A DNA stretch of 64,000 nucleotides from a virus: positions 1 to 64,000 of the IMG/VR virus record IMGVR_UViG_3300025933_000001, one strand, 5' to 3'. Position 1 is the first letter of the stretch. Each line of letters opens with the position of its first letter. Positions 1 to 64,000 of this stretch are shown piece after piece. Both the position numbers and the translations under genes were made by a program. Under the pieces are notes generated by a model that had not been told where the DNA came from, made no database searches, and saw only the letters and a program-made list of their open reading frames with translations.

Positions 1-71
1 TAGCATTTCTGATCTATTTCCTGTTTCACCCTCTCTATATTCCTTTTTAGGCTATCTGTAAAACTTCCCAT
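1..71 (-). CDS. 5' end of a virion neck/tail-completion-type gene (partial, runs off window)
   Basis: ATG at 71 with GAAAGGG RBS; reads MGSFTDSLKRNIERVKQEIDQKC with no stop; follows a promoter; product inferred from synteny only. Confidence 0.5.
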   Translation of the reverse strand, partial: MGSFTDSLKRNIERVKQEIDQKC

Positions 72-92
72 AAAGCCCTTTCTTATCTTGTA

Positions 93-121
93 ATTGTAGC
101 ATTACTATTACTTCTTGTCAA
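93..121 (-). promoter_or_regulatory. sigma70-type promoter TTGACA-17-TACAAT
   Basis: tgtcaa 116-121 and attgta 93-98 on the + strand, 17-bp spacer. Confidence 0.75.
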
Positions 122-128
122 TTAGAGA

Positions 129-3059
129 TCACAAGTAAGGTCCGTAGTCAAGTACCCCTGATCCAGTCATCGTGTATCCACTAACGGTTGTACTAGAGCA
201 ATTAACGGACGTGGATAACAACTTTCCGTAGAACCATAAGTCAAAAGTCAAACCTGTCACAGTTGGCGTTATCCTCCAATACACCATCTCTTTACGCCAT
301 TCAATTTCTGAACGTGTGTGATTTAGATCGAATATTGGGAATGTATAAGAGTGACTACTGCCATCATTCCAACGAAGCTCAAATACGCCATTTGACTCTG
401 CAGCAGATGTGTCAGATGAGATGTACCAAAGCTCTAAAGAAGATAGCCCACCACTGACAGTAAAACCCATCACCTGTTGGTTTACTTGTGAGCGAGATGT
501 CCAGTACGGAGAAAAAACACCAGCTACACTGTTTCCAACGCTGCCTGTCGTAAGGGACATTGGACAAGTTCTTACTACAGCGGCTTGAGAGGTTCCTTTT
601 ATCAGATCGAATGCTGCAGCAGCTTTAGAATCTGTAACCTTCAAGACTTGGAAACCATCAGACATCTTCAAGCTTAGGCCAGCCCCCCACACCCTGAAAT
701 ATGCTCTAAGAGCACTCGTAGCGCCCTCTCCTGTTCTGATATAGACAGGGAGAGACAAGGCTGCAGGATTACGTGGAGGAACCCTTCTCAATGGGTCAAT
801 ATACCTTCTTGTTCCACCTGTCTGTCCTAATATCGCTACAGGAGTGCATTGCACCATTCTGTTCGGATTAGGAGCAGTATTGGTGCTCACCCTTGATACA
901 ATCACGTACCTTTCACCGTCCACAGTATCGAATGCTTGCGTAGAGCGAATATAGCCGTGTGTCGTACCTGCACTTCTTAGACCTAAAGTTGTAGTACTGT
1001 CTGGTAGTTCCCACACCTCAGACGTCAATCCTACTGAATTAACACCTAACATGAACGAGAACATCTGATCTGTTGTTCGATAACTTGCTACGCCATTTGC
1101 ATAATTAGGGGTTGCAATTGTGATGAAGTCACCATGATCATCTAAAGAACCATCTAAATCATAAGATAACGTAGATACTGTCTCTGTTGCAGCATCGAAG
1201 ATGTAAATGTCACTCTTCCAATCGCCTTCGGCAACAGGAGAAGTTAGGTTAGTACCTAAAGCGATGTACACACTAGAACTTCCTGTGGTTCCGTTCGCTG
1301 CCAACACTTGCCTATTTCTTGCAGCAGGGAGTGTTGCACTGATAACTGTTCTTGAACCTGTTGTGAGGTTTAATTTCTCAATAGTTGACTTAACAGTGCT
1401 ACCACCGTCACCACCAAACACATAGATAAATCCACTAGAATCAGTTCTCAGCCAACTTGTATGTCTCTGAGTAAGACCTGATAGCTGTGCAAACAATGTT
1501 GCAACACCAGTGGCAGGATTTACTTTATAGATGTCTTTCGAGACAGCAGAAGAAGTTCTTCCACCTACTACATAAAGAAAACCGTTGTAGTAGTGCACCG
1601 TATGACGTTGTAAAGCTACAGGGGAACCGGATACAGTGAGAGAACCTACTTCTACCCATGCATCAGAACCACTCCAAGTTTTAACATATAGCTTGGGGCT
1701 GTATGTACTAGAAGAAGTAAATCCTCCGTATAGCCACAAGCTTGTGCCATCCGTAGCTATTGCAGCAGAGTTAAGTGCTACAGGTAAAGCCGGAGCATTT
1801 GTAATAGTCCCGTCTGCATTATCCCGGTAACAAGCTGTTGTTGTACCTGTCGCATCTACCCCTCCAGCAATAAACGTAGTATCGTTGTACGTACAGTATG
1901 CTGATCTTTCTACAGGATTAGGGAATGGTTCATAAGAAGCACGACTGATCCTAAACCTTTTCCTTGAGTTAGCTCCAGCAAGACTTGCTCTCGTATAAGA
2001 GAAAAAACTTGGTCTATTTTCTGCAGTAACCCAACTAGAGAAGTCGCTGTTAGAATTTATCACTTGCAATGCAGGAGTAACCGGGACACCTGTCAGATTC
2101 TTAGCTGTTGTAGCATCAATAGCTGCTGCAATACCGCCAAGGAAAAGATCAAGACCGACTGTTGCTGCCACACCTTGATTCTCCGTCTCAGGGACTTCTA
2201 CAAGATATGCAATAGCGTCTTTTCTTGCATGTTGACGAAACCACGTATATAAGTACGGCTTTCTGTAGCTACGATATTCAGTTAAATCAGGAGTCGCATT
2301 TACAATCGTAAAGTTAGACCAGCTTCTTTGTGAAACAAGTTGCCTACAATAGAGATAAGCTAACCTTTGATTACGCTCTGATTCTGGTGTGTGGTATATT
2401 TGCTCTACTAAGTATCCCCAAGTAGTACGTGACCACCAAGCGTGGGTATCAAATACCACGATAATTCGTCTAGCAAATGATAAGCCCCATGCTTGAATAC
2501 CCGAGACTTCGGGTTGATCTGATGGAGCAGCTCCTTTGTCAGCATCTGGAGCTTCTTGCCAAAACCAAGGCCAGTTTCTATTTAGGTTGACATGATTACC
2601 ATTCTGGCGAGTGTCAGCAACCATCCCATCAGGATTAACACCTAATATCACTATCAAGGTTATGTGCTCTCTTGCTAAAGCTAAGATGTGATTCTCAGCA
2701 CTTGTAGCAAACTCTTTAGCACCTGTCATAACCCCTTTTGCAAGGTTTAACTCATTGCCATGGATACCTGTGGAGATTAATACAACTGGTCTTTTGCCAT
2801 CATCGTTGATACGCATTGCTCTGATCTGTCTTCCACTAGGTAGAGTGGTGACAGTTTCAATTACAACATCAAGCTCGGCATTTGCCTGAATGTCTAACGC
2901 AGCAGCATACAACGTGTCGTAATTATGCTCTACAGTTTGGTCGTTAAAAGGGCTTGGAATATTTCTTAAGGTATCGAAAGCAAATCTAGAAGCACATAAC
3001 ACATGTCTTGAGATAGAGCTTTTCGATACACCAGACACGCCTCTAGATGCAATACCCAT
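129..3059 (-). CDS. M14 zinc carboxypeptidase domain fused to a Kelch beta-propeller and a beta-rich C-terminal region; probable virion-associated protein
   Basis: M14 motifs GIHGNE (HxxE), NPDG, NLNRNW, DTH, YLVE; Kelch blades IAGG/LYGG/VVGG/VFGG; lies in the structural operon. Confidence 0.8.
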   Translation of the reverse strand: MGIASRGVSGVSKSSISRHVLCASRFAFDTLRNIPSPFNDQTVEHNYDTLYAAALDIQANAELDVVIETVTTLPSGRQIRAMRINDDGKRPVVLISTGIHGNELNLAKGVMTGAKEFATSAENHILALAREHITLIVILGVNPDGMVADTRQNGNHVNLNRNWPWFWQEAPDADKGAAPSDQPEVSGIQAWGLSFARRIIVVFDTHAWWSRTTWGYLVEQIYHTPESERNQRLAYLYCRQLVSQRSWSNFTIVNATPDLTEYRSYRKPYLYTWFRQHARKDAIAYLVEVPETENQGVAATVGLDLFLGGIAAAIDATTAKNLTGVPVTPALQVINSNSDFSSWVTAENRPSFFSYTRASLAGANSRKRFRISRASYEPFPNPVERSAYCTYNDTTFIAGGVDATGTTTACYRDNADGTITNAPALPVALNSAAIATDGTSLWLYGGFTSSSTYSPKLYVKTWSGSDAWVEVGSLTVSGSPVALQRHTVHYYNGFLYVVGGRTSSAVSKDIYKVNPATGVATLFAQLSGLTQRHTSWLRTDSSGFIYVFGGDGGSTVKSTIEKLNLTTGSRTVISATLPAARNRQVLAANGTTGSSSVYIALGTNLTSPVAEGDWKSDIYIFDAATETVSTLSYDLDGSLDDHGDFITIATPNYANGVASYRTTDQMFSFMLGVNSVGLTSEVWELPDSTTTLGLRSAGTTHGYIRSTQAFDTVDGERYVIVSRVSTNTAPNPNRMVQCTPVAILGQTGGTRRYIDPLRRVPPRNPAALSLPVYIRTGEGATSALRAYFRVWGAGLSLKMSDGFQVLKVTDSKAAAAFDLIKGTSQAAVVRTCPMSLTTGSVGNSVAGVFSPYWTSRSQVNQQVMGFTVSGGLSSLELWYISSDTSAAESNGVFELRWNDGSSHSYTFPIFDLNHTRSEIEWRKEMVYWRITPTVTGLTFDLWFYGKLLSTSVNCSSTTVSGYTMTGSGVLDYGPYL

Positions 3060-3925
3060 TACGAAACTCCTTCAGCAAACACAGAGCCAATCCAAGGAGA
3101 ACCTGCCGTAGCGGTAATCAGTGTATAAACATCCTTAAGACCTGTAACAGTACTTGGTGAAGGTTTAACACCATCTTGCCAAATCACGTTAGAGGGCCAA
3201 TCCTGAGTGTACGATCCTGTACGATTCACAATAATGGTAAGAACAGTGGCAGCAGGCACATTCGAGAAGTCGAAAGTGGTAATGTTACCTGTTTGTGTTA
3301 CATTAAAGAAATTTTTAGTACAATCCAAAATAACTGTACCACTAGCGTTGTTTATTGTAGACAAAGCAATAGCACCGTCCCCTGTAGCACCTTTAATAGA
3401 TACTCCAGCAGGCCAAGTAGTATCTTTAGGACCATAGATCAGTTGTGCTGCTACATCAAGTGCATAATCACCGTCCTTGCCAACCATGTTGCTTGGAGGC
3501 GCATCAACTGTAATAATCGTATTACCATCCAAACCATTCTGACCTAATGGCCCCGGCTGACGTTGTACGTAAGTGACAGAAGGAAATGTGATGGTGTTCC
3601 CGATATCTATCGCAATTGATTGAACATCGTCGGCTACCCACAACACCTTAGAGCTTCCATCTGTAAATGCAATATGCAAGTCTGGTGTTGGATTAGCTGC
3701 TGTAGCTACTGCTGTTTTACTTGTAGTAGCTATTACTCGGTTGTTGCCGCTAGATGAAATTGTAAAGTCGCCAGAAGACATTGCAACTTCTGCAAGCTTA
3801 TTACCTACAACAGTAGCGTAGTTATCGCCAAAGCTGTAGGAATCTATCAGCAGCATTTTAGTAGCCCCTGTTTTGATGGCATTCAAACCGCCATCTAATA
3901 CATCAGTGTGTACATATCTTGTCAT
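3059..3925 (-). CDS. virion appendage protein: N-terminal paralog of 6776..7153, Gly-rich linker, fibre-type C-terminal domain
   Basis: HTDVLDGGLNAIKTGATKM...LHIAFTDGSSKVLWV shared with 6776..7153; GQNGLDG/GKDGD linker; C-terminal WPSNVIWQDGVKP motif typical of fibre proteins. Confidence 0.65.
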   Translation of the reverse strand: MTRYVHTDVLDGGLNAIKTGATKMLLIDSYSFGDNYATVVGNKLAEVAMSSGDFTISSSGNNRVIATTSKTAVATAANPTPDLHIAFTDGSSKVLWVADDVQSIAIDIGNTITFPSVTYVQRQPGPLGQNGLDGNTIITVDAPPSNMVGKDGDYALDVAAQLIYGPKDTTWPAGVSIKGATGDGAIALSTINNASGTVILDCTKNFFNVTQTGNITTFDFSNVPAATVLTIIVNRTGSYTQDWPSNVIWQDGVKPSPSTVTGLKDVYTLITATAGSPWIGSVFAEGVS

Positions 3926-3931
3926 AGTGTG

Positions 3932-4261
3932 CTACTTAGTTATATCTTGTTTATATAAATACTTACCGGAAACAAGCGTACTCACTGCACCAGCAGCATC
4001 TGTCATCTGCACATCGTAGTAATAATATCCAACTAAATTGGCCTGAGTTGTGCTAGGGGCAAATGTAACTACTCCTGATGTTGGGTCTGAAACTGTCCCG
4101 GTAAGTTGATAAATTTGAGTACTTGTGTCTGTAGGATTTTTCCTACTATCCAGTGTTAGGAGAAAGGTGCAACCAGTTAGATCGACAGCAGAACCATCTT
4201 CTTTATCTGTAATAGAAAACTTATCTGCTTTGCTATCCCCTCTGTATCGTTCTATGTCCAT
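3932..4261 (-). CDS. BppU-like/Ig-fold structural adaptor protein
   Basis: RGDS...DLTGCTF...GVVTF...GYYYYDVQ pattern of small phage BppU-like proteins. Confidence 0.55.
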   Translation of the reverse strand: MDIERYRGDSKADKFSITDKEDGSAVDLTGCTFLLTLDSRKNPTDTSTQIYQLTGTVSDPTSGVVTFAPSTTQANLVGYYYYDVQMTDAAGAVSTLVSGKYLYKQDITK

Positions 4262-4269
4262 TTAGATTC

Positions 4270-5844
4270 CTATTTTATTAAAGCTATATAATATGGCTCA
4301 AAGACAACACTCACTTTAAGACTCTTCGTTATCCCCGGAACAGTGCTTATTATCAAAGTTACTTCGGAGACTTCTCCATTCTGATATTCGGGATCAACTG
4401 TTAACTTATGTACTTTAGTAATCGCAGCACTGGCTGATGAGTTACTTTCGCTACAAGAGGAAATAGACAATCTATGAGTCTGTGTAATCGCAACCGAAGA
4501 ACTGGAGTTATTAGTCGTACTGGCACTTACAGATATGTTGTGTTGCTGCGTTATTCCTACAGAACTAGAGCTGTTAGCTTGACTACTACCTGCCACAATC
4601 AGTGTTCCGCCAGACGAGATAGCTACCGAGGAAGACGAGTTAGCTTGTGTACTTGTTGCTACTGATAGGATATGTACTTGGGTTACAGTTGCTGATGAGG
4701 AGGTATTTGCTTGCGACGCAGAAGATACACTCAGATTTATTTCTTGAGTAATAGCGACAGATTGCGAGGAGTTTACCTGTGTACTTCCACTAACTACCAA
4801 AACCTGGTCTTGTGTTACAGCAACACTTGAAGAACTATTTACCTGTGATGAACCGCTTACGGCAAGAACATGATCCTCAGATACTGCAACAGAACTAGAG
4901 CTATTAGCTTGGCTACTTGCAGAGACAACTAAAACATGATCTTGAGTGATTACAACAGAAGAGGAAGAATTAGCTTGTACACTGCCAGCTACTGTCAACG
5001 TTTGGTCTTGTGTTATAGAAACGCTGCTACTACTATTGGATTGAGTGCTTGAAGCTGCTACAAGATCGTTAGTACTTACCGAAACATCTGCCCATAATCT
5101 CCTTGTAGGCGTCTTAAATACCTGCCAAGGATTGGCTGTAATAGCCTGTACTTCACTTTCATCTAGCGCACGATTCCACGACAAGGCAAGATATACATTA
5201 CCTGTCCAGTTAAGGCCCGGAGAGTTTCTTACTAAAGCACCAACCGTAGTTCTATTGAACGTTGAAGTACCGAGAGCTGTTGCTGTAGTCGGAGAAAGTG
5301 AAACACCGTTACAATATAACCTATGATAATTCTTAGACTCAGATCGAGTACCAACTATAGTACAAGGGACACCAGACCCCCACACAGAGGGTGCAGTTAC
5401 CTGAAGAATCTGTTGAGTATTTGCATCAGATCGAGCAAAGAATGATAACTGCCCAGATGTATTACCCTGTCCAACAAACAAGATGGTGTTTGCTGTAGCA
5501 CTGTTACCATATCCGAATATAGCTTTAGTGGCGGCAGAAGTGTTCAAAGGTAGTGCAATCACTAACAACGTTGCTTCCACTGTATTTGTGATTGCAGAGC
5601 CGTTGCGGGAGATATATTGCGTTAATCCGTCAAAACCTGCCCCTGCACCAGCCAGACTAGAATATACCTTAGAAAGCCCACCTGTCTGAGTTAATGCTTG
5701 CGGAGTTCCGAAAGAACTATGGAATAGAGGATTAGCACCATTCCAAGCATCCACCAAACCCTTTGCCAACGGATTTCCAGTGTCAATTCCTACTACTTGT
5801 TGAGGTTGCTGACGATATTGACTAGGTAGGATTATGGATGCCAT
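4270..5844 (-). CDS. LamG/concanavalin A-like lectin domain plus Ser/Thr/Val-rich 22-aa repeat stalk
   Basis: FDG...RLYCNG...WTGNVYLALSWNRALDESEVQAITANPWQ LamG-like terminus; tandem QANSSSSVxITQxHxLxVxxSx repeats. Confidence 0.7.
   Translation of the reverse strand: MASIILPSQYRQQPQQVVGIDTGNPLAKGLVDAWNGANPLFHSSFGTPQALTQTGGLSKVYSSLAGAGAGFDGLTQYISRNGSAITNTVEATLLVIALPLNTSAATKAIFGYGNSATANTILFVGQGNTSGQLSFFARSDANTQQILQVTAPSVWGSGVPCTIVGTRSESKNYHRLYCNGVSLSPTTATALGTSTFNRTTVGALVRNSPGLNWTGNVYLALSWNRALDESEVQAITANPWQVFKTPTRRLWADVSVSTNDLVAASSTQSNSSSSVSITQDQTLTVAGSVQANSSSSVVITQDHVLVVSASSQANSSSSVAVSEDHVLAVSGSSQVNSSSSVAVTQDQVLVVSGSTQVNSSQSVAITQEINLSVSSASQANTSSSATVTQVHILSVATSTQANSSSSVAISSGGTLIVAGSSQANSSSSVGITQQHNISVSASTTNNSSSSVAITQTHRLSISSCSESNSSASAAITKVHKLTVDPEYQNGEVSEVTLIISTVPGITKSLKVSVVFEPYYIALIK
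4405..5070 (-). repeat. about 10 degenerate 66-bp (22-aa) intragenic tandem repeats
   Basis: units such as QANSSSSVVITQDHVLVVSASS visible in the translation. Confidence 0.85.
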
Positions 5845-5853
5845 AAAACCCCC

Positions 5854-6321
5854 TTAAGCTAGATCACCAGTAATATCACTCGTATAGACATCGTTTCCAC
5901 TGCTGTTCAAAGCTGCACCAGTATCATTCTTTGCGATTAGCTTACTTGCATAGGGTAGAACACCTCCATAAGCATTAGCTAATGAGAACAATCTTCGCTG
6001 GACAGTAGAATTTGAGTTCAGAGGCAGAACACCAATAAGTATCAAATCCGGTTCATCAGTTGTTGTCGTACCAGACGTAGGGCCAGTAGAGAAATTAGTA
6101 CCATCCAGTGACATCTGTGCAAACAACACCACTTGCTTGTTGCCAGATACTGTACCCGGTGTTACAGCCAGCTCTACCAAGCAATCCAGAGGAACCTTAC
6201 CAGAAGAGTTATGAGTGATTGTCCCAAGCACTACATACGTAGCAGATGCCAAGCTATTTAAAGCTGCAGCAGCACCAGATAATTGTGTTCTCGTACCTTG
6301 ATTTAATTTTGCTGTAGTCAT
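5854..6321 (-). CDS. putative structural protein (beta-rich)
   Basis: 155 aa, coupled within the structural cassette. Confidence 0.6.
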   Translation of the reverse strand: MTTAKLNQGTRTQLSGAAAALNSLASATYVVLGTITHNSSGKVPLDCLVELAVTPGTVSGNKQVVLFAQMSLDGTNFSTGPTSGTTTTDEPDLILIGVLPLNSNSTVQRRLFSLANAYGGVLPYASKLIAKNDTGAALNSSGNDVYTSDITGDLA

Positions 6322-6322
6322 C

Positions 6323-6769
6323 CTATCCCTCCATTGCTATTCTTAAATCTGCCTCTGATGCTGGAGGTAGTCCTAACACTTCCATTCGACTTGCTGGCTG
6401 TAGAGCACGGTTAAGTAAGTCTTGTCTTTGAGCTTCTGAACAAACCCCTGTAGCCACCCAAGCTAACAACATTTGCTGAACATCCACCCTCTCTAAGTGA
6501 ATATCAACACCAGACGACAGTGTTTCTCTAACAACCAGACAAGATGCTCTGCAAGGATGGTTAACATCATTAGCCGCATCAACTATCCCGGCATAAGGGC
6601 CAGTAGCGGCCCAAGCTTGAGCAGTAGTGGTCTTAATAGCCTTCACCATAAACTCTGTTGGGGCATTCAGCATCTCTACAATCATGCCCGGAGAATCGGG
6701 CCAGAATGTCATATACCCCTTAGACGTAGGATCGTTCTGTACTTCGTTTCTTAACAGAGTCGCATCCAT
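6323..6769 (-). CDS. hypothetical protein of the accessory virion cassette
   Basis: 148 aa, coupled to neighbours. Confidence 0.6.
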   Translation of the reverse strand: MDATLLRNEVQNDPTSKGYMTFWPDSPGMIVEMLNAPTEFMVKAIKTTTAQAWAATGPYAGIVDAANDVNHPCRASCLVVRETLSSGVDIHLERVDVQQMLLAWVATGVCSEAQRQDLLNRALQPASRMEVLGLPPASEADLRIAMEG

Positions 6770-6775
6770 GTCTTA

Positions 6776-7153
6776 TTAAGTCGGTTGGTTAGCTGTATAA
6801 GTAATAGCAGGGAAATTTACTGTGTTACCAGATGTAATTGCTTGGTCGCTTGTTTCATCTGTAACCCATAGCACTTTCGATGAGCCATCAGTGAATGCAA
6901 TGTGCAAGTTGGGAGTTGCTGACGATGCCGATGCTGTTGCACTCTTAGTTGCCGTAGTAAGAACGCGATTACTGCCAGAAGTGCTAATCGTATAATCTCC
7001 AGAAGCCATAGTAACTGTAGCAAGAGCATTACCTGTAACAGTTGCATAACTATCACCAGCAGAATACGCAGAGATAAGAATCATACGGGTTGCATTAGTT
7101 TTGATAGAAGTAAGTCCGCCGTCGAGCGTATCGGCGTGTGCCCATTTAGCCAT
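6776..7153 (-). CDS. small structural protein (paralog of the N-terminus of 3059..3925)
   Basis: 125 aa, Ala/Thr/Ser-rich, strong AAGGA RBS, codon style like the capsid genes. Confidence 0.7.
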   Translation of the reverse strand: MAKWAHADTLDGGLTSIKTNATRMILISAYSAGDSYATVTGNALATVTMASGDYTISTSGSNRVLTTATKSATASASSATPNLHIAFTDGSSKVLWVTDETSDQAITSGNTVNFPAITYTANQPT

Positions 7154-7169
7154 TTTATTTCCTTAATAA

Positions 7170-7562
7170 TTATGATTTGCGAACGTATGCCTCAATAAGC
7201 ACACGGTTTGTGTTAGATGGGTTGACTTCTTTTAGAGTGACAATATTCCACTCTTCTGTGCCAATCTTAATCTTGTCTCTGTTTGCTTTTAAGGCTGGTA
7301 GAGGAACACCGTTGGTAATAGGTTGTAGGAATACTTGCTTATCGCCTGCAAGGATTAGACTGTTAGGCATGCTTTGCATACCATTGCTCTGCAAAGTAAG
7401 ATCAAGCACAAGAGACTTAACAGTAAATGTTCTACTTGTTGCTACATACTCTGATGTGTCTGGATCATATGTACCACTATCTGAAAAGATCGTCACAGTA
7501 GTTTCTCCTCCGTAACGATTCATCATATTCTCTACAACACGTTTAAAAGCTTCCATTAGCAC
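7170..7562 (-). CDS. head-closure/head-tail joining protein
   Basis: GTYDPDT...ILAGDKQV...DKI...WNIV...VNP pattern; position after the adaptor. Confidence 0.65.
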   Translation of the reverse strand: MLMEAFKRVVENMMNRYGGETTVTIFSDSGTYDPDTSEYVATSRTFTVKSLVLDLTLQSNGMQSMPNSLILAGDKQVFLQPITNGVPLPALKANRDKIKIGTEEWNIVTLKEVNPSNTNRVLIEAYVRKS

Positions 7563-7974
7563 TACTCCATGAAGCTAAATCGTGCAGTTGTTGAGATTCT
7601 GTGCCAGAGGCATAACAGGCGTTCCAGTCCTCTTGGAATTGTTGGATAGGGTGTTTAACGTCCATGCCGGAGGAATAAGGCATGGGAACGGTTTGCATGA
7701 ACATTGGGTTAGCGATTGTCGCTAAAATGAAGTCCCGGTACTGACTATAGAATTGGTTACCATAACACTCTAAAGCCCCGATTTTTTCATGAACACGCAT
7801 ACTCAAGGCAGCTAAAATATACTGAGCCATAAGTCTAGTAGCTCTAGGCATGTTCCCGTCACATTCATCTAAGGCAGACTGATATACTTCATCAGGGTAA
7901 ATCTGAAGATCAAGCGCATCACCTAGTCTTAAGCGTAGGCGGCCCACATTTGAGGTAAAATCAATAACAGCCAT
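7543..7974 (-). CDS. head-tail adaptor protein
   Basis: VGRLRLRLGD start and size; position downstream of the capsid gene. Confidence 0.6.
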   Translation of the reverse strand: MAVIDFTSNVGRLRLRLGDALDLQIYPDEVYQSALDECDGNMPRATRLMAQYILAALSMRVHEKIGALECYGNQFYSQYRDFILATIANPMFMQTVPMPYSSGMDVKHPIQQFQEDWNACYASGTESQQLHDLASWSSANGSF

Positions 7975-7976
7975 AG

Positions 7977-9149
7977 TTACTCTCCTTTATTAATTAGTTG
8001 TTCTACAAAATCTACTAAGCAATTAAAAGGAGCTTCTGTAGCTTCTCTACGAAATCCTTCTACATTCAAGTCAGTAATTTCAAAACTCTCTTTCACTCTT
8101 CTTTCCAAAGGTCTTGCTTCGGTTCCTTCTATCTTGTAATGTTTAGAATCTAGCAACGTAAAGCCTCTAAGTTTAAGATTTCTACGGTGAGAATTAATTC
8201 TTACTTTGATGTTGTTTGTAATTCCGTAACCTGTGTATAGTTTGTGATCTTTGTAGATTTGTAGTACGTAGAAGTAAGCTGGGAGGTTTTCTTTGAAAGT
8301 ACTAATCGCACAATCTTTGCATCGCATATTACGATTAACAAACGACCCTACAGGAACATGAACCTCTCCATGAATATCACATTCAATACGAAGCTTACTG
8401 TAATAGCCTTTGTACTCGTCATACCAACCTAGAAATTTGTACTTACTGTCGTACGATAAAGCCTGTGCAATTTGAAACTCTCGCTGCTCTTGAGTCCAGA
8501 ATATTTTGTCAGAGCATCTACAAGACTTGCAGCCCTTAAGAGCGTTACCTACGTGAATCTCAAATAAACCTGAGCACGAACCGTTCGCTACAAACTCGTC
8601 ATTACTACATACAGGACAGTAGTATTGCCAATAACTCTTACCGCCGGAATCTACTTTGTCAGTTCTAGTAAAAAGCGTACCTTCCATGTAAGCCCCTGTC
8701 TTAAGGAACTTTTCTACGTAAATTTCGTCAGGTGGACGTTTACTGTTGCTGGCACATTTACGGCAACCTAATCCTTCTAGAACATTTTTGTAATTAGAAT
8801 TCCACTCATGCCCATTATTACACTTGACGGTTATCTTCGTACGTACACCTTCAAAGTTGTCTGAAAAACTCGTTATGGTTTGTTCCAACAAGCGTGCAGC
8901 GCGATTTGCCCTTATCCTATACTGGCTATCTGTCCATTTAGTATTTCTTCCACAACCACACGGCATCTTTCCTTGAGTCAACATGTGTTTGGTAGATTTG
9001 AACTTACCATCACCGAATAATTCAGGATCGGTGGCGCATTGGCTGCAAAATAGGGTGTAAACTTTTGTTCCGTTCTGGCGTTCTCCATCCCACTCTATTA
9101 CGGTAAGATTCTTGAAAGTCTTACCTATAAAATCATCTACTTCTTGCAT
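7977..9149 (-). CDS. free-standing homing endonuclease-like protein (CxxC repeats plus GIY-YIG-like C-terminus)
   Basis: repeated C-x-x-GH...GCxxC units; FYVLQI...TGYGITNNIKVR. Confidence 0.7.
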   Translation of the reverse strand: MQEVDDFIGKTFKNLTVIEWDGERQNGTKVYTLFCSQCATDPELFGDGKFKSTKHMLTQGKMPCGCGRNTKWTDSQYRIRANRAARLLEQTITSFSDNFEGVRTKITVKCNNGHEWNSNYKNVLEGLGCRKCASNSKRPPDEIYVEKFLKTGAYMEGTLFTRTDKVDSGGKSYWQYYCPVCSNDEFVANGSCSGLFEIHVGNALKGCKSCRCSDKIFWTQEQREFQIAQALSYDSKYKFLGWYDEYKGYYSKLRIECDIHGEVHVPVGSFVNRNMRCKDCAISTFKENLPAYFYVLQIYKDHKLYTGYGITNNIKVRINSHRRNLKLRGFTLLDSKHYKIEGTEARPLERRVKESFEITDLNVEGFRREATEAPFNCLVDFVEQLINKGE

Positions 9150-9165
9150 TACAATCCCTTTAGCA

Positions 9166-9190
9166 AAGCTACCTGTATAACAGGTAGCTT
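9166..9190 (-). terminator. hairpin terminator after the major capsid gene
   Basis: aagctacctgt-ata-acaggtagctt perfect stem. Confidence 0.65.
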
Positions 9191-9240
9191 CAATTAAGAG
9201 ACTGGTTAATGTTTATTTAACAAAGCCTCAATTTAGTTAC

Positions 9241-10275
9241 TCAAGACCCTGAATAGCACCTGATAACTGCTTTGGGCCTGAGCAACGCGCTAATATGATT
9301 GGATTCAGTTTCAATCGTAATCTGCGTGTTATCTGTATTAGCTTGTTCAAATGCGTACAGCTTTTCACCAAGCGTATTCACCAGACCGAAGCGTTCTGCA
9401 GAACCGAAATAGGTCTTGAACGTTTCAGTGCCTTGGGGAACTGCCACACCTTCGTTCGTGGTGCAAAGAGCCGTACCATTGTACGAATCACGGATTTCTT
9501 GGAACAGCAAACCACCGTAGCGGAATTGACGACCATTCGGAACTGCACTACCACCAGCAGCAAGACGACTACGCATCGGGTCCATACCTGCTTGGATCGA
9601 AGTGAAGTACTTGTAAGCAGCGGTAACAGATGCGTGTGCAATCAGTTTATTGAAGAAACCAGTGTGGCAAGGGACGATAATATCGGTAAAGCCACCAGCA
9701 CCGCCCATACCATCATGCACAGCTTGGATCACCAGTTCACACTTAGCCAGAATGTCAGCAGAGCTGTTACCAAAGTCAAAGTCAACAGCAGTACGAGTTA
9801 CGGAGAACTCAGTGTTCCAGTCTTGCGTGATAGTGCCGTTAGGAGCATAAGCAGTGCCGGAGAACAAAGCTTGAGCACGAGCTTTATTCAGAGTCCAGTC
9901 GTGGTTTTGACGCAGACGGAGCAGCTTACGAGCACGAACTTTCTCAAGTTGTTCAGTTTCATTGAAATTGTCGTAAGCAGAGATTTGCTTCAAATCTTTC
10001 GGAGTGATAAAATCAATGCTCGGAAAGTGCGGAACGATAAAGCTATGCAGCTTACGAGTACCATCCTTACCAGCGGTCGGCTTAGTACCACGAACCATGT
10101 CAACCAACAGAGCGCCGTCTTGGGTGGTTTCTTCAAACACCACGGTGTCACCCATTACAGGTTCTTCAGTAAACAGACCAAGAGCGTTAAACGAACCATA
10201 TTGAATAGGCAGGTTACGTACTGCACCTGTAAGGTCTACCAACTCATAGGTATTGCTAGGGTTACGAATCAACAT
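9241..10275 (-). CDS. major capsid protein (lambda gpE-like, HK97 fold)
   Basis: 344 aa; VPHFP, FRYGGLLFQE, AERFGLVNTLG, ETESNHISALLRP motifs; synteny. Confidence 0.9.
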   Translation of the reverse strand: MLIRNPSNTYELVDLTGAVRNLPIQYGSFNALGLFTEEPVMGDTVVFEETTQDGALLVDMVRGTKPTAGKDGTRKLHSFIVPHFPSIDFITPKDLKQISAYDNFNETEQLEKVRARKLLRLRQNHDWTLNKARAQALFSGTAYAPNGTITQDWNTEFSVTRTAVDFDFGNSSADILAKCELVIQAVHDGMGGAGGFTDIIVPCHTGFFNKLIAHASVTAAYKYFTSIQAGMDPMRSRLAAGGSAVPNGRQFRYGGLLFQEIRDSYNGTALCTTNEGVAVPQGTETFKTYFGSAERFGLVNTLGEKLYAFEQANTDNTQITIETESNHISALLRPKAVIRCYSGS

Positions 10276-10294
10276 TATTTATTTCCTTTAGTTA

Positions 10295-10999
10295 TTAGAT
10301 TTGAGTCAGAACGTCAATACCAGAGTTAGCTGTGAGCAATGCGTTCATTGCAGTAGTTTCTGCGCCAGCGGAGACAGACGAACCATAAGTAAGAGCACCA
10401 TCGGCAACAGCGCAAGGACCACGATACAGAACCAGAACCTTAGTATCCGTGGTAGCAGCAACAGAGGTGGTCAGAGGACGACCAGTAGCGTCACCAACAA
10501 CGATAACCTTCGGATTTTCAGTACCATCAGTAGCAGTGTCTTCCACCAGCTTGTACTTCTCAGTACCAGTAACAACGATAGGAATCTGATCACCAACAGC
10601 AAAGTCAGTAGAGCCATCTGCCAGAGTAAATGCAAAACCACCTTGGCTGAATGCAACACCTACAGTGCCTGCACCAATAACCTTACCGTTCGGATCACGC
10701 AGAACGAAATCACCAGCGTTAGCAGCAGCTTTAACGATTTTCAGAGTGTAAGTACCAAGCACCAAGTTCTTATTCGAGGTCATGGTGATAGCACCCATAA
10801 CACCGTTACCAGTACCGACAGTAGCACCAGCAGTGCCTACCGGGGTGTCAATGTAGGAGCCAAGAACAGCACCAACAGGAAGAGAAGTAAGGGAAGCTTG
10901 GTAAACAGTTACCAGCTTTTTGCAGTAGCCCCATTCCGGGCTGAATTCACGTTTGACCAAATTGGAGTACGCCTGAGTACCCGTTGCGATCACTGTCAT
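10295..10999 (-). CDS. head decoration protein with an inserted beta domain
   Basis: SNLVKREF...GYC start, VLVLYRGP end, DFAVGD insert; directly upstream of the MCP. Confidence 0.75.
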   Translation of the reverse strand: MTVIATGTQAYSNLVKREFSPEWGYCKKLVTVYQASLTSLPVGAVLGSYIDTPVGTAGATVGTGNGVMGAITMTSNKNLVLGTYTLKIVKAAANAGDFVLRDPNGKVIGAGTVGVAFSQGGFAFTLADGSTDFAVGDQIPIVVTGTEKYKLVEDTATDGTENPKVIVVGDATGRPLTTSVAATTDTKVLVLYRGPCAVADGALTYGSSVSAGAETTAMNALLTANSGIDVLTQI

Positions 11000-11019
11000 T
11001 TATATTTCCTTTAAAAATT

Positions 11020-11544
11020 TTATTGAGGATTAATTTCAGCTTGGAGAGCTGCAGCCAACCGGGATACGGCGTCTGTTTTAGGGGCTTCTGCTTTCGCATC
11101 TACACCAACTTCTTTGAACATTTCAGTGGAAGCTTCTGCCTCAACCGAACCTGCTAATGCGGACAACACCGCGTTAAATGCTGCGTCATCCAATGCTTCA
11201 GTTGCGAGCATCAATCCGTCAGCTTTTTCTGTACCAATGGCAGCTACGATCTTTTCCTTACGTGCTGCCATCTTTGTTTCGAGAGCTTGCTTTTCTGCGA
11301 TAGCTTTAGCTTGTTCTGCTGCAGCGATAACCGAATTAGCTGCTTCGAGCTTGGTTTTTAGTTCTGCTACCTCTGCAGTAGCTTGTGTCAGCAGTTGTTC
11401 AGCATCAGCTTTGTAAGAATCAAAATCAGCTTGCAACTTTGCGAGAGCTTCGTTAGAATTATCTGCAACAGCTTCTACAATTACTTGCTCAAGCTGTTCT
11501 TGAGGCTCGGCGTTGCCGAGGAGTTTTTTAAATTTATCTAGCAT
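11020..11544 (-). CDS. capsid scaffolding protein
   Basis: Ala/Glu/Lys coiled coil between the protease and the decoration gene. Confidence 0.7.
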   Translation of the reverse strand: MLDKFKKLLGNAEPQEQLEQVIVEAVADNSNEALAKLQADFDSYKADAEQLLTQATAEVAELKTKLEAANSVIAAAEQAKAIAEKQALETKMAARKEKIVAAIGTEKADGLMLATEALDDAAFNAVLSALAGSVEAEASTEMFKEVGVDAKAEAPKTDAVSRLAAALQAEINPQ

Positions 11545-12390
11545 TTACGCTTTTCCTTTATGTAAGTCGGTTATGTAAGACACAAACTCTGATCGTGTCA
11601 TAATTTTGTTAACTAAACCAAGAGCAAGTGCGTCTTTAGCCGAATACACTTTCGCTTGAGTATCTTTGATCACAGAAGTGGACAAACCAGTGTATTTAGA
11701 AACGTGCTCCCTGAATGCATCACCAAGTTCTGTAACTCGTGTCTGTAGGTCTGCTAAGAACTCTTCTCTGAAATCGCCTTCAGCATCGAAGGGTATCTTA
11801 CTAGCCCCATCCGTAATAAAAACTCTTTCAATACCTTCTTGCTTGAGTGCTACAGAGTCATTGTAAAGAGCGATCAGTACACCAATTGATCCAGCTTCAC
11901 CAAACGGATTGATAACAACCTCATCACAAGCACAGATGATTGCGTACATAGCAGAACAAGCATGTCCGTCGATGTAACCGTACAGCTTTACTCCAGCGGC
12001 ATCGCACATTGCTCGGAGTTCGTTCGTACTTTCAAAGCAGCCGTAGCATTCGCCTCCTCCACTATCAGCATCAATGACAATCGTCTTAACGCCTGCTGCG
12101 ATCATTTCTGAAGCTTGCTCTGTAAGCATTTCGTAAGAGAAACCTCCGCAAGCTGCTTCCCATCCTGTGGTACGATAACTGAGAGGACCACGAATAGTGA
12201 TAACCCCAATACCAGCGTTAGAATCGAAAGTGGGCTGTACTGCTTTTGGTTCATTGTCAGGAAAATCTAACAGTCCTGCGTTCCGGGTATGTAGATAAGA
12301 AGAGATTGCTTGGAACCCTTCTTTCGAGATTAGATGTGGACGATTCCACACCTTCTCTGCTGCAAGCCTTAGAAGGCTGTGTTTTGGCAT
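11545..12390 (-). CDS. prohead maturation protease, S49 family
   Basis: DSGGGE, ACSAMY, GSIGV motifs. Confidence 0.9.
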   Translation of the reverse strand: MPKHSLLRLAAEKVWNRPHLISKEGFQAISSYLHTRNAGLLDFPDNEPKAVQPTFDSNAGIGVITIRGPLSYRTTGWEAACGGFSYEMLTEQASEMIAAGVKTIVIDADSGGGECYGCFESTNELRAMCDAAGVKLYGYIDGHACSAMYAIICACDEVVINPFGEAGSIGVLIALYNDSVALKQEGIERVFITDGASKIPFDAEGDFREEFLADLQTRVTELGDAFREHVSKYTGLSTSVIKDTQAKVYSAKDALALGLVNKIMTRSEFVSYITDLHKGKA

Positions 12391-12399
12391 AAAGCCTCC

Positions 12400-13923
12400 T
12401 TATGGTGCGTTTTCTTTGTTAGCAACACTGTTATCCTTACCAGAGCTATCTCCCCCGATATCTGCTGTACCATTACCGCTCTTGCCTGCAGCCATCCCAT
12501 CTCCAGATCGACTTGCGTTACCTGTCAGATTGTCAGTATCTACCGGAGAATCTTCAGGTTTGAGAGGAATACCGCCAACTTCACGAATCTTATTAAGCAA
12601 CGGTCTATCAACCTCAAGGAGTCCCACTGCACCGATTCTTTGAATGAAGGCGCTAAAGTCAGACATGTCTACGTTATCTAAATCACCTGGGACGAATTTC
12701 GGAAGTTCAGTATCACTCCAGCCATTCAAGCTAAAAATCTGCGGGATAAGATCGTTGTTAAGAACGTCTGCAATCTCCCTAAGTCTGTGATCAAGAGCGA
12801 TAGCAAGAAGGGATGTTTTGGCGGATGACAACGCAAAACTACCCCCCTTATCTTGCCCCATAGCGATAACATCGACACTCAACGCAACAAGAATGTCATG
12901 CTGATAGCGACGAATAATCTCGTTAATGTCGTACTGAGGATTGCCTTTACGATCTAACAGATCAATCGTAAACATCTCTTGCTTCGTTTCGGTATCCACG
13001 AGCTTTGGAAATACAATCCCTCGTTGAGTACCGTTAGCAAGGTTATCAACGATAGTTTTCGTCATTTCGTAAACAGCCTTCTCAGCCTCACCAGCATCTT
13101 CTGCCATATATTGAGGAGGAATCTGAATAACAGGAAGACCTGCAGAATCCTTAGCTACACCTGTAAGCTCTTGCTCTTGAAGCATTTGCATTCTTTTATA
13201 GGCAAGATATATCGGTTTCAGTAACGACCTACCTTGAGGATTACCTTTAGTAGCGTCTGCTGCAAACAACAAGAACTTGTCACGAGAAATCTCAATAAAG
13301 CCATCTTTGTTAGTATTAGCTGTAGGAACAACTCTACCAGAATCTTGTAAATTCTTTAAAGATTGTCCAATGGCTACTAAGTCTCTTCCGTCATCTGAGA
13401 AGTACCACTTAGCGATTGTCTCTTGAGCACGAGGGGAGAGTTTACGTAATCCTACTAAGCCGTCATTGTAGCGAGAGCCATTAGCTCTAAGACGTCTACG
13501 GAAAACTTTCTCATGGATGGAGTGTCCGTACTCTAGATAGGTAAGAACTTCACTAATGAAACTACCCCAACTATTCTCCATGTCTGTCATACACTGCTGT
13601 ACAAACTTGGCACGAGCTTTCTGTTGTTCTGTAGCGCCTACAGGGGGTTCTACACACCAAGGAACTCTAGCTAGGAACATCTTATAAACGTTAAATCCTG
13701 CAGCAACTGTAGGATCGTTTATCATTTCTTCTCTTACACGGAAGAAGTAGGGTGTTCTAAATTGAACATTCGCCTCTTCCAAGATTTGTCCGCTAGAGAC
13801 TTTAAGCCCTACATACCCTTGTTCACTAAGTCTAATTCGTGGTATAGTAGCATCACTATCTGGTGACAGTGCTGCGTTATTGGCTGAAGAATCAGCCTCG
13901 TTAGTGCTGGATTGATCAGCCAT
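12400..13923 (-). CDS. portal protein (DUF935-like)
   Basis: YGHSIHE, GNPQGRSLL, GSFALS motifs; lies between TerL and the protease. Confidence 0.9.
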   Translation of the reverse strand: MADQSSTNEADSSANNAALSPDSDATIPRIRLSEQGYVGLKVSSGQILEEANVQFRTPYFFRVREEMINDPTVAAGFNVYKMFLARVPWCVEPPVGATEQQKARAKFVQQCMTDMENSWGSFISEVLTYLEYGHSIHEKVFRRRLRANGSRYNDGLVGLRKLSPRAQETIAKWYFSDDGRDLVAIGQSLKNLQDSGRVVPTANTNKDGFIEISRDKFLLFAADATKGNPQGRSLLKPIYLAYKRMQMLQEQELTGVAKDSAGLPVIQIPPQYMAEDAGEAEKAVYEMTKTIVDNLANGTQRGIVFPKLVDTETKQEMFTIDLLDRKGNPQYDINEIIRRYQHDILVALSVDVIAMGQDKGGSFALSSAKTSLLAIALDHRLREIADVLNNDLIPQIFSLNGWSDTELPKFVPGDLDNVDMSDFSAFIQRIGAVGLLEVDRPLLNKIREVGGIPLKPEDSPVDTDNLTGNASRSGDGMAAGKSGNGTADIGGDSSGKDNSVANKENAP

Positions 13924-13960
13924 GCATTCTCCAAATTTTGTTTAATTCTTTACTGAGTTA

Positions 13961-13989
13961 ATTATAAACTAATGTCGAAGTTTTGTCAA
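13961..13989 (-). promoter_or_regulatory. consensus sigma70 promoter TTGACA-17-TATAAT upstream of the portal
   Basis: exact hexamers and spacing in sequence. Confidence 0.85.
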
Positions 13990-14019
13990 ATAGTAACTTT
14001 ACTTACGTTAATAAGTGTG

Positions 14020-15471
14020 CTACGCACGAGGTACAGGGTCTGGTCGGGATAGGTCGGGGATGCGGAATGTTGGGATGGTGACTTGTCTGCACAAAGTATT
14101 TAGTCCATCACTGGTGGCATCGACTTGATCGTTCTTTTCATTTCTCCCTCCTGTGAAATATTCTAACTCTGTTAAGTAGTCATCGTTCCAACGATCTGAT
14201 TCAGTGTCCTTAACAATTTTAACCATGCCTGCTTCAGCTAAAGCACTAAACGGTAAGAAACGCTGCACTTTTCCACTGTGCCCTGACATCAACACAGAGC
14301 GGACAATTAAACCTGCTTCAGTTAAGGTACTGACAAAAAATCTGTTAGCAATAACTCCACCAGCACCGCCATCACGAGGAATTGTTACAGGTACATCAAA
14401 CCCGTCTATCTCCGCCATTTTTATGATTTCTCTTAGAACACCGTCTGGTTGTTTTCTGTACCTAACAACGTGCTCTATGTAGTAGATTCCAGCTTTGTCT
14501 CGTGAAATCTTCACCCCTGCAGTCCAGTCCGGGTCTTTATTTTGCTCAGAAACTTCTGTCGCAGCAATATCATAGCTACGAACCCTTGCAACCACATCAG
14601 TAGGCGGCTTATCTACAAATTCAACCCAGTTACGTGAGAAATAAGAGCTATTAGACGGTCTAGCTGTCCAACTTCCATAGAGGTATCTGTCTTTATTGAC
14701 ACGAGGTTGCGCTAAGAGATTTGCATAATAATCCGGGTTGTTTTTCATGAGTGTAGGATTATCAAGGATCGTCATAGGAATAAACCTGAAACTCTTAGGT
14801 TTAAATCCTGATTCACCAAGATCGGTGTAATACCTTTCCTTCAGCTCTTCAATAGAGTTGGCCCACTTAAGAGAACCATTTATACTAATAAAATACCTAG
14901 TAATATTTTCTGTACCAGGCTTTGGAATTCCTGTCTCTGGATCAAGGCAATACTCAACCCAGTTATACAAAAAAGAATTCCTATCAGGGTTTGCCGTCAT
15001 TGTAATGTTCATGTGAATTTTGCACTCACCACTACGTAATCGACTTAATAGGAACAGAATAGACTCTTCTGTCTGTGTCGCAGCCTCGTCTACTAATATA
15101 TGTGTGGCCTGTAAACCTTGCCACTCTTGTAAATTTTGAGGAATCGCCGCAAACTTGATCTCTGCACCGTTAGGGAAAATCCACGTCAGAGGTTGTACTT
15201 TCCATTCGGCATTCCAGTGTCGGTACAGGCGTTGAGATTCGTCCACCAACCCTCCCGGCAATTTTAGCAACGGGTAAGACTCGCGGACGATAAGCACACG
15301 AGCGGCTGGGTCTTGTACGTACTTAAGAGCTTTTAATAAGCAAGTATATGACTTCGATGACCCGGCACCGCCTCCGCACAACAAGATGTCCGTTTTGTCG
15401 TCTGTGAGAACCATCTGCTGCTTAACGCTTTTTGGGCCAAAGACTGTCTTCTCTTTGTTCTTTTTACTCAT
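14020..15471 (-). CDS. terL: terminase large subunit
   Basis: Walker A GGGAGSSKS, Walker B ILVDEA, TANP, RuvC-like YDIA...DPDWTAG...DQVDA. Confidence 0.95.
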   Translation of the reverse strand: MSKKNKEKTVFGPKSVKQQMVLTDDKTDILLCGGGAGSSKSYTCLLKALKYVQDPAARVLIVRESYPLLKLPGGLVDESQRLYRHWNAEWKVQPLTWIFPNGAEIKFAAIPQNLQEWQGLQATHILVDEAATQTEESILFLLSRLRSGECKIHMNITMTANPDRNSFLYNWVEYCLDPETGIPKPGTENITRYFISINGSLKWANSIEELKERYYTDLGESGFKPKSFRFIPMTILDNPTLMKNNPDYYANLLAQPRVNKDRYLYGSWTARPSNSSYFSRNWVEFVDKPPTDVVARVRSYDIAATEVSEQNKDPDWTAGVKISRDKAGIYYIEHVVRYRKQPDGVLREIIKMAEIDGFDVPVTIPRDGGAGGVIANRFFVSTLTEAGLIVRSVLMSGHSGKVQRFLPFSALAEAGMVKIVKDTESDRWNDDYLTELEYFTGGRNEKNDQVDATSDGLNTLCRQVTIPTFRIPDLSRPDPVPRA

Positions 15472-15485
15472 CCTTTGATCCTATA

Positions 15486-16112
15486 TTAATCTGTAATTTC
15501 TACCTCGTAGCGTAGCAATGCTTCAAACACATCAGCAGAAATAACATCCTTATGTTCCAATGCTGCAGCTCTTATTAATTCTTCTTTTTGCTTCTTATAT
15601 GCCGCAAAAGCTGCTTCTGGTGTAGAATATATCCCTATGTAACCTTTACCTTTAGTAGATCGTGATCTAGCAGTATTACCGCAATGTGCAACATACCCGT
15701 TCTGATGACTGTGAACTCCTATTGGGTAATCACCTCTAGCCGCATCAGATTTTGTTAGTAGCATGTTTAAACTGTTTGGCACAAAACGACACGTATGTTC
15801 AGAATAAAGCTTATTACCTTTTATAAGAATATCTTTCTCAAGTTGGTAATCCTTAAGACCGAATCCAGTCTGAGTTTGACACCATTCTGCGAACCACTGA
15901 AAATTTTTAAAATTATCTGAGACAGTACAACCTATGTAATTAGGTCGGCGTTTGTGCATTACTGGAGAATAGCAACGGGCTAACATGTTCTTCCACAACT
16001 CATATTCAGGAGTCTTGCGGCTCCTACCGTTAACAGTCATAGACCGTTTAAATTTTCCATTTTCACTAATACCTACACCATATACTAATTTCTTCATATT
16101 TTCCTCTATCAC
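15486..16112 (-). CDS. HNH-type homing endonuclease
   Basis: YGVG, YELWKNMLARCY, YIGCTV, LEKDIL, YSEHTCRFVP; AP2-like tail. Confidence 0.85.
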   Translation of the reverse strand: MIEENMKKLVYGVGISENGKFKRSMTVNGRSRKTPEYELWKNMLARCYSPVMHKRRPNYIGCTVSDNFKNFQWFAEWCQTQTGFGLKDYQLEKDILIKGNKLYSEHTCRFVPNSLNMLLTKSDAARGDYPIGVHSHQNGYVAHCGNTARSRSTKGKGYIGIYSTPEAAFAAYKKQKEELIRAAALEHKDVISADVFEALLRYEVEITD

Positions 16113-16223
16113 AGGCTAAATTAATGTGGCTATCTGTAGTGATAGTACAGAAAAGGAGCTACCTCTTTCGCCACGTAAAACGAAAACAGCCCACAACCTT
16201 TCGGAAGTGAGCTTTATATAAAC

Positions 16224-16296
16224 TGGCGGGCCGACAAGGAATTGAACCTCACTCAACAAGAATTTGGAGTTCTGTTGCCTCCCAGAGGTGCGACCC
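16224..16296 (-). tRNA. atypical tRNA-Trp(CCA)
   Basis: GGGTCG/CGGCCC acceptor stem, G discriminator and encoded CCA, T arm TGAGG-TTCAATT-CCTTG, anticodon loop CT-CCA-AA; D arm shortened. Confidence 0.7.
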
Positions 16297-16433
16297 ATAA
16301 TTTGTGTACATAGCCACGCTAACCTGCTAATGTACGTTGATGTGGCAACATTCCACATCTTCTCCACAAGCCACCTACACTAGTTCAGCAGCCACAAGCC
16401 TCCGTAGGGAGGATACTCTTTAAAATCTTTACT

Positions 16434-16556
16434 TGTCTAAGACTGGAATCGAACCAATGTCCTTATGTTTCCGCTACTTTGGATAATCACCGTGGCCTTT
16501 GGTGTAGTTCCCATTTCGCTACATTCCATAATACTTTACCACTAAGCTACTTAGAC
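16434..16556 (-). ncRNA. tRNA-like RNA with a 59-nt insert replacing the anticodon loop
   Basis: GTCTAAG/CTTAGAC acceptor, GCTT-AGTGGTA-AAGT D arm, TTATG/CATAA stem, ATTGG-TTCGATT-CCAGT T arm; no encoded CCA. Confidence 0.8.
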
Positions 16557-16760
16557 AAGATTAAAGCCTACTCCGGGCATTCCCAAAATAGGCTGTTACT
16601 ACGGTCTGTATTCTCTTTATAACAACTCCGGGTTGTCCCCTTCACAGGAGGGCGCTACGCTTTTTCAACAGCTTCTACGTAACTTTTCTTTATAGGAGAT
16701 TTTGGCTAGGTTCTCCGTTGACCCACATTTCACCAATAGTAATGCTACAACCAGTGATTC

Positions 16761-16937
16761 TTAAATTGGCATCTCATTACGATGCTTCCTACGTTTACCG
16801 TTTCTCTTGCCACAGACACGACATTTATCACCATCACCTACTACATCTCTGTCACAGCACCAACACCAAGTAAATCCTAGTCTTGGTTTTCGTGCCATTA
16901 AGCGGTTCAATTTTCTTGTTGGTAGGTTTTCGTTCAT
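16761..16937 (-). CDS. 58-aa basic Cys-rich (zinc-ribbon-like) protein, below the ORF-track cutoff
   Basis: MNENLPTRKLNRLMARKPRLGFTWCWCCDRDVVGDGDKCRVCGKRNGKRRKHRNEMPI; two Cys clusters. Confidence 0.55.
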   Translation of the reverse strand: MNENLPTRKLNRLMARKPRLGFTWCWCCDRDVVGDGDKCRVCGKRNGKRRKHRNEMPI

Positions 16938-16942
16938 ACTAG

Positions 16943-17122
16943 CTATGACTCAATCTCTCCAGCCTCAAGCTTACGCCTAATATCATCCAACTCACCACTC
17001 TTCCGCATAGCTTCCATCTTAGCTTCTACTTCTGCTGCGGTTTCAGGATACATCTCATACAAATGGCTTTTCAATTTATGTGCAAGCTCTACAGCGTAAT
17101 CTAGCTTCTCTAGTTTAGTCAC
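16943..17122 (-). CDS. 59-aa hypothetical helical protein, below the ORF-track cutoff
   Basis: AGGAGAG RBS, GTG start, (M)TKLEKLDYAVELAHKLKSHLYEMY...GEIES. Confidence 0.6.
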   Translation of the reverse strand: MTKLEKLDYAVELAHKLKSHLYEMYPETAAEVEAKMEAMRKSGELDDIRRKLEAGEIES

Positions 17123-17140
17123 ATTCTCTCCTAGTTAATC

Positions 17141-17336
17141 TGGCCCGGTGTTGTTAATCACAGCGTGGCCTGAATCCGGGGAACTGCGCATTCTTAAATT
17201 CATTGGTAGGTTATCCCTACCGAGAGTCCCGTAGAGCTATTCGTCAATAGCTTTCACCTGTAAATTCAGGCCATACACAGATCACCTGCACTCTATTTCT
17301 AAAGTAATGCCTCACAGGGAGAGCTTGCCGGAAATT
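17141..17336 (-). ncRNA. candidate ~195-nt structured RNA ending in CCA
   Basis: perfect TGGCCTGAAT/ATTCAGGCCA helix, hairpins AGCTATT/AATAGCT and GGTAGG/CCTACC, no ORF. Confidence 0.55.
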
Positions 17337-17343
17337 CTTTATT

Positions 17344-17384
17344 CCCTTACAGATGAATAAAATAAATACTCATTTGTAAGAGGG
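17344..17384. other. long hairpin between RNA candidates
   Basis: cccttacagatga...tcatttgtaagaggg. Confidence 0.5.
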
Positions 17385-17479
17385 CTGTTACACTACCCAT
17401 AGAATCACACGGAGGTTATCTTACGGTAGTACAACCATTACAAGCAGATTATAGTGATGCTACACTCAGGAGAAATCTT

Positions 17480-17633
17480 AGATTACCTCGCTGGAGTCGA
17501 ACCAGCTACTATGATCGCCACTCAATCCAATCAGAACTTGTCCGCGTCGTACTTAACAATAGTCGCCAAACAAGTGCACTTATCAGGCGTAGTTTGTCTT
17601 TCCCAGTTCTGCCGCCACCGTGGAAGGTAATCT
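17480..17633 (-). ncRNA. tRNA-mimic RNA (acceptor-like stem, D-like arm, T arm, large 5' domain, no anticodon arm)
   Basis: AGATTACCTT/GAGGTAATCT terminal stem, GCTGG-TTCGACT-CCAGC T arm, GATT-GAGTGGC-GATC arm, CAGAACT/AGTTCTG helix; starts just after a consensus promoter. Confidence 0.7.
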
Positions 17634-17648
17634 CTACAACATATTCGT

Positions 17649-17677
17649 ATTATAAGATCGCTACTTAACTTTGTCAA
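17649..17677 (-). promoter_or_regulatory. consensus sigma70 promoter TTGACA-17-TATAAT heading the RNA cluster
   Basis: exact hexamers and spacing. Confidence 0.85.
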
Positions 17678-17701
17678 TAGATGATCTTGACGAAGGAAAG
17701 A

Positions 17702-18040
17702 TCAGACTTCACGAATCGTATCAAAATCCAACGCAGGCGTACTATCTGTCTCTTCTGCTGTACTACCCCTACCAATCAACTTACCACCACTGCCGATCTT
17801 ATACTCTGCCACCAAACGTGCCATCTCATCGGCATTAATCTGCTTTACTACACTACTCTGCAACTCTAAGGTCTTCAAAGCGTACTCTGCTTTAGTTTTA
17901 AGCGGAATATCCTCACTCTCAAAAAGCTCATCTAGCACCTTCAGCACCGTAGGATTCATCTTTTCCAACGACTTAAGCATTTTATCTAACTCATGCTTCT
18001 TCTTGATGAACGTAAGCTCTTTAGCTACTAATCCAGTCAT
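17702..18040 (-). CDS. putative terminase small subunit
   Basis: 112 aa, helical, own promoter, upstream of TerL on the same strand; positional inference only. Confidence 0.45.
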   Translation of the reverse strand: MTGLVAKELTFIKKKHELDKMLKSLEKMNPTVLKVLDELFESEDIPLKTKAEYALKTLELQSSVVKQINADEMARLVAEYKIGSGGKLIGRGSTAEETDSTPALDFDTIREV

Positions 18041-18060
18041 GTTATTGTCCTTAAAACTGT

Positions 18061-18089
18061 ATTATAATGTCTTTACAGCAATTTGTCAA
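18061..18089 (-). promoter_or_regulatory. consensus sigma70 promoter TTGACA-17-TATAAT
   Basis: exact hexamers and spacing. Confidence 0.85.
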
Positions 18090-18115
18090 ATTAAGTAGCA
18101 CTCTTACGTAAGAAT

Positions 18116-18144
18116 TTGACAGATAAGTAGCGTTGCTCTATACT
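18116..18144 (+). promoter_or_regulatory. divergent sigma70 promoter TTGACA-17-TATACT
   Basis: hexamers present; CTTACGTAAG palindrome lies between the two -35 boxes. Confidence 0.8.
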
Positions 18145-18175
18145 AAGGCAGTGACAAAACAAAAGGAGAAATCTT

Positions 18176-18343
18176 ATGAACGTTTACTTCCGTGAAGACG
18201 GAAAACTTGGTTGCTTCAGCGTACCATTACTGGAGGGAGAAGATCATACTGACGCTATTCTTGCTGCAAAGGAAACATTGGTAGCAAGCGGGGATGGATG
18301 GGAAGATCCTGTGTTAGCTGTTATTGACGGAGGAAAGAAGTGA
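18176..18343 (+). CDS. 55-aa hypothetical protein (not in ORF track)
   Basis: AAGGAG RBS; MNVYFREDGKLGCFSVP...IDGGKK. Confidence 0.65.
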   Translation: MNVYFREDGKLGCFSVPLLEGEDHTDAILAAKETLVASGDGWEDPVLAVIDGGKK

Positions 18344-18446
18344 ACCTACAAGAATTTGTAGATGAATTTAATAGGTTTGATGTAAACGAATTTCTGGACT
18401 CGCTAGAAATGCTTGATGAAGATGATTATGAAGAAACGGAGGAAGA

Positions 18447-18725
18447 ATGACAGACGAACTTAAGGAAATTGAAGAAACTAACCTGTTTACATTCATGGTT
18501 AAATTTCAGGAACATGTACGGGCAGGATGGGAAGTTGATATAGAACGTCCTCCTTATGAATTAGCTGGCTACTATCATGCAACGCTACGATTTAACCTAC
18601 GTCGTGCACGAGATAATGCTCAAAAGTTGCTTGATGACAAACCTAAAATGACAGATCGTAAAGAAATCATGGCTGTAGCTAGGGCCGCTAGGGGGAAGAA
18701 TAAGGAACAACAAGATGGAAGTTAA
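18447..18725 (+). CDS. hypothetical protein
   Basis: GGAGG RBS, coupled ORF. Confidence 0.65.
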   Translation: MTDELKEIEETNLFTFMVKFQEHVRAGWEVDIERPPYELAGYYHATLRFNLRRARDNAQKLLDDKPKMTDRKEIMAVARAARGKNKEQQDGS

Positions 18726-18930
18726 ATTTGCTAATTGCTACGTACCTGTATGGAAGATCAGAAAAGGCACTTTGGTGTTGGCTGATCTGAGGGATTTCGG
18801 AAACACTCTCTGCTTTATTTCTGGAATATACAATGACCTACCTGGAAAATATTGGTTTAGGGTTGAAAACGGTTTTGGTATTGACACTGAAATTCAATCG
18901 GACACAATCACTTGGCTAGAGCCACATTGA
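18715..18930 (+). CDS. hypothetical protein
   Basis: overlapping coupled ORF with RBS. Confidence 0.55.
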   Translation: MEVKFANCYVPVWKIRKGTLVLADLRDFGNTLCFISGIYNDLPGKYWFRVENGFGIDTEIQSDTITWLEPH

Positions 18931-19004
18931 CACAAAGAATTTTCCTGCTACACTAATCTTGAGCGTTAAATCCCTAACGCTCTTAACAAAGGGAGGTAGA
19001 CATT

Positions 19005-19745
19005 ATGAGCAAATCCCGTAACAAAAAGAAGGAACCCTCTGAAGCTAAGGGGAGAGTAATAAAAGAAAAGTTTAAGGAGGAAAGGAAGCAGGAAGTTGCT
19101 TGTAAACCTGTCTACCCTCTAAACGAACGTCAAGCTGAGTATTTTCAAGCTATACGGGAGAAGGATTTGGTTGTAGCTACAGGATATGCTGGTACGTCTA
19201 AGACCTACATCGCAACCTGTCTTGCTGCTGATGCTTTCAGGGTGGGTGAAATTGATAAGATTGTGCTTGCAAGGCCAGCAATATCAGGCTCACAAAGCCT
19301 TGGCTTCTTCAGTGGTGATGCTAATGAGAAGATGCGTAACTGGCTTACACCGCTTCTTTCTGTGCTCTACCAGAGGATGGGACGAGATGTTGTAGACCTT
19401 GCCATTGCAGAAGGTAACATCGTATTGCAACCCCTCGAAACAGTGAAAGGAAATAGCTACGGTAAGAATACTTGGGTGATTGCAGATGAAATTCAGGACT
19501 GCACTATAGAAGAAATTAAAAGTATTGCAACAAGAAGTGCTGGTTGTAAGATGATTCTGTGTGGCGATGTAAGACAATCTGCTCTACATGAAGACAGTGG
19601 TTTAAGAATCTTCACTGACGTTGTTAAAAATAACCCTATTCTAAAAGAAAGCGTAGCACTAATCGAATTTGACTCGTATGAACATATCGTGCGTAGCAAA
19701 CTTTGCAAAAACCTAATTATTGCCTTTGATCGGGCAGGATACTAA
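19005..19745 (+). CDS. phoH: PhoH-family ATPase
   Basis: GYAGTSKT P-loop, IVLARP, LGFFSG, IADEIQD, CGDVRQS, IVRS. Confidence 0.9.
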   Translation: MSKSRNKKKEPSEAKGRVIKEKFKEERKQEVACKPVYPLNERQAEYFQAIREKDLVVATGYAGTSKTYIATCLAADAFRVGEIDKIVLARPAISGSQSLGFFSGDANEKMRNWLTPLLSVLYQRMGRDVVDLAIAEGNIVLQPLETVKGNSYGKNTWVIADEIQDCTIEEIKSIATRSAGCKMILCGDVRQSALHEDSGLRIFTDVVKNNPILKESVALIEFDSYEHIVRSKLCKNLIIAFDRAGY

Positions 19746-19758
19746 CAGGAGAACAAGA

Positions 19759-20424
19759 ATGACAAGAAATAAAACCCGTAACTCAGAAATTCTGGAACTG
19801 CTGAATAAAGTAGAACCATTTGAAGTGATTGCTTCGCCTATCGCTACACACTATATCGCTACAATCAACGATGCTTTTGAAGATAGCAGGCAGTTTGAAG
19901 ACCTTGTACGTGTGCTAGAGAATGCAAGACAAGGTGATTTTGTAGAAATTCGTCTTACAACACCGGGAGGAACACTAGAATCTGTACTCCCCCTTCTTGC
20001 CGCCATGGATGCTACTCATGCACAAGTTGTTGTTCATGCAATTAGTGATGTCTCTAGTGCTGGTACGCTGGTTCTTTTAGCTGCTGATGATGCTTACATT
20101 AATCCGTACATCACAATCATGTTCCACCAACCAAGATTTGGTACAGCAGGGCCAAGCAGTAGCGTAGAAGCTCTAGTAAATCATACAATGAAATCTTCTA
20201 AAGCTCTCTTGCAAGACTATTACAAAGATTTCTTCAGTACGGAAGAGATTGAACAAATGCTTGCTGGTAGGGATTTCTATATGGATAAGGATGAGTTCGA
20301 TGAACGTTATGAATACCGTATCGCTATCAGGGAGGAAAGGGCTAAAGATATGGAGGAAAAGCTTGTAGCGTTAGCTGAAGAACAGAGTAAGTCTGTTAAG
20401 AAAGGTAATAAGAAAGGAAAGTAA
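19759..20424 (+). CDS. ClpP-like (S14) serine protease
   Basis: LTTPGG, VSSAGT (Ser), MFHQP (His); start moved to the ATG after AGGAG. Confidence 0.8.
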   Translation: MTRNKTRNSEILELLNKVEPFEVIASPIATHYIATINDAFEDSRQFEDLVRVLENARQGDFVEIRLTTPGGTLESVLPLLAAMDATHAQVVVHAISDVSSAGTLVLLAADDAYINPYITIMFHQPRFGTAGPSSSVEALVNHTMKSSKALLQDYYKDFFSTEEIEQMLAGRDFYMDKDEFDERYEYRIAIREERAKDMEEKLVALAEEQSKSVKKGNKKGK

Positions 20425-21170
20425 TGAGCGATTATAAGGATAGTAACAACTGGCTAATGCTAGGAGATTGCCAGGAAAAGATGAAGGAAATTGAAGACGG
20501 GAGCGTAGATATGATCCTTTGTGACTTACCTTATGGTACTACACAGTGCAAATGGGATGCTGTAATTTCTTTCAATGATTTGTGGACTGAGTATAAGAGA
20601 GTTTGTAAGGCTGGCGGTGCAATTGTATTATTTGGCTCAGAACCATTCAGCTCCACACTGCGGTTAAGTAATTTGAAAATGTTCAAATACGATTGGATTT
20701 GGGAAAAAAATCGTGGGTCAGGTCACTTGAATGCTAAAAAGATGCCCATGAAGTCCCACGAAACAATTTCAGTATTTTATTCCTCTCAGCCTACCTATAA
20801 TCCGCAGGGAGTTGTTAAGGGTGTTTTCAATAACAGTAGACCAGTAAAAGCAAAAGGGAAGTCTACTGAATTGTTTGGAGCCGAAAAAGAGATAGAAACT
20901 TCAACAGTCGGAGGATATCCACTTACGGTACTGCGATTCGGGAAGGATGCATATGGAAAACAAAGCCTCCATCCCACACAAAAACCTGTAGATTTATGTG
21001 AATATCTAATCCGTACCTATACCAATGAACACGAAACCGTTCTTGATAATTGTATGGGTAGTGGTACTACTGGCGTCGCCTGTAACAACCTAAACCGTAA
21101 ATTTATCGGTATCGAACTTGACACTACTTATTACGGAGTAGCTAAGGATCGTATCAGAATTCCGAGATGA
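20424..21170 (+). CDS. DNA adenine/N4-cytosine methyltransferase (beta class), orphan
   Basis: DLPY catalytic motif, HPTQKP, VLDNCMGSGTT SAM motif. Confidence 0.92.
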   Translation: MSDYKDSNNWLMLGDCQEKMKEIEDGSVDMILCDLPYGTTQCKWDAVISFNDLWTEYKRVCKAGGAIVLFGSEPFSSTLRLSNLKMFKYDWIWEKNRGSGHLNAKKMPMKSHETISVFYSSQPTYNPQGVVKGVFNNSRPVKAKGKSTELFGAEKEIETSTVGGYPLTVLRFGKDAYGKQSLHPTQKPVDLCEYLIRTYTNEHETVLDNCMGSGTTGVACNNLNRKFIGIELDTTYYGVAKDRIRIPR

Positions 21171-21392
21171 CTAATATTACTGACTGAGAAAGGTAAGAAG
21201 AGTGGGAAGTGATGGATCGTGAAGGCTTCTAGAGGAAAACGTGCAGGGATTAGTAGATGGGTAAAACTATTATGTCTGCGTCGTATGAATAATCGTAGCT
21301 TTGAAAGAAGGACAATACGTAGAGGCTACTCTGGCATCCTAATCCTTAAAGAAGGGAAGAAAATGGACGGAGATGCATCGTAAGTAGGTAAG

Positions 21393-21429
21393 AGGCTTGT
21401 GGCTGAAAGGCTACGAGCCTTTTTCTTTT
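21393..21429 (+). terminator. rho-independent terminator
   Basis: aggcttgtggc-tgaaag-gctacgagcct followed by a T tract. Confidence 0.75.
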
Positions 21430-21433
21430 GTGC

Positions 21434-21462
21434 TTGCAATACGTAAGTAAGAGTGTTAGGAT
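21434..21462 (+). promoter_or_regulatory. promoter TTGCAA-17-TAGGAT with TACGTAAGTAAG in the spacer
   Basis: near-consensus hexamers directly after a terminator. Confidence 0.6.
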
Positions 21463-21489
21463 GAAGGCTCTTATTAATTGAAAGGAAGA

Positions 21490-21684
21490 ATGATGTCTAG
21501 ACCAACTATTGTCCATCTAATTGAATCTGAGCGTGGATGGGGTACTAAAATTGACGATGTAAGAGAGTTCAACACTCTCAAGGAAGCTGAAAACTTTGTC
21601 AGGGAATTTAACAAGCAATACGACTTTGATGTCGTTCCTGAATACTATTACATTGCACAGATTGTGCAGATAGGTGATAAATGA
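21490..21684 (+). CDS. hypothetical phage protein
   Basis: IESERGWGTKID motif; RBS. Confidence 0.65.
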   Translation: MMSRPTIVHLIESERGWGTKIDDVREFNTLKEAENFVREFNKQYDFDVVPEYYYIAQIVQIGDK

Positions 21685-21834
21685 GTTGGAACAACATTAT
21701 CCCTTGGCAAGTGTTGATTATAGAATGTAACTACTATAACGCTTTAGAGTGCTGTGCATTTGCAAATGAGATAGCAGTGCATGAATTTAGAGATGACTAT
21801 TGCTATTAAGTAAGATTATTAATTAGGAGAAAAT

Positions 21835-22050
21835 ATGGTAAAGCAAGTAACTAAGTATGAAGCAGTTGATGGCAGTTTGTTCGACACACAAGAGGAAGCG
21901 CAGCATTACGAGGAAGGTGTACTGATGAGAAGCACTCTTGCAGATTTTATCTACGATAGTGTCAGTTTAGGAGAGTTCTACCACAGTGATGCATTCTCTT
22001 TAGCGCAAGACTTGCTAAAAGTCTTCAACATTGAAAAGAAAGGAGAGTGA
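21835..22050 (+). CDS. hypothetical protein
   Basis: YEAVDGSLFDTQEEA motif; AGGAG RBS. Confidence 0.65.
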   Translation: MVKQVTKYEAVDGSLFDTQEEAQHYEEGVLMRSTLADFIYDSVSLGEFYHSDAFSLAQDLLKVFNIEKKGE

Positions 22051-22280
22051 AATTGGAAAACGTAACAACAGAAATCACACGTACAGTGTGGGCAACTGAA
22101 GGAGGAATATCTGTCTCCCCAGATCAAGATGGATTAGGTGAGATAAGAATTTTCTCAGCAGATCAATGGTCCAAGTCTAATCTAGTAGATATTGACTTTA
22201 CCATCCCTCCAGAAATGGCTAAAGCCCTCGGGGAAGCCATGATTGCAACAGCTAACGAACTACTTAAGGAGAAGAAATAA
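22047..22280 (+). CDS. hypothetical protein
   Basis: coupled ORF with RBS. Confidence 0.6.
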   Translation: MKLENVTTEITRTVWATEGGISVSPDQDGLGEIRIFSADQWSKSNLVDIDFTIPPEMAKALGEAMIATANELLKEKK

Positions 22281-22576
22281 TGACTATGAAATCTAGTGAA
22301 ATTCAAAGCTTAATCAGGGGAGTAGCTGAAAGTATTACATACTACGAGATTGAAGTGAGGATTTCTCGTAACTACATTAAATACGTATATTCCCAGAAAT
22401 TTTACGACAACGATCATCCTCGTGTAGAAGAGTTGAAAATTCTCTACGCTGACAACGCCAAGAAGGAAATTAGCAAACACAAGAAGAAGCTAAAACGCTT
22501 ACGACAGCTACAAGTTTCTCTTAAGAAAGAGCTTAAATACGCCTACCTTGTTGAAAATGTTTTAGATAGGATTTAA
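22280..22576 (+). CDS. hypothetical protein
   Basis: coupled ORF. Confidence 0.6.
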   Translation: MTMKSSEIQSLIRGVAESITYYEIEVRISRNYIKYVYSQKFYDNDHPRVEELKILYADNAKKEISKHKKKLKRLRQLQVSLKKELKYAYLVENVLDRI

Positions 22577-22580
22577 CATC

Positions 22581-22772
22581 ATGTTTACAACTGAACAAAA
22601 ATACGAATGGCTTCTTAGTAAGCTAAGGATTACAGATGTTGACTATTGGGAACACGATGCTTTAATTTCTCTTCCTAATAGAATCTGCTTCGTAGCACAA
22701 GACATAAATAAGGTTTTTACAGTAGATCAAGCTGTTGAAATTGCTATGCGTATGGAGGGATTGAATGAATAA
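22581..22772 (+). CDS. hypothetical protein
   Basis: coupled ORF. Confidence 0.55.
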   Translation: MFTTEQKYEWLLSKLRITDVDYWEHDALISLPNRICFVAQDINKVFTVDQAVEIAMRMEGLNE

Positions 22773-22968
22773 CGAATATGTCGTCGATGTAGAACTTTAC
22801 AATTTTGAACACGGGATGTCTCCTTTCGCATGGATGAACGTTGCTGTTAACACAAGCTGCAGTGTAACAAGTGCGAAATTTATAGAAACTGTTAATACAA
22901 TAGTCAAAGGAAGCAAAACTATTCAACCTGCAGATAAAGTACGTATTGTGGGAGTGTTTAAGCTGTGA
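22765..22968 (+). CDS. hypothetical protein
   Basis: coupled ORF. Confidence 0.55.
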   Translation: MNNEYVVDVELYNFEHGMSPFAWMNVAVNTSCSVTSAKFIETVNTIVKGSKTIQPADKVRIVGVFKL

Positions 22969-23351
22969 ATACATACCTGCCCAAACACTCTGGCCCTTGT
23001 GCTAAGGCTCATGTCGTAGCAACGCTAGTTACACAAGATGGACAACAATTCGAGAGTACAAACTTCTGCCTCACCCCACAATCTGTTTGCCCTAGAGAAG
23101 AGCAGGGCTACAAATCAGGAGAAGGCTACCATCTCTGTAAAACTATTTGCAACCAAGCTGGACATGCAGAAGAGAACGTAATATTCTTTGCTAGGAAGAA
23201 AGGAGCGAACGTAAGAGGGAGCACTATCGACGTAGAATACTCTTGGATTTGTGAGAATTGTAAGAGAGTGGCTAAGGATTGGGACGTAGAAGTGAAGATT
23301 AAGGAGAAGAATGAATACGTTTTATTGGATTGCTGTAGCAATATTGGCTAA
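22965..23351 (+). CDS. cytidine/dCMP deaminase-like protein
   Basis: CAKAHVVA, CPRE...GEGYHLC, HAEEN, ICENC zinc motifs. Confidence 0.75.
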   Translation: MNTYLPKHSGPCAKAHVVATLVTQDGQQFESTNFCLTPQSVCPREEQGYKSGEGYHLCKTICNQAGHAEENVIFFARKKGANVRGSTIDVEYSWICENCKRVAKDWDVEVKIKEKNEYVLLDCCSNIG

Positions 23352-23505
23352 CTTATTCGTTGGTTGTGGTGTTTGTGCTGCTATAGATGATGACGATAAG
23401 CGCTTGTATAAGTGGTACTGTAAAGGCCCTGTGTTGATTGCATGGTTAGTACCGTTTCTATGGCCTGTAACAGCTTATTTCTGGTTTAGAGGAGAAAGAA
23501 AATGA
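23311..23505 (+). CDS. small membrane protein
   Basis: two hydrophobic segments. Confidence 0.55.
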   Translation: MNTFYWIAVAILANLFVGCGVCAAIDDDDKRLYKWYCKGPVLIAWLVPFLWPVTAYFWFRGERK

Positions 23506-23795
23506 ATTTATATAAAGAAGGGGACATATGCTACGGGGTTAGCATGCCTGCTAGTTTGTACAATTACATGTTCATGGTATGTACGATAGAAGTGTGCTAC
23601 CCTCATTGCAATTTTGAAGATGGAACATCAGGGCCGGGATATAGAGTATTATGGAGAGTACCGGGAGGGAAGATAGACAGAAGTATCATCGGAGAAAGAC
23701 ATCTACGTTTACGTAGGCCACTGGTTGATAAGAGTGATTGGAATACTCTTATTGGTATATGCAAGATTGATTTTAGGAAAGGAATAGCTAAATGA
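23502..23795 (+). CDS. hypothetical protein
   Basis: coupled ORF. Confidence 0.55.
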   Translation: MNLYKEGDICYGVSMPASLYNYMFMVCTIEVCYPHCNFEDGTSGPGYRVLWRVPGGKIDRSIIGERHLRLRRPLVDKSDWNTLIGICKIDFRKGIAK

Positions 23796-23989
23796 CAACA
23801 TTCATTATTCTATACTTAATTTGGTGGCTTGGAGGTTTTGTAGCCTCAGTGTACGTCAGTACTAAGGAATCAAGCTTCACATACATGGAGCTTTTTATAG
23901 GCTTGATGGCATGCATGATTGTAGGTTGGTTTCCTGTTTTTGCAATGACATTAGGTGATAAGATTGCTATTGAACGGAGGAATAAATGA
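23792..23989 (+). CDS. small membrane protein
   Basis: two hydrophobic segments. Confidence 0.55.
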   Translation: MTTFIILYLIWWLGGFVASVYVSTKESSFTYMELFIGLMACMIVGWFPVFAMTLGDKIAIERRNK

Positions 23990-24216
23990 GAATATCTGTT
24001 ATCGAAGGTGATAGTGGTTTTAATTGTTGGCAAGATTTCTCCAAAGCAGTTGTCACACTTGATGGAGAACCTGTATATAATGTGTTAACAGCCGACGAGA
24101 TGCTTGGCTTTGTCCTTGTACAAGATAGAAACGAATGGGGATTTCTACAATTTGACGAAGACGGAGAAATTCTTACAAAGAAGCTACGAGGACGTGTAGT
24201 TATTACATTCTGTTAA
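23986..24216 (+). CDS. hypothetical protein
   Basis: GGAGG RBS; TADE...G.V motif. Confidence 0.6.
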   Translation: MRISVIEGDSGFNCWQDFSKAVVTLDGEPVYNVLTADEMLGFVLVQDRNEWGFLQFDEDGEILTKKLRGRVVITFC

Positions 24217-24255
24217 ATATTACATTCTCCTAATTCCCTTAAGAAAGGATGTTAC

Positions 24256-24570
24256 ATGGAATCCTGCTCAGAGAGTGACACATCGCTGGCTAATGTTCTT
24301 GCTTTCATACAACTAATGCAACAGAGGGACAAATACACATCTTCTATAAAGAATATATCAGGGATTGTAGCCTCTATCGAAGTGGATGGGAAAGATTGTC
24401 ACCTATCACTTGATGATTTAGTTGATGTTGCATCCAAAGCAGCATATCTTGGAAGAGTTATGAAACAAACAACTATTGACATTGATCTTTTGACGGAGAA
24501 CAATCGTCTAAGAGAAAGACTAATGAAGCTTAGGAACGCTTTCATAGAGGAATTGTCCAACGATCTTTAA
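24256..24570 (+). CDS. hypothetical protein
   Basis: RBS, 104 aa. Confidence 0.55.
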   Translation: MESCSESDTSLANVLAFIQLMQQRDKYTSSIKNISGIVASIEVDGKDCHLSLDDLVDVASKAAYLGRVMKQTTIDIDLLTENNRLRERLMKLRNAFIEELSNDL

Positions 24571-24588
24571 CCACCTGAAGAGGCAGTC

Positions 24589-24831
24589 ATGGATACACCT
24601 GAAGACTTTGGCACACAACACAAACAACATCCTATAGCGGATAGTGTTGGAGTGATAACAATCTACGGAATCCCTATGGGATTTACAATAATCCCAGTAG
24701 ACTGCCCTCCTGAAGTAGAAAGAGTGATAGAACAAGCTATCAAAGAAGGAAAGACACCAAAGCAAATATGGAGGCTTGCTATCAAACATGCTCCAAGCCT
24801 TGGTACTGTAATTTATAAACCTAAGACTTAA
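24589..24831 (+). CDS. hypothetical protein
   Basis: GAGG RBS. Confidence 0.55.
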   Translation: MDTPEDFGTQHKQHPIADSVGVITIYGIPMGFTIIPVDCPPEVERVIEQAIKEGKTPKQIWRLAIKHAPSLGTVIYKPKT

Positions 24832-24847
24832 AATACAAACAATAAAT

Positions 24848-25162
24848 ATGAGTAAACGTAACAACAGACAGACAAAGGAATTGAATATGACCTCTACCAC
24901 AGACGCAAGTAATATCAATGTCGATGAAAATAAGCAATCCCTCCCTCCTGTAACACAATGGGCTGAAGACATGGGTTTTAGCAAAGGAATAAGAGCAGCT
25001 TACTCTGTGTATGTGCATGAGCAGCCAGATACCCCTGTGTTTACAAGTAGCCATAAGTACAAAGCTTCCGTGAAAGATAGTACAGGGAAGGTTTTATGTG
25101 ATTGTTATACTGTACAGGATGCTGTAATCATTGCAGAGGCTTTGGAGAAGGCTAAAGCTTAA
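24848..25162 (+). CDS. hypothetical protein
   Basis: ends before a terminator; start may be the second ATG. Confidence 0.55.
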   Translation: MSKRNNRQTKELNMTSTTDASNINVDENKQSLPPVTQWAEDMGFSKGIRAAYSVYVHEQPDTPVFTSSHKYKASVKDSTGKVLCDCYTVQDAVIIAEALEKAKA

Positions 25163-25183
25163 TAATCAGGAAAGAACTTAAAT

Positions 25184-25211
25184 AGCGCACTATCTTGGTG
25201 CGCTTTATTTT
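25184..25211 (+). terminator. rho-independent terminator
   Basis: agcgcac-tatcttg-gtgcgct with T-rich tail. Confidence 0.65.
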
Positions 25212-25279
25212 ACCTATATTCTCTGTAAGGAATATGTTACGAATATTCCTTGTAAGGTATATTTTACAATTAACTTAAG

Positions 25280-25307
25280 AAGGGCACTTTTGGTGCCCTT
25301 TTATTTT
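25280..25307 (+). terminator. terminator-like hairpin upstream of the HNH gene
   Basis: aagggcac-ttttg-gtgccctt followed by Ts. Confidence 0.6.
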
Positions 25308-25329
25308 GTCTAATAATAACGTAGGAAGG

Positions 25330-26529
25330 ATGGAAAGAATGCAGGTTGGAGAGAAATATAAAACAAAACATTGGGGTGAGGTGGAAGTGTTGGAAATCTT
25401 ACCAAAGAGAATGGTAAAGATCGTCTTTCTGAATACAGGGCACATAAAGTCTACAAGAAAAGATGCTCTTGAAATGGGGTACGCAACCGACTCAGAAGCA
25501 GAAGAGGGAGGGATGCTTCCTGAAGTTGAGTATAAGAAAGTCTCGTCCGAGGATGCTTACATACCTTCAGGAACTGTCTTTGAAAGTAAAAATTGGGGAA
25601 AATTTGAGGTAGTGGAATACCTTGGCAGCAAAAATATAAAGATAAGATTTTTAGCTACAGGCTGTGAACAAGTAACACAAAGATACACTATCGAAAACGG
25701 ACTGGTCAAAGACTACATAGCAGAAGCCAAGATTAAAGAGGAAAAGAGATTACTGGAGGAAGAACAGAAACGGCAGAAAGAAAAGTTGAGGGAAGAAGCT
25801 AAACTAGAGAGATTGAGGAAAGATAAAGAGATACAAGAAAAACGTAGGAAAGAAAAAGAGTTAAAACAAGCTGAACTACACAGACGTAGGCTGGAAAAAG
25901 CAGAGGCTAGGAATGCAGAGTTTGTAGGGTTCACAAACACTGATACTTACGGATTAGAATATACGGTGGTAGGAAGGAAAGGTATTAACAAAGTATGGGC
26001 TGTACAATACAAAGAGTCCGGCAACACTTATGAATGTAAGGAAGGTCTGATACTGAAAGGCCATGTTTTGGATAAAAATCATCCGAAATTTAAAGAATTA
26101 GAGAAAGAATATATAAGGCGTAAGAGCATAGAGTGGTACGAGAAAAATAGAGAATCGGCTATAGATGCTGCTAAAACTTATCAAAAGAACAATTTAGATA
26201 GGGCTAGGATTAAGAATCAGAAGAGAAGGGCTAAGAGAAAGAAAATTGGTGGAAGTCATACTTTAGAGGAAATTGAACAGATGTTGGAGGATCAAAACTG
26301 CCAATGTAATTGTTGTGGAGAAATATTAACTAAAAGCAATAAACATCTAGATCATATTATGCCTGTAGCGTTAGGTGGCAGTAATTCAATAGAGAATCTT
26401 CAATGGCTTTGTCAATTTTGTAACATTAGCAAGTCAGACAAACATCCAGACGAATGGGCTATCTACTCAGCTACTGAAGAATTTAAGCTGAGAAGACAGG
26501 CAAGACTTCAAAATTCAATTTTAAACTAA
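25330..26529 (+). CDS. HNH endonuclease with repeated N-terminal DNA-binding modules and a coiled coil
   Basis: repeated GxxxxxKxWGxxEVxE...IxFxxTG; HLDHIMPVALGGSNSIENLQWLCQFCNISK. Confidence 0.85.
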   Translation: MERMQVGEKYKTKHWGEVEVLEILPKRMVKIVFLNTGHIKSTRKDALEMGYATDSEAEEGGMLPEVEYKKVSSEDAYIPSGTVFESKNWGKFEVVEYLGSKNIKIRFLATGCEQVTQRYTIENGLVKDYIAEAKIKEEKRLLEEEQKRQKEKLREEAKLERLRKDKEIQEKRRKEKELKQAELHRRRLEKAEARNAEFVGFTNTDTYGLEYTVVGRKGINKVWAVQYKESGNTYECKEGLILKGHVLDKNHPKFKELEKEYIRRKSIEWYEKNRESAIDAAKTYQKNNLDRARIKNQKRRAKRKKIGGSHTLEEIEQMLEDQNCQCNCCGEILTKSNKHLDHIMPVALGGSNSIENLQWLCQFCNISKSDKHPDEWAIYSATEEFKLRRQARLQNSILN

Positions 26530-26854
26530 AAATAAAATTTCAAAACACGATTTTCAGGCAGAAACTATAAATTAAGTTCTTGTAATATCCATAGGAGTAT
26601 GCTTGGAAATTAGTCATTCAGCGGTTGTGTTGCGAAGCCAGGGACATATCTATCCGATACCGGCCCTAGGTTCTATCAAAAATATCCACAAGCCATTTTC
26701 TCTTCAAGTTAGTACCTTCCTACCCTCTTTAGCATCGACGCCTCTACGGGCCTCCTATCGCTTCCTATGGCTATGTGTAAAACCTAGAACGATCGTAAAT
26801 ACCTCTTGATTTTGTGGTATAGTGAACTTTCCACTACTGTATGAAGAGGTTGAT

Positions 26855-27559
26855 ATGAAACAAGCTATAGGGTATGTCCGTGTGAGTACTAAGGAACAAG
26901 GCGATAGTAAGCTTGGGCTAGAGGCACAGAGGAAAGCAATAGAGGAGTTTGCGACAACACATGGTTATGAACTACTCACCACACATGAGGAAGTTGCCAG
27001 CGGAGGAAGTGGACTAGATGAACGTAAGGTTTTGCGTCAGGCACTATCACAAGCAAAGAAACTGAAGTGTTTTATTCTCATCTCTAAGTTGGATCGGTTA
27101 TCTCGCGAGGTTAGCCTAGTCAGTAGTCTGATGACTCAGCGAGTGCCCTTTGTATGCTGTGACCTAGGTGACAGTGTTGATCCATTTGTGTTGCACATCT
27201 ATGCCGCATTTGCTGAGTCAGAGCGAAAGCGTAACAGTGACCGTACTAAGGCAGCATTAAAGGCCATTAGGCACAACATAGAGGCCAATGGATACCACAT
27301 CAGCAAAGCAGGCAATAAGATCGATAAGCTAGGCAACCACAACAATTTGCACTTAGGTAGTGCTAAGGGTAGAGCTGCTGTAAAGGCTTACGCTGATGAG
27401 TTTGCACACAAACATAAGCCCTCTATAGAGCGTATGCGTAGTCAAGGAATGACATTACAGGCTATTGCTAGAGAGCTTAATGATCAAGGTGTACCAACAC
27501 AACGTAACGGTACATGGACTGCTACGAGTGTTAGTAACCTCATTAAGAGGTGGAAGTAA
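26855..27559 (+). CDS. serine recombinase (resolvase catalytic domain plus short recombinase DNA-binding domain)
   Basis: GYVRVST catalytic Ser, EVASG, KLDRLSR, IARELN..GVPT.RNGTW; start at the ATG after GAGG. Confidence 0.92.
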   Translation: MKQAIGYVRVSTKEQGDSKLGLEAQRKAIEEFATTHGYELLTTHEEVASGGSGLDERKVLRQALSQAKKLKCFILISKLDRLSREVSLVSSLMTQRVPFVCCDLGDSVDPFVLHIYAAFAESERKRNSDRTKAALKAIRHNIEANGYHISKAGNKIDKLGNHNNLHLGSAKGRAAVKAYADEFAHKHKPSIERMRSQGMTLQAIARELNDQGVPTQRNGTWTATSVSNLIKRWK

Positions 27560-27636
27560 TAACACTACTAATAGTAAGTAACTATTGTACCTACCGTAGT
27601 TAATAGTCTTTAGCTACACAACTAAGCCCACACACT

Positions 27637-27673
27637 AAGCTAAGTACTCTAGTTTGTTACTTAGCTTTCTTTC
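27637..27673 (+). terminator. terminator after the recombinase
   Basis: aagctaagta...tacttagctt with T-rich tail. Confidence 0.55.
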
Positions 27674-27839
27674 AGCTTGTAAGTAAAAGTCTTTCCATTC
27701 TGTTAAGTAATTATTATTTTGTCATTGTTTGTAGGAAACTAAGGTTTCGTACTCAAATAATAGAACAGTCGTACTATTTTTAAGAAGACTATAGCAGGTT
27801 CGCCAAAGTAGCGAAACAAACACACAGCATTACAAATAA

Positions 27840-27889
27840 TGTTAATAACCCTGTGGATAACTTTTAAGTTATTAACAATGTTATCCACA
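27840..27889. promoter_or_regulatory. cluster of DnaA boxes (2 perfect, 2 degenerate)
   Basis: TGTTAATAA-ccc-TGTGGATAA-8 bp-TTATTAACA-atg-TTATCCACA. Confidence 0.7.
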
Positions 27890-27960
27890 AGCCATAATTG
27901 TACTAATAATGGTAATTATGATACTACTTAGTAATTATAATCCTCTGTAATTCCCTATAA

Positions 27961-28155
27961 TTCGTACACAAACACATATTCTGTAAAGAAAGATTCTATA
28001 GCTTTGCACACACAACAAGGATGCTTCTGTAAGTGGGGTATTTTGTACACAACACAAGATATTATTGCGATAGCGTAATAATACATTTACCCCACAACAT
28101 AGAGATTATGCCGTGAAAACGGCCATATGCTAGTGCGTCAGCACACAACAACCCT
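27961..28155 (+). repeat. degenerate iteron-like direct repeats (CACAAC/CACAAAC core, roughly 40-50 bp period)
   Basis: gtacacaaacac, gcacacacaacaag, gtacacaacacaag, cccacaacatag, gcacacaacaac. Confidence 0.5.
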
Positions 28156-28156
28156 C

Positions 28157-28291
28157 TATGCGCTGGAAAGCGCCCTATAGCCTGTATTATTTGGTAGGAG
28201 GGGGAGATTACGTAAGTAATCCATTCTCCCCCTATAACATAGCTCTATGGTCGTTATCACGACATGTTCATAAGGCGCTTGCCAGCGCATA
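28157..28291. repeat. 22-bp inverted repeat pair enclosing a nested hairpin
   Basis: tatgcgctggaaagcgccctat versus ataaggcgcttgccagcgcata (20/22); inner GGGGGA-GATTAC-gtaa-GTAATC...TCCCCC. Confidence 0.8.
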
Positions 28292-28307
28292 ATATAGCTA
28301 CGTAAGA

Positions 28308-28336
28308 TTGCTTTCTACCTACGTAAGTAGTATAAT
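28308..28336 (+). promoter_or_regulatory. promoter TTGCTT-17-TATAAT with TACGTAAGTAG in the spacer
   Basis: hexamers and spacing. Confidence 0.65.
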
Positions 28337-28365
28337 AACACTGTTAGGGCTTAGAAGCCCTTTTT

Positions 28366-28938
28366 GTGTTTCTCTTACAATTTATTAACATTATGTCTAA
28401 ATTCGTACGCACTACTATAACCAACCCTGATGGTAGTATTTCTCCAGCTAGAATTAACACAGAAACTGGGGAGATAAAACCCTATAAACACTGGAAACAG
28501 AAAGAGAATGAAGAATTCAGAAAACAGCTAAAACTTAAGCGAAAAGACGGAATAAATGATGCTACAAAACCTTTATTCTGGGAAATTATTCCTCCTCCGG
28601 CGATAGCTGGAGGGAATGAGAAGAAAGAGAATAAGGCTATTAGGAAGAGTAAAGAAAACGTAAATAACATCTATCTTCAAGAGTTCCTTACACTCTCTGA
28701 AGCTATCGAAGATGTACCTATTTTAGACAACTTGATTACAGGAGTAAGTAAATTGGATTCAGGAAATAAAAACCCGATCAATAAAGGTTTGTTGTTTAGT
28801 ATGCTAAGAGATTTAGACGTTATCAATGTTACTACAGTGCAACAATACACTGGTTATTCTGAGAGATATTGCCGTAAGCTTGTTCAATACTTGTTTGTGC
28901 TTTCTACGGCATTTGATAACGAGATTGAGAAGAATTGA
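28366..28938 (+). CDS. hypothetical protein with a possible C-terminal HTH
   Basis: 190 aa (ATG alternative at 28393); INTETGEI motif and VQQYTGYSERYCRKL HTH-like end. Confidence 0.6.
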   Translation: MFLLQFINIMSKFVRTTITNPDGSISPARINTETGEIKPYKHWKQKENEEFRKQLKLKRKDGINDATKPLFWEIIPPPAIAGGNEKKENKAIRKSKENVNNIYLQEFLTLSEAIEDVPILDNLITGVSKLDSGNKNPINKGLLFSMLRDLDVINVTTVQQYTGYSERYCRKLVQYLFVLSTAFDNEIEKN

Positions 28939-29029
28939 CGTATTTTATTATAATACTGTGGCCGTAGCATTTTACCCTGATTAATTATTAAGCAAATCCT
29001 TGATAGAATGCGGGTTACAGGCTATCGTC

Positions 29030-29038
29030 TGTGGATAA
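29030..29038 (-). promoter_or_regulatory. single perfect DnaA box
   Basis: TGTGGATAA in an intergenic region. Confidence 0.45.
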
Positions 29039-29080
29039 CTTACTCATTGGAAACGTAGTAAATAATTGCACAAAAGAAAT

Positions 29081-29115
29081 AAGCCTAGACAGACAGTCTG
29101 TGTCTGTCTAGGCTT
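29081..29115. terminator. bidirectional terminator between convergent units
   Basis: aagcctagacagaca-gtctg-tgtctgtctaggctt. Confidence 0.8.
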
Positions 29116-29313
29116 TAGTTCTCAATAATCTTTGAACTCACTTGTGTCAAAGATTGCAGCAGTGTAACCGTTAGACCATGCTTTGTGCTCACTTGTGCCT
29201 TCGGCGTATGGGTTATTGAGGACAGATTCCTTATTGTAGAAAGCATTGAATCCTTGTTGGTAAGCTTCAGTCATGATCTATTCCTTTCCATGAGTGGTTA
29301 GTTGATGGAATGA

Positions 29314-29342
29314 ATTATAGAGAGATTATCTTACTGTGTAAA
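29314..29342 (-). promoter_or_regulatory. repeated early promoter cassette (TTTACA-cagtaagataatctctc-TATAAT)
   Basis: same spacer as the copies at 32178, 33603 and 35800 (one base varies). Confidence 0.8.
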
Positions 29343-29345
29343 GCA

Positions 29346-29552
29346 TTATATGTAGAACGTTGATCTTTGCTTTATCATCTCATCTAGAGGCATTACTTTC
29401 ACTCCTTTGTAATCTCTGTCAGGCTTCAATACTTCAGGGCTTGCGATCTTCTTTGCTTCTTTCTCTGTGTCTGCTTCTACAATACAGGCGACAACGTGTA
29501 AAACGTTGACATATTTGGTTTGTGGCTGTCTGTACACTAAGAATAGGCTCAT
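29346..29552 (-). CDS. early hypothetical protein
   Basis: RBS, coupled ORF. Confidence 0.6.
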   Translation of the reverse strand: MSLFLVYRQPQTKYVNVLHVVACIVEADTEKEAKKIASPEVLKPDRDYKGVKVMPLDEMIKQRSTFYI

Positions 29553-29773
29553 TTTATCCCTTTCAACACTCGTTTCAAGTATAACTCCAACATCCCCAAT
29601 TCAAACTCTACTTTCTGCCTTCCATTCTTTTTAGCTTTCTGCATAGCATTCTGAATGTCTAGCATTGTCTTGTTAGCTCGATACTGAAGCTGATAATTAT
29701 TTATCAATGATTGTTCGTTGACGTTTACACTGCCAAACATTAAATCTCTGGACAGTTTTTCATAATTACTCAT
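29549..29773 (-). CDS. early hypothetical protein
   Basis: GGAGG RBS before MSNYEK. Confidence 0.55.
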   Translation of the reverse strand: MSNYEKLSRDLMFGSVNVNEQSLINNYQLQYRANKTMLDIQNAMQKAKKNGRQKVEFELGMLELYLKRVLKGIK

Positions 29774-29774
29774 T

Positions 29775-29972
29775 CTATCCCTCCACAACTCTAAACTGTG
29801 TTTGTTCTTCGCCTTCCATCATCTCCCATCTGTTTTGAGACTCTATCCACTTAGTAGCATCCTCCTCAGATGAATACTCAGCTAGACAATCAAAATCATG
29901 ATGTGCTGCAAACCAATTCCCTGTTTGTGTATTGTAAAACTGTACACTGTACCACTTAGCGTTATCTCTCAT
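29775..29972 (-). CDS. early hypothetical protein
   Basis: RBS, coupled ORF. Confidence 0.55.
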   Translation of the reverse strand: MRDNAKWYSVQFYNTQTGNWFAAHHDFDCLAEYSSEEDATKWIESQNRWEMMEGEEQTQFRVVEG

Positions 29973-30317
29973 TTATAGCCCCTACAATCGATTATTCTGT
30001 GTTGGACATAGGCAGATATGCCATTGCGTGTTTTGACAGCTTCTAGCCTTGTTTTAACGAAGATAAAACCACTTCTACTAATGCTCCTACTGCTAAAGAT
30101 AAGCTACTGACTGCCATTACTGTGAGAAGAATTTCATGGATTGACATTTCATTACTCCTTTGCGTTGTTGATGTATTGAATGATAGTAGGTAATCTTACT
30201 CTGTCAATAGAGTTTGTGACTACAAATACCTGTTTTAACGAAGATAGACAACTATTCCAGCTACAGAAAGAGAAACATTAAACACTACAATAAGCACGGA
30301 CAGAATAATTTGTGTTG

Positions 30318-30518
30318 TCATTTGTTCTCTTTCTTGTGTTTGTGGAGTGCTCTAGCAACTTCCTTAAGCTTGTTAATTCCATCATCCATGATATAGAGCC
30401 AGTTTATACAAGCATCCACGTTGTCAAATTCCCTTAGTGTTTTATTCAACTCATCCGACAGCATGAATTTCTTAGTTCCTTGCCAAGCATGCCAATTGTT
30501 GAAAATAAATGGTTTCAT
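30318..30518 (-). CDS. early hypothetical protein
   Basis: coupled ORF. Confidence 0.55.
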   Translation of the reverse strand: MKPFIFNNWHAWQGTKKFMLSDELNKTLREFDNVDACINWLYIMDDGINKLKEVARALHKHKKENK

Positions 30519-30657
30519 CTCTTACCCCACTTCTTTGTTTTGCCTGTTTGCGTATCTGTAATCTCTGCACTTGCCATGCCTGACGATATCAGCCCCACCA
30601 CAATCAAAACTACAGCAATGGCGAGAGCACCAATGAATTTTAAAATTAAGTCACCCA

Positions 30658-31128
30658 TCATTCACCAAAATAGAATTGTTGACAAAATGTAATGATAGCC
30701 TCTTGTTCTTCCCTGCTAATACGTAACTCTTGCCAAGGGGTGCCCCATGACCTGTATTCCAGCCATGTGACAGACGGCTCCTTAAACACATCTAATTCGC
30801 CTCTGATCCGTACTTCTGGGCCTCCTCCGGCAAGCAAGATCATAAACTCCAAGGCTGTTAGTTCTTTGCCAATGTCTTGCCAAGCTGATCTCACTTGTAC
30901 ATCATATGCACTCTCTCTGATCTTTTCTTGTACATCATCACGAGATAGGAAATAGTTGTCTGTAATCTTTTGTAATTCTTCCAACTCTTCTTGTTCATCT
31001 TCGTCCAATTCCTCCTCATTCTCTTGCAATTCCTTCAATCTGTCATAATCCACATTCAAAGCTTTAACAAGAGATAGGATTGATTCTAGTTCTGTTTTAG
31101 CTACTTCTAGTCCGTCATTTTGTCCCAT
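30658..31128 (-). CDS. acidic early phage protein
   Basis: EFMILLAGGGPEVRIRGEL...LEYRSWGTPW motif; GGGGG RBS before MGQND. Confidence 0.7.
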   Translation of the reverse strand: MGQNDGLEVAKTELESILSLVKALNVDYDRLKELQENEEELDEDEQEELEELQKITDNYFLSRDDVQEKIRESAYDVQVRSAWQDIGKELTALEFMILLAGGGPEVRIRGELDVFKEPSVTWLEYRSWGTPWQELRISREEQEAIITFCQQFYFGE

Positions 31129-31153
31129 GATTGCCCCCCTATTGTTTAGATAA

Positions 31154-31342
31154 TTAAAGCTTATGACGAATTCTCTGTGACTCACTTACCAAATCAAGCC
31201 ATTGATCCTCATCTAGATCGTTTGTGTCTGTTACACACTCAAGCCTAAGCAACTCAAGCATAATTGCTCCGTCTGTATCATCTGCTGAATTTCCCATTAA
31301 TTCTGCAATCTGACTTGATTTGGTTTCATCTGTAATTTTCAT
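31154..31342 (-). CDS. early hypothetical protein
   Basis: GAGG RBS. Confidence 0.55.
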   Translation of the reverse strand: MKITDETKSSQIAELMGNSADDTDGAIMLELLRLECVTDTNDLDEDQWLDLVSESQRIRHKL

Positions 31343-31344
31343 TG

Positions 31345-31490
31345 TTATACCTCTTGATACGCAACACGCTCTATCATTTCGTTTGTGTGGTCACAGTACA
31401 GTTCTTCATTATCCCAATTAACAGCGGCACCACAGACACACCATCCTTCAGTGCTTTTTCAAAATCTTCAACGGTTTTGATGAAATCCAT
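31345..31490 (-). pseudogene. frameshifted/internally deleted early gene
   Basis: MDFIKTVEDFEKALKDG joined out of frame to GWCVCGAAVNWDNEELYCDHTNEMIERVAYQEV*; 146 bp. Confidence 0.5.
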
Positions 31491-31975
31491 TTTGTTTCCC
31501 TCTGCTGTTTGCTGATTCGATGAGTTCATTATATCACTGTGACATAATCTTACAAGCTATTTCGTAATTATTTCTTTCATCTTCCCTATGTCAATTTCAT
31601 TTTGAATACCTTTCAACTCAGAAACAATCCTGTTTGCATATCTTTCGGCTTTTTCAGTAATCATTTCTATTTCCTTTCAGCAATAATAGTTGTCAACATC
31701 TGAGGCCATGAAATAAGCTTGTGCGATAATATTACTCCATGTTGGGAAGAAAAGGCAACCAAAATCATCGGTATATGTGTAGCGTGAGCGCATCATTCTA
31801 TTTCCTCAATAATTTAAATACTCTCTAACCGCTTGTAACTCTGCTTTCACATCCTCCATTTGCTCGAATGCTTTACCATCCTTGCAATATACAGATGCCA
31901 CCGTAATAGTATCATCTGAATGTCCTACCACTTCAACATTATGCTGTTGGAGGATTTTGATTAGGGTTTGGATAG

Positions 31976-32146
31976 TCATGATTTTTGCAATTCAGATATG
32001 TACGCATCCGTTAATTCTATAGATTCTTTATTATCAAAACCTCCAGCTTTGTAATACTTGAAAATAAGTTCACGAAGGGATGGTTCTGGCCCAAACTTCT
32101 TATAATCGGGAAGTTGAGGTTTTGTGTCGAAGATATCTTTACTCAT
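31976..32146 (-). CDS. early hypothetical protein
   Basis: AAGGAAG RBS, downstream of a promoter cassette. Confidence 0.55.
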   Translation of the reverse strand: MSKDIFDTKPQLPDYKKFGPEPSLRELIFKYYKAGGFDNKESIELTDAYISELQKS

Positions 32147-32177
32147 GCTTTCTTCCTTTCGTCGATTTGTTGAATTC

Positions 32178-32206
32178 ATTTTAGAGAGATTATCTTACTG
32201 TGTCAA
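32178..32206 (-). promoter_or_regulatory. repeated early promoter cassette TTGACA-cagtaagataatctctc-TAAAAT
   Basis: direct sequence repeat. Confidence 0.85.
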
Positions 32207-32234
32207 GCGTTAAGAAACGCTGTGACAACAAACA

Positions 32235-32468
32235 CTAAGCAATGCGCAACTCTGGCTTAATCGCTTGAGGCAACATCCTAGACACAGCATAAGAATACAG
32301 GCCAAGCTCAACACGTTTTGCTTCATATGCTGCAATAGCAAACCTATCTCCGAGCACTATTAACATGCTGTGTAGCTGTCTAAAATGATTCATAGCGAAT
32401 AGCAATTCCTCATTGCTAATTCTTCCACCATCCAGAAACGAATCGTATATTTGTTGTAAGGTTCTCAT
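32235..32468 (-). CDS. early hypothetical protein
   Basis: AAGGGG RBS before MRTLQ. Confidence 0.55.
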   Translation of the reverse strand: MRTLQQIYDSFLDGGRISNEELLFAMNHFRQLHSMLIVLGDRFAIAAYEAKRVELGLYSYAVSRMLPQAIKPELRIA

Positions 32469-32478
32469 GTGTTTTCCC

Positions 32479-32706
32479 TTAAATAAGCTTTTGTTGAATA
32501 GGGCGAGCATTGATTAGTGGCTTGACTTCGATTCCACGTTTTACTAAGTATTCCTTAGCCTTAATCCACTTTTCCCGAGCATGCATTACGCTTGATTCTT
32601 CCACATATTCAGTAATTGGGAAAGCTTTCTTTGCATCAAGTTGCAAAAGTGCTTCATTATGGATATTGTCAATCATAACTTTGATTTCGTTTTGTTTGGT
32701 TTGCAT
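32479..32706 (-). CDS. early hypothetical protein
   Basis: RBS. Confidence 0.55.
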   Translation of the reverse strand: MQTKQNEIKVMIDNIHNEALLQLDAKKAFPITEYVEESSVMHAREKWIKAKEYLVKRGIEVKPLINARPIQQKLI

Positions 32707-32745
32707 TTTGTCATCCTTCCTTGAAAAGTTGTTTAAGAGTGTTAC

Positions 32746-32931
32746 TTAATCTTTATATTCACCAAGTTTTAATTCCATTGCAATTTCTTCCATGAGGCAA
32801 TGTCCATCACAATCTGCCTCATCGTAGTGCACTGTTTCACTCAACAGGTTTAGCACATAAAAAGAATTGTTTTGTTTCTGTAGCAGATCGTAAGCCGCCT
32901 TTAAGAGTACGTCTTTCCTGTTCTCATCCAT
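32746..32931 (-). CDS. early hypothetical protein
   Basis: RBS; promoter TTGACA-17-TACGAT at 32964-32992. Confidence 0.6.
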   Translation of the reverse strand: MDENRKDVLLKAAYDLLQKQNNSFYVLNLLSETVHYDEADCDGHCLMEEIAMELKLGEYKD

Positions 32932-32995
32932 CTGAGATTCCTTTCTGCGTTTCGTTAATTACTATCGTAAGCTTGTTACTTATCTGTGTCAAGAG

Positions 32996-33238
32996 TTAGT
33001 TGTTTTCGTATATGCCAATGTGCGCATAGTCTCCATTTGGCAATACGCCAGAAACAATCTCATCCCAATTCCAACCTAATACCTCTTGAAACTTTTTAGC
33101 AGCAACATAATGATTTCCAGCGCTACAAAGCGAATGATCATAAGACACAGTGATTGACTTCACGCCTTCGGCACTTGCCCTAATCTTGCTAGGCTTGGTA
33201 TCTGTTGGGCTGATGTATTTGGTTACTATTGCTTTCAT
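32996..33238 (-). CDS. early phage protein
   Basis: MKAIVTKYISPTDTKPSKIRA motif; RBS. Confidence 0.65.
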   Translation of the reverse strand: MKAIVTKYISPTDTKPSKIRASAEGVKSITVSYDHSLCSAGNHYVAAKKFQEVLGWNWDEIVSGVLPNGDYAHIGIYENN

Positions 33239-33248
33239 GGTTATCCTT

Positions 33249-33434
33249 TCAAAGTTGTTCGTTCAAAGCTTTATAAGCTTCAATGGCTTCCTTCACATTT
33301 CCTGCAGCATCGCGCAAAGCTTTGTATTTAGGCTCTAAACTAGGTACACATCTTTGCAATTGCATTTGATGCATTTCGATAGTAGCTTGCCAAAGGTTTA
33401 TATGATTTTCGTATATAGGTTTTTCTTTACTCAT
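33249..33434 (-). CDS. early hypothetical protein
   Basis: AAGGA RBS. Confidence 0.55.
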   Translation of the reverse strand: MSKEKPIYENHINLWQATIEMHQMQLQRCVPSLEPKYKALRDAAGNVKEAIEAYKALNEQL

Positions 33435-33602
33435 GGTTGTTTATCCTTTGTTTAGTTCGTTAGCTTTCTGTTGGCAAAACTTTTTACCACATCCAATGAA
33501 GTAATAAACTCTTACCTTTGAATCTAAAACAGACCATTTGCCTTGATACTTGGTTACTAGGTAATTCATGATAAGTCCGTTTCTTTGTTCACCGTAAGAA
33601 TC

Positions 33603-33631
33603 ATTTTAGAGAGATAATCTTACTGTGTCAA
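33603..33631 (-). promoter_or_regulatory. repeated early promoter cassette TTGACA-cagtaagattatctctc-TAAAAT
   Basis: direct sequence repeat. Confidence 0.85.
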
Positions 33632-33813
33632 GATTGTTTTGTTGCTTTGATGTGTTTTGTGACAGCAATTTTTGCAGCATGTACACTCTTACATTCTCTC
33701 TTCCAGTCGTATCCATAACCAGACGGAGAATGTAACACTATGATGGTTTCCTTTCTGTCAAGGATAGAACCTTGAATGCTGTAATCTTGTTTGTAGTTTA
33801 TTGACCAAAACAT
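33628..33813 (-). CDS. early hypothetical protein
   Basis: GGAGG RBS before MFWSIN. Confidence 0.55.
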   Translation of the reverse strand: MFWSINYKQDYSIQGSILDRKETIIVLHSPSGYGYDWKRECKSVHAAKIAVTKHIKATKQS

Positions 33814-33990
33814 TCTACCCTCCATTCCTAATAGCAATCATTGCCTTAAGTGTACCTTTGATTTCTGCAATATCTTTCTGCTGCTCAAGAATAATCTTCT
33901 GCATGCCTTCTAGAACTTTATCTTGTTGGATAATCTTTTCTTTCAGAATAGCCACACCGGACATTCTATCGAGCACGTCTGTTAACAAGT

Positions 33991-34194
33991 TCATCGTGCA
34001 TCCCTCAATCTCTTAATCGCTGCAAAGAATTCTTCTGCTCTCTTTTGGCTCTGATCAAGAGTTTCATTGATTTCAGCAATATCTTTTTCGGCTTTGTTGA
34101 TTGCTGCGAATATTAGTTGTGCCTCGTCCTCTGTTATCACCTCTTGAGAAACATCCTCAAACCTGTTTTGTGGGATATGTGTCAAGATAAACAT
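33991..34194 (-). CDS. early hypothetical protein
   Basis: AAGGAG RBS. Confidence 0.55.
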   Translation of the reverse strand: MFILTHIPQNRFEDVSQEVITEDEAQLIFAAINKAEKDIAEINETLDQSQKRAEEFFAAIKRLRDAR

Positions 34195-34251
34195 GGCAAT
34201 GCTCCTTTCAGGAATATAATATCACTACATTAAGGGAAAACTGCGGATGTG

Positions 34252-34494
34252 TCAACTTACTTGTTTGATATAGATAATGCAACCATCCTCACCCTTGAAT
34301 GCCTCAGTTCTCATAGTGCCAAAGCTGATTTCGTACAAAATACCGATCCATGTAAAACCGACACGATGCTTTTTGAGATGTTGCTTTAATGCACGTTTGG
34401 CATGCCACATCCAACCGTTGACAGTAATTGTTTCGTCTATGTGGCATTCTGTCGTATGGCTCACTACTCGAAATGTCTTAGTACACATTACCAA
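34252..34494 (-). CDS. early hypothetical protein
   Basis: GGGAG RBS, TTG start. Confidence 0.45.
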   Translation of the reverse strand: MVMCTKTFRVVSHTTECHIDETITVNGWMWHAKRALKQHLKKHRVGFTWIGILYEISFGTMRTEAFKGEDGCIIYIKQVS

Positions 34495-34555
34495 TTCTCC
34501 CTATAGATAGTTACCAGTAAGTTTTTCTGTTTTTGTTATTATTGGTAACAGATTA

Positions 34556-34747
34556 TTACAATTCTTCGAGCAACACAAGTTCTATTTTTCTAAATTGCTC
34601 CGGCGTGATTCCGATATATTTTGTCTTACCTTGTTCAGAACCGATCTGTATCCATAAGCTGCCATTTTTGTTAGCAGGAATCAATGGAAGAGGGCAAGCA
34701 AATTCTAATTCCGCTTCTATATAGCGTTTCCTTGCATCATTAATCAT
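34556..34747 (-). CDS. early hypothetical protein
   Basis: AAGGA RBS. Confidence 0.55.
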   Translation of the reverse strand: MINDARKRYIEAELEFACPLPLIPANKNGSLWIQIGSEQGKTKYIGITPEQFRKIELVLLEEL

Positions 34748-34923
34748 TTTGTTCCTTCCTTATCCTGTGTTTGTTGATTTCTGAGATTCCTCTGTTGACG
34801 TAATACATGGTAAACACTTTCCCTGCATACGCCAGCTTGTTTAGCGGCTTCTCTAACAGAGATTCCGATTGCCACAAGTTCAAGCGCATGTTTCATTTCT
34901 GCCGATTGTTTAGCTGCCATTTC

Positions 34924-35157
34924 TTATTCCTTCACTTCAAAAATATATTCTTGACAATCGCAAGCCAACACGCCTAGATAGCTAGCATCATGTTGATGTT
35001 TAAATCCGTAGTCTTCACAAGATAAGGGAAACGACAATCCCTCATTCTTAAGCCAATTATCAATTTCCTCTTCTTCTTCGTCTGTTAAATTTGAAGAATC
35101 CCCATTTATCAGGTATGGTGCCCAATGTGATGGAAGAATATAAGTTTCTGTTTTCAT
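34924..35157 (-). CDS. acidic early phage protein
   Basis: LPSHWAPYLINGDSSNLTDEE motif; start moved to MKTET. Confidence 0.65.
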   Translation of the reverse strand: MKTETYILPSHWAPYLINGDSSNLTDEEEEEIDNWLKNEGLSFPLSCEDYGFKHQHDASYLGVLACDCQEYIFEVKE

Positions 35158-35159
35158 GA

Positions 35160-35453
35160 TTATTCCCTCACATAAATCAAATAAATCACACCGTTGCTTC
35201 TGTCGCCTTCGCGCCTGACGAACTTTGCGCCAAACACGCCAGCTTTTTGCAAAGCAGTTCCTGCATAACAATCTCGTTTGTCGTTATATCCTATCTGCTT
35301 TCTCTGTCTTGTTACATATAGTTCTGCAGATGGATTAGTAATGGCTGTGTCTTTTTCCTTGTATGCAAAAACTGTGTGTCTTGCTATCGGGTTTCCGTTA
35401 ACATCATGTCCGAAATTATCAAGCATGACTGCAAAACGTTGGTATTGTTCCAT
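35160..35453 (-). CDS. early hypothetical protein
   Basis: GAGGAGG RBS; DVNGNP motif. Confidence 0.6.
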   Translation of the reverse strand: MEQYQRFAVMLDNFGHDVNGNPIARHTVFAYKEKDTAITNPSAELYVTRQRKQIGYNDKRDCYAGTALQKAGVFGAKFVRREGDRSNGVIYLIYVRE

Positions 35454-35508
35454 GGTTACGCCTCCTCTTAAGTAGTGTGATTATATTACAGCAAATCGCT
35501 TTACCTTG

Positions 35509-35766
35509 TCAATACTTATTCAAAGCTAAGATTCGATAGGCATCTACGCCAAACTTATAAGGCTTGTTGTCTATCATACAAGCTTTAATCACTGCGCAGC
35601 GTGCAATGTCAATGATAGTGGTGATTTCACCCATAACATTTAGCCTTCCACGTAATGCTTTGTCACTGTCAGGCAACATGCTAAAGACAGTTTGTGCCGT
35701 TTTATACATCATCATGTAGCGAGTTGCTTTTGTTCTTGCGGTTAACTTTTTCTCTATCGAATTCAT
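35509..35766 (-). CDS. early hypothetical protein
   Basis: GAGGAGG RBS, downstream of a promoter cassette. Confidence 0.6.
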   Translation of the reverse strand: MNSIEKKLTARTKATRYMMMYKTAQTVFSMLPDSDKALRGRLNVMGEITTIIDIARCAVIKACMIDNKPYKFGVDAYRILALNKY

Positions 35767-35799
35767 TTTTGTTCCCTCCTCTGTTAGTTGATAAGTAGT

Positions 35800-35828
35800 A
35801 TTCTAGAGAGATAATCTTACTGTGTCAA
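35800..35828 (-). promoter_or_regulatory. repeated early promoter cassette TTGACA-cagtaagattatctctc-TAGAAT
   Basis: direct sequence repeat. Confidence 0.85.
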
Positions 35829-35831
35829 CTT

Positions 35832-35858
35832 AAAAAAGCCCTTGTGGTTAGCAAGGGC
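35832..35858 (-). terminator. rho-independent terminator
   Basis: gcccttg-ctaacca-caagggc followed by T6 on the minus strand. Confidence 0.75.
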
Positions 35859-35882
35859 AATCTCTTGGGGGTGCAAGAGAAA

Positions 35883-36347
35883 TCAAAGACCAGCTTCAAG
35901 TAGTGCTTTTGCGATAGCTACAGACAGTTTTTGCAGCTTTTCATCATCAATCTGCTTTCCTTCCTGTTGCATATCGACAGCTTCATTAAGCACATCTGCG
36001 ACTTGTTGTTCGGCTTCTACGCGGCGTTTTGCAGCTTCAGAGCGAGCATTAGCACGTCCTTTCTTTTGATCATTGTCAACGGCTAGAATGTTTGGTACTT
36101 TGCGGTATGTACGCGGCAAGCGTTGTCTAATGTATACTTCTTGGCCTGTAGCTTCAGCAAACCGTTTTGCAAGTACTTTGCTATCAGCTTCAGACAATTG
36201 AGTTGTGTTCTTGTAATAGTCGAAACCCACATACTTGGGTTTTTCATCGCCCTCCTGCCATGCTTTCATCCTACCATTGTTGAGAGTATCAGCGATGAAA
36301 ACTACAGGTTTGTTTTCGTGGTCAAGGCGGCAAAGAATTTGAGTCAT
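35883..36347 (-). CDS. monocistronic early protein of unknown function
   Basis: 154 aa, own promoter and terminator, GGAG RBS. Confidence 0.7.
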   Translation of the reverse strand: MTQILCRLDHENKPVVFIADTLNNGRMKAWQEGDEKPKYVGFDYYKNTTQLSEADSKVLAKRFAEATGQEVYIRQRLPRTYRKVPNILAVDNDQKKGRANARSEAAKRRVEAEQQVADVLNEAVDMQQEGKQIDDEKLQKLSVAIAKALLEAGL

Positions 36348-36422
36348 GTTAAAAGCTCCAGTAAGTTAGTAATAGATTGATTCGTTGCTTGCTTGTTAGA
36401 GTTGCGCTGAATCGATAACCGA

Positions 36423-36451
36423 ATAGTACATAGCGTTTTCTATTTATGCAA
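36423..36451 (-). promoter_or_regulatory. promoter TTGCAT-17-TACTAT
   Basis: near-consensus hexamers upstream of 36347. Confidence 0.55.
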
Positions 36452-36941
36452 GGGTTTTTAACTAAATAATTAACCTTTCCATAATTAGTTATATGGAAAG
36501 AGTCACTAGCAGTTAAAAATTTCTCTTGATAAATGCTGAAAACGTTCTAAGATGCTATAAGCCGATAAAAGTTTGCTCGAAGGTTTCTCTTCGCCTTTCG
36601 CAAGCATTGACGGTCTATTACATATAGAGGAGTGATTGCATAACTATTCTTTGTTGATTCTTTAGACCTGTTTTATGGCGTGTGATTGCGCCTGTTGTTT
36701 GACGTGTGTCAGAGGGATTGTTTCGCCCTTTCGTTTCATCCTGCTTATTGCTTGGAGGGTTCGCTATGCCTGTTTAATTACTTGTTACTAATGCTTGATT
36801 ACTGAAAATGGATAGTAGTTAGCTATCCATAACAATTTGCTATCTGTTTGCGCTGTTAGCGATGGGCTTTCTATTGCCTTTTCGTTAATAGTGCTAAACA
36901 TTTCGCGCCTATACCACATTTACAGGTAGAGGAGGGCAGCT

Positions 36942-37060
36942 ATTGTGTAAAAACAACATATTGTTGTATGGAACCAACGTTTTGTTTGTTTCACACGACA
37001 GTTTTGTCACGTCTATACAACATTGTTGTATAAAAACAACGGTGTTGCTATTTTACAACT
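36942..37060. repeat. tandem array of about 6 imperfect palindromes (TGTTG-Nn-CAAC), ~20-bp period
   Basis: attgtgtaaaaacaac, attgttgtatggaaccaac, attgttgtataaaaacaac, gtgttgctattttacaac and weaker copies. Confidence 0.6.
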
Positions 37061-37314
37061 TAAAATTTACAATTTTGACAACACTTTTGGCCTGTCCTCG
37101 ATCAGAAACTGGAGTTGGGCTGCGGAGGAAAACACTCTAAGAAGGACTTAAATTTTTCCCCCGAACTTTTTGAGAATTTCAGGCCAAACGAATTTGAGAT
37201 TCCAAAATGTCTGAAAGTTTTCCCTGCAGAGCCTTGATGTGTAAACATTGTACTACCATGTGTAAGGAAAATGCAACCAAAAGTGCTGTCAGGGTAAAAG
37301 ATATTTACAGTTTT

Positions 37315-37635
37315 CTACCACAAATCTTCAGTACACAGCGATCCTTTAGTCTGCAACCTTCCACTCTTCACTTGATTAGCAAGCAAGGCGATCATTGCAG
37401 CTTCTTCCCTTGTTACAAACTTGTATTCATTTGTAATGAAGCCATGCTTACCTTTGATAGGATGGGGGTAGTTGCTATCAGCTAATCTTGCCAAGATATG
37501 TTTATGTCTATTAGGAGGAGCAAGCCAATAGCACACTCCGTCATGGTCAGAAATAATAGCAGCAGCTACAATTTTAGGGACATGCGGCTCTGCTGAATTG
37601 TATACAGGGAGGAAGTCTACGTTCTTAACTATCAT
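37315..37635 (-). CDS. hypothetical phage protein
   Basis: IVAAAI...RH...HGFITN..FVTREEA...EDLW motif. Confidence 0.7.
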   Translation of the reverse strand: MIVKNVDFLPVYNSAEPHVPKIVAAAIISDHDGVCYWLAPPNRHKHILARLADSNYPHPIKGKHGFITNEYKFVTREEAAMIALLANQVKSGRLQTKGSLCTEDLW

Positions 37636-37830
37636 TTACTCTTTCAACTCTTCGATTAACGATTCCAGCATTTCTGCTGATTCATAATACTCTACCATAT
37701 CCTTTTGAGGATTGCCAATGTAACAGCATGACTCATCAGTTTCTATTCTCTTTGCGTGATATCTGCAACCTCTCGCTGCTGTTTTAAGACATTCGATCAA
37801 TTCTTCATTAACTTCTATGATGACTTTCAT
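37636..37830 (-). CDS. hypothetical protein
   Basis: GAGGAGG RBS, coupled. Confidence 0.6.
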   Translation of the reverse strand: MKVIIEVNEELIECLKTAARGCRYHAKRIETDESCCYIGNPQKDMVEYYESAEMLESLIEELKE

Positions 37831-38216
37831 ACATCCTCCTCGGTGATTGTCCAGCGTTTGACTTGAAGGTCTTCATGAGATGTGTAGCACAATCGCGTTA
37901 CCGCCTCTTCCTCAGTCAAGAAAACTTCTGCTGTATTCCTAAGACCATTATAGCCGTCAAGATATTGCCCTGTCGTGCTACATTTAAGTACAAACACCTC
38001 TTTAGTGGTTTTGATAGAAGCTGTCTCTCCTACAAGTTCGCAGGCTTCTGGTGGGACAAAGAAAGTGTCAAAACCTTCGTATATAGCATTGCCATGGTCA
38101 CTAATTTTACCAACAACAAACTCAAGACCAACTAACCCACGTACATACAGGGTGTGATCCAGAGAGTGTTTGCTTCTTACAATCCTCACCCTCTGCCCAA
38201 TTTCAAACTTATCCAT
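37827..38216 (-). CDS. hypothetical protein with N-terminal KOW/SH3-like module
   Basis: KFEIGQRVRIV. Confidence 0.6.
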   Translation of the reverse strand: MDKFEIGQRVRIVRSKHSLDHTLYVRGLVGLEFVVGKISDHGNAIYEGFDTFFVPPEACELVGETASIKTTKEVFVLKCSTTGQYLDGYNGLRNTAEVFLTEEEAVTRLCYTSHEDLQVKRWTITEEDV

Positions 38217-38330
38217 ATCATCTCTTCTATATCGTACAAATCCATCAATCAAATCTGGCAATCTTGGTTCAAATCCTCGAAATGCCTATCCAAATCCCGG
38301 AAACACTTGCGGAAATTCCGTAAACTTAAA

Positions 38331-38720
38331 TCATAAACCGAAAAACTCTTTTATGTCATAGGAACAACAGCTAATACTCTTACTACGAATGAAAAGAGCT
38401 TGTGTGTATCCTTTAATAACATCCTCTTCGTCTATTTCAAAGACAGAAATAACAAACCCTTTAGCATGTAAATTCATTAGCCAATCGTTATTGTATATCC
38501 AGTTTCTAAGCTGACCTAAAGAAGAGAAGCCAAATATGTATTCTTTCTGTTCTAACAACGTCATCAAACTCCACTGGGTATTAATCAAGCTGTCCCTATA
38601 CGGTGGAGGATGTTTACCCTCATCGATAGGGACGGGGTAATCATCATCAGTGTACGCAGTAATCTTTTTACTCCAATACATACCTACACCTTCTTCATCC
38701 TCGATTCTGTAAACAAACAC
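38331..38720 (-). CDS. hypothetical phage protein
   Basis: VYRIE...GMY...HPPP..D...FGFSSLGQLRNW; AAGGAG RBS. Confidence 0.7.
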   Translation of the reverse strand: MFVYRIEDEEGVGMYWSKKITAYTDDDYPVPIDEGKHPPPYRDSLINTQWSLMTLLEQKEYIFGFSSLGQLRNWIYNNDWLMNLHAKGFVISVFEIDEEDVIKGYTQALFIRSKSISCCSYDIKEFFGL

Positions 38721-38751
38721 ATCACTCTCCTTGTCAGCATTAGATGTAAGA

Positions 38752-38780
38752 ATCTTACTTACCTACTTTATCAGTGTCAA
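38752..38780 (-). promoter_or_regulatory. promoter TTGACA-17-TAAGAT
   Basis: hexamers; GTAGGTAAGTAAG in the spacer. Confidence 0.7.
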
Positions 38781-38803
38781 TACGTGTTTTATTTTAAATG
38801 CGC

Positions 38804-38833
38804 TTGACAATAGATAAGAACGTTACGTACAAT
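38804..38833 (+). promoter_or_regulatory. divergent promoter TTGACA-18-TACAAT
   Basis: hexamers at the strand switch. Confidence 0.7.
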
Positions 38834-38863
38834 GTGTTCATTGTCAAACAAAGGAGAGACGAG

Positions 38864-39067
38864 ATGACTACACTTTACGCAGAATTGGGAGAAACGGTTT
38901 ATAGATTTCTGGAACGTTGTATCCAATATTGCAACGAAGCTTCAGCTAGTTCTGTAAAAGCTGTACATAACGGTGTTACAATATACGTGTACAAAGATGG
39001 TAGTATTTCTGATCTGTGCGATAAGTGGAGTTTGCAGAGACAAATGAAAAGGATTGATAGTTACTAG
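38864..39067 (+). CDS. hypothetical protein
   Basis: AAGGAG RBS before MTTLY. Confidence 0.6.
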   Translation: MTTLYAELGETVYRFLERCIQYCNEASASSVKAVHNGVTIYVYKDGSISDLCDKWSLQRQMKRIDSY

Positions 39068-39077
39068 GGGAAGATAA

Positions 39078-39320
39078 ATGGAGTTCGACGATTGCAGCGT
39101 GTCACCAACTGGCAAACATAGTGAATCTTGGTTTGTTAACGATAACTGCCAGTATTGCAAAACAGGATTACGAACAGATGACAAATTCGTAACTTTGCCG
39201 ATATTATTAACTCCAGAAATGGAGTCAGTTATCGAAAACAGGAATAGCGTTTATCAATCAGCACAAGAGCTTTTTGACGCACTTGTAGCCGCCGCCCGCG
39301 CCGCACAGGAGAAAGCATGA
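39078..39320 (+). CDS. hypothetical protein with Cys/His motif
   Basis: CSVSPTGKH...CQYC. Confidence 0.55.
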   Translation: MEFDDCSVSPTGKHSESWFVNDNCQYCKTGLRTDDKFVTLPILLTPEMESVIENRNSVYQSAQELFDALVAAARAAQEKA

Positions 39321-39514
39321 AAAAGTACGTGGTAACAATCACCGTAGATGCGTCTGTTTGGGTTGAGGTCGAAGCCGACAGCGAAGAGCAAGCGAAGGAA
39401 TTGGGAATGCAAAAGGCCGTGAATCCTTGTCTGTGCCATCAGTGCTCCAGCGAGGTATTTGTGGGCGACTTGATCGAAGCCGTCGAAGCATCGGAGATCA
39501 GCCATGACCACTAA
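39317..39514 (+). CDS. hypothetical protein
   Basis: VEVEADSEEQAKE motif, CHQC. Confidence 0.6.
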   Translation: MKKYVVTITVDASVWVEVEADSEEQAKELGMQKAVNPCLCHQCSSEVFVGDLIEAVEASEISHDH

Positions 39515-39800
39515 CCAAGACGCGCTTCGCATGGCGCTGGAAGAAATAAAAGACCTGTTACTGCTGGCGAAAATTCAAGGATCACGCAAGGACTGTAATG
39601 GGTTGATAGAGCGTGCCGAACTGCTTGTCAATGCTGCTCTCTTAGTGCATCCGGCGAGTAAAGAGAATATAAGAGAGCAGATTGTATCTAAACTTGAGTA
39701 TGCTATAGATTGTATTAAAGGCGATGAGTATCGTGCCCTTGATCCTATCCACGATGTTATTGACATAGTGAACAACCTGTTTGTAGAAAGTGACAAATGA
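39504..39800 (+). CDS. hypothetical protein
   Basis: coupled ORF. Confidence 0.55.
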   Translation: MTTNQDALRMALEEIKDLLLLAKIQGSRKDCNGLIERAELLVNAALLVHPASKENIREQIVSKLEYAIDCIKGDEYRALDPIHDVIDIVNNLFVESDK

Positions 39801-40291
39801 CCCTAGCCTATGACGCTATGATGTTTGCAAGACAAGTGCACAAAGACCAGAAGAGGAAATATACGAATAATCCTTACAGCGATCATCTTGCAGAAGTTGC
39901 AGGCATTGTATCCACTGTTCTTTCTTCCGAGAAAGCAATTGCTGTAGCTTGGCTACATGATTGTATGGAAGATCAAGGTGTATCATTTGATGATCTTTTC
40001 AGAATGTTCGGTATTGATGTTGCTAGAGGTGTGTTGGGGTTATCCGATATGGAGGAAGGTAATCGAGCACAACGCAAAGCAGCTTCAAGGGAACGTCTTG
40101 CCAAATCTGACAAATGGATTCAGACAATCAAGTGTGCCGATTTGATTAGTAACACTTCCAGTATTGTGCAGCATGACCCTAAATTTGCTAAAGTCTATCT
40201 GGAAGAGAAGGTATTGTTGCTAGATGTTTTGACAAAAGCAGATCAACGTCTTAGAAATATTGCTTACAGCCAAGTTTTACAATCTTTGTGA
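39797..40291 (+). CDS. HD-domain hydrolase, small alarmone hydrolase (SpoT/Mesh1)-like
   Basis: HKDQKRKYT..PY..H, WLHDCMED, IKCADLISN. Confidence 0.85.
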   Translation: MTLAYDAMMFARQVHKDQKRKYTNNPYSDHLAEVAGIVSTVLSSEKAIAVAWLHDCMEDQGVSFDDLFRMFGIDVARGVLGLSDMEEGNRAQRKAASRERLAKSDKWIQTIKCADLISNTSSIVQHDPKFAKVYLEEKVLLLDVLTKADQRLRNIAYSQVLQSL

Positions 40292-40344
40292 CAGTTGTCA
40301 CAACGCTTGCAACAGTTGCACTATACAAATAGTAGTTGTATAAT
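40287..40344 (+). promoter_or_regulatory. palindrome TGTGACAGTTGTCACA and promoter TTGCAC-17-TATAAT
   Basis: seen upstream of the 699-aa gene. Confidence 0.65.
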
Positions 40345-40437
40345 TAACACTGTTAGTTAACTTTGTGGAGGTAGGTATGTAACAATCTTAAGTGTATTAA
40401 ATGTAGTAAAAATCTATTAACAACTTAAATAAAGAAA

Positions 40438-42537
40438 ATGACTGTACGAAAAACAATTAATAAAGCAGCTTCTGCAGCAATTGCTGCATTTATTCTTGCT
40501 GGATGTATGCAAATTCCAGCACAAGCAGCCAACTGTGATGATCCTGCAATCACCACTGTTAAAGCGGAAAACCTCACAGGAGCAGCACAAGTAAACCAGC
40601 CTATTACTTTCGGGCATGTATTTGCCAAGGGCGATATTCCAGCCAACCACTTAGTAGAAGCAAAGCTTGCAGACAACAGTGTTATTCCTCTTCAAAATGA
40701 TGTGAAAACACGTTACGAAGATGGTAGTATTAAACACGTTATCTTGTCAGGCGTGATTCCGAGTATTGCTGCCGGTGAAGTTAAGACTCTTAGCCTCGGT
40801 ATGTACAATGTCACTGAGCCTACGTCCACCTCTAAAGTAGCTAGTTTCTCTGCAAAACATGCCCCTAAAGTTGTTATCACTTTGAATGGTGTGCAATACA
40901 CTGCAGACCCTGCAGCGAAGCTCCAGTCTGGCAGCTACAAGCAATGGCTGAGCGGTAGTATTGTCAACGAGTACCTTGTCAATGTACCTCTTACAGATGC
41001 TAATGGTGTAGCACACCCTCATCTGAATGTTCGTTATGCAATTCGAGCCAATAGCACTGTAGATGCAGGTCGTTTTGACATCACTGTCGAGAATAACTGG
41101 GCTTATGAACCTAATCCTTCCAACCTAACATACGATGTAGCAGTTTATTTAGATGGTCAGAAGGCTTATGAAAAACTTGGTGTGACGCACTACCACCATT
41201 CACGTTGGCATAAGGTGTTTAGCGTAGGTTTGGCAGATAAAGCAAACATCAAGTTTGACCTGCCGTACATGATTAAGACAGGCGCTATTCCTAACTATGA
41301 TCGTAGTGTTGTTATTACACAAGCTAATATCGATAGTTGGAAGAGCCAATATGCAAAGGCAAACGTAGATATCATGGGGCTTGGTTTGGTTTTCCCATAT
41401 ATGCCTAACGTTGGTGGTCGCCCTGACATTGGAATCCTGCCCGGATGGACAGCAACCTACCTGCTAACTCAAGATAAAGACATGAAGGGTATGGTGTTGA
41501 ACTCTGGAGATGAAGCTGGCAGTTTTTCTATGCATTATCGTGACAAGAATACGGATCGCCCGTTGCGCCTCATTGATTGGCCATGGGCCGGATGGGGTGG
41601 TAACCTTGGAGATTCCAAGAATCCAGCCACAGGTAAGTACGAGCGATTTACAGATTGTGTGAATAGCTGTTCTTCACCTTATACGTTTGAAACTGCTCAC
41701 GTACCGTCTCTATCCTTTGTTCCTTACATGATTACTGGAGACTATTACTATCTCGAAGAGATGGAATTCTACATGATGGCTTCTGCATATCATATGAATC
41801 CTTGGTATCGAGGTACACCTCCGAGTGATGGATTGTTTGTTAATAATCAAATCAGACAGCAAGCTTGGGAACTGCGCGGATATGCTGAAGGTGCTTTCCT
41901 GATCCCGGATAATGACACTCTTAAGAGTGAAGCTACTCGTATCCTTTCCAAGAATTTGGAATGGTATAACGCACAATACGCTAACAACCCTGCTGCTAAC
42001 AAGCTTAGTATTTTCGTTCATAGCTATGCGTTTAACGAAGAAGATAAGCGTATGTATAAAGATTGGCAAGGAGATTTCTTTACAGCAGCCATCGGACGTG
42101 CTGTCGAGCTTGGATTCACAGACGCAGTGCCGATGCTGAAATGGAAAGCTAAAGGGCCGGTTGATCGTATGATTGCTCCCGGCTTCTGCTGGATCACTGC
42201 AACTCCTTACTACTTCCAAGTAAGGGATGGTGTAACAAGCGACTATCCAATTTATGACTCATGGGCTAAGGTGTATCAACAATCTCAACCTGATAATGTT
42301 CGTGCAACAACTTGTGGTAGTGCTGAGATGGCTGTTGCTCTTGGTATGCCAAAAGCAGGTATGATGATTGGTAACGATGCTACTAACAGTGGATACCCTG
42401 CAAATATGCAAGCTGCTCTTGCATATGCTGTTAATTCAGGTATTCCGGGAGCTACAGATGCTTGGAACAAGTTCATTTCACGTCCTGTGACAATGCCTTG
42501 GTCTTCAGGCCCACAATTCGCTATTGTTCCTCGCTAA
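40438..42537 (+). CDS. large lipoprotein with a beta-rich N-terminus and a predicted alpha/alpha toroid (polysaccharide lyase/hydrolase-like)
   Basis: basic N-terminus, hydrophobic core and LAGC lipobox; PITFGHVFAKGD, DGSIKH, GGRPDIG, YMITGDYYYLEE motifs. Confidence 0.65.
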   Translation: MTVRKTINKAASAAIAAFILAGCMQIPAQAANCDDPAITTVKAENLTGAAQVNQPITFGHVFAKGDIPANHLVEAKLADNSVIPLQNDVKTRYEDGSIKHVILSGVIPSIAAGEVKTLSLGMYNVTEPTSTSKVASFSAKHAPKVVITLNGVQYTADPAAKLQSGSYKQWLSGSIVNEYLVNVPLTDANGVAHPHLNVRYAIRANSTVDAGRFDITVENNWAYEPNPSNLTYDVAVYLDGQKAYEKLGVTHYHHSRWHKVFSVGLADKANIKFDLPYMIKTGAIPNYDRSVVITQANIDSWKSQYAKANVDIMGLGLVFPYMPNVGGRPDIGILPGWTATYLLTQDKDMKGMVLNSGDEAGSFSMHYRDKNTDRPLRLIDWPWAGWGGNLGDSKNPATGKYERFTDCVNSCSSPYTFETAHVPSLSFVPYMITGDYYYLEEMEFYMMASAYHMNPWYRGTPPSDGLFVNNQIRQQAWELRGYAEGAFLIPDNDTLKSEATRILSKNLEWYNAQYANNPAANKLSIFVHSYAFNEEDKRMYKDWQGDFFTAAIGRAVELGFTDAVPMLKWKAKGPVDRMIAPGFCWITATPYYFQVRDGVTSDYPIYDSWAKVYQQSQPDNVRATTCGSAEMAVALGMPKAGMMIGNDATNSGYPANMQAALAYAVNSGIPGATDAWNKFISRPVTMPWSSGPQFAIVPR

Positions 42538-42552
42538 TATGAGGTAATATAG

Positions 42553-42590
42553 AGCCACTACATTCTTACGGGTGTAGTGGCTTTTTGTTT
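42553..42590 (+). terminator. rho-independent terminator
   Basis: agccactacattc-ttac-gggtgtagtggct followed by Ts. Confidence 0.8.
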
Positions 42591-42670
42591 ATGTAGAGAA
42601 GAAATAGTTCTTGACGTAGTAGGTAGAAACTGTAATACTTAACGTAACAATTTTACTTAAAGGAGAAATC

Positions 42671-43018
42671 ATGACATTAGCTTTATTGGTATATCTGGCA
42701 GGTGTATTACATGGTGTACAGTTTGTTTTTGTTCTCTGTGGAATTGCTCTTGCTGTTATTTCACTCATGGGTGTATTTGACAACTGTAAGAAGAGTGCTG
42801 TCAAGTACGGTACTGCAGCAGCTATTGTATTTTTAATAGCAGCTCTCATCCCTTCGGAGAAGACAATGTATGTTATGGCTGGAGCATACGCGACACAACA
42901 GATTGCAGAAAATCCCAACGTACAACGTATTGGTGGTAAGATCGTTACAGTGATCGATAAGAAGCTTGATGAGATTATTGATGAGGGTGTTAGCAAGGTT
43001 AAGGAGAGTACGAGATGA
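42671..43018 (+). CDS. membrane protein
   Basis: hydrophobic segments; IPSEKTMYVMAGA motif. Confidence 0.7.
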   Translation: MTLALLVYLAGVLHGVQFVFVLCGIALAVISLMGVFDNCKKSAVKYGTAAAIVFLIAALIPSEKTMYVMAGAYATQQIAENPNVQRIGGKIVTVIDKKLDEIIDEGVSKVKESTR

Positions 43019-43203
43019 TTGTAGCTCTCTTATGGACACTCCTTACAGTGAACGCTTCTTCTACATCTAACATCAATATTGTGGGACATTACGTTCAAGA
43101 GGCTGAGTGTAAGAAAATTCGCAATGTTGTTCTTAACATGAACTCATCTTTAAAAGCAGAGTGTGTATTAGCTGAAACAGTGGTTGTTAAATAGGAGATT
43201 GAA

Positions 43204-43395
43204 ATGACTCTCAAAGAAGCCCTACGTAAAGCTGACGAAGCCGAGAAGGAAATGTATTGTGGACAATGGCCTCAAGCTGTAATAACATTAGCTAAAGAAG
43301 TAAAGAAGATACAGAGGAAATTGAATAAGCAGGATGTTCTTTTATATGTATGCAGCCAGTGTGGCCTGACAATTAAGGAGAAGAGTGATGAGTAA
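43204..43395 (+). CDS. hypothetical protein
   Basis: AGGAG RBS, CSQC. Confidence 0.55.
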   Translation: MTLKEALRKADEAEKEMYCGQWPQAVITLAKEVKKIQRKLNKQDVLLYVCSQCGLTIKEKSDE

Positions 43396-43768
43396 ATTCA
43401 AAGTTAGTGATTGGGTTATTTGCATGAATAACGGTTTTTGCGATTTAATGGACAGGCAATTGTATGAAGTTGAAGACGTTGATATTGATGGGTATGTGAA
43501 GCTTATTGGGACAGGTAGCTACTATTTCCCAGAAAGATTTGAGTTATATTCTACTAAGATTCAACCTCCAAGTAGGCCAGCACCACCTATGCCACAAGTG
43601 AATCCACCTAAAGCAGAAGAGATTGAGATACCAATTCGTAAGACACCTGAGAAACAACTTCTAGAGATTAAGTACGCAGGCATGACTGTTACGCTTGATC
43701 CTGCTAAGCTAGAATCTAAAAAGTTTGCTACTAATATTATTGACGCTATTTACGAACAGGGCGAGTAG
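43388..43768 (+). CDS. hypothetical protein with KOW/SH3-like module
   Basis: KFKVSDWVIC...ERFEL. Confidence 0.6.
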   Translation: MSKFKVSDWVICMNNGFCDLMDRQLYEVEDVDIDGYVKLIGTGSYYFPERFELYSTKIQPPSRPAPPMPQVNPPKAEEIEIPIRKTPEKQLLEIKYAGMTVTLDPAKLESKKFATNIIDAIYEQGE

Positions 43769-43769
43769 T

Positions 43770-44003
43770 ATGAAAATAACTTCCTTTAGGAACGGACTAA
43801 CAGTACGTGAGCTAAAAGAGCTTATCAAGGATTGGCCTGAAGAAGATGTATATGGCAACCCTTGTGAGGTGTGGATGGCAACAGGTAAGGGTCTTTCTTG
43901 CATGGTTGTTGAAGTGACACCATTGAATTATAGAAAGATAGATGGTTTTGTATGGTCGGACATATTGTTTTGTGTAGACGATAGTATTTGGGAGAGTAAA
44001 TAA
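43770..44003 (+). CDS. hypothetical protein
   Basis: GLTVRELKELIKDWPE. Confidence 0.6.
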   Translation: MKITSFRNGLTVRELKELIKDWPEEDVYGNPCEVWMATGKGLSCMVVEVTPLNYRKIDGFVWSDILFCVDDSIWESK

Positions 44004-44185
44004 TGTACGTGTTTCAATTGTGTGATCAATTAAAAGAATCGTTTGAATTGGTACAAGAAGCTTTGTCCAGAATGCAGGAAAGAGGGGAGATTACAGGGTT
44101 TGTTCCTAATGATGAATATGCTTTCGTAGAGCTTACAGGGAAAACTAGGGCTGTTATGATTTTGAATGGAGATGGACATGATTGA
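44003..44185 (+). CDS. hypothetical protein
   Basis: coupled ORF. Confidence 0.5.
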   Translation: MYVFQLCDQLKESFELVQEALSRMQERGEITGFVPNDEYAFVELTGKTRAVMILNGDGHD

Positions 44186-44378
44186 ACAGAAAACTGTCAC
44201 CATTTCAGTAGACGAATATCGTGAATTGTTAGAAGATCGGGAAAAGTTAATTATTCTTTATATAATCGGAGCAGATTATTGGAATAAATATAATCTTGCA
44301 ATGGACGGACTTGATAAACATATGGAGCAGATTTGCGGAGAGGGCGATGGATCAGCAAAAGACAATCACTATCACTGA
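44178..44378 (+). CDS. small protein, paralog of 44347..44520
   Basis: QKTVTISVDEY..L.ED...GADYW. Confidence 0.55.
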   Translation: MIEQKTVTISVDEYRELLEDREKLIILYIIGADYWNKYNLAMDGLDKHMEQICGEGDGSAKDNHYH

Positions 44379-44520
44379 AGATGAGTATTACGATCTAATG
44401 CAAGATTGGGTAATTCTTAATGCTCTACGTAATGCTGGAGTGGATAATTGGGAACATTACGATACAGCTATGGAAAATGCTTGTAAGGAGTTGGAAAGGA
44501 TTGAAGATGACAACGTTTAA
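44347..44520 (+). CDS. small acidic protein with GVDNW motif (putative RecBCD-inhibitor-annotated family)
   Basis: LNALRNAGVDNWEHYDTA. Confidence 0.5.
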   Translation: MDQQKTITITEDEYYDLMQDWVILNALRNAGVDNWEHYDTAMENACKELERIEDDNV

Positions 44521-44842
44521 GAAGGGTGACAAGGTTGTTTGTGTTGATGCAGAGAATTCTTCTTTGTTATTGAAGAATGGAAATGTTTACACTGTGAAAG
44601 CTTTCGTAAGTAAAGAGATTTCAGTTAGTGGCGATGACGAAGTTATCCTTGAAGAGTTCGATAATATAGTGAGCGGGGGAGGATTTTTTACTACACGTTT
44701 TAAGCTGGCAGAAGAACAACCATCTAACAACTTCAAAATCACTGTAGAGAAAGCTGGAGATGTTGTACGTATTGAAGTAGAAGGTAAGGTGACAAAAGAG
44801 CAGATGAGTCATGTGTTGTCTTTGGTGGAGGTGTTGGGATGA
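44507..44842 (+). CDS. hypothetical protein with KOW/SH3-like module
   Basis: FKKGDKVVCVD...YTV...RFKL. Confidence 0.6.
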   Translation: MTTFKKGDKVVCVDAENSSLLLKNGNVYTVKAFVSKEISVSGDDEVILEEFDNIVSGGGFFTTRFKLAEEQPSNNFKITVEKAGDVVRIEVEGKVTKEQMSHVLSLVEVLG

Positions 44843-45060
44843 GCAAGATTAATATTGTTCATCTGTATGATGACAACGATTGCGAGCAGTGTGGAGGAAG
44901 CTATGCTGAAGGGTTTGAAGTGACAATTGATGGAGAGTCTTTTGGTAATTACATGCCTAAAGCTAGCTGTTGTGACAGCCGATCTTACGGTTTTGAAATT
45001 CTGTTAGAGCATTTGCTTAAGCATTTTGGACATGATGTTGAAATGGAGACAATGGTATGA
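44839..45060 (+). CDS. hypothetical protein
   Basis: DCEQCGGSYAEG. Confidence 0.6.
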   Translation: MSKINIVHLYDDNDCEQCGGSYAEGFEVTIDGESFGNYMPKASCCDSRSYGFEILLEHLLKHFGHDVEMETMV

Positions 45061-45141
45061 TGGTTAAAGTGGAAGGTAAGTGAAAACCATTTGAATATTT
45101 TATACACGTGGAGTATAATAACATCTTTATGGAGGTTAATT

Positions 45142-45792
45142 ATGTTAGTTAACGGTAAAGATGTTACGGAAAAGAAGTGTACAAAATGTGGTGAAGTTAA
45201 AAGTATTGATAATTTTAGTCCTACTAAGAGGTTTGAAGATGGGAGTATCAAATATGTCAGCAGTTGGTGTAATTGGTGTAAAAACGAGACCCAGTTACAT
45301 AAAAAGGGAGGAAGAGTAAAACCAATCCCTGTGGTTACAGATGAGGGGAAAGAATGTTTAGAGTGTCATGTTATAAAATCTTTTGACAATTTTTCTCCTG
45401 CAGCAAGAGGTAGGATGGGTGTTTCTGCTTATTGTAAACCTTGTATGAGTAGTAAGGCACAACGTAAACCTGAGTACAAGGAGAAGAACAGAGAGAGTAT
45501 GCGAAGTTACCGCAAACGCCATCAAGCACGTTGGAGAGCTAAACATCGACTACATCAATTCAAACGTAGGCAGAAAATTGAAGCGACAGACGACGGAACG
45601 GTAGACGATGTTGTTCTTGATATTATTTACCGTCTTGTGTACTGTTACTGGTGTCAGAAAGAGACTATTCCTGAGGAAAGAACATTGGAGCATATTAAAG
45701 AGCTATCCGAAGGCGGAGAACACACTTTAGATAACGTTGCCATGGCTTGCAGGTCATGCAATTCAGCAAGGAAAGGAAGAACAAAGAAATGA
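45142..45792 (+). CDS. HNH homing endonuclease with two N-terminal zinc-finger repeats
   Basis: KKCTKCGEVK / KECLECHVIK; TLEHIKELSEGGEHTLDNVAMACRSCN. Confidence 0.85.
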   Translation: MLVNGKDVTEKKCTKCGEVKSIDNFSPTKRFEDGSIKYVSSWCNWCKNETQLHKKGGRVKPIPVVTDEGKECLECHVIKSFDNFSPAARGRMGVSAYCKPCMSSKAQRKPEYKEKNRESMRSYRKRHQARWRAKHRLHQFKRRQKIEATDDGTVDDVVLDIIYRLVYCYWCQKETIPEERTLEHIKELSEGGEHTLDNVAMACRSCNSARKGRTKK

Positions 45793-46757
45793 AAGAAATT
45801 ATTGGCAAGGCAGGCATCTCAGCTAAGGTAATTTGTGACAGCATTAGCGAAGCAGGGGTACGGCTGATAACCTATGAGATTACCTATCCACGACTGGTAC
45901 TGAGTGAGGTCAACACCCATAGGATGCTATCTAAGAACTCTGCGAGTAGCCGTGCTATTCCGTTTGCTAAGATGAAGGAACAGCTTACGGGGAAGCCTGT
46001 ACGGTTTGGGCAAGCTAATCCGGGTATGCAAGATAAAGGGGAAGATTATGATGGCGTTGTAGCACACCCACGAGATAAGACAATTTTAATGACTCCTCAA
46101 GAAGCTTGGGAGAAAGCTAAAGAAGATGCTGTAGGTTGGTCTGAGGCTTATTACAATGCTGGATTTCACAAACAAGTTTTTAATAGATTAAGTGAAACAT
46201 TCCAGATGATGAAAACTGTACTGACAGGCACAGAGCTTGAGAATTACTTCTGGCTTAGAAATCACGATGCTGCTGATCCGTCAATTTCAGAACTCGCTCG
46301 TTGCATGTGGGAAGCTAGAGAAGATAGTAAGCCTAGGTTGTTGAAAGCTGGTGAGTGGCATTTGCCTTATATCACCACTTATCGACATAATGATGAGATT
46401 GTCTACTACATTCTTGACGAAAAGAACCACAAAGTAGAATTATTTTTAGAAGACGCCATCAAAGTAAGTTGTGCTCGATCTGCCGCAGTTTCCTTCAGGA
46501 ACACAGATTACGGTGTAGAGAAATCTCGTGAAGTGTTTGAAAGATTAGTAGGGGATGATCGTAAGCATGGTTCTGCCACAGAACACGTAGCAACGCCCTT
46601 AGCGTCAGAATTTGATGGAGAGTTCCCTTATGGGGCAACACATAAAGACAGGAATGGAGACTTCTGGTCCGGGAATTTCATGGGTTGGTTGCAATACAGG
46701 CAGACTATAAAAGGACACAACTATGCAAGAAAAGTCATCGATGTTGGATCAGCTTAA
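45789..46757 (+). CDS. thyX: flavin-dependent thymidylate synthase
   Basis: EVNTHRMLSKNSASSRAIP, HKQVFNRL, HGSATEH, SGNFMGWLQYR. Confidence 0.88.
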   Translation: MKEIIGKAGISAKVICDSISEAGVRLITYEITYPRLVLSEVNTHRMLSKNSASSRAIPFAKMKEQLTGKPVRFGQANPGMQDKGEDYDGVVAHPRDKTILMTPQEAWEKAKEDAVGWSEAYYNAGFHKQVFNRLSETFQMMKTVLTGTELENYFWLRNHDAADPSISELARCMWEAREDSKPRLLKAGEWHLPYITTYRHNDEIVYYILDEKNHKVELFLEDAIKVSCARSAAVSFRNTDYGVEKSREVFERLVGDDRKHGSATEHVATPLASEFDGEFPYGATHKDRNGDFWSGNFMGWLQYRQTIKGHNYARKVIDVGSA

Positions 46758-46815
46758 AGAGACATTCTACTATGATGAGACAAGTCCAAGCGGGTTAAGG
46801 TGGAAAGACGATTGA
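46723..46815 (+). pseudogene. 30-codon remnant of an HNH endonuclease N-terminus
   Basis: LKETFYYDETSPSGLRWKDD* with AAGGA RBS. Confidence 0.55.
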
Positions 46816-46825
46816 TGCAGAGGGT

Positions 46826-47026
46826 ATGAAGTATGCGGAGATGTACCTAGCAAAATATGATGGTGCTATAGGTACTGCAATTCGTCGTAAATTAGATGGT
46901 AAAGATGAGGTGTTGTGGTTCACTGGAGAGGGAAGTATTACGTCTATGAGTATTCAATATTTCTCTGCATACTACACAATTATTCGTCCCTACCAGCCCG
47001 GTGAACAACTGATTATTACAAGATAA
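46826..47026 (+). CDS. hypothetical protein
   Basis: GAGG RBS. Confidence 0.55.
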   Translation: MKYAEMYLAKYDGAIGTAIRRKLDGKDEVLWFTGEGSITSMSIQYFSAYYTIIRPYQPGEQLIITR

Positions 47027-47036
47027 GGAGCTTAAC

Positions 47037-47219
47037 GTGAATGTTAAAAGGTACGATACAGATGATTCACTACATGGAGCATTTATGACTGAACGTATTG
47101 ACGGAGATTATGTTTCTTACAATGACTATCTCGATTTGCATGATGAGCTTATTGATACACAACTGGAGCTAAGACGGTTGAGAGAAGTTATCAAGAATGT
47201 TTATCTTGAGTATTGTTAA
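47037..47219 (+). CDS. hypothetical protein
   Basis: VKRY...DGDYVSYNDY..L motif. Confidence 0.6.
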   Translation: MNVKRYDTDDSLHGAFMTERIDGDYVSYNDYLDLHDELIDTQLELRRLREVIKNVYLEYC

Positions 47220-47222
47220 GAT

Positions 47223-47453
47223 ATGAAAACATACCAAGAAATACTTGATGAAGTATTCTTGCAAATGCAACAATGTCGTACAACACCGACAAGATTGTAC
47301 GTGAGCGAGGATATTGAAAATATTATCACGGACTATGCAAGAAAGCACTGTATATATCCATCATACTTAGCAGAATATTGTGTGGTTCAGAAGGTGTACG
47401 GATTAACTATGTATGTAGTTAAAGATGAAACTAATCATGTAAAGGTTTGCTAA
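47223..47453 (+). CDS. hypothetical protein
   Basis: coupled ORF. Confidence 0.55.
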   Translation: MKTYQEILDEVFLQMQQCRTTPTRLYVSEDIENIITDYARKHCIYPSYLAEYCVVQKVYGLTMYVVKDETNHVKVC

Positions 47454-47454
47454 C

Positions 47455-47694
47455 ATGGAACAACTAAAAGGATTATATTTCTTCTTGATGTCTGAGGGAG
47501 AATATTCAGATTATGGTGTTAATGCTTTGTACGTATCTGATAAACCAATCACAGAGGAAGATTGGCATAACTTCTGCACAGCAGAGTCTGAGTTTAGAGA
47601 GAAGGTAGGAAAGCAGACTGTTACGGCAGCCTACTCTCCTTATGTACCGAGAATGGCAAAAGAAACGAGGTTCTTACGAAGAAATGTTTGCTAA
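47455..47694 (+). CDS. hypothetical protein (possibly frameshifted; alternative end 47746)
   Basis: SEGEYSDYGV motif. Confidence 0.5.
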   Translation: MEQLKGLYFFLMSEGEYSDYGVNALYVSDKPITEEDWHNFCTAESEFREKVGKQTVTAAYSPYVPRMAKETRFLRRNVC

Positions 47695-47754
47695 GGCTTA
47701 CAATTTGACGAAAGTGGATTATCAAGAGTTGTGGTTTAATTATTGAGGAGAGTA

Positions 47755-49521
47755 ATGGACAACAAGTGGGGTATTGATCTATCTTACGAACATAAAACTC
47801 CATGCCCTCGATGCCGTAAGAATGGTAGAGACACTTCAGGCAACAATCTACACGTGTACGGTGAGAACAATGGTGCATATTGCTGGTCATGTGAATTCAC
47901 CATACCAAGCAGGGTGCATCGTGAAGCTATGGGGTGGGATGATAACGAAGAAGAGGAAGAAGTGAGCACACGAGAAAAGATTACACCAGAAGAAAATACA
48001 AAGATTAAATCTTACACAGGGAACGATTGTAAAGGATGGAGGGGAATCAAGAAGGAGACTAACGCATTCTTCGGGGTACGTTATGAGTACGATGAGGAGA
48101 CTGGTGAACCTGTTAAGATGTTTGTACCTACTACAATCAACTACGAGTTGGTAGGATACAAGACACGGACATTTCCTAAAGACTTTACCAATCCTATTGG
48201 TATTGTAGGTAAGGACTGTGATTTAGTAGGAGAGTTTCGTTTCAAAGACCACACACGCACTTGTCTTATCGTCGGAGGTGAGACGAAGGTATTGTGTGCT
48301 TACCAGATGCTCAACGATGATCGTCTTAATCGTGGTAAAGAGGATTTTGAGTCTGTAGCAGTAGTAAGTCCTACAGTCGGTGAGAATGGTTGTGCAAAGC
48401 AGATTCAAGCACGCTATTCGTACTTTGATCGCTTCCAGAAAATCATCATTTGTATGGATGACGACCCCACCGGACAAGAGGCAAACAAAAAGATAGCTAA
48501 AGTATTACCAAAAGGTAAGGTTTATATTATGAAGATGCGGTATAAGGATGCTGACATCTACATTGAGAAAAACGATGAAAAAAGTTTTATCAAGGACTTC
48601 TGGAACGCAAAACCTTATACCCCGGATGGTATTGTTGCTAGTTCGGAGTTAAGTAGTAAGATTCGAGAGGCTGCTTTGATGCCTAAGATTCCGCTACCAC
48701 CTTTCATGCATAAGTTGCAAAAGATGATGGCAGGGGGTATACCTCTAAAAGTCATCATTAACCTAGCAAGTGCGAGTGGAACAGGTAAGTCTACTATCGT
48801 TGACGAATGCCTTTACTATTGGATTTTTAACTCTCCTTACCGTATAGGTGTGGTAACTCTTGAGTCAGATTGTGGGCAATGGGGTACAAAGATTCTTAGT
48901 AGGCATGTACAACGTAAAATCGATCTTATCGAGGATACTGAAGAGAAGATGACCTTTCTTGACAGTCCAGAGGTTCTTGAAAAGGAACGTGAGTTGTTCT
49001 TCAAAGAAGATGGTACACCTAGATTCCATCTTATCGAAGAGCGAGACGGCGGAATTGAATCGCTAAAGGAGTTAGTAAACAATCTTATTATTGCATGTGA
49101 TTGTCAAGTAATCATTCTTGATCCTTTGCAAGATATCTTAGATGGTATAAGTAACGAGGAACAGTCTGTGTTTATGCGTTGGATGAAGGGGATGGTTAAA
49201 AGCCATGATGTAACCTTTATCAACGTTAACCATGTACGTAAGAGCAGTGGAAATCAAAAGGCTAATTCTACAGGTGCTGAGATGCATGAAGAAGATATCA
49301 TGGGGTCTGGGTCGATTCTGAAAAGTGGAGCTTGTAATCTCCTCTTCACCCGTAATAAAGAGGCTGAAGACGAATTTGAGAAGAATACTACCAAGATGAA
49401 GGCTAGTAAGATTCGTTGGACAGGCCGGACAGGTGTAGCTGGAGAATACTATTACCACAATGATACGCATACACTGTGGGATAAGGATGATTACTTGATG
49501 ACACACCCTCAAGAATTCTAA
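47755..49521 (+). CDS. T7 gp4-type primase-helicase
   Basis: zinc finger CPRC...CWSC, TOPRIM (GGE, MDDD), SF4 helicase ASGTGKST, ILDP, HVRK, GSG. Confidence 0.93.
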   Translation: MDNKWGIDLSYEHKTPCPRCRKNGRDTSGNNLHVYGENNGAYCWSCEFTIPSRVHREAMGWDDNEEEEEVSTREKITPEENTKIKSYTGNDCKGWRGIKKETNAFFGVRYEYDEETGEPVKMFVPTTINYELVGYKTRTFPKDFTNPIGIVGKDCDLVGEFRFKDHTRTCLIVGGETKVLCAYQMLNDDRLNRGKEDFESVAVVSPTVGENGCAKQIQARYSYFDRFQKIIICMDDDPTGQEANKKIAKVLPKGKVYIMKMRYKDADIYIEKNDEKSFIKDFWNAKPYTPDGIVASSELSSKIREAALMPKIPLPPFMHKLQKMMAGGIPLKVIINLASASGTGKSTIVDECLYYWIFNSPYRIGVVTLESDCGQWGTKILSRHVQRKIDLIEDTEEKMTFLDSPEVLEKERELFFKEDGTPRFHLIEERDGGIESLKELVNNLIIACDCQVIILDPLQDILDGISNEEQSVFMRWMKGMVKSHDVTFINVNHVRKSSGNQKANSTGAEMHEEDIMGSGSILKSGACNLLFTRNKEAEDEFEKNTTKMKASKIRWTGRTGVAGEYYYHNDTHTLWDKDDYLMTHPQEF

Positions 49522-49618
49522 CAACATTACTTACGGTAAGTAGTCCTACTACCTATTTGCTAGAACTTGACATATTAGTGATTCGTGGTATATTATAGTC
49601 TTTAGATAGATAAATAGT

Positions 49619-50212
49619 ATGCCTACTTACATAAAAGAAGTACCAACAAAGGAGTGGTTGTTAGAACGTTTCTATGTTGAAGGTGGTTTCGTTTACTGGA
49701 AGCATAAGACGATTAGTAGAGGTCGGAAGAGTGAGAGGGGAGGTAAGCGTGTCAATACCTATATCGACGAATGTGGTTATTATAGAATTGGCATTGAACG
49801 TAAGACCTACCCTCTTAGTAGGATTATCTACCAAATGTATTACGGGGATTTAACACCAGAATATGAAGTAGATCATATAGACAGAGATAAGTTAAACAAC
49901 CACATTACCAACTTACGTAAAGTGTTGCAGGAGGTTAATAAGAGGAATAAGACTAAGCAAAAGAACGCAGGCTCTGATAACACAGGAGTTTGTCTTAACC
50001 GTAAGCACCATCCTGCACCACACCAAGATAAGTACTCTGACTACTACGTAGCAAGATGGTATGATGCAGATGGTGTACTACGAGGTAAGCACTTTAGAAT
50101 TGATAAACTTGGTGCTGAAGAAGCATATCGACAAGCTGTTGAATATCGAGCTAAAATGATCGAGCAATTGAATCAACAAGGTCTGAACTATTCAGATACA
50201 CACGGAACTTAA
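49619..50212 (+). CDS. HNH-AP2 homing endonuclease
   Basis: VDHIDRDKLNNHITNLR plus an AP2-like C-terminus; own promoter near 49567. Confidence 0.88.
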   Translation: MPTYIKEVPTKEWLLERFYVEGGFVYWKHKTISRGRKSERGGKRVNTYIDECGYYRIGIERKTYPLSRIIYQMYYGDLTPEYEVDHIDRDKLNNHITNLRKVLQEVNKRNKTKQKNAGSDNTGVCLNRKHHPAPHQDKYSDYYVARWYDADGVLRGKHFRIDKLGAEEAYRQAVEYRAKMIEQLNQQGLNYSDTHGT

Positions 50213-50224
50213 AGGAGAACCAAA

Positions 50225-50506
50225 ATGGCAACTAAAAAGCCTAGCGTAGCAACACAACTTAAAGCAGCGAAGAATGAAATTGCATTTCTCGCTAATGAGC
50301 TTGCAGCAGTAAAGAAAGCTAAAGAGAGTGCTGAATCAAACAAAGATTATTATTACAAGGAAAAGACCTCTCTTCAGAAAGAGTTATCAGATATTCACGA
50401 TCTTATCGATGTGCTAGAAGGTGCAATTCCTAAGCGTAAGGATGGAGAATATACAGACACTCCTGTAATGCTTCGATTGGCTTCTTGGTTGGCAAATAGG
50501 AAATAG
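50225..50506 (+). CDS. hypothetical coiled-coil protein
   Basis: AAGGAG RBS. Confidence 0.6.
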   Translation: MATKKPSVATQLKAAKNEIAFLANELAAVKKAKESAESNKDYYYKEKTSLQKELSDIHDLIDVLEGAIPKRKDGEYTDTPVMLRLASWLANRK

Positions 50507-50514
50507 GAAACTAA

Positions 50515-50862
50515 ATGACCTACAGCCTAAGTAGTGAAATCTCGCAAGATCATCCTAAACAAGAACTCTGGAAGCAACAACGTGAAGAACGAGGATTCGA
50601 TGACACAGAGCTTTGGAACTTAGATAGTACAATTGCTCAATTCATTCTCCCTCGATTGAAGAGGTTTAAGGAGATGACAGACAAGTACCCCAACCCTGAC
50701 TTCAGCAGTATGGAGGAATGGAATGAAGCTCTTGACAAAATGATTGGTGCGTTTCATTTCATGGTGGAAGAGAAGTATGGCTGTTTTGATGGGCCAATGT
50801 TTGAAGATGCTGAAGAGGGGTTGAGATTGTTTGCTCAGTATTTTGGTAATTTGTGGCTGTGA
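50515..50862 (+). CDS. hypothetical phage protein
   Basis: ELWNLDSTIAQFILPRLKRF...GLRLFAQYFGNLW. Confidence 0.7.
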   Translation: MTYSLSSEISQDHPKQELWKQQREERGFDDTELWNLDSTIAQFILPRLKRFKEMTDKYPNPDFSSMEEWNEALDKMIGAFHFMVEEKYGCFDGPMFEDAEEGLRLFAQYFGNLWL

Positions 50863-50875
50863 ATAAGGAGACTAT

Positions 50876-51628
50876 ATGAAGCTAATGAAATTTAAAGTGA
50901 AGAACCCAGAGCATTCTGCGGAGATTCAGAATGCATTGTTTAAGGCTGGATATGATTGGGCATGGCAAGCAAACAAGGGTGAGGTTATGTTTACCGAGTC
51001 TCCTTGGTTGTTTGCAGGTATAGGTGCAAAATACGATGAAGATGGTAATCCACGACAAAACGCAATAACTAGGGCTGACACAGATGATTGTTATGAATAT
51101 GAGGATCATGTAGAAATGTTTGTTGTGGATGGAGAGATTATGAGTAGAGAGCCTAAGTTTAAGGTTGGAGATAGGGTTGTTTGTGTTGACGATGATGATG
51201 GTTTTAATAACTACGTAAGACTAGATGAAACTTACACTGTTACTAAAGTGGAAGTTGACGACTATGAAACGTATGTTTATCTTGACGGAGTTGGTGATCA
51301 GGCATATGACGGATTTGTTGAATCTCGATTCGAGCTGGCTAAGAACGATCCAACCATAGGGCGTAGAATCACTGTAGATGAGATGCTAGATAACATTGCT
51401 AAGTCTACTCCGGGAGCTACACAAACTATTACTACGTTGGTTGATGAGTATATTGAGGAAAACAAAGAACCTATTGGCTTACGTCCTAAGAGTGTTGTAG
51501 ACAAAGAGCGTATCTTGGAGATTTTGCTAGCTATGGGGAGATTTGTAGATGCTGGTAAGGAAGTTCCTTATAAGTGGCGAGATGAGTTGGAAGATTTGTT
51601 TATAGAGGAAAATTATGTTACCAAATAA
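50876..51628 (+). CDS. multi-module hypothetical protein
   Basis: IQNALFKAGYDW module, FKVGDRVVCVD module, PIGLRPK...EILLAMGRF module. Confidence 0.7.
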   Translation: MKLMKFKVKNPEHSAEIQNALFKAGYDWAWQANKGEVMFTESPWLFAGIGAKYDEDGNPRQNAITRADTDDCYEYEDHVEMFVVDGEIMSREPKFKVGDRVVCVDDDDGFNNYVRLDETYTVTKVEVDDYETYVYLDGVGDQAYDGFVESRFELAKNDPTIGRRITVDEMLDNIAKSTPGATQTITTLVDEYIEENKEPIGLRPKSVVDKERILEILLAMGRFVDAGKEVPYKWRDELEDLFIEENYVTK

Positions 51629-52244
51629 ATTTGTTGTGTCTTGGAATGGAGGAGAAGAGTACAGCTCACTGGTGAGCAAGTTGTACAACCTTGGATACAA
51701 GTGGCAGGGTTCAAATGATGATGTAGCAATGGCCTGTCAAGAAGGTGTGATATATGCTTACGAGGATAAAGTTCTAAACTACACCAGTTTAGACTACTAT
51801 CTAAGGTATAAGAAGTGGCATGAAGACTTCGTTTTCCTTGAATCATTACCAGACATAAGCAATAAAGAAGATAATATGATTAAATCTAAAGAACTTGATC
51901 CAAACGGTATTAATCCTAACAAACCCGGAGCAAAGCTAGATGCTGGTAAAGCTCCTGTACGTCGAGGATTGCTAGAGTATTTCCCTCGTGCTTGTATGGC
52001 TGTAGCTCAAGTGAGTGCTTCAGGAGCTAAGAAGTACACATGGAATGGTTGGGAGTCTGTAGAGAATGGTATTGATCGCTACGGAGATGCTGAAGTAAGG
52101 CATATTTGTAAAGCTGTTATTGAAGGGCCAGTGGATAATGACTTTGGACATTTGCATGCTATGCACGAGGCTTGGGGAGCTTTAGCAAGGCTTGAGCTTA
52201 TTCTACGTAAGATGGAGGAAGAAGGTCATGCTAATCTTTACTAA
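51615..52244 (+). CDS. dATP/dGTP diphosphohydrolase-domain (DUF5664-like) protein
   Basis: GAKLDAGK, GAKKY..NGW, RY.DA..RH, GHLHAMHEAW.ALARLE; an internal start at MIKSK is possible. Confidence 0.75.
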   Translation: MLPNKFVVSWNGGEEYSSLVSKLYNLGYKWQGSNDDVAMACQEGVIYAYEDKVLNYTSLDYYLRYKKWHEDFVFLESLPDISNKEDNMIKSKELDPNGINPNKPGAKLDAGKAPVRRGLLEYFPRACMAVAQVSASGAKKYTWNGWESVENGIDRYGDAEVRHICKAVIEGPVDNDFGHLHAMHEAWGALARLELILRKMEEEGHANLY

Positions 52245-52398
52245 AATCCTACTCTCCATATTCCTACTATCAGGATTTGGAGCAATCTTTTCAGACATAG
52301 TTAAGCACGAGAAAGCTACTACTTTCTTCATAATTACTTACATCCTATCTGCTATGTGTCTAGCAGGAGAGGTTATATATTTTATGTGGAAGGCTTGA
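52228..52398 (+). CDS. small membrane protein
   Basis: two hydrophobic segments. Confidence 0.5.
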   Translation: MLIFTKILLSIFLLSGFGAIFSDIVKHEKATTFFIITYILSAMCLAGEVIYFMWKA

Positions 52399-52399
52399 T

Positions 52400-52876
52400 A
52401 TGAAAGAATTAGTAGGAAAAGTTGTTACTGGTATCTTTGTAAACGAGGATGAAAGTTTTCTTAAATTCGCTACAACAGAAGGGGATATCCTTTATCACGC
52501 TGAAGGCGATTGTTGCAGTGAAACTTGGTTTGCTGACATCATTTTTAGCTATCACGGAGTTTTTGATTCGTCAGGCGTATCAATACTTGTTTCAGAAGTA
52601 GAGGTACTTGATATACCAGAGTGGATGAATGGTTTAGCTACAAAAGATGGGCGATGCAGACAAGAATACGATCAGGTGTACGGCTACAAACTGAAGTTTA
52701 AGAGGCGAACGTATTACGGAAACGCTGACGAAGATATTGTAATTGTATATCGCAACTCTAGTAATGGATATTATGGCGGAGATTGTGAGTTTATCAAAGA
52801 CGAGAATCGACACTACTTTAAAGAACAATTAGATAGTGCAACTTGGACACAAATTACAGATGATTGGAGGGCTTAA
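52400..52876 (+). CDS. hypothetical phage protein
   Basis: GDCCSETW and RNSSNGYYGG motifs. Confidence 0.7.
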   Translation: MKELVGKVVTGIFVNEDESFLKFATTEGDILYHAEGDCCSETWFADIIFSYHGVFDSSGVSILVSEVEVLDIPEWMNGLATKDGRCRQEYDQVYGYKLKFKRRTYYGNADEDIVIVYRNSSNGYYGGDCEFIKDENRHYFKEQLDSATWTQITDDWRA

Positions 52877-53115
52877 ATGATCTTTACATTTGGCTTTATT
52901 ACGATGGTAGCATCGTTCTTTATCTGGTACGGCATTGGCATGCCTGTAAACACTAAAGTTGCTAAGTTTCTACAGTTTACAGGGGATGTTGGAGTGTTGA
53001 TGATGGTGATGTCTGTTTGTATGGCTATTTGGAAGTATATGCCGTAAGGATGTAATAAGCTTGCGTAATAGTGCTCTTATGTGGCATTATTACGCTTTTT
53101 AGTAAAGGGGGAGAA

Positions 53116-55575
53116 GTGAATAAACGAAGACTGTATTGGGATATTGAGGCAACTAATCTATTGAATTCTGACTCGGTAGACTATACAGCCTCGCCATACA
53201 AGCTTAAAGATGACTTCAAAGTACATTGCGTAGGACTGATTGATGTTGACACAGAGGAACAGTTTCAATTCCTACAAGAAGATGTCAAGCTTGTTAGAGA
53301 GTTTATCTTAGATGAAGCCTGTGAATTGATTGCCCATAATAGCATTAGTTATGACCACATGGTAATGATGGCTGCTTACGGGATGGATTTTGATATCGGA
53401 GGGAATGAAGCTGGTAAGGTAGATACTGATAAGTTCTATGACAAGCAGGTAGATTTGTTGTGCGGTAAGCCTTTTACCATAACAGATACTCTTACGATGT
53501 CAAAAACTTTGAATCCAGACAGAGCACAACACAGTATTGATTACTTCGGCAGGATGCTTGGTCTTGAGAAAATTGATTGGAGGGCTAAGGCTGTAGAGCT
53601 TGGTCTGATTCAACCGAACGACCCAAAGGGAGCAGAGTTTAGAACATTCCATCCTGAGATGGTTACGTACATGATGCGTGACTGTGAAGTTGGTATTAAG
53701 GTGTGGAAATTCCTACTGAAAGAATGGGGTGATTGGAATTGGAAGAGTGCTTACGAGCTTGAGAAGCAAGTGGTGCATGTTATCACACGGCAAGAGCATA
53801 GAGGTTTTTGGTTCGATGAATCTAAAGCTGTAGAATGTGTTAAAGACCTTGATACCAAAATGTCAGAGTTGAAGGAAGTTGTAGAGCCTTTAATTCCACC
53901 TAAGCCACTTACCAAAACTGCAGCTAAGGAATACATTCCACCGAAGATTCAGTTTAAGAAGGATGGTACTCCTAGTGCCAATATCCAGAAATGGGTTAGA
54001 GATAAGCACAATGGCAGTTTGTGGGAAGAGTCGGGAAGTTGGTGGGCTGTCCTGTATGATAAGACGTACAAACTGCCAATTCCAGCAGAGCCTATCATCT
54101 CTACGATGCCTGCAACCATTCGAGACACAACACACATCAAAGGGTGGCTTGTAGAGCTAGGTTGGCAGCCTAGCAACTATAAAGAGCGTGATCTTACGGT
54201 AGATAGTAAGAAGAAGAAACTGACAGAGGAAGCTTACTACGCAGCTTGTGAGCGATATATTGAACAGACTTTGAGCAGTCCGTTCAAGCGGGATAGGCTA
54301 GAACATCTGGAAGTAGCTTCTGAGGCTGGCTTAAGGAAGAAATTACTTAAGCACGACCACATGAAGCGACCTATGAAGGTGCTGACAAACCCTACATTAA
54401 CAGTTGGCGTGGAGAAAGAAATTGATCCTAAACTCCTAGAGATGTCTGACAAGTTTGCACACGCTAAGGATGTTTCTGATTATCTTACGTATAGCCACAG
54501 ACGTAATAGCATTCTTGGCGGTGGATTTGATCCCGATGATTTAGATGACGAGGACGAGTACGCAACCAAGGGATGGCTGAGTGTAGAGCGTATTAAGCAA
54601 GATGGGCGAATCCCTACACCTGCAGATACGTGTGGAGCAGGTACAAGTCGATTTAAGCATCGCTTAGTAGCTAATATCCCTCGTGTTACTTCTATTTACG
54701 GAGAACAGCTAAGAGAGTTGTTCGGGGTTGACGTGGAAGCTGGATTTTTCCAGATGGGTTATGACTTCACCTCTCTAGAGGCAATGATCGAATCTCACTA
54801 TTGCTGGAGATATGACAACGAAGATAAGGCTTACTGCTTATCTCTTACACAAGAGAAGCCTAATGATGTTCATACGAGAACTGCCTCTAAGATTTCTGAA
54901 GTCTTGGGCAGAGTGTTTGGACGATCTCCTGCGAAGACAGTTAAATATTGTTGTGCATATGGAGGGCAACCTAAGCGCGTAGCTAAGACGATTGGTTGTG
55001 ATTTGCAAGATGGACAACTTATATTCAATGCTTATTGGGAAGCTGCTTTCCCTCTTGCAAGTCTGGTTGAGAAGTTAAAGCATTATTGGGAAACTGTAGG
55101 AGGTAAGAAGTTTATCCTTGGGCTAGATGGTAGGAAATTACCTACACGTTCGGCTTCAGCTTTAGTGAATACGCTTTTTCAGTCAGCAGGCGTAATTTGT
55201 GCTAAGAGAGCTATGGTGATTCATGATCGTAAGTTGAAAGCTGAAGGATTATCTGTAGACTTTTGGAAAGACGATTGGAAGAATGAGAAGTTTGTGCAAC
55301 AACTCATAGCGTATCACGATGAGGCTCAAATGGAGATGCACAAGAGTCTTATCAGGTGGAAGTTATTTCATACTGAGGAAGAGGCTAAGGCTTTTAAAGC
55401 TGTAAATCCTGCTTGGTCTGAAATAGGACATTCTGGTAAGGGGTATTACGTAGGCTGGTGTAGAGCAGGCGAGCTAGTGAAGGAGGCTGTACGCGAAGCC
55501 AGTCAATACTACAAATTGAATGTAACGTTATCTGCTGACTACATCTTAGGACGTAATTGGGCGGAGTGTCATTAA
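53116..55575 (+). CDS. DNA polymerase, family A with 3'-5' exonuclease
   Basis: Exo I DIEAT, Exo II HNSISYD; motif A YDFTSLE, motif B RSPAKTVKY, motif C YHDEAQ; GTG start after GGGGGAG. Confidence 0.95.
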   Translation: MNKRRLYWDIEATNLLNSDSVDYTASPYKLKDDFKVHCVGLIDVDTEEQFQFLQEDVKLVREFILDEACELIAHNSISYDHMVMMAAYGMDFDIGGNEAGKVDTDKFYDKQVDLLCGKPFTITDTLTMSKTLNPDRAQHSIDYFGRMLGLEKIDWRAKAVELGLIQPNDPKGAEFRTFHPEMVTYMMRDCEVGIKVWKFLLKEWGDWNWKSAYELEKQVVHVITRQEHRGFWFDESKAVECVKDLDTKMSELKEVVEPLIPPKPLTKTAAKEYIPPKIQFKKDGTPSANIQKWVRDKHNGSLWEESGSWWAVLYDKTYKLPIPAEPIISTMPATIRDTTHIKGWLVELGWQPSNYKERDLTVDSKKKKLTEEAYYAACERYIEQTLSSPFKRDRLEHLEVASEAGLRKKLLKHDHMKRPMKVLTNPTLTVGVEKEIDPKLLEMSDKFAHAKDVSDYLTYSHRRNSILGGGFDPDDLDDEDEYATKGWLSVERIKQDGRIPTPADTCGAGTSRFKHRLVANIPRVTSIYGEQLRELFGVDVEAGFFQMGYDFTSLEAMIESHYCWRYDNEDKAYCLSLTQEKPNDVHTRTASKISEVLGRVFGRSPAKTVKYCCAYGGQPKRVAKTIGCDLQDGQLIFNAYWEAAFPLASLVEKLKHYWETVGGKKFILGLDGRKLPTRSASALVNTLFQSAGVICAKRAMVIHDRKLKAEGLSVDFWKDDWKNEKFVQQLIAYHDEAQMEMHKSLIRWKLFHTEEEAKAFKAVNPAWSEIGHSGKGYYVGWCRAGELVKEAVREASQYYKLNVTLSADYILGRNWAECH

Positions 55576-55589
55576 CAGTGAGGTGAAGT

Positions 55590-55913
55590 ATGAGCAGGTC
55601 TTATTCGTTTGATTCTGTGCAAGTTGTTGATTGTGACATCGTTGGAAGTGTGGTGCAATGCTTACTGAGAGATATGAAAGTAAATTTCTTCTGTTTCTCA
55701 GGTTTCCCGTCAATTGGTATAGATTATGACGAGGATGGTGAAATTTTTATAATTACGCTCAGTCGTAGTAGCGTTATTAAATCTTCGTTTTGCTTGACAA
55801 AAGAGCAAGCTATAAACACGAGTAAGAGATTTAGAGCGGGGGAGTTGGATCATGATAAATCAATTTTTAAAATAGTACAGAGAGCCATCTCTGAAATTGA
55901 CAGTTTCGATTAA
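55590..55913 (+). CDS. hypothetical protein
   Basis: GAGGTG RBS. Confidence 0.55.
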   Translation: MSRSYSFDSVQVVDCDIVGSVVQCLLRDMKVNFFCFSGFPSIGIDYDEDGEIFIITLSRSSVIKSSFCLTKEQAINTSKRFRAGELDHDKSIFKIVQRAISEIDSFD

Positions 55914-56081
55914 AACCGCTTATGAACATCTCCTACGATCCAAACGAAGCCCATCTATACCACGTTAAACATCTTATCGAAGAGTGGGAAGATGGCTTAA
56001 TTACTAAAGAGCAATACCAATATAGATTGAAAGAGTTGGTAGCAATATTAAATTTTGAATTGGAAGCATTGGAGGAATGAT

Positions 56082-56303
56082 ATGAAAGGTGCAAGGAGCA
56101 GTAGAGGTGATGCATTTCTTGCTGAACTTCGCAGGCTAAGGGAAGAGAATAAGCGTTTAACTCTGAAGATAAAGCAGTTACGAGAAGTTGTAACAGAAGC
56201 TGCTTGGGAATGGCAAAGCTGTGTAGAAGTTGATTTCGCACCTATGAGTTGTGAGGCACATATTGGTAGAGCATTCGATGAATTCATGGTAAAGGAGAAC
56301 TGA
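56082..56303 (+). CDS. hypothetical coiled-coil protein
   Basis: GGAGG RBS. Confidence 0.5.
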   Translation: MKGARSSRGDAFLAELRRLREENKRLTLKIKQLREVVTEAAWEWQSCVEVDFAPMSCEAHIGRAFDEFMVKEN

Positions 56304-56530
56304 TGGGCAAACAACAATATGCTTTAATGAAATATGATCCAGCAGACGGTACAGAAAAACCATACCCATCACACGCGCAACAGTGGCGCGAGTATCACGG
56401 GCAATCAACTGCGTGGCTCTTTAATCCGTGGACTGGTACAAGGAGAGGAGCCACTGTAGTTGGCAGTGATACATTTGGGCATCTTATTATTCCTCCAGGC
56501 GAACCTGTGTATGCATATGAAAAGAGTTAA
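56303..56530 (+). CDS. hypothetical phage protein
   Basis: PYPSHAQQWR...AWLFNPWTG motif. Confidence 0.65.
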   Translation: MGKQQYALMKYDPADGTEKPYPSHAQQWREYHGQSTAWLFNPWTGTRRGATVVGSDTFGHLIIPPGEPVYAYEKS

Positions 56531-56891
56531 AGCCACAATCGAACAGATAGAGAAGACAAGCCGTACACAAGGCGCTAAAGAGCAGATGTACAAAGAGATG
56601 GCTGTAGCTTGCATACGACATCTTATTGCTAGAGAGGAAAACATCTTAATCTCTTTTCCATACTTCGTAAAATTTAAAGCTGGAGGGTTTCCTCCAAAAC
56701 AATTGGTAAAGAAGACTCCTACAAGCAACATTTACAAAATAAAAGTGAAGAGGTTGCTTGACTGGTTATTTGAACGAGGTTATTCTAAGTACAGCAGTGA
56801 AGACGTTCTCGAAGCTACGAAGGAGTTTGCTAAGAACCTTACGATGCTGGAGAATGAGATTGACAATATGTTTGACGGAGGGATCGATTGA
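56517..56891 (+). CDS. hypothetical protein
   Basis: coupled ORF, basic. Confidence 0.6.
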   Translation: MKRVKATIEQIEKTSRTQGAKEQMYKEMAVACIRHLIAREENILISFPYFVKFKAGGFPPKQLVKKTPTSNIYKIKVKRLLDWLFERGYSKYSSEDVLEATKEFAKNLTMLENEIDNMFDGGID

Positions 56892-57076
56892 GTGACATAT
56901 CTAAATGCTTTGGTACATTGTGCGATCTTAAGAAAAGTTGTTATCGCTATACAGCAGACGACCACCCTTACAGACAGTCGTATTTTGCAATTGTTCCTTT
57001 CAACGTAGAAACACAAGAGTGTGAGTATTTTTGGGATAACAAGGAGTATGAAAGTGGGAAGACCTCTCGGAAGTAA
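56888..57076 (+). CDS. Cys-rich hypothetical protein
   Basis: DISKC....C.LK..CYRY...QSYF...CEYFW. Confidence 0.65.
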   Translation: MSDISKCFGTLCDLKKSCYRYTADDHPYRQSYFAIVPFNVETQECEYFWDNKEYESGKTSRK

Positions 57077-57314
57077 GAACAAGCCAAATCAAATCAAAGC
57101 AACACCAAATGAAGCATTTAAAGCTAAAGAGCCTGTTAAAGCTGCTCCACAAACAGGAACATTTCGTGTTGGCAGGATGATCGGTAATGAGTGGGGAATT
57201 TATGCATATAGTAGATTTGGTAGTCCTCCTGTCTGTGTTTTTATATCAGATTCTGAGAGCAAGGTTTGTTCTGTTGCAGAAATACTGAATAAAGCTGTAG
57301 AAGGTAGTTTGTGA
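57048..57314 (+). CDS. hypothetical protein with AT-hook-like motif
   Basis: GRPLGSKNKP; AAGGAG RBS. Confidence 0.6.
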   Translation: MKVGRPLGSKNKPNQIKATPNEAFKAKEPVKAAPQTGTFRVGRMIGNEWGIYAYSRFGSPPVCVFISDSESKVCSVAEILNKAVEGSL

Positions 57315-57400
57315 TCTATTATGTGGTACTATACAATCACACTACTTACTTACGAGATGATGTTAATTTATTGGAATGAGTTACTAAAAGGAGAGACAAA

Positions 57401-57772
57401 ATGAATAGTATGCAACATGAATTTAACGCTGTATGTGAGCACTTGATTAAGCAAGGTAAGCCAGCAATGGGTGAAGAAGGTTGTATGTACAGAGCTGAAG
57501 ATGGTGCTATGTGCGCAGTAGGCTGTAGAATTCCAGATTCATTGTACAAACCGGAGATGGAAGGAATGATGCTGGAGTCTTTGGTTGCACAGTTTTCAGT
57601 GTTTCTACCGCCAGAGATTGTTGAATATTATGACATGTTTAAAGATATGCAACGAGCACATGACAATATGAGCGTACTCGATTCAGATGAGATGATCCCT
57701 TTCTTGAAGAGGCAACTCCGTAAGGTAGCACACGACTATGCCCTTGAAATCCCTTCCTGCATTTCTGAATAG
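57401..57772 (+). CDS. hypothetical phage protein (paralog of 58789..59193)
   Basis: HLIKQG...CMYR...CAVGCRIPD...QRAHD. Confidence 0.75.
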   Translation: MNSMQHEFNAVCEHLIKQGKPAMGEEGCMYRAEDGAMCAVGCRIPDSLYKPEMEGMMLESLVAQFSVFLPPEIVEYYDMFKDMQRAHDNMSVLDSDEMIPFLKRQLRKVAHDYALEIPSCISE

Positions 57773-57784
57773 TTGAACAAAGGA

Positions 57785-58033
57785 ATGAATATGTTTACAA
57801 TTATCACTTGTGCAATAATCTGGTTTGCCTGTGGATTCATTGCAGCAGGGTATGAATTTGCTTATTGGCAACGTAGATACCCGATGTTGTCTCGCTACAC
57901 AACCAAGACAGATGCTAGTCATGCTTGGATAGATGTCATATTAGGGTGTGCAGCGTTGTTTGTCGTTGTTGCCAGAGGGCACAACAATCATGGCTGGAAG
58001 CTTTGGTTCGGAAAAGGATTGTATGAATATTAG
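57785..58033 (+). CDS. small membrane protein
   Basis: two hydrophobic segments. Confidence 0.55.
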   Translation: MNMFTIITCAIIWFACGFIAAGYEFAYWQRRYPMLSRYTTKTDASHAWIDVILGCAALFVVVARGHNNHGWKLWFGKGLYEY

Positions 58034-58343
58034 CAACATTGTGGATAAAATTCTCTTGCCCATCTCTGTTTTGATGGTTGTAGGGTCAGTGATTATTTTC
58101 AATAACGCAGAAGCCAGAAGCTCTAAACCTGTAAGACAATTTGTATCTGTTCACGCATGTCCAGTTACGGGGAAGTTTGAAAGGCATTGTCCTGGCTATG
58201 TTGTAGACCACATTGTCCCTCTGTGTGCTGGAGGACCAGATAAGCCAGATAACATGCAATGGCAGGAAGTGAAAGAGTCTTATAAGAAGGATGCTGAGGA
58301 AAGGAAGCTTTGTAAGAGGCTTAAGAAGGAGGGGAAGGTGTGA
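58023..58343 (+). CDS. small HNH-motif protein with an N-terminal signal/TM segment
   Basis: hydrophobic leader ending AEA; CPGYVVDHIVPLCAGGPDKPDNMQWQ. Confidence 0.75.
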   Translation: MNISNIVDKILLPISVLMVVGSVIIFNNAEARSSKPVRQFVSVHACPVTGKFERHCPGYVVDHIVPLCAGGPDKPDNMQWQEVKESYKKDAEERKLCKRLKKEGKV

Positions 58344-58792
58344 AAGTACTATTTCTTGACTTGGATGGGGTTGTCAACTCTCGTCGTACAGCCGTAGCGT
58401 GTGATGGCTATCCTTACGACTTCAGTAAGAAAGAAATGGAAAGGTTTGATCCAATTGCTTTAAAGCTGATACGTAAGTTGTGTGAAGAGACAGGATGTTC
58501 TGTTGTACTCTCTTCTGATTGGAGATATTCTTGCACAGTGCACGAGGTTGCTAACGGGCTTGATCTACCAGTTATAGATTTCACACCAGTAAAAGGGTTG
58601 CATAAGAAAAGAGGTGAGGAAATTGCAGCATGGATGTTCGATCACCCTGAAGTAACGCAATATGCTATCGTAGATGATAACAACTGGATGCTGTCAGAAC
58701 AACAAGATAACTTCGTACAAACGAATGAAGAGATTGGTCTTACGTTGCGAGATTATCTAGATTTGAAAGCTATTCTTATGAGCGAGGAATGA
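58340..58792 (+). CDS. HAD-superfamily phosphatase (Swiss-Army-Knife RNA-repair-like HAD)
   Basis: FLDLDGV, VVLSSDWR, RGEEI..W, YAIVDD. Confidence 0.82.
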   Translation: MKVLFLDLDGVVNSRRTAVACDGYPYDFSKKEMERFDPIALKLIRKLCEETGCSVVLSSDWRYSCTVHEVANGLDLPVIDFTPVKGLHKKRGEEIAAWMFDHPEVTQYAIVDDNNWMLSEQQDNFVQTNEEIGLTLRDYLDLKAILMSEE

Positions 58793-59193
58793 TGAACTCA
58801 ATGCAACATGAATTTAATGAAGTATGTAAGCACCTCATAAAACAAGGTAAGAGGGCATCTAAGTATGAAAGGTATGGCGGATGTAAGTATAGGACAGAAG
58901 ATGGACTTAGTTGTGCAGTAGGATGTCGCATTCCTGATTATATGTATGATCCTGAATTTGAAGATAGAAATGTCGGCGAATTGATCTCTCGTTACAAAGA
59001 GATGATACCTTCTGAATTGATTGAATATGAACACATGTTTTCTGCTCTACAATACGTACACGATGATCCAAAAAGTTGGATTACTACAAAAATTTTGAAA
59101 TTACGACTACGTGAAGTAGCTAAGTCTTTTGACTTAGAAATTCCAGACATTATCAAGGAGGATAGCAATGAGCAAGAAAGTTGTACACTATAG
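58789..59193 (+). CDS. hypothetical phage protein (paralog of 57401..57772)
   Basis: MNSMQHEFN..C.HLIKQGK...CAVGCRIPD...QYVHD. Confidence 0.75.
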   Translation: MMNSMQHEFNEVCKHLIKQGKRASKYERYGGCKYRTEDGLSCAVGCRIPDYMYDPEFEDRNVGELISRYKEMIPSELIEYEHMFSALQYVHDDPKSWITTKILKLRLREVAKSFDLEIPDIIKEDSNEQESCTL

Positions 59194-59374
59194 TAGACTG
59201 GTATTTTGCCAAGTAGGATGGGGAGCACGAGTTGTTCCTGTAGATCATACAAACCATGAGCTAGGCCAGCATGCTACTAATGGGGAGTTGAATACTACAT
59301 CTACTGTACTATTTTATGATCCATCTACAGGAGAATTTGAAACTAAGAATAGTATTTATAAACCTCTTATCTAG
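59168..59374 (+). CDS. hypothetical phage protein
   Basis: PVDH...TSTV...FETKNSIYKP. Confidence 0.65.
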   Translation: MSKKVVHYSRLVFCQVGWGARVVPVDHTNHELGQHATNGELNTTSTVLFYDPSTGEFETKNSIYKPLI

Positions 59375-59394
59375 TGTTTTTATTGTAATAGTAG

Positions 59395-59423
59395 TTGACA
59401 AATAGCAGCAAAATCTGTATCAT
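59395..59423 (+). promoter_or_regulatory. promoter TTGACA-17-TATCAT
   Basis: hexamers and spacing. Confidence 0.8.
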
Positions 59424-59474
59424 TGCGATTGCACATGAACGTGTTCAAATAAACTAAATTTAAAGGAAATACAA

Positions 59475-60386
59475 ATGGCTTTCAAACCAAAGCAAAAGAA
59501 TACCACTACAACTAGCACCTTCGAACCTCGTAACTTCCCTGTACCGAAGGGTGGAGCACGTAAGGCTCGTGTCTCTCTGATTGTTGATCTTGGTACACAA
59601 ATTCGTGAACCTTATGAGGATCAAGATGGTAAGCGAGTTGAGCCTAAGCCATGTCAACAAGTCGCTGTCTTTGCTGATCTGGTAGCAGATACAGTAGACT
59701 ATGGTGGTGAGATTGGTAAGCAACACTATCGTCTTATGCTGAATAAGTCGTTTGCTGGTGTTGTGCAAGGAATCAACTTCGCTTTTGTTCCCCCGAAGGA
59801 TGCTAAAGGTAATTTGCTGGAAGGAAAGCCTTGGACTCTTCACCCTGCTAATCTTCTTACAAAGCTTGCTAAGGCAGTGGGAAAGCCTGAAGTAGCTACG
59901 ACAGGCGATATTGAGCAATTGCTTGGTGAAGCCTTCATTGCTGAAGTTGAGGTGAATGAGTCAGAAGATAAGAATGGCAAGAAGGATAACGATGGTAATA
60001 TCATTGTCTACAGGAATGTAAACTACAAAGGAGCTTCTAAGGTTCCTATGGTGGAAACTGGAGAGGAAGATGAGGATGGTAATCCGATTGAAGCTCCAAC
60101 ACCTGTAGCAGAACTCAAACAACCTGCTCGCTGTGTTACGTTTGAGAATGCGACAGTGGAAGACATCAAGTTTATCCGTCCTAACTTGATTAAGATTATC
60201 AAGCAAGCTACCGACTATGCTGGTAGCCAGATGCAGAAAGCTATCGAAGCTTTTGAAGCACAGCAAGCTAGCAAGAAACAGGAGACAGAAGAGAAGGAAG
60301 AAGAACCTAAAAAGCCAGCAGCTAAGAAGCCTGCAAAAGCTGCTTCTCCGGTGGAAGATGATGAGGATGAAAATATTCCGTTCTAG
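59475..60386 (+). CDS. putative single-stranded DNA-binding protein
   Basis: ARVSLIVDLGTQ OB-fold-like start, acidic tail ending DEDENIPF; own promoter and terminator. Confidence 0.7.
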   Translation: MAFKPKQKNTTTTSTFEPRNFPVPKGGARKARVSLIVDLGTQIREPYEDQDGKRVEPKPCQQVAVFADLVADTVDYGGEIGKQHYRLMLNKSFAGVVQGINFAFVPPKDAKGNLLEGKPWTLHPANLLTKLAKAVGKPEVATTGDIEQLLGEAFIAEVEVNESEDKNGKKDNDGNIIVYRNVNYKGASKVPMVETGEEDEDGNPIEAPTPVAELKQPARCVTFENATVEDIKFIRPNLIKIIKQATDYAGSQMQKAIEAFEAQQASKKQETEEKEEEPKKPAAKKPAKAASPVEDDEDENIPF

Positions 60387-60398
60387 TATGTAACTAAC

Positions 60399-60432
60399 AG
60401 CCCTTACTCTTTATAGGGTAGGGGTTTTTTTT
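60399..60432 (+). terminator. rho-independent terminator
   Basis: gcccttactct-ttat-agggtagggg followed by T8. Confidence 0.75.
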
Positions 60433-60449
60433 GCTTATGGAGGAAGTAA

Positions 60450-60758
60450 ATGACACGAACAATTAAAGTATTCCCTGATTATTGCAGCACAGGGCTGTGG
60501 GAGAATCAAATAAGTGTTGATGTAGAGCAATTTGATTGGTTGCCTTTCTCTGCAACTATGGCTCTTCGGTATTGGCATCGTGCATGGGAGATGCTGTACG
60601 ACTACGAATCTTGTAAGTGGATGGGGTCTACTTCATACTATAAAGAGTGGTACGAAGACGGTAAAGAGCTTGTGAATATTATGAATGAGTATTGTCACTA
60701 CCATGGTATTGAGTTTACCTATGCGGCTGAGACGCCTGAAGAATTGTTCGGAGGGTAG
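60450..60758 (+). CDS. hypothetical protein
   Basis: IKVFPDYCSTGLW motif; GGAGG RBS. Confidence 0.65.
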   Translation: MTRTIKVFPDYCSTGLWENQISVDVEQFDWLPFSATMALRYWHRAWEMLYDYESCKWMGSTSYYKEWYEDGKELVNIMNEYCHYHGIEFTYAAETPEELFGG

Positions 60759-61814
60759 ATGACTAGATTATGTTTTGATATAGATTTTATCCTCTTTGCA
60801 GCAGCCTCTGTGGCAGAACAAAACTACATTGTTGCTACTCACATTCCTACTGGTGAAAAGATGGAATTCGAGAACCGTACAGCACTATGGGGAGATTGGC
60901 GTAAGAAGAATGGTGGATGGCTTGGGCAACAAAATAAAGAAGCTGGAGAAACAATCTATCTAGCAGAAGAGTTTGTTGTAGAAGAGTGTAAACGCCCTAG
61001 AATGCTTACGTTTGACGGTAAGGTAGTAAGCCCTCTCAATGGAGCAAAACGTTTAGTAGACCAGAAGATTGAAGAAATCTGTAAGAAGCTTGGTACGAAT
61101 ACGTATTACGGATACACTGGAAGAGGGGAAGTATTTAGGCATGACGTAGCTACTTTACAGCCTTATAAGGGCCAGCGCAGTGAAGTTAAACCTCTTATCC
61201 TAGAAGAGTTAAAAGATTATGTAATCGAGAAACATAACATCCAGCTTGTTACAGGTATTGAAGCCGATGATGCCGTTAACATGGATACTCACCAAGCTTA
61301 CGAACGTTGGAAGAAGTCTAAAAGTGACGATGATAAGCTTGTGGCTGTGGCAATAGATAAGGACAATAAACAGACGCAAGGCTTCCACTACAACCCTGAC
61401 AAGGACAGTGCTGTACGTGAAATTAATGGTTTCGGTAAGCTGTGGTTGGACAAGAAAGGGGAAGTGGATGGTGAGGGGAGATGTTGGCTTTACTACCAAA
61501 TATGCTCTAAAGATCAAGCAGACAACTATGCCGCTAACTGCATGTCTGAGGTGAAATGGGGAGAAAAGTCAGCCTACGAGGCATTGAAAGACTGTAAGAA
61601 CGATAGAGAAGCTTGGGAAGCAATTGTTAGAGTATTCAAGAGGCTTTATCCTGAACCTAAGACAATTAAGAACTTCAGAGGGGATGTTATAACTATTGAC
61701 TATCTTCATGTTATGCAAGAAATGGCTACATTAGCTATGATGCTTAGGTATGCTAATGGAGATAAGATCGACGTAAAAGCTGTACTAACTAAATTAGGAA
61801 TTGAACATGACTAA
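60759..61814 (+). CDS. 5'-3' exonuclease (T7 gp6/flap endonuclease-like)
   Basis: FDIDF, FRHDVA...YKGQR...KP, EADD, IDKD, D.ADN. Confidence 0.88.
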   Translation: MTRLCFDIDFILFAAASVAEQNYIVATHIPTGEKMEFENRTALWGDWRKKNGGWLGQQNKEAGETIYLAEEFVVEECKRPRMLTFDGKVVSPLNGAKRLVDQKIEEICKKLGTNTYYGYTGRGEVFRHDVATLQPYKGQRSEVKPLILEELKDYVIEKHNIQLVTGIEADDAVNMDTHQAYERWKKSKSDDDKLVAVAIDKDNKQTQGFHYNPDKDSAVREINGFGKLWLDKKGEVDGEGRCWLYYQICSKDQADNYAANCMSEVKWGEKSAYEALKDCKNDREAWEAIVRVFKRLYPEPKTIKNFRGDVITIDYLHVMQEMATLAMMLRYANGDKIDVKAVLTKLGIEHD

Positions 61815-61969
61815 GGCAGACTTAATCTTAGCTATCCTTGTGGCTACGCAAGAGAGGACAATATTAGTTCCGAGTAGTGGCTGGTATTCGACGAAAGATT
61901 ACTACGAAGATACCCTGTATTACATTGACCCACAAACACTAATTCAACAGCTAGAGAGGATTGGACAAA

Positions 61970-62257
61970 ATGACTAAGAGAAAGATTACAAAACGTATAG
62001 AGTCGTTTATTGACATTAATGGTTGTTCGATTGAGCAGGTTATCCATTTACTTACGGTTTTTAAGAATCATCATGGTGAAAATGCTATCTTTCTTTACGA
62101 TTATTGTGACGATGGTTATGACATTCATCTTGTGACAGAACGAGAAGAAACGGATGAAGAATACAAAACTCGCACAGACAAGGAGAAGGAACAGAGACAA
62201 AAGACAATTGAATACCACCAGAGGCAACTTGAAATGTTGAAGACACAGAATGGCTAA
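61970..62257 (+). CDS. hypothetical protein
   Basis: REETDEEYKTR motif. Confidence 0.6.
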   Translation: MTKRKITKRIESFIDINGCSIEQVIHLLTVFKNHHGENAIFLYDYCDDGYDIHLVTEREETDEEYKTRTDKEKEQRQKTIEYHQRQLEMLKTQNG

Positions 62258-62426
62258 ATACAAAATGCTAATGGAGGGTGAGGATGGTAAAGAATATCGC
62301 ATCTTCGTTGACTACGATGATGAAATTGCTCTAATTATGACTGTGGATGAAAAAGGCTACACAATAACTTGGGAAGGGCACCCTGATAAGTTTCAAGAGG
62401 CTTTGAATGAACTCCAAGGGAAATGA
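62250..62426 (+). CDS. 58-aa hypothetical protein (not in ORF track)
   Basis: MAKYKMLMEGEDGKEYRIFVDY... fills the gap with coupled overlaps. Confidence 0.5.
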   Translation: MAKYKMLMEGEDGKEYRIFVDYDDEIALIMTVDEKGYTITWEGHPDKFQEALNELQGK

Positions 62427-63147
62427 ACTCAAATGTTACACGGGTGGAAGAGGAGGGGGTAAGTCGATAGCTAAGGATATTGCAAGAGCTAAAGCTTATC
62501 TCGACAGCACTCGTGAGGAGTTTCGTAAGAATGTAGAAGCTGCTAAGAAGCATATTGTAGAGGAAGGAGGGGCTTTGTGTGGGCCTGTGGCTTCTAAAGA
62601 ACCTTGGTTAGTACCCGGAGTACCTTGGGCCTCTGAAGCCGCCTTCTGGGGATGGGTACGAGGTGTGCTACGTAAAGGTTGGAGTCGTCACCCTGTCAAA
62701 ACTGAATATATTAAGAATAACCGTAAGAAGATTAAGAACCCTAAACCAAGTAAACGCTTTCCAGAGGTATGGGGAATGACTTGTGCAATCTGTGAGAAAG
62801 ATACTGTACAATCTGAAATAGAGATTGACCATATATCAGACACAGGAGGTACGTTTAGAGGCTTAGAAGATGTAAGAAACTATGTAGCTTACTTATACTT
62901 GATTGACTTCGACAGTCTTCGTTGCTTGTGTAAGACATGTCACAAAATCGTCAATTACGCGCAAGCTGAAGGTTTATCTTTCGACGAAGCTAAAGCTGTT
63001 AAGGAAGCGTTGGAGTTCCTTAAGAAAGATAAGAAGATAGTGATTGACTATCTTGCTAAAATGAATTACAATGGTAGCTCTGTAAGTAATGCAGATAAGC
63101 GTAGGGAGCTTGTGATTGAGTTATTTAAGAAAGGAGAAAGACCGTGA
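62407..63147 (+). CDS. HNH endonuclease of the replication module
   Basis: WVRGVLRKGWSRHPVK, CAIC, EIDH, LRCLCKTCH. Confidence 0.8.
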   Translation: MNSKGNELKCYTGGRGGGKSIAKDIARAKAYLDSTREEFRKNVEAAKKHIVEEGGALCGPVASKEPWLVPGVPWASEAAFWGWVRGVLRKGWSRHPVKTEYIKNNRKKIKNPKPSKRFPEVWGMTCAICEKDTVQSEIEIDHISDTGGTFRGLEDVRNYVAYLYLIDFDSLRCLCKTCHKIVNYAQAEGLSFDEAKAVKEALEFLKKDKKIVIDYLAKMNYNGSSVSNADKRRELVIELFKKGERP

Positions 63148-63190
63148 AAGAAGAACTTAATAAGCTAGAAGGACAACTGAGGGAGATGGA

Positions 63191-64000
63191 ATGAAGAATA
63201 TTGATTGGCACAGTGACGCGATTCGATTGGCAGAGACAGGTGTACTCTCTTGGCGTGGAATAGCTAAAGCACTAAATGTACCTAAGAGTTCTGTTTCTGA
63301 CCTACTCCGTAACTATTACAAGTGGAAGAAGGAAGAGTGTGTTGCAGAATCAGTTAAAGAGGATACTATCTTCAGCATCGAAACTTCTAAAGATGTGGAA
63401 GGACCAGTACACCTGTTCATTCCTGATTCACAAGTCAAGCCGGGAGTTGATCTTTCTTATCTTGACTGGATTGGTCAATATATTGTACGTAAGAAGCCTG
63501 ATGTGATTGTTCATGCTGGAGACTTCGGGGACATGTCTTCTTTGAGCAGCTATGATAAAGGCAAGCGCACTGCTGAAGGTAAGCGAGTTAACGAAGATAT
63601 TGCCGTAGCTATCGAAGGTATGAAACGATTGTTAAAGCCTTTGTACGAACTACAACAACAGGAACTCAAGCAGCTTGGTAAGATTTTATACAAACCTCGT
63701 CTAGTTATTACTTTAGGAAATCATGAGTATCGTATAGACAGGTATGTAGATGCTAATCCTGAGTTACATGGATTTCTTAGTACAGGCGATTTGAAATTTG
63801 CTGAGATGGGATGGGAAGTCTACCCCTTTCTCACTCCTGTCGTGATTAACAAGATTTCTTACTGTCACTATTACCCTAATGTGATGACAGGGAAGCCTTT
63901 GTCTGGAACAGCAGCAAACATGCTTAAAACTCTTGGTACGAGTTTTACCATGGGCCACCGTCAAACTCTAGACATAGCTACACGTTTCTTACAGACTACG
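63191..64000 (+). CDS. calcineurin-like metallophosphoesterase with N-terminal HTH (partial, runs off window)
   Basis: SWRGIAKALNVPKSSVSDLLR HTH; IPDSQ, AGDFGD, LGNHE, MGH motifs; absent from the ORF track because it has no stop in the window. Confidence 0.85.
   Translation, partial: MKNIDWHSDAIRLAETGVLSWRGIAKALNVPKSSVSDLLRNYYKWKKEECVAESVKEDTIFSIETSKDVEGPVHLFIPDSQVKPGVDLSYLDWIGQYIVRKKPDVIVHAGDFGDMSSLSSYDKGKRTAEGKRVNEDIAVAIEGMKRLLKPLYELQQQELKQLGKILYKPRLVITLGNHEYRIDRYVDANPELHGFLSTGDLKFAEMGWEVYPFLTPVVINKISYCHYYPNVMTGKPLSGTAANMLKTLGTSFTMGHRQTLDIATRFLQTT

Follow-up and report, generated by a model that had tools for sequence, protein, structure and literature searches.

The locus described here raises the question of why an uncultured soil phage (genome 87.7 kb) should carry, just upstream of its packaging genes, a promoter-headed series of tRNA-shaped RNAs, and what those RNAs could be for. 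Analysis was carried out on a window of 64 kb (the whole stretch of DNA under study), and ARAGORN returned no canonical tRNA from this window or from the whole 87.7-kb genome. The unit of interest occupies ~1.45 kb of the minus strand, on which all features below lie unless stated otherwise, and runs from a sigma-70 promoter at 17677-17649 to an intrinsic terminator at 16213-16177. A first-pass annotation had proposed such a series at this place, with no RNA fully canonical and three of them keeping the tRNA elbow. The series itself is supported; the combination of a retained acceptor/T-arm elbow with an inability to decode holds for two of its members, RNA 1 and RNA 3, and a further member, a tRNA-Trp, is a real gene and no mimic.

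The promoter at the head of the RNA operon (17649-17677) matches TTGACA-17-TATAAT exactly on the minus strand, as had been claimed. The 64-kb window has three exact consensus promoters where 0.05 would be expected, and all three are on the minus strand. An additional perfect promoter is present between the large terminase gene (terL) and the portal gene; the consensus promoter scan of the window gave none immediately before the HNH gene. At the other end of the unit, the terminator (16177-16213; AGCUCAC...GUGGGCU, then a U-rich tail; fold z = -2.75) is followed by a conserved block, GTGGCGAA ... GATAGCCAC (16120-16176), common to related loci L016, L017, L028 and L029 and placed ahead of an HNH homing endonuclease gene (15486-16112; phrog_953, E = 4e-70). 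terL lies 3' of the HNH gene (14020-15471; phrog_979, E = 8e-154; Terminase_6N and 6C). The 112-aa ORF upstream of the unit matched no terminase family in protein family searches, and the label 'TerS' given to it is therefore only a guess from position.

RNA 3 (16434-16556) has a complete tRNA body and was matched by Rfam RF00005 at 48 bits, the alignment running over the full length of the RNA (model positions 1-71). Its arms comprise a 7-bp acceptor stem, a D arm with GG, a 5-bp anticodon stem and a T arm with TTCGATT, and its tertiary core is intact at all core positions (U8, A14, G15-C48); CCA is not encoded. Where the 7-nt anticodon loop belongs stand 59 nt (16468-16526), and a 7-nt loop with U33 and a purine at 37 is accordingly absent from this RNA, as it is from RNA 1. 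The tRNA body with a 59-nt anticodon insert described in the first pass is thus confirmed. This was the sole tRNA match of Rfam at gathering score. In Rfam the tRNA-Trp scored only 18.9 bits, and RNA 1 gave no match. When introns were allowed, ARAGORN called RNA 3 (16433-16557) as 'Ser(gga)'; the tRNA so called has C33 and an intron of 52 nt and lacks the long variable arm. The 59-nt insert folds no better than shuffles, nor does the 324-nt RNA taken whole, and a search of the phage genome for antisense targets of the inserts gave only matches of chance length.

RNA 1 (~150 nt, 17480-17633) was located with a custom scan, in which a T arm directly followed by a 7-bp acceptor stem was sought over the whole 64-kb window, with 20 shuffles as control. 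The scan yielded two sites, RNA 1 and RNA 3, on the same strand and within the same 1.4 kb, against an average of 0.55 in the shuffles. In RNA 1 a terminal helix of 9-10 bp is stacked on a 5-bp T arm with the loop TTCGACT, the D and anticodon arms are replaced by ~115 nt of other structure, and neither an anticodon loop nor an encoded CCA is present. The fold has z = -2.4, and neither Rfam nor ARAGORN gave a match. The tRNA mimic lacking an anticodon arm that had been claimed is present at these positions, its acceptor stem and T arm being the only clear parts of a cloverleaf.

The atypical tRNA-Trp(CCA) (16224-16296) was missed by ARAGORN in this phage and was recognised by homology to the tRNA-Trp genes of related loci L009 and L030, which ARAGORN does call and which share its rare architecture, including the bulge and the 3-nt D loop. 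All arms are present in compressed form: acceptor stem and D stem are 1 nt apart, the latter has 4 bp and the 3-nt loop UGG, and the anticodon stem is built of 4 bp, a 1-nt bulge and 3 bp. G73, an encoded CCA and an intact CUCCAAA loop are kept, and the anticodon loop is identical to that of L009 and L030. Relative to these two, acceptor pairs 1, 2 and 6 carry double compensatory changes and still pair, and two pairs each have likewise changed on both sides in the D stem (CG,CG,UA,CG here versus CG,AU,UA,AU) and the inner anticodon stem (AU,GC,AU,AU versus AU,GC,GC,UA). Judged by this homology and pattern of change, the gene is a real one, an ortholog of a structurally unusual tRNA-Trp conserved in the clade, and it probably works, odd as it is, as a decoding tRNA. 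The annotation had counted it among the mimics: 'atypical' stands and 'mimic' does not, given the orthologs, the compensatory changes, the intact loop, G73 and CCA. Between the tRNA-Trp and RNA 3 lies a spacer (16298-16433) with hairpins CCTCC-CTAC-GGAGG and GATGTGG-loop-CCACATC, the fold of which is not significant (z = -0.3).

The promoter-proximal half of the unit contains a further RNA that had been listed with the tRNA-like species, a CCA-ended molecule of ~195 nt. The sequence features on which this rested exist at 17141-17336; the element, however, has no T arm, runs straight into the ribosome-binding site of a 59-aa ORF, and is rich in indels in a variant strain (run X2) co-occurring with the phage, and the evidence does not support it as a separate RNA. 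It looks like the fast-evolving 5' leader of that ORF, and the larger structured segment in which it lies (17125-17440) probably serves as a 5' UTR and is not a separate tRNA-like molecule. Folding of 17125-17480 is better than that of shuffles (z = -4.3). In the variant strain, 17142-17227 carries many indels and non-compensatory substitutions that break the GGTAGG/CCTACC hairpin, and 17271-17440 is replaced. R2, an RNA model of the equivalent element of relatives (see below), had no match in the window. Upstream of the leader, a junction block (17441-17479) is retained between two joints in the variant strain and holds the motif TGTAGCATCACTAT (17451-17464), of which the window contains three exact copies.

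Two ORFs of fewer than 60 aa had been reported in the unit, and both are present, together with an 83-aa mechanical ORF (16116-16367) that overlaps the tRNA-Trp and matched no family. The 59-aa ORF (16943-17122; ribosome-binding site AGGAG; no family match) is probably coding, to judge from its pattern of substitution: the variant strain keeps the frame over 152 nt without indels, with GTG changed to ATG at the start and 13 codons differing (5 synonymous, the start, and 7 amino-acid changes). The 58-aa ORF (16761-16937) is basic, has a CxxC...CxxC pattern and varies between strains, 16765-16970 being replaced by 18 nt in the variant.

In relatives with TerL 50-76% identical, the slot occupied here by these RNAs holds ordinary tRNAs. 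Canonical tRNAs (Thr, Glu, Trp, Gly and others) were found upstream of a homing endonuclease and TerL in at least 20 related loci, and in Nankokuvirus phages the slot upstream of terL contains tRNAs together with annotated ncRNAs. TerL proteins 74-76% identical are also encoded on short contigs (P0002-P0004), and an identical TerL on five contigs. Relatives further share two conserved structured RNAs near terL, R1 and R2, for which RNA models were built in this analysis from related loci; both are absent from Rfam. The possibility that the R2 motif CUGACGAG marks a hammerhead was rejected on inspection, the GAA required after stem II being missing.

R1 is the terL-upstream RNA of related uncultured phages (~228 nt, 59 predicted pairs, 17 of them covarying), and its full members score 156-258 bits. 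In this phage the R1 model gave 13 bits at 16690-16754 (E from 7e-5 to 0.03 by search space), covering model positions 1-62, that is, hairpins P1 and P2, plus a weak terminator match; no full-length match was obtained, and 163 model positions are missing. The remnant lies in the same position and orientation as the relatives' R1, and begins with the same conserved CTGGTTGTAGCA, a 12-mer present also in L010, L016, L017 and L028. The terminator at 16177-16213 aligns with the invariant terminator of R1, and the terminator and GTGGCGAA block are homologous to those of relatives, whereas the centre is replaced here by ~480 nt that include both tRNA-shaped genes. The alignments thus indicate that this phage retains only the two ends of the clade's RNA.

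No homologs of RNA 1 or RNA 3 were found in any fetched locus or searched collection. The 1.65 kb of the region had no blastn match among 50,697 cultured phage records, neither the insert nor the T arm of RNA 1 nor the variant junction had an exact-pattern match in IMG/VR, and two metagenome scans for relatives gave none or distant loci only. Word-7 blastn against all fetched loci produced nothing beyond motifs of 16-21 nt, and a relaxed search of related loci for long acceptor/T-arm modules produced only chance pairings inside tRNA arrays.

The variant strain provides a direct view of how the unit changes. It skips or replaces 17480-17635 (the whole RNA 1 segment), 17271-17440, 16765-16970 and 16456-16669, with junction blocks retained, and is ~92% identical over 16351-16458. 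RNA modules are thus replaced in the manner of cassettes between co-occurring strains.

One stretch of the region (16470-16710, strand unassigned) is present as RNA in environmental libraries. It is matched at 100% identity by metatranscriptome contigs of 216, 214 and 205 nt, one from each of three studies, and is the sole part of the region so covered. Cover is confined to this stretch with the rest of the 1.4 kb bare, so random DNA carry-over is an unlikely source; the promoter scan and inspection revealed no plus-strand promoter that could make the contigs antisense. The contigs run without a break over the 5' end of the tRNA-like body (16556) and most of the 59-nt insert, and the RNA is therefore unspliced. 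They cross the predicted RNase P site and stop ~35 nt short of the 3' end of RNA 3; in two studies their ends fall within the enlarged loop, at 1-4 nt from the 3' edge of that loop. No trace of a matured 123-nt species is seen in the contigs, which reveal neither RNA ends nor levels. RNA 1, the leader (17125-17440), both ORFs and the tRNA-Trp had no cover in RNA-library contigs, an absence that proves nothing. tRNA-sized RNAs are usually lost from such libraries.

We favour, at a probability of roughly 0.6, the reading that the region is the phage's stable-RNA/tRNA operon, in the slot where ~88-kb myophage relatives keep tRNAs and two structured RNAs. Host RNA polymerase would start at the consensus promoter and stop at the terminator (16213-16177), and the transcript would carry one decoding tRNA, the unusual, clade-conserved tRNA-Trp(CCA); two non-decoding RNAs in which the acceptor/T-arm elbow is kept and other RNA takes the place of the anticodon; both ends of the terL-upstream RNA of the clade; and the two small ORFs. 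The tRNA shape may act as a processing and stability handle for RNase P, for enzymes that trim the 3' end and perhaps for further tRNA-binding proteins, and this handle would present a cargo RNA that can be swapped; the same has been proposed for the tRNA-like stable RNAs in T5 and T4. Against the operon reading stand the absence of homologs of the two mimics from the loci and collections searched, the insignificant folds of the insert and of the whole 324-nt RNA, and contigs that run over the predicted RNase P site. Loss of these modules in the variant strain is also what is expected of dispensable DNA. A more ambitious version is doubtful and offered tentatively: the clade would keep an RNA slot before its packaging genes, into which cassettes (tRNAs, cargo-bearing tRNA frames that lack an anticodon, the ~228-nt RNA) are placed between conserved junctions, and the abundant ~240-320-nt RNA would be a functional chimera (the 5' hairpins of R1, a middle found only here and a tRNA body lacking the anticodon) whose tRNA shape engages host tRNA-handling or defence proteins.

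In a rival reading the locus would be a decaying tRNA array, in which ordinary tRNAs had been disrupted by insertions and rearrangements, perhaps via the homing endonuclease, leaving transcribed junk and a surviving tRNA-Trp. The canonical tRNAs in the relatives' slot and their absence from this genome fit such a history, as do two mimics without homologs, inserts without a significant fold, modules absent or replaced in the co-occurring strain and a terL-upstream RNA cut down to its two ends. Decay, however, is random damage, whereas the tRNA body of RNA 3 shows no defect beyond the loop, in score or in any tertiary position, and both mimics retain exactly the acceptor/T-arm stack; RNA of the stretch moreover assembles in three libraries, and T5 and PAK_P3 have the same design as stable RNA. 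We regard decay as unlikely. A history in which the 59-nt and ~115-nt inserts are introns, spliced out to give working tRNAs, is very improbable. It would account for the intron-containing ARAGORN call and for the GTAGCG repeated at both insert edges, but splicing would leave the loop GCGGAAA, with C33, in a tRNA that has a Ser anticodon and lacks the long variable arm, no placement of the cuts yields U33, and in the RNA contigs the insert is still continuous with the 5' half. Both inserts are much smaller than a group I intron and had no group I match up to E = 10 with the same Rfam search that detected a group I intron in L016, and no introns were predicted in the tRNAs of more than 40 related loci.

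A role in counter-defence, with the tRNA-shaped RNAs titrating or binding tRNA-targeting nucleases or tRNA-binding defence proteins and the tRNA-Trp serving as a nuclease-resistant replacement, is rather less likely than decay. Anticodon nucleases recognise the anticodon loop; decoys would be expected to keep it, and both mimics lack one, which counts against a nuclease-decoy role. The unusual anticodon stem of the tRNA-Trp speaks for this role, and the contig ends near the 3' edge of the enlarged loop give a weak hint in the same direction. The RNA-repair-type HAD and the HD protein named in the first pass are real domains (HAD_SAK_2, 58340-58792, 100.6 bits; HD_4, 39797-40291, 49 bits), and the former was counted in favour of this role; no RNA ligase or kinase was found adjacent to either gene, and their link to the RNA locus therefore stays speculative. 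That phage tRNAs can counter tRNA-cleaving defences is established (PMC10264068, PMC11464382, PMC11555353). Slightly less probable again is a cis-acting leader, according to which the segment from CTGGTTGTAGCA to the terminator is a remodelled terL-upstream RNA that controls read-through into the endonuclease gene and terL, the tRNA-like parts being carried along as passengers. The R1 terminator ends ~22-25 nt before the terL start codon in L009, L010 and L012, and the first two R1 hairpins, the terminator and the post-terminator block are all kept here. Similarity to R1 has nonetheless fallen to 13 bits, with most of the model gone; the perfect promoter between terL and the portal gene also speaks against such control, as does the lack of one directly before the HNH gene, and no ligand or alternative pairing was found.

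Under the operon reading, tRNA-like RNAs have almost fully replaced the ordinary tRNA set of this uncultured soil phage, one of these RNAs is abundant enough to be assembled from environmental RNA, and the modules vary between co-occurring strains. Taken with similar cases in other phage groups, this suggests that a tRNA frame on which cargo RNA can be swapped is widespread among phages. Retention of the tRNA elbow with replacement of the anticodon region is likewise seen in tmRNA and in the bacterial and phage YrlA Y RNAs, the latter circularly permuted relative to tRNA. Unlike tmRNA, RNA 1 and RNA 3 lack a G3:U70 pair, a tag reading frame and an encoded CCA; the ARAGORN tmRNA search was empty, and Rfam gave no match up to E = 10 for tmRNA, YrlA, hammerhead and other ribozymes, GOLLD, ROOL or group I introns.

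The tRNA-like stable RNAs of T4 and T5 have been known for about fifty years, and their stability and processing have been demonstrated; species 1 and 2 of the T4 tRNA cluster ('band C/D') are of the same kind as T5 RNA1 and RNA2. In the T5 record (NC_005859), RNA1 (144 nt) and RNA2 (125 nt) are annotated as 'tRNA-like stable RNA with unknown functions'. Like these, the RNAs described here lie inside a tRNA region with stable RNAs, small ORFs, HNH homing endonucleases and promoters, and join the acceptor stem and the T arm to an enlarged middle that stands where a readable anticodon arm would be. T5 RNA1 and RNA 3 both fit the Rfam tRNA model over its full length with an insert, at 24 and 48 bits, respectively. 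The RNAs described here differ in having no sequence similarity to the T5 and T4 RNAs, and in that T5 and T4 keep many normal tRNAs, whereas only the odd tRNA-Trp is found here.

The closest cultured relative is PAK_P3 (Nankokuvirus, ~88 kb; TerL 43% identical), in which sRNA2 is an abundant late small RNA located between two tRNAs and is not described as tRNA-shaped by its authors (Chevallereau et al. 2016, PMC4933390). sRNA2 contains a tRNA T-loop 11-mer, and its counterpart in L043 has a 7-bp acceptor stem, a T arm and CCA around a middle of ~85 nt, a fold that is the design of RNA 1. It shares with the RNAs here the slot upstream of terL, where it sits between tRNAs; it differs in having no sequence homology to them and in encoding CCA, which RNA 1 and RNA 3 do not, and as a late transcript it contrasts with a unit headed by a sigma-70 consensus promoter. 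Kinship to the T5, T4 and PAK_P3 RNAs, none of which matches in sequence, is a resemblance of design and not of descent; of what marks the T5 type, this locus has the location in a tRNA/stable-RNA slot, a retained elbow and a replaced anticodon arm.

The window spans positions 1 to 64,000 of an IMG/VR virus record that is 87.7 kb long and has terminal repeats. DNA of this phage was detected in rhizosphere metagenomes, and its closest cultured relatives are Pseudomonas myophages of ~88 kb that belong to Nankokuvirus (KPP10, PAK_P3 and relatives; 43% TerL identity). Minus-strand genes from 18040 to 129 constitute the head and packaging module. One is a 112-aa ORF that matches no family; others encode an HNH homing endonuclease (15486-16112), the large terminase (14020-15471), the portal protein, an S49 protease and the major capsid protein. 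Within this module, the promoter proposed in the first-pass annotation was confirmed at 17677-17649 as an exact TTGACA-17-TATAAT, and the transcription unit ends with a hairpin followed by a U-rich tail (16213-16177). Three exact sites of this kind occur in the window where 0.05 would be expected, each of them on the minus strand. The other two perfect sigma-70 consensus promoters precede the portal gene (13961-13989) and the 112-aa ORF (18061-18089), and the plus strand carries a divergent promoter (11/12; 18116-18144), so that leftward and rightward transcription appear to divide around 18.1 kb. The packaging region of this phage clade is a hotspot for selfish elements; a group I intron lies within terL of one related phage (L016:6059-6278; Rfam, 61 bits), and LAGLIDADG or intein-type domains occur in TerL of other relatives (proteins P0070 and P0094).

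ARAGORN called neither a tRNA nor a tmRNA, whether in the window or across the full genome. The single Rfam tRNA match was to RNA 3 (16434-16556); it covers the complete model at 48 bits, and 59 nt stand in place of the 7-nt anticodon loop. A custom scan of the 64-kb window for T arms that run straight into a 7-bp acceptor stem enclosing 60-420 nt returned two sites on the same strand, both inside the studied region: that of RNA 3 and 17483-17630, corresponding to RNA 1. Shuffled sequences gave 0.55 sites on average. On the strength of the Rfam match and of the two scan sites set against this control, RNAs 1 and 3, originally noticed as a mimic with no anticodon arm and a tRNA body with an anticodon insert, are real tRNA-shaped modules lacking a usable anticodon loop. 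The identities tmRNA, YrlA, group I intron and ribozyme were each tested and none was found. On the transcribed strand of 16100-17720, GTAGC is present in nine copies against 2.5 expected (zero on the other strand) and GTAGCG in four against 0.36, including both edges of the RNA 3 insert; part of these copies, though not all, belong to the usual D-arm or T-stem sequence of a tRNA.

RNA 4 (16224-16296) scores poorly against Rfam (18.9 bits) and is clearly homologous to tRNA-Trp genes called by ARAGORN in two related loci, L009 and L030. In all three, the D stem has 4 bp and a 3-nt loop (UGG), and the anticodon stem consists of 4 bp, a bulge of one base and 2-3 further pairs; the CUCCAAA loop is identical, and G73 and an encoded CCA are present. 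Two-sided changes that keep pairing separate RNA 4 from these genes in the D stem, inner anticodon stem and acceptor stem. The earlier description as an atypical tRNA-Trp is thereby upheld and its listing among the mimics withdrawn; judged from the alignment, RNA 4 is a conserved tRNA-Trp of odd build that is probably functional.

The region 17125-17480 folds better than shuffles (z = -4.3). Within it, the supposed CCA-ended 195-nt RNA (17141-17336) is not supported as a discrete species: it lacks a T arm, continues directly into the ribosome-binding site of the 59-aa ORF (16943-17122), and in a variant strain co-occurring in DNA run X2 it carries many indels and uncompensated substitutions in both strands of its GGTAGG/CCTACC hairpin. 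We read 17141-17336 as a putative 5' leader that evolves fast. In the variant strain, the frame of the 59-aa ORF is intact with zero indels, the 13 differing codons comprising five synonymous changes, the start codon (GTG to ATG) and seven amino-acid changes. The 58-aa zinc-ribbon-like ORF (16761-16937) is replaced there by 18 nt and is therefore strain-variable. In the same strain, 17480-17635 (all of RNA 1), 17271-17440, 16765-16970 and 16456-16669 are skipped or replaced, and the blocks between are 88-95% alike; by this comparison the strain is a cassette mosaic relative to the window. The junction blocks bear a repeated 14-mer, TGTAGCATYACTAT, with exact copies at 95-108 (+), 16736-16749 (-) and 17451-17464 (-) and five matches in the window at up to two mismatches against 1.4 expected. 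Both copies in the studied region lie in junction blocks kept between swapped cassettes, and the copy at 95-108 overlaps, in reverse orientation, a minus-strand TTGACA-17-TACAAT promoter; the motif may serve as promoter element, as processing site or as recombination site.

In relatives with 50-76% identical TerL, the equivalent slot holds ordinary tRNAs: Thr, Glu, a CAT tRNA and Trp in L014, Thr, Trp and Gly in L009 and L030, and up to 16 in other related loci, with no intron-type tRNA among them. Apart from short motifs, these loci showed no DNA similarity to the studied 1.6 kb. One such motif, the 12-mer CTGGTTGTAGCA, led to a conserved structured RNA, R1, in seven of them (L016:4541-4768, L028:4583-4807, L010:3588-3820, L009:5751-5978, L030:1150-1380, L012:5632-5976 and L017:4348-4649). 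It is ~228 nt long in five and lengthened by insertions in L012 and L017, and runs from CTGGTTGTAGCA to a 35-nt invariant terminator, whose end lies ~22-25 nt short of the terL start codon or precedes an inserted gene for a homing endonuclease. Compensatory double changes were found at 17 of its 59 predicted pairs, counted over five sequences with L012 and L017 left out of the alignment; the covariance model then recovered these two at 178 and 156 bits, respectively. An IMG/VR pattern scan added five loci (L050, L052, L054, L061 and L062), three of them with the same sequence; the L052 member likewise carries insertions, and L014 has the 3' half only, directly after its tRNA-Trp. R1 may act on the packaging genes as a leader or attenuator, or it may be a small RNA of its own. 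In the same seven loci, a second element, R2 (~98 nt), has three hairpins, one of them a palindrome centred on GGAATTC, and precedes a small conserved ORF of the MSDNNTKTFH...NFDAIFGKK type (L009:5343-5440, L030:842-939, L012:5351-5448, L028:4266-4363, L016:4061-4158, L017:4230-4327 and L010:3349-3446). Neither element was matched in Rfam or in cultured phages. The window keeps R1 only in part: hairpins one and two (16754-16690, 13 bits) are there, as are the post-terminator block and a terminator homologous to that of R1. The R2 model found nothing in the window. In this slot, an RNA-rich region conserved in the clade has therefore been heavily remodelled.

Four metatranscriptome runs from four studies each contained 11-13% of the region's sampled words. 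Three were aligned to the region, and each yielded one RNA contig at 100% identity (16471-16686, 16497-16710 and 16470-16674), with none from the other 1.4 kb. Recurrence of the same ~240 nt in independent libraries is unlike DNA carry-over and marks 16470-16710 as a comparatively abundant RNA. The contigs extend from within the R1-like hairpin P2 over the predicted tRNA 5' end at 16556 and take in nearly the whole 59-nt insert, which is therefore transcribed and unspliced in the molecules seen. Strand and true RNA ends are unreadable from these contigs, and no separate matured species is in evidence; the stop at 16470/16471 in two studies is no more than a weak hint.

The best-supported reading is an operon for stable RNAs of the kind found in phages T5, T4 and PAK_P3, in which one surviving clade-specific tRNA-Trp and two non-decoding tRNA frames holding other RNA would be embedded in the remains of the clade's terL-upstream RNA; the tRNA shape may act as a processing and stability handle, and the inserts as functional cargo. 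Its main rival is a former tRNA array in simple decay, consistent with the failure to obtain homologs of RNA 1 or RNA 3, but the tRNA body of RNA 3 is undamaged, the RNA is abundant and the same design recurs elsewhere. The array of anti-defence decoys first suggested fits poorly, as the mimics lack the anticodon loop, the part recognised by such nucleases. Two proteins had been tied to that idea, and their domains hold (HAD_SAK_2, of the 'Swiss Army Knife' RNA-repair type, 58340-58792, 100.6 bits; HD_4, 39797-40291, 49 bits), whereas no link to the locus was found. The HAD gene lies between two paralogous phrog_17693 ORFs, with no RNA ligase or kinase found near it.

For the stable-RNA operon, the T5 record (NC_005859) annotates RNA1 (144 nt) and RNA2 (125 nt) as "tRNA-like stable RNA with unknown functions", together with RNAI, RNAIII, RNAIV and RNA2H. 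The T5 stable RNAs sit among tRNAs, small ORFs, the HNH genes hegC and hegD and promoters, a layout that corresponds to this locus part for part. T5 RNA1 aligns over the full length of the Rfam tRNA model (24 bits), and both RNA1 and RNA2 fold with an acceptor stem and T arm enclosing a larger middle. Two abundant small RNAs have been reported for PAK_P3, of which sRNA2 lies between two tRNAs and carries a T-loop 11-mer, the only feature remarked for it in the original paper (PMC4933390); GenBank relatives label it "putative antisense RNA". Its counterpart in Pseudomonas phage vB_PaeM_RP11 (Nankokuvirus; L043:3203-3326) folds into a 7-bp acceptor, a D-loop-like linker, a long helix, a T arm and an encoded CCA, which is the design of RNA 1. 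Without sharing sequence homology, the T5 and PAK_P3 RNAs and those of this locus are alike in design and position.
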